From contig NC_008789.1 of assembly GCF_000015585.1 (NCBI RefSeq), forward strand, positions 1,260,001 to 1,292,000: DNA of 32,000 bases. Reading direction: 5' to 3'. The notes beneath the pieces are model-generated. The model was not told where the DNA came from, searched no databases, and was given only the letters and a program-made list of their open reading frames with translations. This stretch comes from Halorhodospira halophila SL1 (lineage in GTDB: Bacteria > Pseudomonadota > Gammaproteobacteria > Nitrococcales > Halorhodospiraceae). Position numbers and translations under genes: made by a program. Shown here piece after piece: positions 1 to 32,000 of the stretch (positions are counted from its first letter, which is position 1; every line of letters starts with the position of its first letter).

Positions 1-792
1 GTCGTCGGAGAGGGTGTTGCCGAGCTTGATGTTCTCGACCTGCTGGCCCTTGATCAGCATGTCCGCCTTGCAGATGGCGTAGGACTCCGGGTTGAGCTCC
101 TGGCCGTGCAGCGAAACGGTCACGTTATCGCTGACCTGCTGGATGTAGGCGTCACTCTCGGAGAGGAAGCCACCCGTGCCGGCGGCCGGGTCATAGACCG
201 TGACCACGCTGTGCGGTTGCAGCTTGTCGTCCTGATCGGTGAGCACCAGCGAGGTGGTCAGGTGGACCACGTCGCGGGGCGTGAAGTGCTCACCGGCGGT
301 CTCGTTGGAGCTCTCGGCGAACTTGCGGATCAGCTCCTCGAAGATCGAGCCCATGCCGAAGTTGGAGATCCGCCCGGGGCTGAGATCCATGGCCGCGAAG
401 CGCTGCACCACCTGGTAGAGCAGATTGTTCGCCGAGAGCTGCTGGACGAAGTCCTCGAAGTTGAAGTGCTCAAAGACCTCTCGGGCATCGGGGCTGAACG
501 ACTGGACGTAGCTCATCAGGTCGTCCGCGGTCTGCGTGTCCGACAGCGTCCCCAGGGTCAGCGGCGAGGTGTTGAAGAAAGGCTGATCGGCCGCCCGGCG
601 CAGAAGCCGCTCGCGCACCCCCAGCGGCTTGTCCGCGTGCTCCTTCGCCGCGGCCAGCACCTGCTCCTTGGTCGGCTCCAGGACGCACTCCAGCCGCCGC
701 AGCAGGGTAAACGGCAAGATGACCCGTCCGTACTGGGATTGCTTGAGATCGCCGCGCAGCAGGTCGGCGACCGACCAGATGAATCCGGCCAT
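1..792 (-). CDS. hsdM: Type I restriction-modification system DNA methyltransferase subunit M, N-terminal 264 codons; the 3' end lies outside the window.
   Basis: The minus-strand frame is open to the window edge, so it is absent from the ORF track. ATG at 792-790. Translation begins [44 protein letters not shown] (HsdM N-terminal domain). AdoMet motif [13 protein letters not shown] lies at about 163-198. The + ORF 106..987 is its antisense shadow. Confidence 0.9.
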
Positions 793-1250
793 CTGGGAGT
801 GATTCTCGGTGTTCAAGGCAGCTCCTTGTTGCTTGTTCGAACTGGAGGTCCTGTCTCCGGCACCGCGCACCGTATCCAGGTGCCGCGATGGCGCTGCTTG
901 GCCCCGGGCGGGGCATCCACCCGCCAAGCGCATGGGGATATTAGGCGTTATCAAGCCCCTAGGTCACAACCGTTGGAGTCCTTCTGACGCGAAGCTGGAG
1001 TAACGCGCAAGCACGGCTGGCGGTTCGGCAGAGATCCACTGTCAATGACAACCGACCTCGCAGGGTAGATGACCAAGGCGACAATCCGTGTCGCTTCCGC
1101 GCTGACATGTGTACCCCGGAAGGGCCCGACTTTGAGAGTCAAGTGGCTCTTGCGGGGTTCGGCGGGGGGGTGCGACCGCCGATCGACCTTGCACACACGG
1201 GCGTGATCTTCAGCGCTTGAGCGTTATCCGCGTGTGGACATAATGACCTC

Positions 1251-2117
1251 CGATACCCGTTTTGGTTAATTCTTAGGGGTACTGCCCCCCCCGATACCCC
1301 CTTTACAGAACCGCCCTGCGATTCCTGCTCCCGCGCTCGCGGCCGCGCAACGAACAATCAACAGGTTAATGATCCTCATGGGGTCGATACCCCCCTTGTA
1401 TGAGCCGGGTGGCACCATGCCTGGCGCTTCCCAAAAGCCGGCGAATCAAAACCTTGCGAACCAGAGGAGGTTCGATACCCCCTTGTATGAGCCGGGTGGT
1501 GCGACCCCTGGCGATTCCCAATTCGTTTTCATTCAGTCGCTTGCAGAACAGAGGGGGTCGATACCCCCCTTGTATGAGCCGGGTGGTAGCGATGCGTTCG
1601 TTATTGCGTACACCCGCAGAATCAGGCCACTGCGAACCATGCCCTTTCCGATACCCCCCTAGTATGCGCCGGGGGGTAGCGACCTTTTTGATTTTGCGTG
1701 GACCGGGATTATCAGCAGGTTGCACTTTATGCTCTGCTCGATACCCCCCTTGTATGAGCCGGGTGGCACCACGCCTTGCGCTTCCCAAAAGCCGGCGAAT
1801 CAACACGCTGCGAACCAGGGGGGTTCGATACCCCCCTTGTATGAGCCGGGAGGTATCGCCCCTTTCGATTTCGCGTAACTCAGGGGTATCAACAGGTTGC
1901 AACTTCTGCCCTGTCCGATACCCCCCTAGTATGAGCCGGGTGGCACCACGCCTGGCATTTCCCAAAAGCTGGCGAATCAACACGCTGCGAACCAAACGGG
2001 GCCGATACCCCCCTCGTATGAGCCGGGTGGCACCACCCCACATTCTGCCCATTTTCCGCCTGATCAGCGTTTTACTGAACAGACGGGCGCAATACCCCCC
2101 TTGTATGAGCCGGGTGG
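1251..2117. repeat. Tandem array: nine full copies plus two degenerate upstream copies of an ~88-bp unit with conserved 28-bp core CGATACCCCCCTTGTATGAGCCGGGTGG.
   Basis: Core starts are at 1385, 1473, 1559, 1649, 1739, 1826, 1916, 2003 and 2090, giving periods of 88, 86, 90, 90, 87, 90, 87 and 87. Degenerate CGATACCC copies sit at 1251 and 1292. The 59-62 bp inter-core segments fall into related families: those after copies 1, 5 and 7 are near-identical, and those after copies 4 and 6 are related. Confidence 0.9.
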
Positions 2118-2389
2118 TATCGAGCCGTACGCGTGTCACGAACATTGGGACACCTAGTCGGTCACAACACGCAGTCACATCGATTTCCCCCAAGGCCAGC
2201 CCCAAGCCACCCCAGCTGTGCAACGCTGGGGGCATCACCCCGGTTTTTCCCTTTCGTACTCGGGGCACGATGACTTGAATAAACTCTGCCAAGGCCGGCT
2301 CCGATGTTCTGCACCCAATTCCCTCGTATTTCGCCCATTGGCGCACCGCCCCCTGTACTAGGGGGTTTGCGTACCTTAAGAACCCACCG

Positions 2390-2500
2390 GTGTACCGCAC
2401 GGTGCTCTGTGTGTACTGCGCAGTTTTCAGCACGAAGCGACCACCCGCGCGGTGAGCCGGCGTGTACCGCCCGGTTTTCCCCGTGTACCGCGCGGTACAC
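2390..2500. repeat. Iteron cluster GTGTACCGC, a candidate origin or operator.
   Basis: GTGTACCGC at 2390-2398, GTGTACTGC at 2411-2419, GTGTACCGC at 2462-2470 and at 2483-2491. An inverted copy GCGGTACAC at 2492-2500 makes the perfect 18-bp palindrome GTGTACCGCGCGGTACAC. Spacings are 21, 51 and 21 bp. Confidence 0.75.
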
Positions 2501-2530
2501 CTTCGGCGTAGGAATCGCCGCAGCCGACGC

Positions 2531-3000
2531 TCAATCCGAAGGCAACCGCTGCACACCACCTGAGGAATGAGTTTGTAGGACACCCACCTGATATAGGCGG
2601 CGATGCCGAAGAGCGCGACGAGCGACTGAGATACGAGTACAACGGCCCGCGCCGTCCAACAGGCCAACAGCAACGGCAGGACGATCAGGACACCGACCAG
2701 CGCGCCCCGGCGCCAAACGCCGCAGCGTCAACATCGCCACCAATGCCGGAATCAGCACGAAGCTGCCAGTGAGTAGGGCCGCCAGAAAGTGGTGATACGC
2801 AAAGGCTGACCTCAGCCGGCTCAAGAGAACCTGGGTGAAAGTTGCGTAAAGCAGCACTGCGAGCATCGGCCCAGGCAGTAGTTCATGCGCCGCACCTGCA
2901 GCCCGCTATCCCTCCAAGAACAAGCCGGAACAGGATGGCCATCAGGTAGATCCAAGACTGGTGCCCCTCGGGGCTGAGCCGAATTGCGTACGGCGGCCAT
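2531..3000 (-). pseudogene. Frameshifted remnant of a small multi-pass membrane protein.
   Basis: Three consecutive minus-strand frame segments each read as hydrophobic helices. They are SPEGHQSWIYLMAILFRLVLGGIAG (about 2886-3000), MLAVLLYATFTQVLLSRLRSAFAYHHFLAALLTGSFVLIPALVAMLTL (2866 downward) and ALVGVLIVLPLLLACWTARAVVLVSQSLVALFGIAAYIRWVSYKLIPQ (about 2700-2550). Frame changes fall near 2885 and near the G/C run at about 2700. No family was recognised. Confidence 0.35.
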
Positions 3001-3351
3001 CTCCGACCCGCCTCGTCGCCGCACGCATTGATGTCTTCATGCCTCCAGCGGACTAGTGTTAGTCAACCCTCAAACGCATCCGACGTGGACTAGAACTAGA
3101 AGTCCCTGCCAAGGCGCCACAGCCACCCGCCACGCCCCCCTATATCACAGCTAGTTCGACACGCCGTTTTATCAGCCTCTGCCTCACCGGCCGCCGCGCA
3201 GCTGACCGTTACTCAGACGCCGACCAATGCGGGTCCGCGTCACGCGAATGCACTCAATGAGGCCACATTCCATGTCATTGACGACAAACACAAGCAGCGC
3301 TCTTCCTTAACGTCTACGGACACGTAACTGGACAACACGAGGAGGACACCG

Positions 3352-3567
3352 ATGGCTCATCCAGAAACTGCCGGCATTAAACCCAACGAGCGCTTGCTCC
3401 GTATCAACAGCGTTATCAAACGCGTCGGCCTTGGCCGATCGACGATTTACAAAAAAGTAAAGGAAGGTGGCTTCCCAAAACCTATAAAACTGGGTGAGCG
3501 TGCCATCGCCTGGCGGGAAAGCGACATTGAGGAATGGATTTCCCGCCGCCATCAAGCAGACTTCTAG
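3352..3567 (+). CDS. alpA: AlpA/Vis-family helix-turn-helix regulator or excisionase-like protein (71 aa).
   Basis: The translation LLRINSVIKRVGLGRSTIYKKVKEGGFPKPIKLGERAIAWRESDIEEWI is the typical AlpA (Phage_AlpA) HTH signature. A GAGGAGGA RBS lies 5-6 nt upstream of the ATG. Confidence 0.88.
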   Translation: MAHPETAGIKPNERLLRINSVIKRVGLGRSTIYKKVKEGGFPKPIKLGERAIAWRESDIEEWISRRHQADF

Positions 3568-3623
3568 CCCGACCTGCATCTTCGTTTCGCAGAAGAAGAG
3601 GACCAATCACTGGAGTCAGCACA

Positions 3624-6305
3624 ATGAAAACCATAGAGGAATCAGCAAAGGTATCGGTTATAACCGCCACGGGCCCAAGTCGGCTCACCGAGAGCTTCTC
3701 GATTTCTGGTCAGAACATAGAAAACGACCCTGGCCAACCGTTAGTTCGCGGTTTCTACCAACAGAGAACCTGCGCAACGCCGAGCGAACTCGCAGACCTG
3801 ATTAACTCACTAAAGCCAAATCAGGCATTGGCTTACGGTCTTTCAACGGTCGAACGCTCGCCGATTACATCCAGAAAATCTCGCCAAAGCAATGACATCT
3901 CGGTGACGCGTGAATTTTTTGATTGGCCCGCAGCTCCGGGGTGGCTTTTGATCGTTCACCACCCGCCTCGTGGTCACGAGCGCGCCGTAAGCCGTAGCGA
4001 CCTGCTGTCCGTGCTGCGCGAGGCCTGGCCGGGGATCGATTCCGCGCCTATGGTTTTCGCTGATGGAAGTACTTCTTGGATTTACAGCCAAGACACTGGC
4101 GAGTGCCTGATAGCCCAGAGGGGACTGCGCTGTTATGTGCTGGTATCGGATGCGCGTGATATCCCACGTGCCGGCAAAGTGCTGCATCAGCGCCTTTGGT
4201 TGACTGGACACGGATTCTACCACGTTAGCAAAGCCGGTTCTTTAGACGAAAAAAGCGCCGTCGATCCGACGGTCTGGCGGCCTGAGTACTTAGATAAGGT
4301 CGCGGGGGCACATTGCGAACCGCCACTCGAACAGCGTCGGAGACCCGCCGAGACAAGGAACACATACGCCGAGCCACTATCAACCGTAACAACCCTTCCA
4401 GATTTAACAGAAACGGAACGCAAACACGCGGAGTCGATAAAACAGGATGAACGTATTCAAAAGCATGCCGAGCAGGAGCAGGCCAAGAGAAACTGGGTTG
4501 AGGAACAAGTAGCTAGCACGAAACCAGAACATCAAAGGGCGCATCGGCTAAAACTGCTGGATGCGGTAGAAAACAAAAGGCTCCACGGGGGCTTCGTGCT
4601 CAAGCATTCCAGCGGCACGCACGTCACGGTTGCCAAACTGCTAGAAAATCCCGAGAGGTGGCACGGGGAGCGTTTTGCGGACCCATTAGAACCAGGCTGC
4701 GAGGGTAACTCCCGTGTAGCTTGGGCGAACCTCTATAGCGGTGGACGTCCGTATATCTACAGTCACGCGCACGGCGGGAGTCACTTCATTCTGCTCTGGG
4801 CGTCGAAGGCTTTAACCGTCGAGTGCGGCGAAAGTCCACAGCTGTTGCAAGAGGTTGACAAATTGATTCGACAAGCCGGGGTCGTATTCCAGCGCGGAGG
4901 CCAGCTAGTTCGCGTGATTGACGACAAAGAGATCCACCATGTTGAGTTGCCCTGGCTCCGTACTCATATGGAAGAAATCGCAAGCTGGAAGCGTTATAAT
5001 GAAAAAAAGAAAAAATTAGTTGTCATCGATTCGCCAGCGGATCTAGCGAAGCGTTATCTCGCTTACCGCGGTGAGTGGAGCGTACCCGAACTCCAGGGTA
5101 TTATCCGCGGACCAATTCTTCGCCCCGATGGTTCGCTGCTCGACACACCGGGGTATGACCGGCAGACGGGACTGTTGCTAACCGCAGATAACCCGGAGCG
5201 TTGGCCGCGGATCCCAAAAAACCCGGATCATTCGGATGTGCGAGCTGCAGTAGAAAAGCTATGGGAGCCGTTCGCGCATTTCCCTTTCGTCGGAGACGTG
5301 AGCCGAGGTATTCAACTCGCTGCTTTATTGACTGCCGTCCAACGTCCCGTCTTAAATACCGCGCCGGCGTTCGCTTGGAACGCATACCGAGCCGGGACCG
5401 GGAAAAGCAAGGCGGCGAAGGCCACGTCGTGGCTGGGCGGCTCTTGCGCGGAAGAGTCACCGTGGAGTGAGCAAACAGAGGAGCAGCGTAAACGGCTTAT
5501 GTCGGCGCTCATGGCGGGGCCATCTACCATCTTGCTGGATAACATCAGCGGTCCGTTAGAGTCTGACACGCTATGCGCAATCCTTACTGCGTGCAGATTT
5601 CGAGACAGAAAATTGGGAGCGAGTGAAGAGGTAACGGTACCGACGAATGTTCTTATTACCGCAACTGGCAACAACCTGCGGGTGGTAGGTGACCTGAGCC
5701 GACGTATTCTTGTTGCGACGATCGACCACGCGGTCGAGAACCCAGAGCGTCTTAATTTTCCATTCGATCCGGTAGCCCGCATCCAAGAGCGATGGTTACA
5801 CTATCGCGCCGCAGCACTGACCGTGTTACGTGGATTTATCTCGGCCGGGGCGCCAGCATTAGGGAAAGGGCTGATGGGCAGCTATGAGCAATGGGATGCC
5901 CAAATCCGCCGGTGTATTATGTGGCTGAAGCACGAGGGCCTAACGCGATTTGGCGTTGAGGATCCCGCAGCCGGAATCCAGAAAAATTACGAGGCCGATC
6001 CGGAGACCGTATTGCTCCGCGCGCTCGTCAATATCTGGTATGAACGATATGATGATAGACCCGTACGTGTAGCCGATCTTATTAGCGACGCGCATGACGG
6101 CATTCCAGGCGCTGCACCGAGCGAAAATCGAGGTGCATTACTCGAAGCGCTTCAAGAAATCGCGGGCGAACCGGAACGTATTAATAGGCGACGATTGGGC
6201 CGATGGATCGAACGCCACGCGGGTCGCGTGATTGACGGGTTACGGATCGAGGAGGCTGGAAGTTGGCGCAGCCGGCGGCAGTGGAGGGTACAGCCTGTGC
6301 CGTGA
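3624..6305 (+). CDS. Island replication-type protein (893 aa). An uncharacterised N-terminal ~550 aa is followed by an SF3-helicase-like P-loop NTPase and a C-terminal putative winged-helix region, so the layout resembles P4 alpha or D5-like primase-helicases.
   Basis: ATG 3624 is preceded by GGAG at 3612-3615; the track ORF from 3534 overlaps alpA and was trimmed. Walker A is AYRAGTGKSKAAKA, Walker B-like is STILLDNISG, followed by VLITATGNN. The C-terminus reads INRRRLGRWIERHAGRVIDGLRIEE. Its position directly after alpA is typical of island replication genes. The primase function is not demonstrated from motifs. Confidence 0.6.
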   Translation: MKTIEESAKVSVITATGPSRLTESFSISGQNIENDPGQPLVRGFYQQRTCATPSELADLINSLKPNQALAYGLSTVERSPITSRKSRQSNDISVTREFFDWPAAPGWLLIVHHPPRGHERAVSRSDLLSVLREAWPGIDSAPMVFADGSTSWIYSQDTGECLIAQRGLRCYVLVSDARDIPRAGKVLHQRLWLTGHGFYHVSKAGSLDEKSAVDPTVWRPEYLDKVAGAHCEPPLEQRRRPAETRNTYAEPLSTVTTLPDLTETERKHAESIKQDERIQKHAEQEQAKRNWVEEQVASTKPEHQRAHRLKLLDAVENKRLHGGFVLKHSSGTHVTVAKLLENPERWHGERFADPLEPGCEGNSRVAWANLYSGGRPYIYSHAHGGSHFILLWASKALTVECGESPQLLQEVDKLIRQAGVVFQRGGQLVRVIDDKEIHHVELPWLRTHMEEIASWKRYNEKKKKLVVIDSPADLAKRYLAYRGEWSVPELQGIIRGPILRPDGSLLDTPGYDRQTGLLLTADNPERWPRIPKNPDHSDVRAAVEKLWEPFAHFPFVGDVSRGIQLAALLTAVQRPVLNTAPAFAWNAYRAGTGKSKAAKATSWLGGSCAEESPWSEQTEEQRKRLMSALMAGPSTILLDNISGPLESDTLCAILTACRFRDRKLGASEEVTVPTNVLITATGNNLRVVGDLSRRILVATIDHAVENPERLNFPFDPVARIQERWLHYRAAALTVLRGFISAGAPALGKGLMGSYEQWDAQIRRCIMWLKHEGLTRFGVEDPAAGIQKNYEADPETVLLRALVNIWYERYDDRPVRVADLISDAHDGIPGAAPSENRGALLEALQEIAGEPERINRRRLGRWIERHAGRVIDGLRIEEAGSWRSRRQWRVQPVP

Positions 6306-7024
6306 GCCGGTGGCTGTACCACAGGGGTAACAGGGCGCGACGAGACACCCTCTGGTGCGCGGCAGCGAACCCCCAAGGCCGTCTACATTTGGCCGCCGGG
6401 CCGGCACGGACGTTTGCGGCTGGAATACCCGGGCAGCAAAGGTGCCGACTGTAGAACGCCCGTCGAGGATTAAATCGGAAACAGCGTGCCTCCCCGGCGG
6501 GTCCTGCGTTGCGTATCGGCCCTGATAAGGCGTAATCCGGGCCGGCTGACTCAATCAGCAGCTTACGCAAGCTCGCGCCATGCGGTGTGGGCAGCACGAC
6601 ACGCTCCTGGCCGCGCAGGGCGCCAGCATGCCCACGATCCCATGGCCATCGGTACCGGGGGTCGACGTTATGCTTGGCGAACCTCGCGACCAGAGCGCGC
6701 CGCGCCTGGGGATCTTGGTCCTCAGACAACTAGCCAGGGCAGGCCACCTGCTGCGTCCAGTGTTGTTGGTTTTGTTGGAGATGCCGGTTTGCCCAGAACC
6801 AATAACGTGAAATGTTGCTGACAATTCTCGCACGGCCGTCCATACAAACCGTCCTCTCCGGCCAAACCAACAATCCCGTATGCACGACGTGCCCTTCGGC
6901 CGCACGAGCCCCGTCGCGCCGTGCTCGCGCACCGGCCTGGCCTGGCCTGGCCGATCCAATATCGCACTCCGCTGCGCCGGTTGCAGAAGGTGGGTATCCG
7001 CCTCCAGATCGTGCGCGAGCGCGA

Positions 7025-7336
7025 CTAATCAAACAGGATGGCGGCCGGCTCATTGTCGTCGTTGGCCATCAGCTTGTCGATCGCGCGTGGTGCCAATCCC
7101 GTCTCGCGGGCAGCACGCTGACGCAGCAGCTCGACCGAACGCCCCGGGTCTGTTTTCGGCCATTCCCGGCGGGGATCGATGCGCCGCTTGGACCGGGCTT
7201 CCTCGGCACCCTGTTTGACCCCAGCTTCGTACGCGGCGCGCATCCATTCATCGAGCTCGGAGAGTTCGATGCTCGTGCGTAGCGTCTTGCCGTCTTGGTC
7301 GATTTCGGCGCGAGCACTGCGTGGTATCATCGTCAT
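7025..7336 (-). CDS. Hypothetical protein (103 aa), possibly a ribbon-helix-helix-like N-terminus.
   Basis: ATG 7336 has an AAGAGG RBS about 7 nt upstream. The translation is MTMIPRSARAEIDQDGKTLRTSIELSELDEWMRAAYEAGVKQGAEEARSKRR... The strand-helix pattern (TLRTSIEL / SELDEWMRAAYEAG) is RHH-like, but this is a weak inference. Confidence 0.5.
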   Translation of the reverse strand: MTMIPRSARAEIDQDGKTLRTSIELSELDEWMRAAYEAGVKQGAEEARSKRRIDPRREWPKTDPGRSVELLRQRAARETGLAPRAIDKLMANDDNEPAAILFD

Positions 7337-7398
7337 CGTGCATACCTCTTCGCCAGAGAAGCCACCCCGGGCCGTGGTTGCCGGGGCGGCACGTGGTT

Positions 7399-7626
7399 TT
7401 ACGAGTGTTTGATCCGGATGCCGAGCACGGCCAGGAACTGAGCGATCCACTGCGGATGCGCAGGCCAGGCCGGTGCGGTGACCTGCTTGCCGCTGGTGGT
7501 CGCGTCGGCAACCGAGATATCGACGTAGGTGCCACCGGCCATCCTCACCTCCAGATCACAGGCCGGGTGCGCACTGCATGGGCGCCCTTCGATCATGTGT
7601 TCCCGGCCATCGTTACTAGCCTCCAT
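7399..7626 (-). CDS. Hypothetical small protein (75 aa, or 65 aa from an internal Met).
   Basis: This ORF lies just upstream of, and on the same strand as, 7025..7336 with a 62-nt gap. The translation is MEASNDGREHMIEGRPCSAHPACDLEVRMAGGTYVDISVADATTSGKQVTAPAWPAHPQWIAQFLAVLGIRIKHS. No family was recognised. Confidence 0.4.
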   Translation of the reverse strand: MEASNDGREHMIEGRPCSAHPACDLEVRMAGGTYVDISVADATTSGKQVTAPAWPAHPQWIAQFLAVLGIRIKHS

Positions 7627-7652
7627 CCGGCCTTCTTCAACCCTTGAGGATC

Positions 7653-7686
7653 AGGCTAGCAAGGCCGTAGGAGTGGGCAACGAACC
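7653..7686. repeat. Direct repeat copy 1 (34 bp).
   Basis: AGGCTAGCAAGGCCGTAGGAGTGGGCAACGAACC matches 7980-8013 at 29 of 34 positions. Confidence 0.8.
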
Positions 7687-7979
7687 GCTGAAGACTCAGT
7701 AAACTGTGCGCCGATCGAGGTGGGTAGTGATGTGGGTAGTGGACGCATCGTTTCCCGCTTAGATGGTTCCAAAACAGACGCTTATACAATCCTTCTGGTG
7801 GAGTCCCCGGCCACCATCTCCTTCCCTCGCAACGTCCGCGGGCGTCCCGCACTCCTCCTAAAAGCCGCTCCATACGGATAGCTAGCGTCCACCTCGGCGC
7901 GGAGAGGTCGTTGAGCCGTTCGATAATCTCCGCCAGGGGTTTCCCCTGGGGGCATGGCGCTTGCCAGAGCCAACCTCAT

Positions 7980-8013
7980 AGGCTAGCAAAGTCGCCGGAG
8001 TGGGCGACGAACC
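7980..8013. repeat. Direct repeat copy 2 (34 bp).
   Basis: The sequence is AGGCTAGCAAAGTCGCCGGAGTGGGCGACGAACC. It contains the perfect hairpin GTCGCC-GGAGTG-GGCGAC at 7991-8008. Confidence 0.8.
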
Positions 8014-8152
8014 TGTGCCCACCCCCCATCTGGGTCCCGGCCTGGTCGGCCCCTGGGGCGCCGCCTGCCCCGAACGGGGCGCGTGCCGGCCCATTCCTCC
8101 TCATCAAGCCACCTCCTTGCCACCATCAGAAGCGGGGTGACCACTCTCCGCG

Positions 8153-8446
8153 CTACACGATCGCCAGCCGACGTGGACCGTCCGGAGGCGGGAACAGCTC
8201 GTCCAACTCGGCGCGCTGCGTTTCGGTGAGGGTCACGTCCAGCGCCGCGCGATTCTCGACCACCCGCTCGGCGCCGCCGTCGCCATACATCTCGGCAGTA
8301 TCGATGAGCGTCAGCCCCGAATCCAGACCCGTCCGCAGTGTTGCGACCTCCGAGTCGCACTCGGCGCGGCGCTCGCCCATATGCCACGTCCCCTGGCCGA
8401 GGGCCGGAACTCGCTCGCCGTCCGGCAATAGAACCTCGCGCTGCAT
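8153..8446 (-). pseudogene. Aldo/keto reductase remnant with a large in-frame internal deletion (97 aa left).
   Basis: The AKR N-terminus [13 protein letters not shown]...[20 protein letters not shown] is joined directly to the AKR C-terminal tail [25 protein letters not shown]. The central ~180 aa of a normal AKR barrel is missing. A GAGGAGG RBS precedes ATG 8446. Confidence 0.6.
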
Positions 8447-8608
8447 CGCCCCTCCTCGGGTCCCCCCCGCATGAGTCATCCACCCTCGATCATGCCTCCT
8501 GTGTCCGGCCCTGGCGACCGGACACGGCGTGCTGCCGGACGGCCCTGGCATCATGGGGTGGTGACTGGCGAGCATTCACCTGAGCATTCATCGGGAAGAT
8601 TCCGCGCC

Positions 8609-9133
8609 ATGACAGAACGGCAACGGCTATTCTTCGCCCTCTGGCCACCGGCGCACCTGCGCGAGCGCCTCACCGCGGTGCAGGGCGAACTCGGACGGAT
8701 CGGCCGGCCGGTCGCCGCGGAGCGGCTGCACCTGACCGTGGCCTTTCTCGGCAACAGCGATCCGGAGCGGGCCACCGAGGCGGCGGCGGCCGCGACCCGC
8801 GAGGCCCGCGGCTTTGTGCTCCGGCTCGACCGTTTCGGCCACTTCGTGCGGAGCGGCGTGGTGTGGATGGCGCCGACGGAGTACCCGAACGCGCTGGAGA
8901 CGCTGCACCGCCGGCTACGCCGCGAGCTGCGGCGCCGGGGACTGCGCACCGAGCGCCGCTCGCTGCACCCCCACGTAACCCTCTTTCGCAAGGCGACCCC
9001 GAGCGGTCCGCATCCTGCGGCTTCGCTGGAGTGGCCGGTGGACGAACTGACGCTCGTGGCTTCCGTCACGCGTGCGGAAGGGCCGGAGTATCACCGCGCC
9101 GGTGCCTGGCGGCTGCCCCTCGGCGAAGGCTAG
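8609..9133 (+). CDS. thpR: RNA 2',3'-cyclic phosphodiesterase (2H phosphoesterase, LigT/ThpR).
   Basis: Two HxT motifs are present (LHLTVAFLG and HPHVTLFR) in a protein of about 174 aa. The start was trimmed to ATG 8609 (MTERQRLFFALWPP). Confidence 0.85.
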   Translation: MTERQRLFFALWPPAHLRERLTAVQGELGRIGRPVAAERLHLTVAFLGNSDPERATEAAAAATREARGFVLRLDRFGHFVRSGVVWMAPTEYPNALETLHRRLRRELRRRGLRTERRSLHPHVTLFRKATPSGPHPAASLEWPVDELTLVASVTRAEGPEYHRAGAWRLPLGEG

Positions 9134-9367
9134 GCCGGTGTAGTCATCAGTGTGCCGCTGGTGATCGCTTCGGCGGCCGCCATATCGTCGAGGCGCCGAT
9201 GCTTCGCCCTTCCACACGCCCGGAAGGACGAGGGCGTCGCAGTCACGCGCGCACGGTCTCGGCGATCGTGCAGGCAAGGGTCCTTGAACATTGGTGCATG
9301 CCATTCCGTGAATATGTAGGATGATGTCCGGCCATCCCGCGTCAGTCACGCAAGAGGGCTAAGGACC

Positions 9368-9691
9368 ATGCAGAGGCATAGAAAGATCCTGAGGACGTGC
9401 ATCAGCCTGCTGGCAGGGACCACGCTCGGCCTGGCCCACGCCAGCGATGACGACACCATCTCCCGCGCGGAGCTGATTGCCAACAGCTGCTTCGCCTGCC
9501 ACGGAGAAGAGGGCCAGGGGGCCGGAAGCATGCCCCCCATCGCCGGCTGGGACCCCGAGATCATGGAGGACTTCATGAAGGGGTTCCGTGAGGGCAAGCG
9601 GAATCCATCGGTCATGGACCGGCACGCGACCGGTTATACCGATGAAGAGATCCGCGAAGTCGCCGAGTACCTCAGCGAACTGGAGGAGTGA
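9368..9691 (+). CDS. fccA: Monoheme cytochrome c subunit of flavocytochrome c sulfide dehydrogenase.
   Basis: It has a signal peptide and a CFACH heme-binding motif. It lies immediately upstream of, and overlaps, the flavoprotein subunit gene. Confidence 0.75.
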   Translation: MQRHRKILRTCISLLAGTTLGLAHASDDDTISRAELIANSCFACHGEEGQGAGSMPPIAGWDPEIMEDFMKGFREGKRNPSVMDRHATGYTDEEIREVAEYLSELEE

Positions 9692-9699
9692 GGGACACC

Positions 9700-11004
9700 A
9701 TGAGAGGATCCATTTCGCGCCGCAGTTTCCTGCAGCTGGGCGCCAGCAGCCTGGGCGTCGCTGCGCTCGGCCCGCTGGTCGGACCCTTGACGGCTCATGC
9801 CGGTCAGCAGCTCGACGCCCGGATCGTCGTGATCGGCGGCGGCTCCGCTGGAGCGACCGCAGCCAAATACTTGAAACATTACGCGCCCGGTCTGCGCGTC
9901 ACCCTCCTCGAGCCCAACGAGACCTACTACACCTGCTACGCCGGCAACTGGTACCTGGGCGGCTTCCGGGAACTTGAGACCCTTGGCCACGGCTACGGGA
10001 ACCTGCGTGACCGCCACGACGTCGAGGTCATCCACGACCGCGCGATGGCCATCGACCCGGGCAGCAAGGAGGTCGATACCCGCACGAACGGCAAGCTGAC
10101 CTACGACCGGCTCATCGTCGCCCCGGGTATCGAGTTCGCCTGGGACCGCGTGGAGGGCATGGGCCCGGAGGACACCGAGGCGATCCCCCACGCCTGGGAG
10201 GGGGGCCGGCCCTTCGAGGTACTCCGGCGCCAGCTCAAGGATCTCGAGGACGGCGGCACCGTGCTTGTCTGTCCACCTGAAGAGCCCTATCGCTGCCCAC
10301 CCGGCCCCTATGAGCGGATGGCGCTGATCGCCCACTACCTCAAGCAGGAGAAGCCGCGCGCCAAGATCCTCGGTCTCGATCCCAAGGAGACATTCTCCAA
10401 ACAGGACCTCTTCAAGCAGGGTTGGGAGGCACTGTATGGCGATATGATCGAATGGATTCCGGGCTCCCAGGGCGGCGCACCGGAGCGGATCTCCGTCAGC
10501 GACCGCAAGGTCTTCACGGACGGCGGCGCACAGGCCCATACCGGGGACGTCATCAACTTCATCCCACCCCAGCGGGCCGGTGCCATCGCGCAGGAGGCGG
10601 ATCTGGTCGACGACACCGGCTGGTGCCCCGTGAACCAGAAGACCTTCGAATCAACCCGCCACAGCGATATCTACATCATCGGTGACGCCGCTGTGGCAGG
10701 AGCGATGCCGAAATCCGCCCACGCGGCCAACAACCACGGCAAGCTGGTGGCTGCCACCATCGCCAGCGACCTACGCGGCGACAGCCTGCCCGACTTCCCG
10801 ACGGTCAACACCTGCTACAGCCTCGTTTCCCCGGAATGGGGCATCACCATCGCCGGGGTGTACGAACACCAGGAGGGCGAGATCACCGAGATTGAAGGGG
10901 CTGGCGGGCTCAGCCCTCTCGATGCCGATCGCGACCAGCGGGAGATCGAGGCCATGTATGCCCCCGGCTGGTACGAATCGATCACCGAGGATATCTTCGG
11001 CTAA
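9700..11004 (+). CDS. fccB: Flavocytochrome c sulfide dehydrogenase flavoprotein subunit.
   Basis: A Tat signal (SRRSFLQLG) is followed by the FAD fold VVIGGGSAGATAAKYL. Conserved cysteines occur in the contexts YYTCYAGN, YRCPPGPYER and NTCYS. An alternative GTG start at 9688 overlaps the fccA stop. Confidence 0.85.
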   Translation: MRGSISRRSFLQLGASSLGVAALGPLVGPLTAHAGQQLDARIVVIGGGSAGATAAKYLKHYAPGLRVTLLEPNETYYTCYAGNWYLGGFRELETLGHGYGNLRDRHDVEVIHDRAMAIDPGSKEVDTRTNGKLTYDRLIVAPGIEFAWDRVEGMGPEDTEAIPHAWEGGRPFEVLRRQLKDLEDGGTVLVCPPEEPYRCPPGPYERMALIAHYLKQEKPRAKILGLDPKETFSKQDLFKQGWEALYGDMIEWIPGSQGGAPERISVSDRKVFTDGGAQAHTGDVINFIPPQRAGAIAQEADLVDDTGWCPVNQKTFESTRHSDIYIIGDAAVAGAMPKSAHAANNHGKLVAATIASDLRGDSLPDFPTVNTCYSLVSPEWGITIAGVYEHQEGEITEIEGAGGLSPLDADRDQREIEAMYAPGWYESITEDIFG

Positions 11005-11011
11005 GCGCCCA

Positions 11012-11049
11012 GCCGGGCCCGGGCGAACAGGGTCCCGCCCGGGCCCGGC
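11012..11049. terminator. Perfect 14-bp-stem GC hairpin between convergent genes, a candidate bidirectional terminator.
   Basis: GCCGGGCCCGGGCG (11012-11025) pairs with CGCCCGGGCCCGGC (11036-11049) across a 10-nt loop. It lies between the fccB stop (11004) and the cytochrome b stop (11066). There is no clear U-tract. Confidence 0.55.
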
Positions 11050-11065
11050 GACCGGACACCCACCA

Positions 11066-11857
11066 TCATTCATCGCGGACCGAGGACTCCCCGGAGCGAT
11101 ACCGCTCCACGATCTCCTGATACCAAAGCGGGCGCTCGCGGCGCAGGAATTCCAGGCTGAGATAGCCTGAGCGCATCCCCTCCAGGGCCGGCCTGTGCTC
11201 CACGGTCGAGAAGTAGATATGGGCGACCAGCGCCATGAGGATCAGGTAGACCGCAGCGGCATGCAGCAGCACAGACGTGCGGTAGAGCGCGCCGTAGACG
11301 GAGCTGTCCGGGAAGCTGAGCAGCGATGGCGCCAGAAAGAGGTAGAGCCCACTGAGCGCTATGGCCACCGAGCCCAGAACGACCGTAGTGCCCAGCAGCC
11401 GCTGGGCGGCGTTGAGCTTGTAGGTGGGCGGGAGTTCGACCTGGCGGAACAAGCCGAGGAGACGCCCCAGGATCACGCCGGTGATCCACAGCGAACGGGT
11501 CAAATCGCGCGGCGTGACGACCAGGACCTCGTGCAGGAAAGGCACCACGTGGCTGCGCCAGCGCAGCGCCAGGTAAGTGAGGACACCGACGATCCATACC
11601 AGACCGACCGCGATGTGGACGTTGATCAGCAGCCGGTTGCCGCCAAACAGGCCCTGCATCAGCTCCGGCCAGAAGGCCGGCACCAGTCGCCAGCTATCGC
11701 CGGTACTCAGCCCAAGCCCGGTCAGGACCAGCACCAGCCAGCATCCGGCGTTAAACCAGTGCAGGGCGATGCCGCCCCGGTCCCGGATGCGAATCCGCTC
11801 CGGCAGCTCCTGCGAACCACTCCCCGCCTGCGTCTTAAGCTGTTCACTCATCGTCAC
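11066..11857 (-). CDS. Membrane b-type cytochrome subunit (FdnI/PhsC, Ni/Fe-hydrogenase cytochrome b-like) of the molybdoenzyme.
   Basis: Multiple TM helices carry conserved His residues (IALHWFNAG, INVHIAVGL, LLHAAAVYLILMALVAHIYFS). It overlaps the FeS subunit gene by 14 nt. Confidence 0.75.
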   Translation of the reverse strand: MTMSEQLKTQAGSGSQELPERIRIRDRGGIALHWFNAGCWLVLVLTGLGLSTGDSWRLVPAFWPELMQGLFGGNRLLINVHIAVGLVWIVGVLTYLALRWRSHVVPFLHEVLVVTPRDLTRSLWITGVILGRLLGLFRQVELPPTYKLNAAQRLLGTTVVLGSVAIALSGLYLFLAPSLLSFPDSSVYGALYRTSVLLHAAAVYLILMALVAHIYFSTVEHRPALEGMRSGYLSLEFLRRERPLWYQEIVERYRSGESSVRDE

Positions 11858-12623
11858 CCCCTCGCGGAGTCGCCTGCTTCTCGCCCGACGGCTCCTGCTC
11901 CGCGATCCCGCGCCGGCGGTCGAGGAATCGCTTGGCTCCGGCTACCGCGAACAGCGCCGCCATGCCACCGATCCCCAGCTTGGCCAACGGATTGACCAGG
12001 GACTCCGATGCCCGCTGCGTCCAATACGGGTCCGGGGGCTCCGGCAGCATCGCCTCGGGCACCTCCCGGTCACCGGTGCGATAATAGTGCCGTGGCTTGC
12101 AATCGACCTCGTCGGTGCTCAGCGTGAACCAGTCCCCATCTTCCTCAAGGCGCCGGGCCACCTCACTGTCCGGGTCCGCCGCATCGCCGAAGAGCAGGGC
12201 GTCCGTCGGACAACTGGCGACGCACGCCGGCTGCCGACCGGCGTCGATCAGCGGCTGGCAGAACGTGCACGAATCCACCACCCCGGTACGCGGATCGAGC
12301 CAGCGGGCCCCGTAGGGACACGCCGGCACGCAGAGCTCACACCCGGAGCACAGCGCCGGCTCAAGAAGGACCAGCCCATCCTGGCGTTTGAACACGGCAC
12401 CCGTGGGGCACGCGTCGATGCACGGCGCCTCATCACAGTGCTGGCATCGTCCCGGGAAGAAGTGCAGCTGCGGCTGCCCCTGCTCGGTGCGCGTCTCAGC
12501 GCTAGCCACCCAGTCCCGGCTATGGCCGAGCGGTACATCCCACTCCGCGCGGCAGGCCACGACGCACGCCTTGCAGTCGATGCAGCGTGTTGTATCGGCG
12601 AGCATGATGTAATCGCGGCTCAT
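11844..12623 (-). CDS. 4Fe-4S ferredoxin-type electron-transfer subunit with a C-terminal TM anchor (FdnH-like).
   Basis: Four cysteine clusters are present: CIDCKACVVAC, CQHCDEAPCIDACP, CSGCELCVPACP and CTFC...CVASCP. A C-terminal hydrophobic helix reads LAKLGIGGMAALFAVAGA. An ATGA overlap links it to the catalytic subunit gene. Confidence 0.85.
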   Translation of the reverse strand: MSRDYIMLADTTRCIDCKACVVACRAEWDVPLGHSRDWVASAETRTEQGQPQLHFFPGRCQHCDEAPCIDACPTGAVFKRQDGLVLLEPALCSGCELCVPACPYGARWLDPRTGVVDSCTFCQPLIDAGRQPACVASCPTDALLFGDAADPDSEVARRLEEDGDWFTLSTDEVDCKPRHYYRTGDREVPEAMLPEPPDPYWTQRASESLVNPLAKLGIGGMAALFAVAGAKRFLDRRRGIAEQEPSGEKQATPRGGDDE

Positions 12624-14872
12624 GAGACCCCCTCGGAAGGCTCAATACGGCGCACGTGGACCAGCCCGCGCAGCATGGCCGCGGCACCACTGGTCGGATC
12701 GATATCCGGACTGGCAAAGGTGGTTGCAGATCCACCGCGACCGTGGGCCACGGAGAGTCTTGGATCATCACGCCCGTAGCCGTGCGCGGTGTAGACGGCA
12801 TCGCGACGGATCCGTGCGGTGACCCGGGCGTGGAATACCTCCCGACACCCCCGGCTGTCGATCACCTCGACGGTATCTCCGTCGACAATGCCGCGCTCCG
12901 AGGCGGTCTCTTCATGGATCCAGAGCGGGTTCTCCTCCATGAACCCGGCCAGCCAGGGGTTGTTCTGGGTACGCGTATGCGTGTGGAAGCTGACACGTCC
13001 GAAGAGAAAGTGCAGCTCTCCGCCTCCGCGTTCGACCTCGCGACGGTAATCCAGGGCATCGTCCAGCCCGTGCTCCACGAGCCGCGACGGCACCAGCTCA
13101 ACCTTGCCGCTGGGGGTGTCGAACCGTGACGACGCCCCGTGCTCCCGGGGGAAGTTGTGGGCCGGATCCGCCTCCGTCGTGATCACGCCCTTCTCGGCGA
13201 GCGCCTCGAAGTCGTACCCGGCCTTCTCCAGGCGGTCCTCGATGAGCTCGCGCACGCTGCCGTGGGGGAAATAGTCCTCCAGGCCGAGTTGTGCAGCGAT
13301 ACCCTGGCAGATCCGCCAGGGGTCCCGGGTGTCGTGGAGCGCCTCCATCCCCGGCATGCGCACGGCGATCCAACCCCGGTATCCCCAGCCCTCTTGGAGG
13401 TCGTCGTAGCGCTCCAAGGCGCTGGGTTCCGGCAGGATGACATCGGCCAGACGGTTCGTCTCGTTGGGCTGGATATCGGTGGCAACGAACAGGTCCAGTT
13501 GATCGATCGCCCTCCGGACCACCCCCGGGAACCCGGTGTTCTTCATGGCATTGTTGCCGGCGGCGATCATCGCCTTGACCGGATACGGATCCTGCGCCGC
13601 CAGCGCCGACCAAAACGTGCTCGCCAACCCGAATTGCGGGTTGGCGAGCGGGTAGCGATCGGGGACACCGGTCCCATCGATCGGCTCCGCGGCCGATTCC
13701 GGGAATTCCGGCAGATCCGGCTCCGGGATCTCCAGACGCTGGGGCCGAAAGATCCCGCCGTGCCGATCCCAAACGCCGAACAGGCTGTTCAGCACGGCGA
13801 TCGCAACCCCCAGACCCACGTCATTGCGCGTGCGTGCCATCCGCCGCGGCGCATAGGCGAGAACCGCAGGCGCCGCCTCGGCCATCTCCCGGGCGATTCG
13901 CCGGATGTCCGCCGCGTCGATGTCGGTCTCCTCGGCGGCCCACTCGGGTGTATAGCCGGCCACCCGCTCCCGTAGCTCGTCGAGGCCGGTGCAGTAGTCC
14001 TCGACGAAGGCCGAATCGTAGAGCTCCTCCTCGATGACCGTATGGATGAGCGCAAGGACCAAGGCGTGGTCCGTCAGCGGCCGGATCGGGAGCCATTCGT
14101 GGGAGCGATCAGCCGTGATGGTGTGACGCGGATCGACGTAGACGCTCTTGGCGCCATCGGCGAGCGCCCGCATCCAGTCACGGACCTCGCCGTTCAGGAA
14201 CGACTCGGCCAGATTGCGTCCGAAGATGAGGAAGTAGCGGGTACGGCGCACGTCCAGCGTCTCAATGCCCGTCAGCGGACGGCCCGCCACCAGTTCGTAG
14301 GAGAGCATTCGCGGACCGAGGCACATGGCCCAGACCGAATCGATGAAGTTGGGCGTGCCGAGCGCCTGAGCCAGACGGTGATAGGGCTTTTTCCAGTAGC
14401 TGTGCGCGAGAACGGAAATCCCCTGTGGGCCGTGCTCATCGCGAACCGCACGCAAGCGTTCGCCGATCAAGTCCAGCGCCTCGTCCCAGCTCACCGGCCG
14501 CCAGCGGTCGCTGCCGCGCGGCCCGTCGCGCAGCAGCGGCTGCTTGATCCGATCCTGGTTGTAGACATCCATGACCCCGGCATGCCCGCGGGAGCACAGC
14601 AACCCCTCGTTCTGGGGGTGATCAGGATTGCCCTCCAGACGCGCGATCCGGCCGTTGTCATCGCGGCGGACGATGACACCGCAGCGCCAGGGGCAAAGAT
14701 TGCACCAGCTGAAGACGTGGTCCTCCATCGCTCGCGCAGGTTCCGCACTACGCGGTACCCGGGGATGGGCCTGCGCACTCTCCGGGACCCCGACCGCAGT
14801 GGCCGCCCCAGCCGCCAGACTCCCCTGAAGCAGGGCTCGCCGACGGGGATCGAAAGCTCGCCACTTCCGCAC
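12620..14872 (-). CDS. Tat-exported molybdopterin (DMSO reductase family) oxidoreductase catalytic subunit, PhsA/PsrA-sized (750 aa); substrate unknown.
   Basis: It has a Tat motif (DPRRRALLQGSLAAGAATA) and an N-terminal FeS motif (WCNLCPWRCGV...LCSRG). Its length and operon context with FeS and cytochrome b subunits fit this family. Confidence 0.85.
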   Translation of the reverse strand: MRKWRAFDPRRRALLQGSLAAGAATAVGVPESAQAHPRVPRSAEPARAMEDHVFSWCNLCPWRCGVIVRRDDNGRIARLEGNPDHPQNEGLLCSRGHAGVMDVYNQDRIKQPLLRDGPRGSDRWRPVSWDEALDLIGERLRAVRDEHGPQGISVLAHSYWKKPYHRLAQALGTPNFIDSVWAMCLGPRMLSYELVAGRPLTGIETLDVRRTRYFLIFGRNLAESFLNGEVRDWMRALADGAKSVYVDPRHTITADRSHEWLPIRPLTDHALVLALIHTVIEEELYDSAFVEDYCTGLDELRERVAGYTPEWAAEETDIDAADIRRIAREMAEAAPAVLAYAPRRMARTRNDVGLGVAIAVLNSLFGVWDRHGGIFRPQRLEIPEPDLPEFPESAAEPIDGTGVPDRYPLANPQFGLASTFWSALAAQDPYPVKAMIAAGNNAMKNTGFPGVVRRAIDQLDLFVATDIQPNETNRLADVILPEPSALERYDDLQEGWGYRGWIAVRMPGMEALHDTRDPWRICQGIAAQLGLEDYFPHGSVRELIEDRLEKAGYDFEALAEKGVITTEADPAHNFPREHGASSRFDTPSGKVELVPSRLVEHGLDDALDYRREVERGGGELHFLFGRVSFHTHTRTQNNPWLAGFMEENPLWIHEETASERGIVDGDTVEVIDSRGCREVFHARVTARIRRDAVYTAHGYGRDDPRLSVAHGRGGSATTFASPDIDPTSGAAAMLRGLVHVRRIEPSEGVS

Positions 14873-15093
14873 GGCAACTCTCCTCTGACCAACACGCGCT
14901 TGAGCGAGGCAGTCTGCCGCACTTCCCCAGACGGGTGCAATCTAATGAATATGATCAATTCTTTGCCGCCGAGGGAGGCGGAGACAGCGCGAGGGATCAT
15001 TGCCGAAGAGAGTGAGCGGCGTTTCCCCGACCCGCCTGGAGGGTGAGAGGCAGGCGTTTGCTTGTTCGGTCGCAGCAGGGTCGTACCGACCGG

Positions 15094-15642
15094 CTACCAC
15101 ATCAGATCGTCGGGGACCTCATAACCGGCATAGGGGTCCTCATCGTCCGGACCCTGGGCGGAGGCCGCAGGATCGTTACAGACCACCACCCGCGCAGGGT
15201 CGCGTTCAGCGATCTTGTCGGCCCCCTCGCGGCTCACCAGCTCGTAGCTCCCCTCCTGGCAGACGATGGCCAGACGCCCCTGAGCCAAGCGATCGCGCTG
15301 GTCGGGGGTCACGAGCAGCTGGCGGATGACGCTGCCGTGCTGGAAGTTGTAGGGCAGCTCGGCTCCGTCGCGCCCCTGGCGGTGGGTCTCGATGAGCTGA
15401 CGGATCTGGGCCTCCACGGCCTTGCGCTCGGCCTCGGCCTGCCGCTGCCGGTTGAGCGCCCGGGAACGTTCCGCCTCCTCACGGCGGGCCCGCTCGGCCG
15501 CGCTGGGCTCGGCAGGCTGCTCGGCGGCGGCCTTGCCCTTCTTCTTCTTGTTCTTCTTGGGCGTGGCCCGCCGGGCCTGCTTGACCTTCTTCTCATCCAC
15601 CAGCCCCGCCTTGAGGAGCTGGTCATGCAACGAGTTCGCCAT
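15094..15642 (-). CDS. DUF2058 (YaiL-like) protein.
   Basis: The translation is MANSLHDQLLKAGLVDEKKVKQARR...KKNKKKKGK..., ending in an acidic C-terminus. A GGGAG RBS is present. The 476-aa track ORF is an artefactual upstream extension. Confidence 0.8.
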   Translation of the reverse strand: MANSLHDQLLKAGLVDEKKVKQARRATPKKNKKKKGKAAAEQPAEPSAAERARREEAERSRALNRQRQAEAERKAVEAQIRQLIETHRQGRDGAELPYNFQHGSVIRQLLVTPDQRDRLAQGRLAIVCQEGSYELVSREGADKIAERDPARVVVCNDPAASAQGPDDEDPYAGYEVPDDLMW

Positions 15643-15644
15643 CT

Positions 15645-16319
15645 TTACTCCCGCGGAAGTCGACCGCCGTTGAGCTGGCGCAGGATACGCTGCCCGATGA
15701 AATCGAGCCACAGCGCCCCGCGCTCGAGCTGCGCCAGGGCGTCGGCCCGCAGGGCCTCCAACCGCCCCCAGTAGCGGACCAGCAGACGCATCGTCGCCCA
15801 GGCCAGGACGAAACCGAGACCATAGCCGAGCAGTGTGACCAGTACGCTGGGCGCCCCACCACCGCCCACGGCGACCAGGATGCTGCCGTAGAGCAGACCC
15901 AGCGGCACGAACAGACCGACGCCCACCACAGCCTCGAGGGCGGTGCGCAGCGCGTGGCGCCCGGGGCCAAGATGGGCGCGCAGATCTTCGCCCTCGGGGG
16001 CGCTGAGCCCGAGTAGCGGCCACAATCCGGCCCGGTGACCGAGGAAGCGCCCCACCCCCATGGCGAAGAGCAGGCCCCAAGCCGGTACCGCCGCCACCAC
16101 AGCGGTGATCACCAGGACCAAGGCCAGCACCAAGGGGCCGAGGAGCACCGCCACCGGAGCCCCGCGCTCCAACCCGTGGCCCGCCCAGATGGCATCCAGA
16201 AAAGCCATGCCCACCCAGTGCAGCAGATAGTAGATCAGGAGGGCGAAGACGACCGCGGCCAGCCCGATCCAGGACTCGCGACTCCAATGCATGGGCACCC
16301 CCAGAGTTGACACTGCCAT
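15645..16319 (-). CDS. Hypothetical integral membrane protein; alternative start at 16292.
   Basis: Several hydrophobic helices are evident. Its stop lies 2 nt before the DUF2058 start, suggesting an operon. No family was recognised. Confidence 0.6.
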   Translation of the reverse strand: MAVSTLGVPMHWSRESWIGLAAVVFALLIYYLLHWVGMAFLDAIWAGHGLERGAPVAVLLGPLVLALVLVITAVVAAVPAWGLLFAMGVGRFLGHRAGLWPLLGLSAPEGEDLRAHLGPGRHALRTALEAVVGVGLFVPLGLLYGSILVAVGGGGAPSVLVTLLGYGLGFVLAWATMRLLVRYWGRLEALRADALAQLERGALWLDFIGQRILRQLNGGRLPRE

Positions 16320-16459
16320 ACAGCTTACTGACTACCGGTCCGGCCTTACCAGAGGCGCGATGCGCGCGGCCCGAGTGAACCGCTAAAGCGTGACGGAAGG
16401 CCGCGCCCAGCCTACACTGCAGGGGACGGATACACCGTGTTCGGCAAGAGGAGTGCACC

Positions 16460-16984
16460 ATGCACGTGCGGTACTGGATGTTGGCGCTGATGGCGGCGGG
16501 GCTGCTGGCCCTGGCCGGTTGCAACGATTCGTCCGCCCCGGACGAAAGCCCCGAAACGGACGAGCAGGGGGAGGCCTTCGAGGCCGCAGAGGATCCGATG
16601 GAGGCCGCCCAGGAGGACGCGGCACCCCCGGCGGAGGCCGATCATAACGGCGTCGCTACCGATGATACCGCCCGGGCCGAAGAGGAGGCCGTGGCACAGC
16701 CGGTGGCCAGTCACGCCAATGAAGACAACGAAGACCATCCCGGACTGGCCATCTACCGCAGCGGCACGGCACCCAGCTGCCGCTCGTGCCACGACCGCGG
16801 GATTGCCGGGGCTCCGGTGACCGGCCAGGAAGCGGACTGGGCCGACCGCTCCCGCGATCTGGACGAGCTGCTCGACGCGACCCTGCGCGGTAAGGGGGCC
16901 ATGCCGGCCTACCGCGGACGGGCCGACGAGGACGACCTGATCAAGGCCATCGAATACATGCTCTCCACCCTTGAGGACGCATGA
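16460..16984 (+). CDS. Lipoprotein-anchored class I c-type cytochrome (c5-like) with a long acidic linker.
   Basis: A lipobox (LLALAGC) is followed by a roughly 90-aa D/E/A/P-rich linker. The heme motif is CRSCH, with a downstream GKGAMP Met ligand. Confidence 0.8.
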   Translation: MHVRYWMLALMAAGLLALAGCNDSSAPDESPETDEQGEAFEAAEDPMEAAQEDAAPPAEADHNGVATDDTARAEEEAVAQPVASHANEDNEDHPGLAIYRSGTAPSCRSCHDRGIAGAPVTGQEADWADRSRDLDELLDATLRGKGAMPAYRGRADEDDLIKAIEYMLSTLEDA

Positions 16985-18354
16985 CCCGCGGTAAGGACGA
17001 GCGGCGCAGCCGCGCCGTGCCCAGCAGTCGGTGGGGCCGCCTCTATCACCTGGGGCGGGCCACCGGGGACCTGGCCCTGGGGATCGGCTGGAACGGCCTG
17101 CGTGAACTGAGCAGCGGTGAAGAAGGGCAGGGCCGCATCGAGCTCTCGCCTGCGCACGCACGACGGATCACCGAACGGCTCGGGCGGATGCGTGGCGCCG
17201 TCATGAAGATGGGCCAGCTGATGTCGATGGATGGCACCGACATCCTCGCCCCCGAGGTTGCCGAGATCATGGGCGCGCTGCGCCACGAGGCCGACCCGAT
17301 GCCACTGAGCCAGCTCGACAGCGTGCTGCGCCGCGAGCTCGGCAAGGGATGGCTGAAGCGCTTCCGGGAGTTCGACTTCACGCCCATCGCCGCCGCCTCC
17401 ATCGGCCAGGTACACCGGGCGGTTGCAGCCGATGGCCGTGAGTTGGCGATGAAGATTCAGTTCCCCGGGGTGCGGGAGAGCATCGACAGCGACCTGGACA
17501 ACCTCGGATTCGTGTTCCGCCACGGCGGCATCATGCCCCGCGGCCTGCGGATCGAGAACCTGCTCGACGAGGCACGGCAACAGCTCCACCGGGAGGCCGA
17601 CTACGAGGCCGAGGCGGATGCATTGGAGGCTTACGGTCGAGCGCTTGGGGACGACCCGGAGATCGTTCTGCCGGGGGTCCACCGGGACCTGTCCACCCCC
17701 CGGGTACTCGCCATGGACTACGTCCACGGCACGCCGATCGACCAGCTGGCCGACCGGGGCGGGGAGGCCGCCGCGCTGCGCGACCACGCGGCCTCCCTGC
17801 TCAGCCGCCTCGCGCTCCGCGAGCTGTTCGAATTCCGATTGGTACAGACCGACCCCAATTTCAGCAACTTCCTCTACGACGCCGGGCAGGGCCGCGTGGT
17901 GCTACTCGATTTCGGTGCCACGCATTCGGTGCGCCCGGAACTGGTGGAGATCTATCGACGCCTGGGACGCGCCGCCCGGGATCGGGATCGTGACAGCCTC
18001 GAGGCGTGCGCGCGGGAACTAGGCTACCTGGAGCCGGAGGCCTCGGCCGAGCAAGTCGGCTCGCTGCTGGAACTGCTGGAGATGACCAGCGAACCGCTGC
18101 GTCACCCCGGCGCATACGACTTCGGCGCCTCGGATCTGTTCGAGCGGGTCTACCACCGGGGGCGGACCATGTTCTTCAGCGACCGCTTTGCCGGCACACC
18201 GGCGTCGGACACGCTGTTTCTGCACCGCAAGTTCATGGGTATCTTCATGCTCTGCCGGCGCCTACAGGCGCGTGTCGATCTACAAGGACTGATCGACCCC
18301 TACCTGACGGCCGCCCCCGGCGCCGCAGCGCCGGGAACCACCGCCCCCGGCTAG
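16981..18354 (+). CDS. ABC1/UbiB-family atypical kinase (AarF domain protein).
   Basis: The translation KMGQLMSMDG...FDFTPIAAASIGQVHRA...AMKIQFPGV...DPNFSNFLYD is typical of the ABC1 family. An ATGA overlap links it to the preceding gene. Confidence 0.85.
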   Translation: MTRGKDERRSRAVPSSRWGRLYHLGRATGDLALGIGWNGLRELSSGEEGQGRIELSPAHARRITERLGRMRGAVMKMGQLMSMDGTDILAPEVAEIMGALRHEADPMPLSQLDSVLRRELGKGWLKRFREFDFTPIAAASIGQVHRAVAADGRELAMKIQFPGVRESIDSDLDNLGFVFRHGGIMPRGLRIENLLDEARQQLHREADYEAEADALEAYGRALGDDPEIVLPGVHRDLSTPRVLAMDYVHGTPIDQLADRGGEAAALRDHAASLLSRLALRELFEFRLVQTDPNFSNFLYDAGQGRVVLLDFGATHSVRPELVEIYRRLGRAARDRDRDSLEACARELGYLEPEASAEQVGSLLELLEMTSEPLRHPGAYDFGASDLFERVYHRGRTMFFSDRFAGTPASDTLFLHRKFMGIFMLCRRLQARVDLQGLIDPYLTAAPGAAAPGTTAPG

Positions 18355-18367
18355 TCCCCAGGGGTGG

Positions 18368-19237
18368 TTACAGCCCGCGAGTGACGATGTGGCGCAGACC
18401 GTCGGGATCGACGACGCCGGGCACCTTGAAGCTGGTGCCATCCTTGCAGATGACGCCCACCCGACCGTAGCCGAGTATGCGGCCCAGCCAACCGTAGTTG
18501 ACCCCCACTGCCTGGATGTGCTCCCGATCGAAGACCCGCGACGTACGCACGATCAGCCCGGTGCTAGCAACCAGCTTGTTCGGGGTCAGCTCCAGTTCGG
18601 TGTTGAGGAAGACAGTCAGCGCGTGGGCCGCTGTGGCTGGCAGCACGATGAGGTAGAGGATGGTAGCCAGGACGTGCCCCACCGTACCCAGTGGCGCTAT
18701 GAACAGCACCAGCGTCGCGGTGATGACCAGAATGCTGGGGATGAATACGCCCCAGTGCACCTCGGCCTGGTAGACGATCGGTTCGTCGGGACCGAGCGCA
18801 GACTCCGCCAGGCGCTCGCGGTCGCGCAAGGAGAACGCCAGCAGCCCCAGGATGACCGCCGGCGGTAGCAGCATGGTGCCGGCCACCAGCAGCATGGTCC
18901 CGGGCGCGGTGCCGAACCAGCCCACACCGATCAGCAGGCAGGTGAGCGATGCGAAGGCGATACCGGCCGCGGTGATGTAGAGGCGGCGCCGCCACCCGAG
19001 GCCATCCCGCACCCCCTGGGCCGAATGCCGCGGCCACCACCGCATCAACGCCGAGACCAGGGCGGCCGGGAAGAGGACGACAAACGCCAGCAGGAAGCCG
19101 AACGCGCCCTCGCCCCAGACGATGAACGTCCCGATCAGGGAGACCAGGGCACCGATGGCCAGGGCGATGTTGACCCAGCGCCCCAGCCGGCTCGTCCAAG
19201 TCTCTTCCGCGGGCGTGTTGACCTCTTCCTCGTTCAT
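18368..19237 (-). CDS. Membrane protein with a bacterial PH domain (YdbT/DUF304-like).
   Basis: N-terminal TM helices are followed by a bPH-like C-terminus (LELTPNKLVASTGLIVRTSRVFDREHIQAVGVNYGWLGRILGYGRVGV). Confidence 0.7.
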   Translation of the reverse strand: MNEEEVNTPAEETWTSRLGRWVNIALAIGALVSLIGTFIVWGEGAFGFLLAFVVLFPAALVSALMRWWPRHSAQGVRDGLGWRRRLYITAAGIAFASLTCLLIGVGWFGTAPGTMLLVAGTMLLPPAVILGLLAFSLRDRERLAESALGPDEPIVYQAEVHWGVFIPSILVITATLVLFIAPLGTVGHVLATILYLIVLPATAAHALTVFLNTELELTPNKLVASTGLIVRTSRVFDREHIQAVGVNYGWLGRILGYGRVGVICKDGTSFKVPGVVDPDGLRHIVTRGL

Positions 19238-19247
19238 GACTCCTCCC

Positions 19248-19715
19248 TCAGGGTATCAGCCGCGCGAAACGCTCCCGCACCAGGTGGTCCATACCGATCC
19301 GGCCGGAGCCGACCAGCATGAACGCCAGGGCGACGAACGCGTAAAGCACGGCCATCTCGGCGCTCGGGCCATCGACGGCAAACAGCGGATCACCCGCAGC
19401 GAAGTGCACCCCGAAGGCGGCCACCAGCATGGTGCCGAGGATCGCGGCCGCAGCGGGACGGGTGAGCAGACCGGCGGCGAGCAGCAGGCCGCCGAAGAAC
19501 TCGGCAACCCCGGCCAGCCAGGCAAAGAACAGCGGCAGGGGCAGGCCGAGCCCCTCCACCATGCCGACGAACCCCTCCTGCGGAGGGATCTTGGGGAGGC
19601 CGTGGCCGACGGCCATCATCAAACCGGCGCCGATCCGCAGCGCGGTCAGCCCGGCATCGGCCACCAGCGTGGTCGGAGCCACACCCCCAAAAAGCAGATC
19701 TCGCGCCGTTTGCAT
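19248..19715 (-). CDS. DoxX family membrane protein.
   Basis: The start was trimmed to ATG 19715 (MQTARDLLFGG...) with a GAGAGG RBS. DoxX-like helices include AEFFGGLLLAAGLLTRPAAAAILGTMLVA. Confidence 0.75.
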   Translation of the reverse strand: MQTARDLLFGGVAPTTLVADAGLTALRIGAGLMMAVGHGLPKIPPQEGFVGMVEGLGLPLPLFFAWLAGVAEFFGGLLLAAGLLTRPAAAAILGTMLVAAFGVHFAAGDPLFAVDGPSAEMAVLYAFVALAFMLVGSGRIGMDHLVRERFARLIP

Positions 19716-19841
19716 GATCGCTAGCCTCTCTGACTGTCGATGTGAAACCGGCGCGGGCACCGCCGCGCAGGCAATCAGCCGGACCATAGCGCCTGGCCCG
19801 GACCCTATCAACAATCCGCGGCGCCGCGTCCTGCCGGGCCG

Positions 19842-20768
19842 CTACGCGGCCCCGTGCAGATACGCCCCGACCACCAACCCGGCCCCGGCGACCAGGGCGA
19901 GCAGCAGCTGGAACACCCCGGTGCGGGCCAGGCACTGATTGTAATCCTCGCCGCTGGCCGCGCCCATCAGCGCGCGCCAGATCCTTACCCCGAAGGGCAG
20001 CACAGCCAGCCCCAGGGCGGCGCCGGTCCACGGCACGCCGAACGCAACCATACCGAGCAGCCCCAGCGCCACACCGGCGAGCAGGCCACCGAACAACCAG
20101 ACCGAACCCACCGGTCCGAGCAGGATGGCCAGCGTCGCGCGCCCGGCCTCGCGGTCGCCCTCGCGATCACGCAGATTGTTGACCAGCAGCACGGCTGCGG
20201 CCGGCAGCCCGAGGGTCACTCCCATCACCAGCGCGGGTGGACTGATCGACCCGGTATACAGGTAGACCACACCGCCGACGGCGACCAACCCGAAGAAGAA
20301 GATGACAAACAACTCCCCCAGCGGACCGCGGGAGATCGGGAACGGGCCGCCGGAGTAGGCGTATCCGGCCAGTACCGAGAGGATGCCGAGCACCAGAATG
20401 GGCAGGCCGCCGATCGCCACCAGGTAGAGACCACAGAACAGCGCCAGGGCGAAGGCACCGTAGGCGGCCGCCATGACCTGCCGCGGAGTCAGCCAACCGC
20501 GCTCGGTGACCCGCACCGGACCGATGCGCTCGGCGCTGTCGGTCTGGTTCAGGGTGTCGGCGGCGTCGTTCTGCAGGTTGGTCCCGATCTGGATCGCTGC
20601 CGTCGATAACGCCGCCACCAGGGTCACGTCGAGGCGCAGGACGCCGCTCTCTACCCACCCCACAGCGGACCCCGCGAGGATCGGGGACAGGGAAAGCGGT
20701 AGCGTGCGCGGCCGGATCGCGTGCCAGACGATCGTCGGCCAGGACGGGCGCGGGGACATTTGCGTCAT
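19842..20768 (-). CDS. menA: 1,4-dihydroxy-2-naphthoate polyprenyltransferase (UbiA superfamily).
   Basis: It is a polytopic membrane protein with the motif NLQNDAADTLNQTDSAERIGP and a second Asp-rich region, NNLRDREGDREAG. An alternative start lies at 20780. Confidence 0.75.
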   Translation of the reverse strand: MTQMSPRPSWPTIVWHAIRPRTLPLSLSPILAGSAVGWVESGVLRLDVTLVAALSTAAIQIGTNLQNDAADTLNQTDSAERIGPVRVTERGWLTPRQVMAAAYGAFALALFCGLYLVAIGGLPILVLGILSVLAGYAYSGGPFPISRGPLGELFVIFFFGLVAVGGVVYLYTGSISPPALVMGVTLGLPAAAVLLVNNLRDREGDREAGRATLAILLGPVGSVWLFGGLLAGVALGLLGMVAFGVPWTGAALGLAVLPFGVRIWRALMGAASGEDYNQCLARTGVFQLLLALVAGAGLVVGAYLHGAA

Positions 20769-20891
20769 CGACCGATCCATGCGAGAACCTGTTCAGCAGC
20801 AAGAACGAACGGAGCGCGAACCGCGCCGGGATGCGGCGATTGTGACCGGTCCGCGGGGAGAGGTCCAGTCTGACACGGGAGGGGGACAGCC

Positions 20892-21131
20892 ATGCGGATG
20901 GAGCTGTACGGGGTACTCACCGAGGCCGCCGGCACGACACGACTGGAACTCCCGGCGCCGACTGAGGGCACCGTGGCCGCCGCGCTGGATGCGGCTGCCG
21001 ACGCCTGTCCCGAGCTAGCCAGCCACCTGCCGCAAGTGGCCGTGGCCATGGGCGACACGCTCGTCCCGCAGGACACTCCGGTGAACGAGGACAGCACCCT
21101 GATCCTGTTGCCGCCGGTCAGTGGTGGCTGA
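20892..21131 (+). CDS. moaD: MoaD/ThiS-family sulfur carrier protein.
   Basis: It is 79 aa and ends in LLPPVSGG, the diglycine tail of MoaD. Confidence 0.75.
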   Translation: MRMELYGVLTEAAGTTRLELPAPTEGTVAAALDAAADACPELASHLPQVAVAMGDTLVPQDTPVNEDSTLILLPPVSGG

Positions 21132-21139
21132 GCCGCCGG

Positions 21140-21355
21140 TTATTTGCGGAACAACCACAGCAGCAGGGTAACCACCCCACTGATCACCAGCATGGTGGTG
21201 ATGGGGAAGTAGAAACGGAAGCCGTCCCGCTCGATGGCGATGTCGCCGGGCAAGCGACCCAGACCGAGCTTGTCGATCCAGGGCCAGGCCAGCCCGACGA
21301 GCACCAGCAGGACGCCCAGGACGATCAGCATCCGGGGGATGTCCGACACGGCCAC
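21140..21355 (-). CDS. DUF2905 small membrane protein.
   Basis: It has the characteristic sequence LPGDIAIERDGFRFYFPITTMLVISGVVTLLLW. Confidence 0.75.
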   Translation of the reverse strand: MAVSDIPRMLIVLGVLLVLVGLAWPWIDKLGLGRLPGDIAIERDGFRFYFPITTMLVISGVVTLLLWLFRK

Positions 21356-21372
21356 CTCCCGTGGTGCGCCTG

Positions 21373-22032
21373 CTACTCTGCCTTGAGACGTCGCACGCCC
21401 GAGTCGCTGCCCAACAGCAGCAGATCCGCCGGGCGCAGGGCGAAGATGCCGTTGGTCACCACACCCGGGATGTTGTTCAGGGTCTGCTCAAGCTTGATCG
21501 GCTCAGTGATGGACAGACCGTGGACATCCAGGATGACGTTGCCGTTGTCCGTGGTGAATCCCTCGCGCAGCTCCGGCCGCCCCCCGAGACGGACCAGTTC
21601 CCGGGCCACGGTGCTGCGCGCCATCGGGATCACCTCCACCGGCAGCGGGAAGGCCCCGAGGACATCGACCATCTTGCCGTCATCGGCCACGCAGACGAAC
21701 CGATCCGACGCCGAGGCAACGATCTTCTCGCGGGTGAGCGCACCGCCGCCCCCCTTGATCAGCTGCAGGAAGCGGTTGGCCTCGTCGGCGCCGTCGACGT
21801 ACACCGGCAGGCGGCCGGCGCTATTGAGGTCGATCACGTCGATACCGCGATCGCGCAGCCGTTGCGTACTCGCCTCGGAGCTGGAGACCGCACCGGCGAT
21901 GCGATCGCGCATATCCGCCAGAGCATCGATGAAAAGATTCACCGTCGAGCCGGTGCCGACGCCCACGTAGGCATCCTCCTCGACGTATTCGAGCGCCGCC
22001 TCGGCGGCCAGACGCTTTCCCTGATCGCTCAT
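21373..22032 (-). CDS. rpiA: Ribose-5-phosphate isomerase A.
   Basis: The motifs [19 protein letters not shown] and DGADE are present, and the length is 219 aa. Confidence 0.92.
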
Positions 22033-22103
22033 CTCGACTCCTGAATCTGATTTGCTTCGAGTGGGTTCGGTACGACCGCCGCTAGCGGTATGCTGTAGGC
22101 GAT

Positions 22104-23675
22104 ATGGCTACCCATCATAACCAAGTCAAGCCCGACGCCGACAAACCGGCCCTGGAACAGGATCAACGGGCCTACCTCGAGCGCATCCTGACCGCCTGCG
22201 TCTACGACGTTGCCGAGCAGACGCCGCTGGAGGCCGCCCCCATCCTCTCGGCACGCATGGGCAATCACCTGCTGCTCAAGCGCGAAGACCTCCAGCCGGT
22301 CTTCTCTTTCAAGCTACGCGGCGCCTACAACCGCATCATCCGCCTTTCCGAGGAAGCCCGCCAGCGCGGGGTGATCTGCGCCTCGGCGGGCAACCATGCC
22401 CAGGGCGTGGCCCTCTCGGCCCGGCGGCTCGGGATCGAGGCGACCATCGTCATGCCCCGGACCACGCCTCAGATCAAGGTGGATGCCGTGCGCCGCTTCG
22501 GCGGCAACGTGGTCCTGCACGGCGACGGCTACGACGCGGCCTCGGCCAAGGCGCAGGAGCTGATCGAGAGCCACGGCCTGACCTACATCCCGCCGTACGA
22601 CCACCCCGACGTCATCGCCGGGCAGGGCACGGTGGGCATGGAGATCCTCCACCAGCACCCGCGCGACATCCACGCCGTATTCATCCCGGTAGGCGGTGGA
22701 GGGCTGGCGGCAGGCATCGCCGTCTACATCAGTCAGCTGCGCCCGGATATCCGCATCGTGGCCGTCGAGCCCGAGGATGCACCGACCCTGGCCACCAGCC
22801 TCGATCGGGACGAGCGAGTCCGCCTCGACCAGGTGGGGCTGTTCGCCGACGGGGTGGCGGTGCGCCAGGTGGGCGAGCACACCTGGCCGATCCTGCGCCG
22901 CCACATCGACGAGGTGGTGCTGGTCAGCACCGACGAGATCTGCGCCTCGATCAAGGAGGTCTTCGAGGAGACCCGCTCGATCCTCGAACCGGCCGGTGCC
23001 CTGGGCGTGGCCGGTGCCAAGAAGTACGCCAGCGGGCACGGGATCCGCAACGAAACCCTGGTGGCCATCAACAGCGGCGCCAACATGAACTTCTCACGGC
23101 TCTCCCACGTGGCCGAACGCGCCGAGCTGGGCGAGCACCGCGAGGCGGTGCTGGCGGTCACCATCCCCGAGCGCCCGGGGGCCTTCCGGCGCTTCTGCGA
23201 GACCATCGGCGAGCGGCCGATCACCGAGTTCAACTACCGCATGGCCGACCCGGACACCGCCCACGTCTACGCCGGCGTGGCGCTGCAGAACGGGAGCGAG
23301 GAGCGGCACGCGCTGGTTGATCGCCTGCGCGAGCAGGGCTATCCGGTGCTCGACCTGACCCAGGACGAGATGGCCAAGGTCCATGTGCGTCATATGGTCG
23401 GCGGCCGCGGTCACGGGGTCGCCGACGAGGTGGTCTACCGCTTCGAGTTCCCGGAGCGCCCCGGTGCCCTGATGCAGTTCCTGGCCAGCCTGGGCGGACG
23501 CTGGAACATCAGCCTGTTCCATTACCGCAACAACGGCGCCGCCTACGGTCGGGTGCTGTGCGGGATCCAGGTACCCACCGAGGCGCGCGAGGCCTTCCAG
23601 GAGTTCCTCCACGAGCTCGATTACAGCTTCGTGGAGGAAACGGACAATCCGGCCTACAAACTTTTCCTGAGTTGA
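22104..23675 (+). CDS. ilvA: Biosynthetic threonine ammonia-lyase (threonine dehydratase).
   Basis: The PLP motif [10 protein letters not shown] is followed by two C-terminal ACT-like regulatory repeats; the length is 523 aa. Confidence 0.92.
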
Positions 23676-23685
23676 GCCTGCTCAC

Positions 23686-24813
23686 ATGAGGAGATCCCCT
23701 ATGCACCCACGCACCTGGCTGCCGGCTGGTGTCACCCTGGCCGCCCTGACGGCAGGCACCAGCCACGCGCTCGGGCAGAACCCACCGGAGAAGGATCCGG
23801 AAGCCGACCCCCAGGGCAGCGCAGTGGTCTTCATGTACCACCGCTTCGGCGAGGACCGCTACCCCTCGACCAGCGTCAGCCTCGAGCAGTTCGAGGCGCA
23901 GCTCGACTACCTCGAGGAGGAGGACTTCAACGTCTGGCCGATCGAGTGGGTCATCGACATCCTACGCCACGGCGGCGAGATCCCCGAGCGCACGGTGTCG
24001 ATCACGGTCGACGACGCCTACGCGTCCGTCTACGAAGAGGCGTTCCCGCGCCTGAAAGAGCGCGACTGGCCGATGACCGTCTTCGTCGCCACGGACGACG
24101 TCGACTCCGGCCGCTCCGCCTACATGGACTGGGATCAGATGCGCGAGATGCGCGACTCCGGGCTGGTTCGCTTCGCCAACCACTCCTCGAGCCACGACTA
24201 CCTGGTCCGCCGGGACCACGACGAGGAGGACGATGAGGCGTGGCGGGCGCGCATGCGCGAGGACGTCAACAACGCCCAGAGACGCCTGCAGGAGGAGCTC
24301 GGCGAGGATGTGAACACCGACCCCAAGCTCTACGCCTATCCGTTCGGCGAATACGATCCGGAACTCGCCGAACTGCTGCGCGACAAGGGGTACACCGCCT
24401 TCGGGCAGCACTCGGGGGCCGTCGGACCGCTCAGTGACAAGCGTGCCCTGCCGCGCTTCGCGGTCAACGAGCAATTCGGCGACATGGACGACTTCGAGCT
24501 GCGCGCCAACAGCCTACCGCTGCCGATCGAGACGATGGAGCCCTTCGATCCGCTCCTCGACGACGACAACAACCCACCCCGCATGGAGATCCAGCTGGCC
24601 GAGGATCACGATGTCGGCGCCGGCCGGCTGAACTGCTTTGCCAGCGGTCAGGGGGCCATGGAGGTGGAGTGGTTGGACGACGAGCAGACGCGTTTCGCCG
24701 TCCAGGCCGAGGAGCCCTTCGGCCAGGGCCGTGCCCGCTATAACTGCACAGCCCCGCACCGCGACGGCAGCGGGCGTTTCTTCTGGTTCAGCAAGCAGTG
24801 GCTGAACGACTGA
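23686..24813 (+). CDS. Secreted polysaccharide deacetylase family protein (NodB homology domain).
   Basis: A signal peptide is followed by VVFMYHRFGED...VSITVDDAY...MTVFV...FANHSSSH. An alternative start lies at 23701. Confidence 0.8.
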   Translation: MRRSPMHPRTWLPAGVTLAALTAGTSHALGQNPPEKDPEADPQGSAVVFMYHRFGEDRYPSTSVSLEQFEAQLDYLEEEDFNVWPIEWVIDILRHGGEIPERTVSITVDDAYASVYEEAFPRLKERDWPMTVFVATDDVDSGRSAYMDWDQMREMRDSGLVRFANHSSSHDYLVRRDHDEEDDEAWRARMREDVNNAQRRLQEELGEDVNTDPKLYAYPFGEYDPELAELLRDKGYTAFGQHSGAVGPLSDKRALPRFAVNEQFGDMDDFELRANSLPLPIETMEPFDPLLDDDNNPPRMEIQLAEDHDVGAGRLNCFASGQGAMEVEWLDDEQTRFAVQAEEPFGQGRARYNCTAPHRDGSGRFFWFSKQWLND

Positions 24814-24821
24814 GCCCGGGC

Positions 24822-24854
24822 GGCGGAGGCGGTCACTCCCCGTCCGCCTCCGCC
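24822..24854. terminator. GC hairpin between convergent genes.
   Basis: GGCGGAGGCGG (24822-24832) pairs with CCGCCTCCGCC (24844-24854) across an 11-nt loop. The right arm overlaps the last codons of the minus-strand gene. Confidence 0.4.
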
Positions 24855-25843
24855 TCGGCCTGCGCCAGTTCCGTCGGCTGCCGCTCCACATCCTCCAGAC
24901 GCAGGCCGTTGAGCCGCTGGAGCTCGTTGAAGCGAATCATCGACCGCACCTCCTCCACGTAAGCCTCGCCACGCTCCGAGTAGGCGGTCAGCCCCGCACT
25001 CAAAGCCTCCCCGTCGAGCTCTCCCCCCTCGTCGCGCATCCGGGCCCGCAGATCGCGCAGCTCGTCGTAGGCGTGACCGACGTTCAGGGTGAAGTAGTAG
25101 GAGCGGACGGATCGCTGCAGGGAAGGGAAGACCCGAATACGGTGGGTCTCGCCCTCGCCGCGGCGCTCGGGTACCAGGCCTTCCTCCTGGGTCCAGGTCC
25201 ACTCGCCGAAGAGGTTATTGGCCTGTCGGGTAAAGCGTGAGGTCCCCCAGCCGCTCTCGTTGGCGGCCTGGGCCACCGCCATATCCGCCGGGATCTCATC
25301 CAGGCGGCGCAGCAGCTCCTCGATAGCCCCGTCGTCGTCGAGATCGACTCGATAATGCGCAGCCAGGCCCTCCAGGCGCTCGCGGGCAGCCCCTTCGAGC
25401 GCCTCGTGGCGCTCCCCGACCTCGGCCACGAACTCCCGCGCCTCGCGCAGACGGGCGTTCTCGGCCAGGACAATGGGAGTCAGGATGCGGAAGAAGACCT
25501 CCTTGCGGGTCTGCACGTCCACCTCGGCGAGATCGTCGGGGAAGCTGGCGGCGGTCACCGGCGGGACCTGTGCGTCGGGGGGCCACTGCTCCCCACCGCG
25601 CTCACGCAGCCGCTCGAGCATGGCCTCACTGCCATCGGCCTCGACGAAGGTCAGCTCGGGCACCCGGAACGGCTCCGGATCCACCACGTCCGATGGCGGC
25701 TCAGCAGACTCCCCCTCGACCCGCTCCTCGGTGGACTGATAAGCCCAGTAGGCCACCGGCGCGGCGACGAGGACCGCCAGGCCCGCGCTGATGGCCACCC
25801 AGCGGCCGATGCGCCAGTCTTTCATCCCGGTTTCGGTCATCAT
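24833..25843 (-). CDS. Bax-like protein with a glucosaminidase (FlgJ-type muramidase) domain.
   Basis: An N-terminal TM anchor is followed by VAQAANESGWGTSRFTRQANNLFGEW, typical of the mannosyl-glycoprotein endo-beta-N-acetylglucosaminidase domain. Confidence 0.75.
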   Translation of the reverse strand: MMTETGMKDWRIGRWVAISAGLAVLVAAPVAYWAYQSTEERVEGESAEPPSDVVDPEPFRVPELTFVEADGSEAMLERLRERGGEQWPPDAQVPPVTAASFPDDLAEVDVQTRKEVFFRILTPIVLAENARLREAREFVAEVGERHEALEGAARERLEGLAAHYRVDLDDDGAIEELLRRLDEIPADMAVAQAANESGWGTSRFTRQANNLFGEWTWTQEEGLVPERRGEGETHRIRVFPSLQRSVRSYYFTLNVGHAYDELRDLRARMRDEGGELDGEALSAGLTAYSERGEAYVEEVRSMIRFNELQRLNGLRLEDVERQPTELAQAEAEADGE

Positions 25844-25974
25844 CGCGTCGGCTCCTTATCGATCGACTGTGGCCGGCGCCGCAACGATGACACCAGCCTC
25901 GTAGAAGGGGATCGGCCACGGCCAGCGGAAAATGAGCCCGGCTACTGCGGGCGCCCCGGGGCAGGCGGCCTCGC

Positions 25975-26439
25975 TCAGCCCTCAGCGAGTCGGCGAATGA
26001 CCGCCCATTGGGCCTCGGTGACCGGGACGATGGACAGGCGGTTGCCCCGCCGGATCAGCGGGAAACCTTCCAGATCAGGACACTCGCGCAGTTCCTGCAG
26101 GGTGACCTGCCGCGGCAAGCGCTCGCGGAAACGGACATCAACGCAATACCAGCGTGGGGCCTCCGGGGTGCTCTTCGGATCGTAGTGGAGGTCGTCCGGA
26201 TCGAAGGCCGTAGGATCCGGGTAGGGGCCACTGACCACCTCCATCACCCCGACCACCCCCGGCGGACGGGTATTGGAGTGGTAGAAGAAGGCGGCATCGC
26301 CGGGGCGCATGTGGTCGCGGATCATGTTGCGCACCTGATAGTTACGCACCCCGTCCCATCGGTCCGTACCCTGCGGCGCCGCGGCTAGATCATCGATGCC
26401 GAACACATCGGGCTCGGACTTCATCACCCAGCGGTTCAT
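25975..26439 (-). CDS. EVE (PUA-like, DUF55) domain protein.
   Basis: The start was trimmed to ATG 26439. The translation is MNRWVMKSEPDVFGIDDL...WDGVRNYQVRNMIRDHMRPGDAAFFYHSN... Confidence 0.85.
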   Translation of the reverse strand: MNRWVMKSEPDVFGIDDLAAAPQGTDRWDGVRNYQVRNMIRDHMRPGDAAFFYHSNTRPPGVVGVMEVVSGPYPDPTAFDPDDLHYDPKSTPEAPRWYCVDVRFRERLPRQVTLQELRECPDLEGFPLIRRGNRLSIVPVTEAQWAVIRRLAEG

Positions 26440-27047
26440 GCGCTCCCCAATCCGACCGTACGCACCGGCAGCCTGACATAGCCGCGCTCGGTGATCACCC
26501 CCTCCAGGGGCAGATCCCACGCGTCGCCGGGCAACTGCGCCACCTCCTGGGAACTGAACGCCAGGCCCACGATGCGCGGCGGGTGCCAGGGGTACCGCCG
26601 CAACCTCGCGAAGGTGGCGTCGTAGAACCCCCCGCCCATACCCAGTCGGCGCCCGGCGGGATCGAAGGCGACCAGCGGCGCCAGCACCAGATCCAGATCC
26701 CGGACCGGCAGCTCTGCCGCCAGGCCTGGCGGCGGTTCGGGGACACCGTAACGATTGGGGCGCAGCGGCGCCTCGGGGGCCCAGCGGCGAAAGCCCATGC
26801 GCCGGCACTGTCGGCGCAGCGCCGGCAGATAGATCGCCTGCCCGCGCTGGTGCAGCGCGTTGAGGATCGCCCCGGTGGGCGCCTCGCCGTCGGCATCGAG
26901 GTAACCGGCCACCCGCTGCACCCCCTGGGTCTCGACCAGCCTGAGGGTCTCGTCACGCAGGCGCAGCTCGGCGCGACGGCGCTCGCCGGCCGGGATCCGG
27001 CGTCGGCGGTTGCGCAATCGGCGACGGATGTCGCGCTTGGCCTCCAC
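26436..27047 (-). CDS. fau: 5-formyltetrahydrofolate cyclo-ligase.
   Basis: Diagnostic stretches are EAKRDIRRRLRNRRR, LDLVLAPLVAFDPAGRRLGMGGGFYD and ITERG. The GTG start at 27047 has an AGGAG RBS 7 nt upstream. The longer track ORF, reaching 27119, would overlap the 6S RNA end. Confidence 0.8.
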   Translation of the reverse strand: MEAKRDIRRRLRNRRRRIPAGERRRAELRLRDETLRLVETQGVQRVAGYLDADGEAPTGAILNALHQRGQAIYLPALRRQCRRMGFRRWAPEAPLRPNRYGVPEPPPGLAAELPVRDLDLVLAPLVAFDPAGRRLGMGGGFYDATFARLRRYPWHPPRIVGLAFSSQEVAQLPGDAWDLPLEGVITERGYVRLPVRTVGLGSA

Positions 27048-27113
27048 GGCGGCACTCCTCGGAATAACGGGGGGCGAAGGGGATCTTGCGGGGTACCGGG
27101 GCAGAAGAAATAA

Positions 27114-27302
27114 GGACACCCCCCGCGCATGCCGTACAGGCCTGCCCTTGAACCCTTCGGTTCAGGTAGGGACGGGGGGAGCTGCCTTAGGCTTTCCGCT
27201 CGCGGCGGACATGCACACCGGTCAACCCACGCCCGGTCCCTTGGGCATTGCTCTGAGGCTCAAGATAACTCGGCCTGAGATCGAACACCGCAGGGGATGT
27301 CG
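27114..27302 (-). ncRNA. ssrS: 6S RNA.
   Basis: It occupies the canonical zapA-ssrS-fau position. The minus-strand sequence CCUGAACCGAAGGGUUCAAGGGCAGGCCUGUACGGCAUGCGCGGGG closely resembles the 3' arm of E. coli 6S RNA (CCUUGAACCAAGGGUUCAAGGGUUACAGCCUGCGGCGGCAUCUCGG). The 5' GACAUCCCCUGCG pairs with the 3' CGCGGGGGGUGUC to give a 13-bp closing stem. Ends are approximate, within about 5 nt. Confidence 0.8.
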
Positions 27303-27344
27303 TGATTTCATGATCACCCACCGCGGCGCTTCGTGCAAGCGATC

Positions 27345-27635
27345 TCAGGAGCTGCCGTCGACCGCCTCGGAGATGCGGGCGTCGAGCCGGGCCAGGCGCT
27401 GGCGCACGTCCGCCAACTGCTCGTTCTCGGCCTGCACGCTGAGCAGTTCGTAGGCGATGTTCAGCGCCGCCACCACCGCCACCCGGTCCGTGCCGACCAC
27501 GTTGCCGCTCTTGCGGATCTCGCGCATCTTGCGATCCACATAATCGGCAGATTGCAGCAACTCGTTCTTGGCGTCCTCAGGACACGCGACGGTAAAGTCC
27601 TGATCCAGGATGCGTACCTTGACCGCTTCGGTCAT
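27345..27635 (-). CDS. zapA: Cell division protein ZapA.
   Basis: The 96-aa translation is KVRILDQDFTVACPEDAKNELLQSADYVDRKMREIR...VAVVAALNIAYEL. The position upstream of ssrS is conserved. Confidence 0.85.
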   Translation of the reverse strand: MTEAVKVRILDQDFTVACPEDAKNELLQSADYVDRKMREIRKSGNVVGTDRVAVVAALNIAYELLSVQAENEQLADVRQRLARLDARISEAVDGSS

Positions 27636-27638
27636 GCG

Positions 27639-27851
27639 CTACTGCTCCATCGCCTTGAGCCGGCTGATCATCGACTCGATCTGGGAACGGGCGAGTTCGT
27701 TCTTTTCCTGAAGCGCCGCCCGATCCGCCTGGAGCTGCTCCTGCGCCTCGCGAAGCAGGCGGTTTTCCTCGCGCAGGCGCTCGTGCTGGCGCAGCAGCTG
27801 CTCGATGCGCTGCTCCAGACGCACCAGCTCTTCGACCGAGTAATCAGACAC
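27639..27851 (-). CDS. ZapB-like coiled-coil protein (the small conserved gene usually found upstream of zapA).
   Basis: It is a 70-aa heptad-rich sequence (LEQRIEQLLRQHERLREENRLLREAQEQLQ). Its stop lies 3 nt before the zapA start. Confidence 0.7.
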   Translation of the reverse strand: MSDYSVEELVRLEQRIEQLLRQHERLREENRLLREAQEQLQADRAALQEKNELARSQIESMISRLKAMEQ

Positions 27852-27968
27852 TTGGAGTCACCTCCCCTGATCGCCGACTATAGTGCCCCGGTCGGGCCCG
27901 GTCAATCAGCGGCGCCACTGTTAGGATGGGACCATCCCTGATCGACGACAGACGAGGGTGGACGAGCC

Positions 27969-28523
27969 ATGGCTTCCGGACAACGTTATCAAGGGGTCGC
28001 CGAAGTCCTCGAGGCGGTCGGCACCCCGGTGGGCGCCGCCGAGGCCCACGGCATGCTCACCGGTATGCTCAGCGGTACCGGCGACGCGGGTCAGGCCCAC
28101 TGGATCGCCGAGGTTCTGGCCGATACCGAACCGCGCGGCGAGGCGGCGCGGGCCTGCCTGGAGACGCTGACCCTACTCTACGATGAAACCGCTACGGAAC
28201 TCGCGGACGATGCCATGGGCTTCGCGCCGCTCTTGCCCGCCGAGGACGAACCGTTCGGTGACCGCGTCCGCGCGCTGGCCGCCTGGAGCAGCGGGTTCTT
28301 GTTCGGGCTCGGGCGAACCGAGCCCGGCGAGGACACCGACCTGCCCGCCGAGGTCCGCGAGTTTCTCAGCGACCTGGCGGAGATCTCCCGGGTCGCCGCC
28401 GAACCGGCCGAGGACGAAGACGACGAGGCGTCGTATACCGAACTCTTGGAGTATATCCGTGTCGGCGTCCTGCTCTGTCGGGAGCACATGGGCCACCCCA
28501 GCGTCGAGGCCCAGGATCCATGA
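27969..28523 (+). CDS. ygfB: UPF0149 family protein YgfB.
   Basis: The motif AAEAHGMLTGMLSG and an acidic C-terminal half are present. The position upstream of pepP is conserved. Confidence 0.8.
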   Translation: MASGQRYQGVAEVLEAVGTPVGAAEAHGMLTGMLSGTGDAGQAHWIAEVLADTEPRGEAARACLETLTLLYDETATELADDAMGFAPLLPAEDEPFGDRVRALAAWSSGFLFGLGRTEPGEDTDLPAEVREFLSDLAEISRVAAEPAEDEDDEASYTELLEYIRVGVLLCREHMGHPSVEAQDP

Positions 28524-29878
28524 ACGAGACCATCGATTTCACCCAGCTTGCCTGCGAGCAGCGGGAGACCCTGGCTCGGCGCATCGGTGAGAGCGCGGTG
28601 GTGGTGGTCCCAGCGGCGCGGGAACAGCCCCGCAACCGCGATGTGGACCACCCCTTCCGCCAGGACAGCGACTTCCGCTACCTCACCGCCTTCCCCGAAC
28701 CCGACGCGGTGGCGGTGCTCGCCCCCGGCCGGCCCGAGGGCGAGTATGTGCTGTTCGTCCGTGAGCGCGACCCGGAGGCGGAACGGTGGGCCGGGGCGCG
28801 CACCGGCCCCGAGGCCGCCTGCCAGGCCTACGGCGCCGATCAGGCCTGGCCGCTGGGAGAGCTCGATCAGCGACTGCCCGACCTGCTCGTCGGCCGGGAA
28901 CGGATGATCGCGCCGCTGGGCCGCGACGAGCACTGGGACCGCCAGCTCCTGCAGTGGCTGCAGGCCGGGCGGGCGCGAGCCCGGGGCCAGGCCGTCGCCC
29001 CGGACCGCATCGAGCTGCTCGACCGCAACATCCACGAGCAGCGGCTGATCAAGCGCCCCGCCGAGCTCGAAGCGATGCGCCGGGCAGCCGGCATCTCGGT
29101 GGCGGCGCATCGGCGCGCCATGCAGGCCGTCCAGTCGGGGATGCCCGAGTACGCGCTGGCTGCCGAGCTGCTCGGCATCTTCCACCGACACGGCGGCGAG
29201 GCCGCCTATCCGAGCATCGTCGCTGGGGGCGCCAACGCCTGCGTACTTCATTACGTCACCCTGCGCAACACACTGCACGAGGGCGACCTGGTCCTCATTG
29301 ACGCCGGCGCCGAGGTGGACGGCTACGCCGCCGATATCACCCGCACGTTCCCGGTCAGCGGGGTCTTCAGCGCCGAGCAGCGAGCCGTCTACGACGTGGT
29401 CCTCGAGGCCCAGGAGGCAGCCATCGGGCAAGTGTGCAGCGGCAACGACTTCGACGCCTTCCACCGCACCGCCACGCGCATCCTCACCCAGGGCATGGTG
29501 GATCTCGGCTGGCTCCGGGGCGAGGTGGACGGACTGATCGAGCAGGGCGCCCACCGGCGCTTCTTCCCCCACCGCACCGGTCACTGGCTGGGACTGGACG
29601 TACACGACGTCGGCAGCTATGCAGTAGAGGGAGCGTGGCGCGTCCTCCAGCCTGGCATGGTGGTGACCGTCGAGCCGGGGCTCTACTGCCCGCCGGGCAG
29701 CGAGGAGGTGGATCCACGCTGGCACGGGATCGGCGTTCGCATCGAGGACGACGTGGTTGTCGAGCGGGAGACCCCGCGCATCCTCACCAGCGGGGTGCCG
29801 AAGACCCCCGAGGCCATTGAGGATCTGATGGGCGCCGTGCGCGGCGCAGGCTACGAGGAAAGTGGAGACTTCGACTGA
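28520..29878 (+). CDS. pepP: Xaa-Pro aminopeptidase.
   Basis: The M24B metal-ligand contexts LIDAGAEVDGYAADITRTFP, HRTGHWLGLDVHD and VTVEPG..RIED are present. An ATGA overlap links it to ygfB. Confidence 0.9.
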   Translation: MNETIDFTQLACEQRETLARRIGESAVVVVPAAREQPRNRDVDHPFRQDSDFRYLTAFPEPDAVAVLAPGRPEGEYVLFVRERDPEAERWAGARTGPEAACQAYGADQAWPLGELDQRLPDLLVGRERMIAPLGRDEHWDRQLLQWLQAGRARARGQAVAPDRIELLDRNIHEQRLIKRPAELEAMRRAAGISVAAHRRAMQAVQSGMPEYALAAELLGIFHRHGGEAAYPSIVAGGANACVLHYVTLRNTLHEGDLVLIDAGAEVDGYAADITRTFPVSGVFSAEQRAVYDVVLEAQEAAIGQVCSGNDFDAFHRTATRILTQGMVDLGWLRGEVDGLIEQGAHRRFFPHRTGHWLGLDVHDVGSYAVEGAWRVLQPGMVVTVEPGLYCPPGSEEVDPRWHGIGVRIEDDVVVERETPRILTSGVPKTPEAIEDLMGAVRGAGYEESGDFD

Positions 29879-29880
29879 CG

Positions 29881-31122
29881 TTGGACACCGAGCCCTACGA
29901 GATCATCATCGCCGGCGGCGGCCTGGTCGGTGGCGCCCTGGCCTGCGGACTGGCCCGGGCCGGGCTGCGCGTAGCGGTGATCGAGGCGGTGCCAGCGGAG
30001 CACAGCGGACAACCCAGTTTCGATGAGCGGCATACCGCGCTCGCCCCATCGAGCCGTTACGTCCTGGATGCCTGGGGGTTGTGGCGACCGGTGCGCCCAG
30101 GCCTGACCCCGATCCGACACATCCACGTCTCGGAGCAGGGCGGCTGGGGTTTCGTCCACTTCGACGCCGAGGAGGAGGGCGTCGATGCCCTCGGCTGGCT
30201 GCTGGCCAATCGCGAGATGGGCGCCACGCTCGCGCAGCGCCTGGCCGCTGACGAACGCATCACGCTGATCAGTCCGGCGCAGGTCCAGACCGTGGAGCAG
30301 GGCAGTGATCAGGTCCGCGTGACCACCAGCGGGGGCGACGGCGAGCAGCGGCTGCGCGGCCGCCTACTTGTCGCCGCCGACGGGGCCCACTCACGGACGC
30401 GGACGCTCACCGAGCTGCCGGTACGCAGTCGCGATTACCACCAGAGCGCCGTGATCACCACCCTGACTCCGACCTGCCACCACCAGGGATGGGCCTTCGA
30501 GCGGTTCACCCGGGAGGGCCCGTTGGCGCTGCTGCCCATCGCCGAGGGGCGGTGCGCCCTCGTCTGGTCACTGCCCCCAGAACGGGCCGAAGCCTATCGG
30601 AGCGGCAATGAGACCGCATTCCTGGCGGCCCTGCAGCAGGCATTCGGCTACCGCCTGGGACCCTTCCGGGACTGCGGCCCGCGTTCCATCTACCCGCTGG
30701 TCGAACGGCACACCCCGAGCCCGTACACCGGTCGGGTGCTGCTGCTGGGCAACGCCGCCCACACCCTGCACCCGGTCGCCGGACAGGGGCTTAACCTCGC
30801 CCTGCGCGATGCGGCTACCCTGGCCGAACTCGTCGCGACGAGCCACGCCGGCGGTGGCGACCCGGGGGCCGAACCGCTGCTCAAGGCCTATGTGCGGCGG
30901 CGCTCCGAGGACCTCTGGCGAACCCGGCTGTTCACCAACAGCCTGGTCGGCGGCTTCGCCTCCGCGCACCCACTCCTGCGCCTGGCACGCAGCGGGGCAC
31001 TCGCCACCCTGCAGCGCTGCCCACCGATCCGGCGCGCCCTGCTGTGCACCGGCGCGGGGCGGGTCGGTCCGCTGGCCACCGCCGCCTGTCGACCACCAGA
31101 CAGCGGGGAGAGCGCCCAGTGA
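29881..31122 (+). CDS. ubiH: FAD-dependent ubiquinone biosynthesis hydroxylase (2-octaprenyl-6-methoxyphenol hydroxylase type).
   Basis: It has a TTG start. The motifs IIIAGGGLVGGALACGL, LLVAADGAHSRTR and LLLGNAAHTLHPVAGQGLNLALRD are present. It occupies the canonical position after pepP. Confidence 0.8.
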   Translation: MDTEPYEIIIAGGGLVGGALACGLARAGLRVAVIEAVPAEHSGQPSFDERHTALAPSSRYVLDAWGLWRPVRPGLTPIRHIHVSEQGGWGFVHFDAEEEGVDALGWLLANREMGATLAQRLAADERITLISPAQVQTVEQGSDQVRVTTSGGDGEQRLRGRLLVAADGAHSRTRTLTELPVRSRDYHQSAVITTLTPTCHHQGWAFERFTREGPLALLPIAEGRCALVWSLPPERAEAYRSGNETAFLAALQQAFGYRLGPFRDCGPRSIYPLVERHTPSPYTGRVLLLGNAAHTLHPVAGQGLNLALRDAATLAELVATSHAGGGDPGAEPLLKAYVRRRSEDLWRTRLFTNSLVGGFASAHPLLRLARSGALATLQRCPPIRRALLCTGAGRVGPLATAACRPPDSGESAQ

Positions 31123-32000
31123 AGGATGCCGACGTCATCATCCAGGGGGCCGGGGCACCGGCACTGGCGACAGCGGTCGGTCTGGCCCGCGAGGGCCTGG
31201 CGGTCACCCTGCTCGATGCCGCCGAGGTGTGCGTAGCCCCGACGGCCGGCAGTGAGCCCCGGCACTCTGTGATCGACGTCGTTTCCGAGCGTGTCCTTCG
31301 GCACCTCGGCGCTTGGCCCTCCGTCACCCGGGACCGAACCCACCCGATCGAGGCCTTGGAGCTGGAGGACTGTGACGCTTCGGCCCATCTCACCCTGAAC
31401 GCCTGCGAGGTCGGCGAGACGCGCATCGGCCACGTGGTCGAGCGCGGCGTCATCGATCGATCACTGCGTGAGCTGTTCGATGCCCTACCACAAACCCGCC
31501 GCCTGGCCACGGGCCCGGTCCGCGACATGGCCGTCGAAGGGCATCGGCTGACCCTCCACCTAGAGGATGGCCAGGCCCTCACCACCCAGCTACTGGTCGC
31601 CGCCGACGGTGACGCCTCACCACTGCGCCAACTGGCCGGCATCCGCTGGCGCCGCGCCGGCTACGGGCAGGATGCGGTGATAGCCCGGATCCGCACCGAG
31701 CGACACCCCGGGCGCACCGTCCGCCAGCGTTTCTGCGGTGAGGAGCCGCTGACCCTGCTGCCCCTGGACGACCACGAGTCGGCCCTGCTCTGGCCCGTAC
31801 CGCGGGCCCGCGCCAGACAGCTCCTGGAGGCGGATGCCGATGCGTTTCACCAGCGGCTTGAGGTCGCCAGCGGCGCCATGCTCGGCAGCGTCGAGGGCTC
31901 ATCGGCCCGCCAGGCGATGTCCCTGATCCGCGGCCGGGCCGAACGCTACATCGGCCCGCGGCTGGCCCTCGTCGGCAACGCGGCTCATACCGTCCATCCG
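31119..32000 (+). CDS. ubiI: Second UbiH/UbiF/VisC-family FAD monooxygenase, 5' part; it runs off the right edge.
   Basis: The GTG at 31119 overlaps the ubiH stop (GTGA). The frame is open to the window end, so it is not in the track. The motifs VIIQGAGAPALATAVGL, LLVAADGDASPLR and LALVGNAAHTVHP are present. Confidence 0.75.
   Translation, partial: MKDADVIIQGAGAPALATAVGLAREGLAVTLLDAAEVCVAPTAGSEPRHSVIDVVSERVLRHLGAWPSVTRDRTHPIEALELEDCDASAHLTLNACEVGETRIGHVVERGVIDRSLRELFDALPQTRRLATGPVRDMAVEGHRLTLHLEDGQALTTQLLVAADGDASPLRQLAGIRWRRAGYGQDAVIARIRTERHPGRTVRQRFCGEEPLTLLPLDDHESALLWPVPRARARQLLEADADAFHQRLEVASGAMLGSVEGSSARQAMSLIRGRAERYIGPRLALVGNAAHTVHP

Follow-up and report, generated by a model that had tools for sequence, protein, structure and literature searches.

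A tandem array of conserved 28-bp cores and midway IHF-type motifs in Halorhodospira halophila: a possible cis-acting scaffold

Background

What might a long tandem repeat array do where a type I restriction-modification operon meets a PrimPol-helicase satellite remnant, and is it used as DNA, as RNA or as a coding sequence? This question is raised by a locus in the Halorhodospira halophila chromosome, here analysed within a 32 kb stretch of DNA (the window). An earlier note on this DNA had favoured a cis-acting array over a gene. Our analysis agrees that the array does not code for protein and most probably acts in cis, given the missing codon-position signal, the lack of protein homologues, and the confinement of conservation to a core and an IHF-type motif. 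The reading we favour, as possible though somewhat short of probable, is a cis-acting DNA scaffold in which IHF would bend the spacers and juxtapose the cores for a putative binding protein. Because of its position at the restriction-modification/satellite junction, the array might reveal a device for mobile-element control or interference; the weight of the finding is limited by its single occurrence, in one genome and with no relatives.

Results and discussion

Anatomy of the array

The tandem array is real. The 28-bp core CGATACCCCCCTTGTATGAGCCGGGTGG recurs with 0-3 mismatches at 1385, 1559, 1649, 1739, 1826, 1916, 2003 and 2090 (chance expectation in the window, 0.00), and a further copy at 1473 is missing one C of its C-run, such that the nine cores span 1385-2117. 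Core-to-core periods are, in order, 88, 86, 90, 90, 87, 90, 87 and 87 bp; TRF assigns periods of 87, 177 and 354 to the array. The 177-bp higher-order repeat consists of two unit types, A (u1, u2, u5, u7, u8) and B (u3, u4, u6, u9). Whole-unit identity is 83-90% among u1, u5 and u7 and 71% between u4 and u6, and the spacers form two groups of homologues (alignment z-scores up to 14.7), which bears out the description of the spacers in the earlier note as diverged relatives rather than unique sequences. All 9-11 cores lie in the same orientation, on the plus strand. Coordinates of the array and of neighbouring features are summarized in Table 1.

The positions previously given for the nine cores and for degenerate copies at 1251 and 1292 were reproduced by pattern scan or directly in the sequence, and the most variable core position (T/A/C) is as described. 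A degenerate core at 2180 (CGATTTCCCCCAAGG) is an addition, and several details are corrected: (i) 6/8 periods, rather than seven of eight, are multiples of 3, (ii) the inverted repeat of copy 9 has two arm mismatches instead of one, and (iii) copy 4, which had been counted among the copies without an inverted repeat, has one of 10/11. Beyond its IHF motif, the spacer of unit 0 is unrelated to the other spacers (alignment z < 2). A partial inverted core copy downstream may be due to chance. The only two other assemblies of the locus (L001, L009) are identical in sequence, and both break inside the array.

Table 1. Features of the array and its surroundings, in window coordinates
Feature	Position	Strand	Remarks
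hsdM, type I restriction-modification methylase, 5' part	1..792	-	array upstream, same strand
Weak sigma-70-like promoter TTGAGC-16-CATAAT	1217..1244	+	points into array
Degenerate core fragment CGATACCCG	1251..1259	+	read directly from sequence
Degenerate unit 0, decayed core CGATACCCCCTTTACAG...	1292..1384	+	
Perfect IHF consensus AATCAACAGGTTA, unit 0	1356-1368	+	
Nine full units	1385..2179	+	each 86-90 bp: 28-bp core, then 59-62-bp spacer
Perfect IHF consensus AATCAAAACCTTG, u1	1444..1456	+	
IHF-like ATTCAGTCGCTTG, u2	1531..1543	+	2 mismatches; in phase with other sites
IHF-like AATCAGGCCACTG, u3	1620..1632	+	
IHF-like TATCAGCAGGTTG, u4	1710..1722	+	1 mismatch
IHF-like AATCAACACGCTG, u5	1798..1810	+	1 mismatch
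Perfect IHF consensus TATCAACAGGTTG, u6	1887..1899	+	continues TTGCAAC
IHF-like AATCAACACGCTG, u7	1975..1987	+	1 mismatch
IHF-like GATCAGCGTTTTA, u8	2062..2074	+	2 mismatches; in phase with other sites
Degenerate tenth core CGATTTCCCCCAAGGCCAGCCCCAAGCC	2180..2207	+	exactly one period past core 9
Weak terminator-like hairpin, then T-run, past array	2225..2254	+	4 found vs 2.9 expected
ORF downstream of array	2304-2570	+	no family match
Partial inverted core copy (CGCAAACCCCCTAGTACAGGG)	2351..2371	-	inverted repeat I10, 19 nt, 79%
Short GTGTACCGC repeats	2389..2500	.	repeat D7; separate from array
18-bp palindrome GTGTACCGCGCGGTACAC	2483-2500		among GTGTACCGC repeats
ORF downstream of array	2531-2866	-	no family match
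alpA (Phage_AlpA HTH protein)	3352..3567	+	
893-aa PrimPol + SF3/D5-type helicase replication protein, Pri-Rep type	3624..6305	+	

Coding potential

If the array were a gene, it would encode a protein of 29-30-residue repeats, in either the minus frame (...TRLIQGGYR...) or the plus frame (...RYPPCMSRV...). One frame per strand is indeed stop-free across the whole array, as the earlier note had it, most periods are multiples of 3 with the 88 + 86 pair compensating, and the minus frame is predicted by the gene caller on Logan contigs. Since the units copy two types (87 and 90 bp), the multiple-of-3 periods amount to two or three independent events. Against a repeat-protein gene, differences between units are uniform over the codon, with rates of 0.354-0.371 at all three positions in both open frames and no third-position excess (chi-square p = 0.71 for close unit pairs; u5 and u7 differ at 10 positions, as previously counted), and the core substitutions are non-synonymous in 7/7 cases in both frames, with 0 synonymous changes. 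The array translations have no match in Pfam, NCBIfam or PHROGs, and the translated repeats have no homologue among 5.8 billion clusters, the sole match among 1.84 billion representatives being an unrelated REP-like repeat ORF (P0121). A gene for such a protein is extremely improbable, and the coding reading of the array is excluded.

IHF motifs and selective conservation

Each unit carries, midway between cores, a motif of the IHF consensus WATCAANNNNTTR type that the earlier note had not recorded. The window contains three perfect matches to WATCAANNNNTTR where 0.14 are expected (32 kb, both strands), and all three are plus-strand sites of the array that share one phase; the relaxed form WATCARNNNNYTG is matched 7 times against 0.52 expected, 6/7 of these matches being in-phase array sites. 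The geometry is constant, with the motif beginning 32-34 bp past the end of one core and 28-29 bp ahead of the next. The u6 site, TATCAA-CAGG-TTGCAAC, resembles the strong lambda H' site (TATCAA-TTTG-TTGCAAC), and an A4 tract precedes the motif by 7 bp in type A units, just as lambda H' has an A-tract. IHF binding is a prediction from the consensus match, and the predicted sites in every unit provide a concrete, testable handle on the array.

Mean pairwise identity is 94.9% in the core and 75% at the nine specified IHF positions, compared with 37.5% at the four unspecified N positions inside the IHF motif and 43-50% in the remaining spacer. Because identity is so much higher at the core and the specified IHF positions than elsewhere, these two islands in each unit appear to be under selection.

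This pattern has to be weighed against a functionless minisatellite (VNTR), produced when slippage or unequal recombination acted on the decaying remnant of a mobile element; conservation of the core would then be an artefact of homogenisation. Such an origin would fit the 177-bp higher-order duplication, the degraded end units (1251, 1292, 2180), as would be expected if homogenisation proceeds from the middle of an array, the orphan status of the array in the collections searched, and the decay of the region, which is without the integrase, att site and tRNA present in relatives. Homogenisation should, however, cover whole units, whereas the core far exceeds the flanking spacers in identity, and the even divergence along the unit expected of a neutral VNTR is not observed (95% / 75% / 37-50%). 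Moreover, the specified IHF positions are conserved with the N positions free to vary, and unit 0, which has lost its core and has an unrelated spacer, retains a perfect IHF motif. We consider a minisatellite unlikely.

Relatives and known repeat families

Core patterns gave no match, or single partial matches at chance level, in metagenome and viral contigs, and no match in a genome contig collection, from which the H. halophila locus itself was also not recovered. Likewise, blastn of the whole array against plasmids and phages returned no match or single partial chance-level matches. A scan for further core copies (<= 9 mismatches) covered the rest of the window (~31 kb), a second H. halophila contig (L006) and two more contigs of Halorhodospira (L007, L008), ~62 kb of Halorhodospira DNA in total, and found none. 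As far as these sequence searches reach, the array is an orphan of one genome, and what is new is its motif-level IHF sites in phase with the cores. The statement in the earlier note that no described element has this architecture holds: Rfam was empty and the core was unmatched in the genome, metagenome, viral, plasmid and phage collections. Nothing relevant was found in the literature on Halorhodospira transcriptomes or REPs, or on tandem IHF-site arrays.

Alternatively, copies of a dispersed, species-specific repeat (REP/BIME or MITE type) could have clustered locally to form the array, with the 28-33-bp imperfect palindrome as the REP and the IHF-bearing spacer as a BIME-1/RIB linker. REPs occur in >100 copies per genome, dispersed in intergenic regions, and consist of a GTAG/GTGG head followed by a GC-rich palindrome; when clustered, they alternate in orientation, with linkers that bind IHF in BIME-1 and with BIME-2 forming tandem arrays (PMC2817692). 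The likeness is considerable, as BIME/RIB elements alternate imperfect palindromes with linkers, one class of which binds IHF, in mosaics of up to ~12 units (PMC2817692), and the array has an imperfect palindrome as its core, two unit types in mosaic order and, at motif level only, IHF sites between palindromes. Unlike REPs in BIMEs, however, the cores are all direct and a GTAG/GTGG head is not conserved, GTAG being found after the core in u3 and u4 alone; the core also has neither another copy in the ~62 kb of Halorhodospira DNA nor a match in the collections scanned. We regard this origin as distinctly improbable.

A CRISPR array is suggested by the regular 28-bp direct repeat, the degenerate terminal repeats and a possible repeat hairpin, and IHF is used at CRISPR leaders of types I-E and I-F. 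Short direct repeats (~23-50 bp) at regular spacing are indeed present (28-bp core, periods of 86-90 bp). The spacers, in contrast, are 59-62 bp long and mutually homologous instead of unique and unrelated, forming two groups with whole units up to 90% identical, and every unit carries an IHF motif. No Cas domain was detected in the ORFs scanned within the 32 kb window, and there was no match to Rfam CRISPR-DR even at E <= 10. The CRISPR reading is excluded.

Hairpin potential and the RNA alternative

A more serious rival, though still an unlikely one, takes the minus strand as the source of a structured or processed RNA array or of a series of ssDNA hairpins. Every unit would then form a stem of 11 bp with a loop of 11 nt (5'-YGRURCCNCCC GGCUCAUACAA GGGGGGUAUCG-3') to be recognised by a protein, as in CRISPR pre-crRNA, ToxI-type repeat RNA or protein-sponge RNA, and the transcript would run towards hsdM. 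The RNA array stays a rival because G·U pairs preserve the minus-strand hairpin in both unit types. Pairing is better on the minus strand (88.8% of cells) than on the plus strand (73.5%), mean hairpin energy is lower (-13.2 vs -9.7 kcal/mol), and more pairs vary on one side yet stay paired (5 vs 1). All stem transitions (4/4) and both changes at the mismatch position are compatible with pairing on the minus strand only, and the loop and proximal stem are the best-conserved parts of the hairpin.

Several observations speak against this rival. Two-sided compensatory changes are absent from the stem because one arm is invariant, and the four wobble-compatible transitions would arise with a probability of ~1/16 without structure, 3/4 of them coming from one lineage (type A). 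On the minus strand, the sequence upstream of the array is devoid of promoter-like sites, and the sole pair of promoter-like and terminator-like signals flanks the array on the plus strand, both at chance level: the promoter is the only 9/12 site in 800-3700 (1 found vs 1.0 expected), and the terminator-like hairpin folds no better than shuffled sequence. Whole-unit RNA folding was no better than that of shuffled sequence on either strand. An RNA reading also leaves unexplained the second conserved block, a dsDNA protein motif (IHF) whose N positions vary freely. The locus yielded neither a nuclease or toxin gene nor a cas gene, and no match to an Rfam family. Against Rfam, neither the gathering threshold nor a cut-off of E <= 10 produced a relevant match for the array, and ARAGORN found no tRNA or tmRNA; a known RNA is excluded.

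Type III toxin-antitoxin loci of the ToxI kind offer a parallel in their tandem non-coding repeats, which in the array might form one RNA between promoter and terminator. The units of the array differ from these in being 88 nt long and diverged (ToxI, ~36 nt), and the array does not lie directly upstream of an endoribonuclease toxin gene.

Rejected candidate motifs

A number of recognition sequences were considered for parts of the array and rejected. A sigma-54 promoter (TGGCAC-N6-TTGC) occurs in u5 only, with its spacing off by one, and no unit has a sigma-70 promoter at 8/12 or better. The core shares with dif/Xer sites a length of 28 bp and a centre of TGTATG, but its arms are unlike XerC/XerD arms. 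As a DnaA box, TATCAACA deviates at conserved positions; where a P2 Ogr / P4 delta site would read TGT-N12-ACA, the array reads TGT-N12-GCA or GTA; and as a CsrA site AUACAAGG is followed by GGG, not GGA, and is located in the stem. A tRNA T-arm (GGGGG-TTCGATA-CCCCC junctions) would imply an implausible acceptor strand, CTTGTAT, and the junction is missing after type B units.

A proposed IHF-folded scaffold

From the arrangement of the conserved islands we infer IHF binding, folding of the array, the existence of a core-binding protein and a biological role. The array would comprise ten or eleven head-to-tail modules, each consisting of an asymmetric 28-bp recognition sequence and an IHF site halfway to the next core. 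IHF would introduce a sharp bend into each spacer, centred ~30 bp beyond one core and ~30 bp ahead of the next; because the bend centre is at this distance from each neighbouring core, successive cores would be brought side by side. The ~900-bp array would thereby fold into a compact zig-zag and show nine or more core copies to a putative sequence-specific protein. Such a scaffold may act as a high-avidity binding or titration platform, possibly helping to control or maintain the neighbouring DNA of horizontal origin or, alternatively, as a barrier that separates the restriction-modification operon from the satellite remnant. Assembly of IHF and a specific protein on the array, if it occurs, would make it a natural long-period (88 bp) multi-U-turn nucleoprotein scaffold, an architecture that to our knowledge is known only with one or two sites (att sites, parS, cosB).

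Plasmid centromeres are among the closest known systems. In the P1-type parS centromere, an IHF site is flanked on either arm by ParB boxes, and the IHF bend between the boxes folds the arms together; the F sopC centromere consists of 12 tandem 43-bp repeats. The array shares with these the tandem or paired specific sites for one protein, with a copy number of ~10 as in sopC, and at motif level it has multiple sites that could be IHF-folded (nine cores, each IHF motif midway). It differs in its period (88 bp), its non-palindromic 28-bp core, its location in a chromosomal degraded island and its lack of sequence similarity; no parA/parB or parM/parR was found among the window ORFs scanned on either side of it.

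It is important to note that the scaffold has points against it. The array is a single occurrence, and for AlpA and the PrimPol-helicase, the obvious local candidates for a core-binding protein, homologues are encoded at 69 distinct loci without such an array. Furthermore, a simple protein site would not usually be an invariant, non-palindromic block of 28 bp whose centre is conserved, and the variation in the distal right arm, which fits the minus-strand hairpin, hints at a role as RNA or ssDNA instead or in addition. A bolder possibility, which we rate as quite improbable, is that the array represents an undescribed kind of IHF-scaffolded repeat device of a satellite/defence island, serving either as a DNA decoy or titration platform or as the template of a minus-strand hairpin-repeat RNA. 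The decoy would capture a DNA-binding protein of a helper phage or the host, e.g. a terminase small subunit, repressor or initiator; the RNA would work with the neighbouring restriction-modification system or the satellite genes. Either form, if true, would be a new cis or RNA component in mobile-element conflict.

Neighbourhood and the replication module

The PrimPol-helicase gene is ~1.5 kb away from the array. The 893-aa product has a DNA primase match in PHROGs, and its AlphaFold2 model (pLDDT 85) matches ASFV PrimPol, MPXV E5 (poxvirus E5/D5) and PriRep1 in Foldseek, a resemblance at the level of predicted fold that supports its earlier designation as a replication protein. The proposed functional tie of the array to this replication module did not find support, and the origin, partition or packaging functions suggested in the earlier note are conjectural. 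Co-occurrence with homologues of the 3624..6305 protein, a check put forward in the earlier note, was absent, with an analogous array (period >= 25 with >= 2.5 copies, or a periodic 11-mer repeated >= 4 times) in 0/69 distinct loci (75 locus ids minus 6 duplicates or overlapping fragments). The sole repeat that qualified, in L053, is 108-bp x 2.7, 100% identical and unlike the H. halophila array. The array is also absent from 4 hsdM loci, and close hsdM homologues have other neighbours; a search of the genome contig collection with the 893-aa protein found no related locus. The link is unsupported because neither the 69 homologue loci nor the 4 hsdM loci have the array and the core has no matches. 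Among the homologue loci are several complete int-alpA-primase elements that have integrated at tRNA-Asn; the tRNA-Asn att core found in these relatives does not occur in the window.

Iteron and incompatibility arrays, in which IHF is a frequent architectural partner, include R6K gamma ori (with IHF sites), P1 incA and P4 ori/crr; iterons are 17-22 bp long and ~22 bp apart (about two helical turns), and can titrate or handcuff the initiator. The array resembles them in its direct repeats near a replication-initiator gene. It differs in core length (28 bp), period (88 bp) and distance from the gene, where iterons of 17-22 bp would adjoin it, and it does not co-occur with the initiator family. 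More iteron-like are the short GTGTACCGC repeats, which are candidates for an operator or origin of the alpA-primase module.

Architecture of the array

The array of ~88-bp tandem units is a real feature of the sequence, and its description in the earlier note is good apart from minor errors. The 28-mer core CGATACCCCCCTTGTATGAGCCGGGTGG recurs as reported there, with eight occurrences at ≤3 mismatches (1385, 1559, 1649, 1739, 1826, 1916, 2003 and 2090; chance expectation 0.00) and a ninth, at 1473, whose C-run is one base shorter. The two degenerate copies listed in that note are likewise real (see table), and a tenth, degenerate core lies at 2180, exactly one period beyond core 9. Tandem Repeats Finder (TRF) returned periods of 87, 177, and 354. 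Core-to-core periods are 88, 86, 90, 90, 87, 90, 87, and 87, such that six of the eight, rather than seven as had been claimed, are multiples of three; because units copy an 87-bp and a 90-bp type, this divisibility represents few independent events. Numbering the nine full units u1 to u9, type A comprises u1, u5, and u7, with u2 and u8 as more diverged members, and type B comprises u3, u4, and u6, with u9 as a more diverged member; a 177-bp higher-order repeat is present within the array. The inverted-repeat extension of the core that had been described is indeed present, in u3, u4, u6, and u9, although u4 had been missed and the mismatches in u9 under-counted.

The array lies between the 5' end of hsdM and the mobile-element module that encodes alpA and an 893-aa protein. 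Its GC content (58%) compares with 53-58% for alpA-primase and 64-71% for hsdM and the core genes. Two Logan assemblies built independently from short reads of the same strain (L001 and L009) both begin at window position 1742, inside core 5. Both break at this base; the array is not resolved by short reads, and its reference copy number deserves a long-read check.

Features of the window and of related loci
Feature	Locus	Coordinates	Strand	Remarks
hsdM, 5' end	window	1-792	minus	type I restriction-modification methylase
Weak promoter-like site	window	1217-1244	plus	chance frequency
Degenerate core copies	window	1251 and 1292		confirmed
Terminator-like site	window	2225-2254	plus	chance frequency
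alpA	window	3352-3567		short mobile-element module with the 893-aa protein gene
6S RNA (ssrS)	window	27116-27299	minus	Rfam, 70.6 bits; core-genome part of window
Compact integrative element	A. ehrlichii L002	7785-16925		int-alpA-primase plus ~5 small genes
Compact integrative element	Spiribacter L005	7841-17444		int-alpA-primase plus ~5 small genes

IHF-like motifs and selective conservation

Beyond the core, a second conserved block of the units fits the IHF consensus WATCAANNNNTTR. Across both strands of the whole window, the consensus is matched perfectly only at 1356, 1444, and 1887, all on the plus strand and in the same phase (three versus 0.14 expected; none of 100 shuffles reached three). 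The relaxed motif WATCARNNNNYTG has seven matches versus 0.52 expected, six of which fall in the array, in phase, while u2 and u8 carry an IHF-like motif with two mismatches at the same position as in other units. Mean pairwise identity is 94.9% in core columns and 75% at the nine specified IHF positions, as opposed to 37.5% at the four N positions within the motif, 43% in the IHF-to-core linker, and 50% in the core-to-IHF spacer, a pattern that selection on the positions read by IHF would be predicted to produce. The degenerate unit preceding u1 (1292-1384) retains a perfect IHF motif, although its core has decayed and the rest of its spacer is unrelated to the others (z < 2). A neutral minisatellite is a rather improbable explanation of the array, as the two islands of conservation in each unit (core and IHF positions) speak against it.

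The motif starts 32-34 bp past the end of the preceding core and 28-29 bp ahead of the next. IHF in complex with H' bends the DNA around a point just 5' of WATCAA, which here would put the bend centre ~30 bp away from the core on either side. Presumably, the u6 site TATCAACAGGTTGCAAC and, in type A units, the A-tract 7 bp upstream resemble the lambda H' site. We tentatively favour a cis-acting DNA element, a reading we hold at somewhat less than an even chance, in which repeated modules, each a specific 28-bp site with a candidate IHF bend site, would be folded up as a compact zig-zag and so present many core copies to some core-binding protein. P1 parS, lambda cosB, and att arms follow the same logic, which the proposed scaffold would multiply ~ten-fold, and the array would be a form of the IHF-assisted multi-site arrays already known. 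Candidate roles include control or titration for the satellite remnant, a barrier beside the restriction-modification (RM) operon, and a decoy.

Coding, CRISPR and RNA alternatives

One open frame spans the array on each strand. In both frames, however, pairwise differences fall almost equally on the three codon positions (0.371, 0.360, and 0.354; chi-square p = 0.71 for close unit pairs), and all seven core substitutions are non-synonymous in both. Neither translation matched NCBIfam or PHROGs; for the minus-frame product, no homologue was found in 5.8 billion clusters, and 1.84 billion representatives yielded a single weak match, an unrelated 55-residue repeat ORF (P0121). On the basis of uniform codon positions, exclusively non-synonymous core changes, and lack of homologues, the array was rejected as a gene, and a repeat-protein gene is highly improbable. 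The minus-strand region 2520-3041 resembles degraded coding sequence; it includes a 111-aa ORF (2531-2866) without family matches, predicted by gene callers on the Logan contigs, of which the long minus-strand ORF across the array is a frame-continuation.

Known RNAs and CRISPR arrays were also rejected: Rfam gave nothing for the array at the gathering threshold and just two chance-level matches at E ≤ 10, ARAGORN found nothing, the spacers share homology among themselves, and the neighbourhood yielded neither cas nor toxin genes. Whole-unit folds on either strand were no better than those of shuffled sequence.

The core plus the five bases after it form 11-bp arms with an 11-nt loop. In both unit types the minus strand keeps the stem via G·U pairs, with 88.8% of cells paired (73.5% on the plus strand), five pairs varying on one side yet still paired (versus one), and a mean hairpin energy of -13.2 kcal/mol (versus -9.7 kcal/mol). 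The odds for the four stem transitions are roughly 1 in 16. No two-sided compensatory change was found in the stem because one arm is invariant, and the strand-asymmetric signal is consequently suggestive only. No promoter-like site was found upstream of the array on the minus strand; a weak promoter-like and a terminator-like site flank it on the plus strand, both at chance frequency. That the array acts as minus-strand hairpin-repeat RNA (or single-stranded DNA) is, while unlikely, the reading to which this asymmetry points.

Distribution among related loci

We screened 73 distinct related loci (79 locus ids, including six duplicates or overlapping fragments; ~0.66 Mb total), consisting of 6 genomic loci, 63 metagenomic loci, and 4 around close hsdM homologues, for periods ≥25 with ≥2.5 copies and for periodic 11-mers repeated ≥4 times. 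The earlier note had tied the array to the replication module; by both screens, none of the 73 loci has such an array, the sole row returned being a 108-bp x 2.7 repeat with 100% identity (L053). Allowing ≤9 mismatches, the core was absent from these loci except for one 9-mismatch chance match; collections of genomes, metagenomes, viruses, plasmids, and phages contained no match to it, and its sub-patterns gave single partial matches at chance level in viral contigs. With array and core missing from these loci and collections, the array appears to be a single-genome orphan and a conserved part of neither neighbouring gene set. The cis-acting interpretation offered previously is partly supported, and sharpened by the IHF motifs, while its replication link lacks comparative support. 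A cluster of a dispersed REP/BIME-like repeat, as defined by published features (PMC2817692), is quite improbable given that all cores share a uniform orientation and that no further copies occur in the ~62 kb of Halorhodospira DNA examined.

Flanking genes and the replication module

The 893-aa protein (3624-6305) has no match in Pfam or NCBIfam, nor is any PDB entry related to it in sequence. Its PHROG matches are to DNA-primase families, and it belongs to a widespread family (256 matches at E ≤ 0.001, many metagenomic). Foldseek with its AlphaFold2 model (28 homologues; mean pLDDT 85, pTM 0.80) returned full-length ASFV PrimPol, the monkeypox E5/vaccinia D5 primase-helicases, and PriRep1 (E 1e-9 to 1e-6), identifying it by modelled fold as a PrimPol plus SF3-helicase initiator, in agreement with the earlier assumption of a replication initiator. 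Five GTGTACCGC-type short repeats, among them a perfect 18-bp palindrome GTGTACCGCGCGGTACAC (2483-2500), lie in the interval that separates the array from alpA (2389-2500); they may serve the alpA-primase module as an operator or origin.

The Alkalilimnicola ehrlichii and Spiribacter homologues are carried on int-alpA-primase elements of ~9 kb that terminate at tRNA-Asn; an Aquisalimonas locus has the same gene order, with no tRNA found within 22.7 kb. A 47-bp att repeat was read only in the A. ehrlichii element, just outside whose attL lies a 61-bp x 2.1 tandem repeat (L002 7584-7711) whose sequence shows no relationship to the array of H. halophila. Within the 32-kb window, the H. halophila copy (3352-6305) consists of just alpA and the primase gene, without integrase, att repeat, tRNA, or downstream genes; it looks like a remnant, or else belongs to a larger island that has been rearranged. 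In H. halochloris (L008 1474-11980), a primase-helicase homologue is placed head-to-head with an hsdR-hsdS-hsdM type I operon, as in H. halophila, with 71% DNA identity for hsdM, so that members of the genus share the RM-satellite juxtaposition; the intergenic region there is unrelated and contains no repeats or array. A Halorhodospira sp. MAG carries short tandem repeats of 21-28 bp (L007 3621-3738) downstream of its primase-helicase gene, at a distance of ~275 bp; they may form an origin, in the place where Pri-Rep islands usually have one.

Core chromosomal genes, among them fccB, ilvA, pepP, ubiH, and 6S RNA, occupy the window from ~9.7 kb on. Between the island remnant and fccB, a 68-nt direct repeat with 76% identity occurs at 7458-7525 and 9123-9190, 1.7 kb apart.
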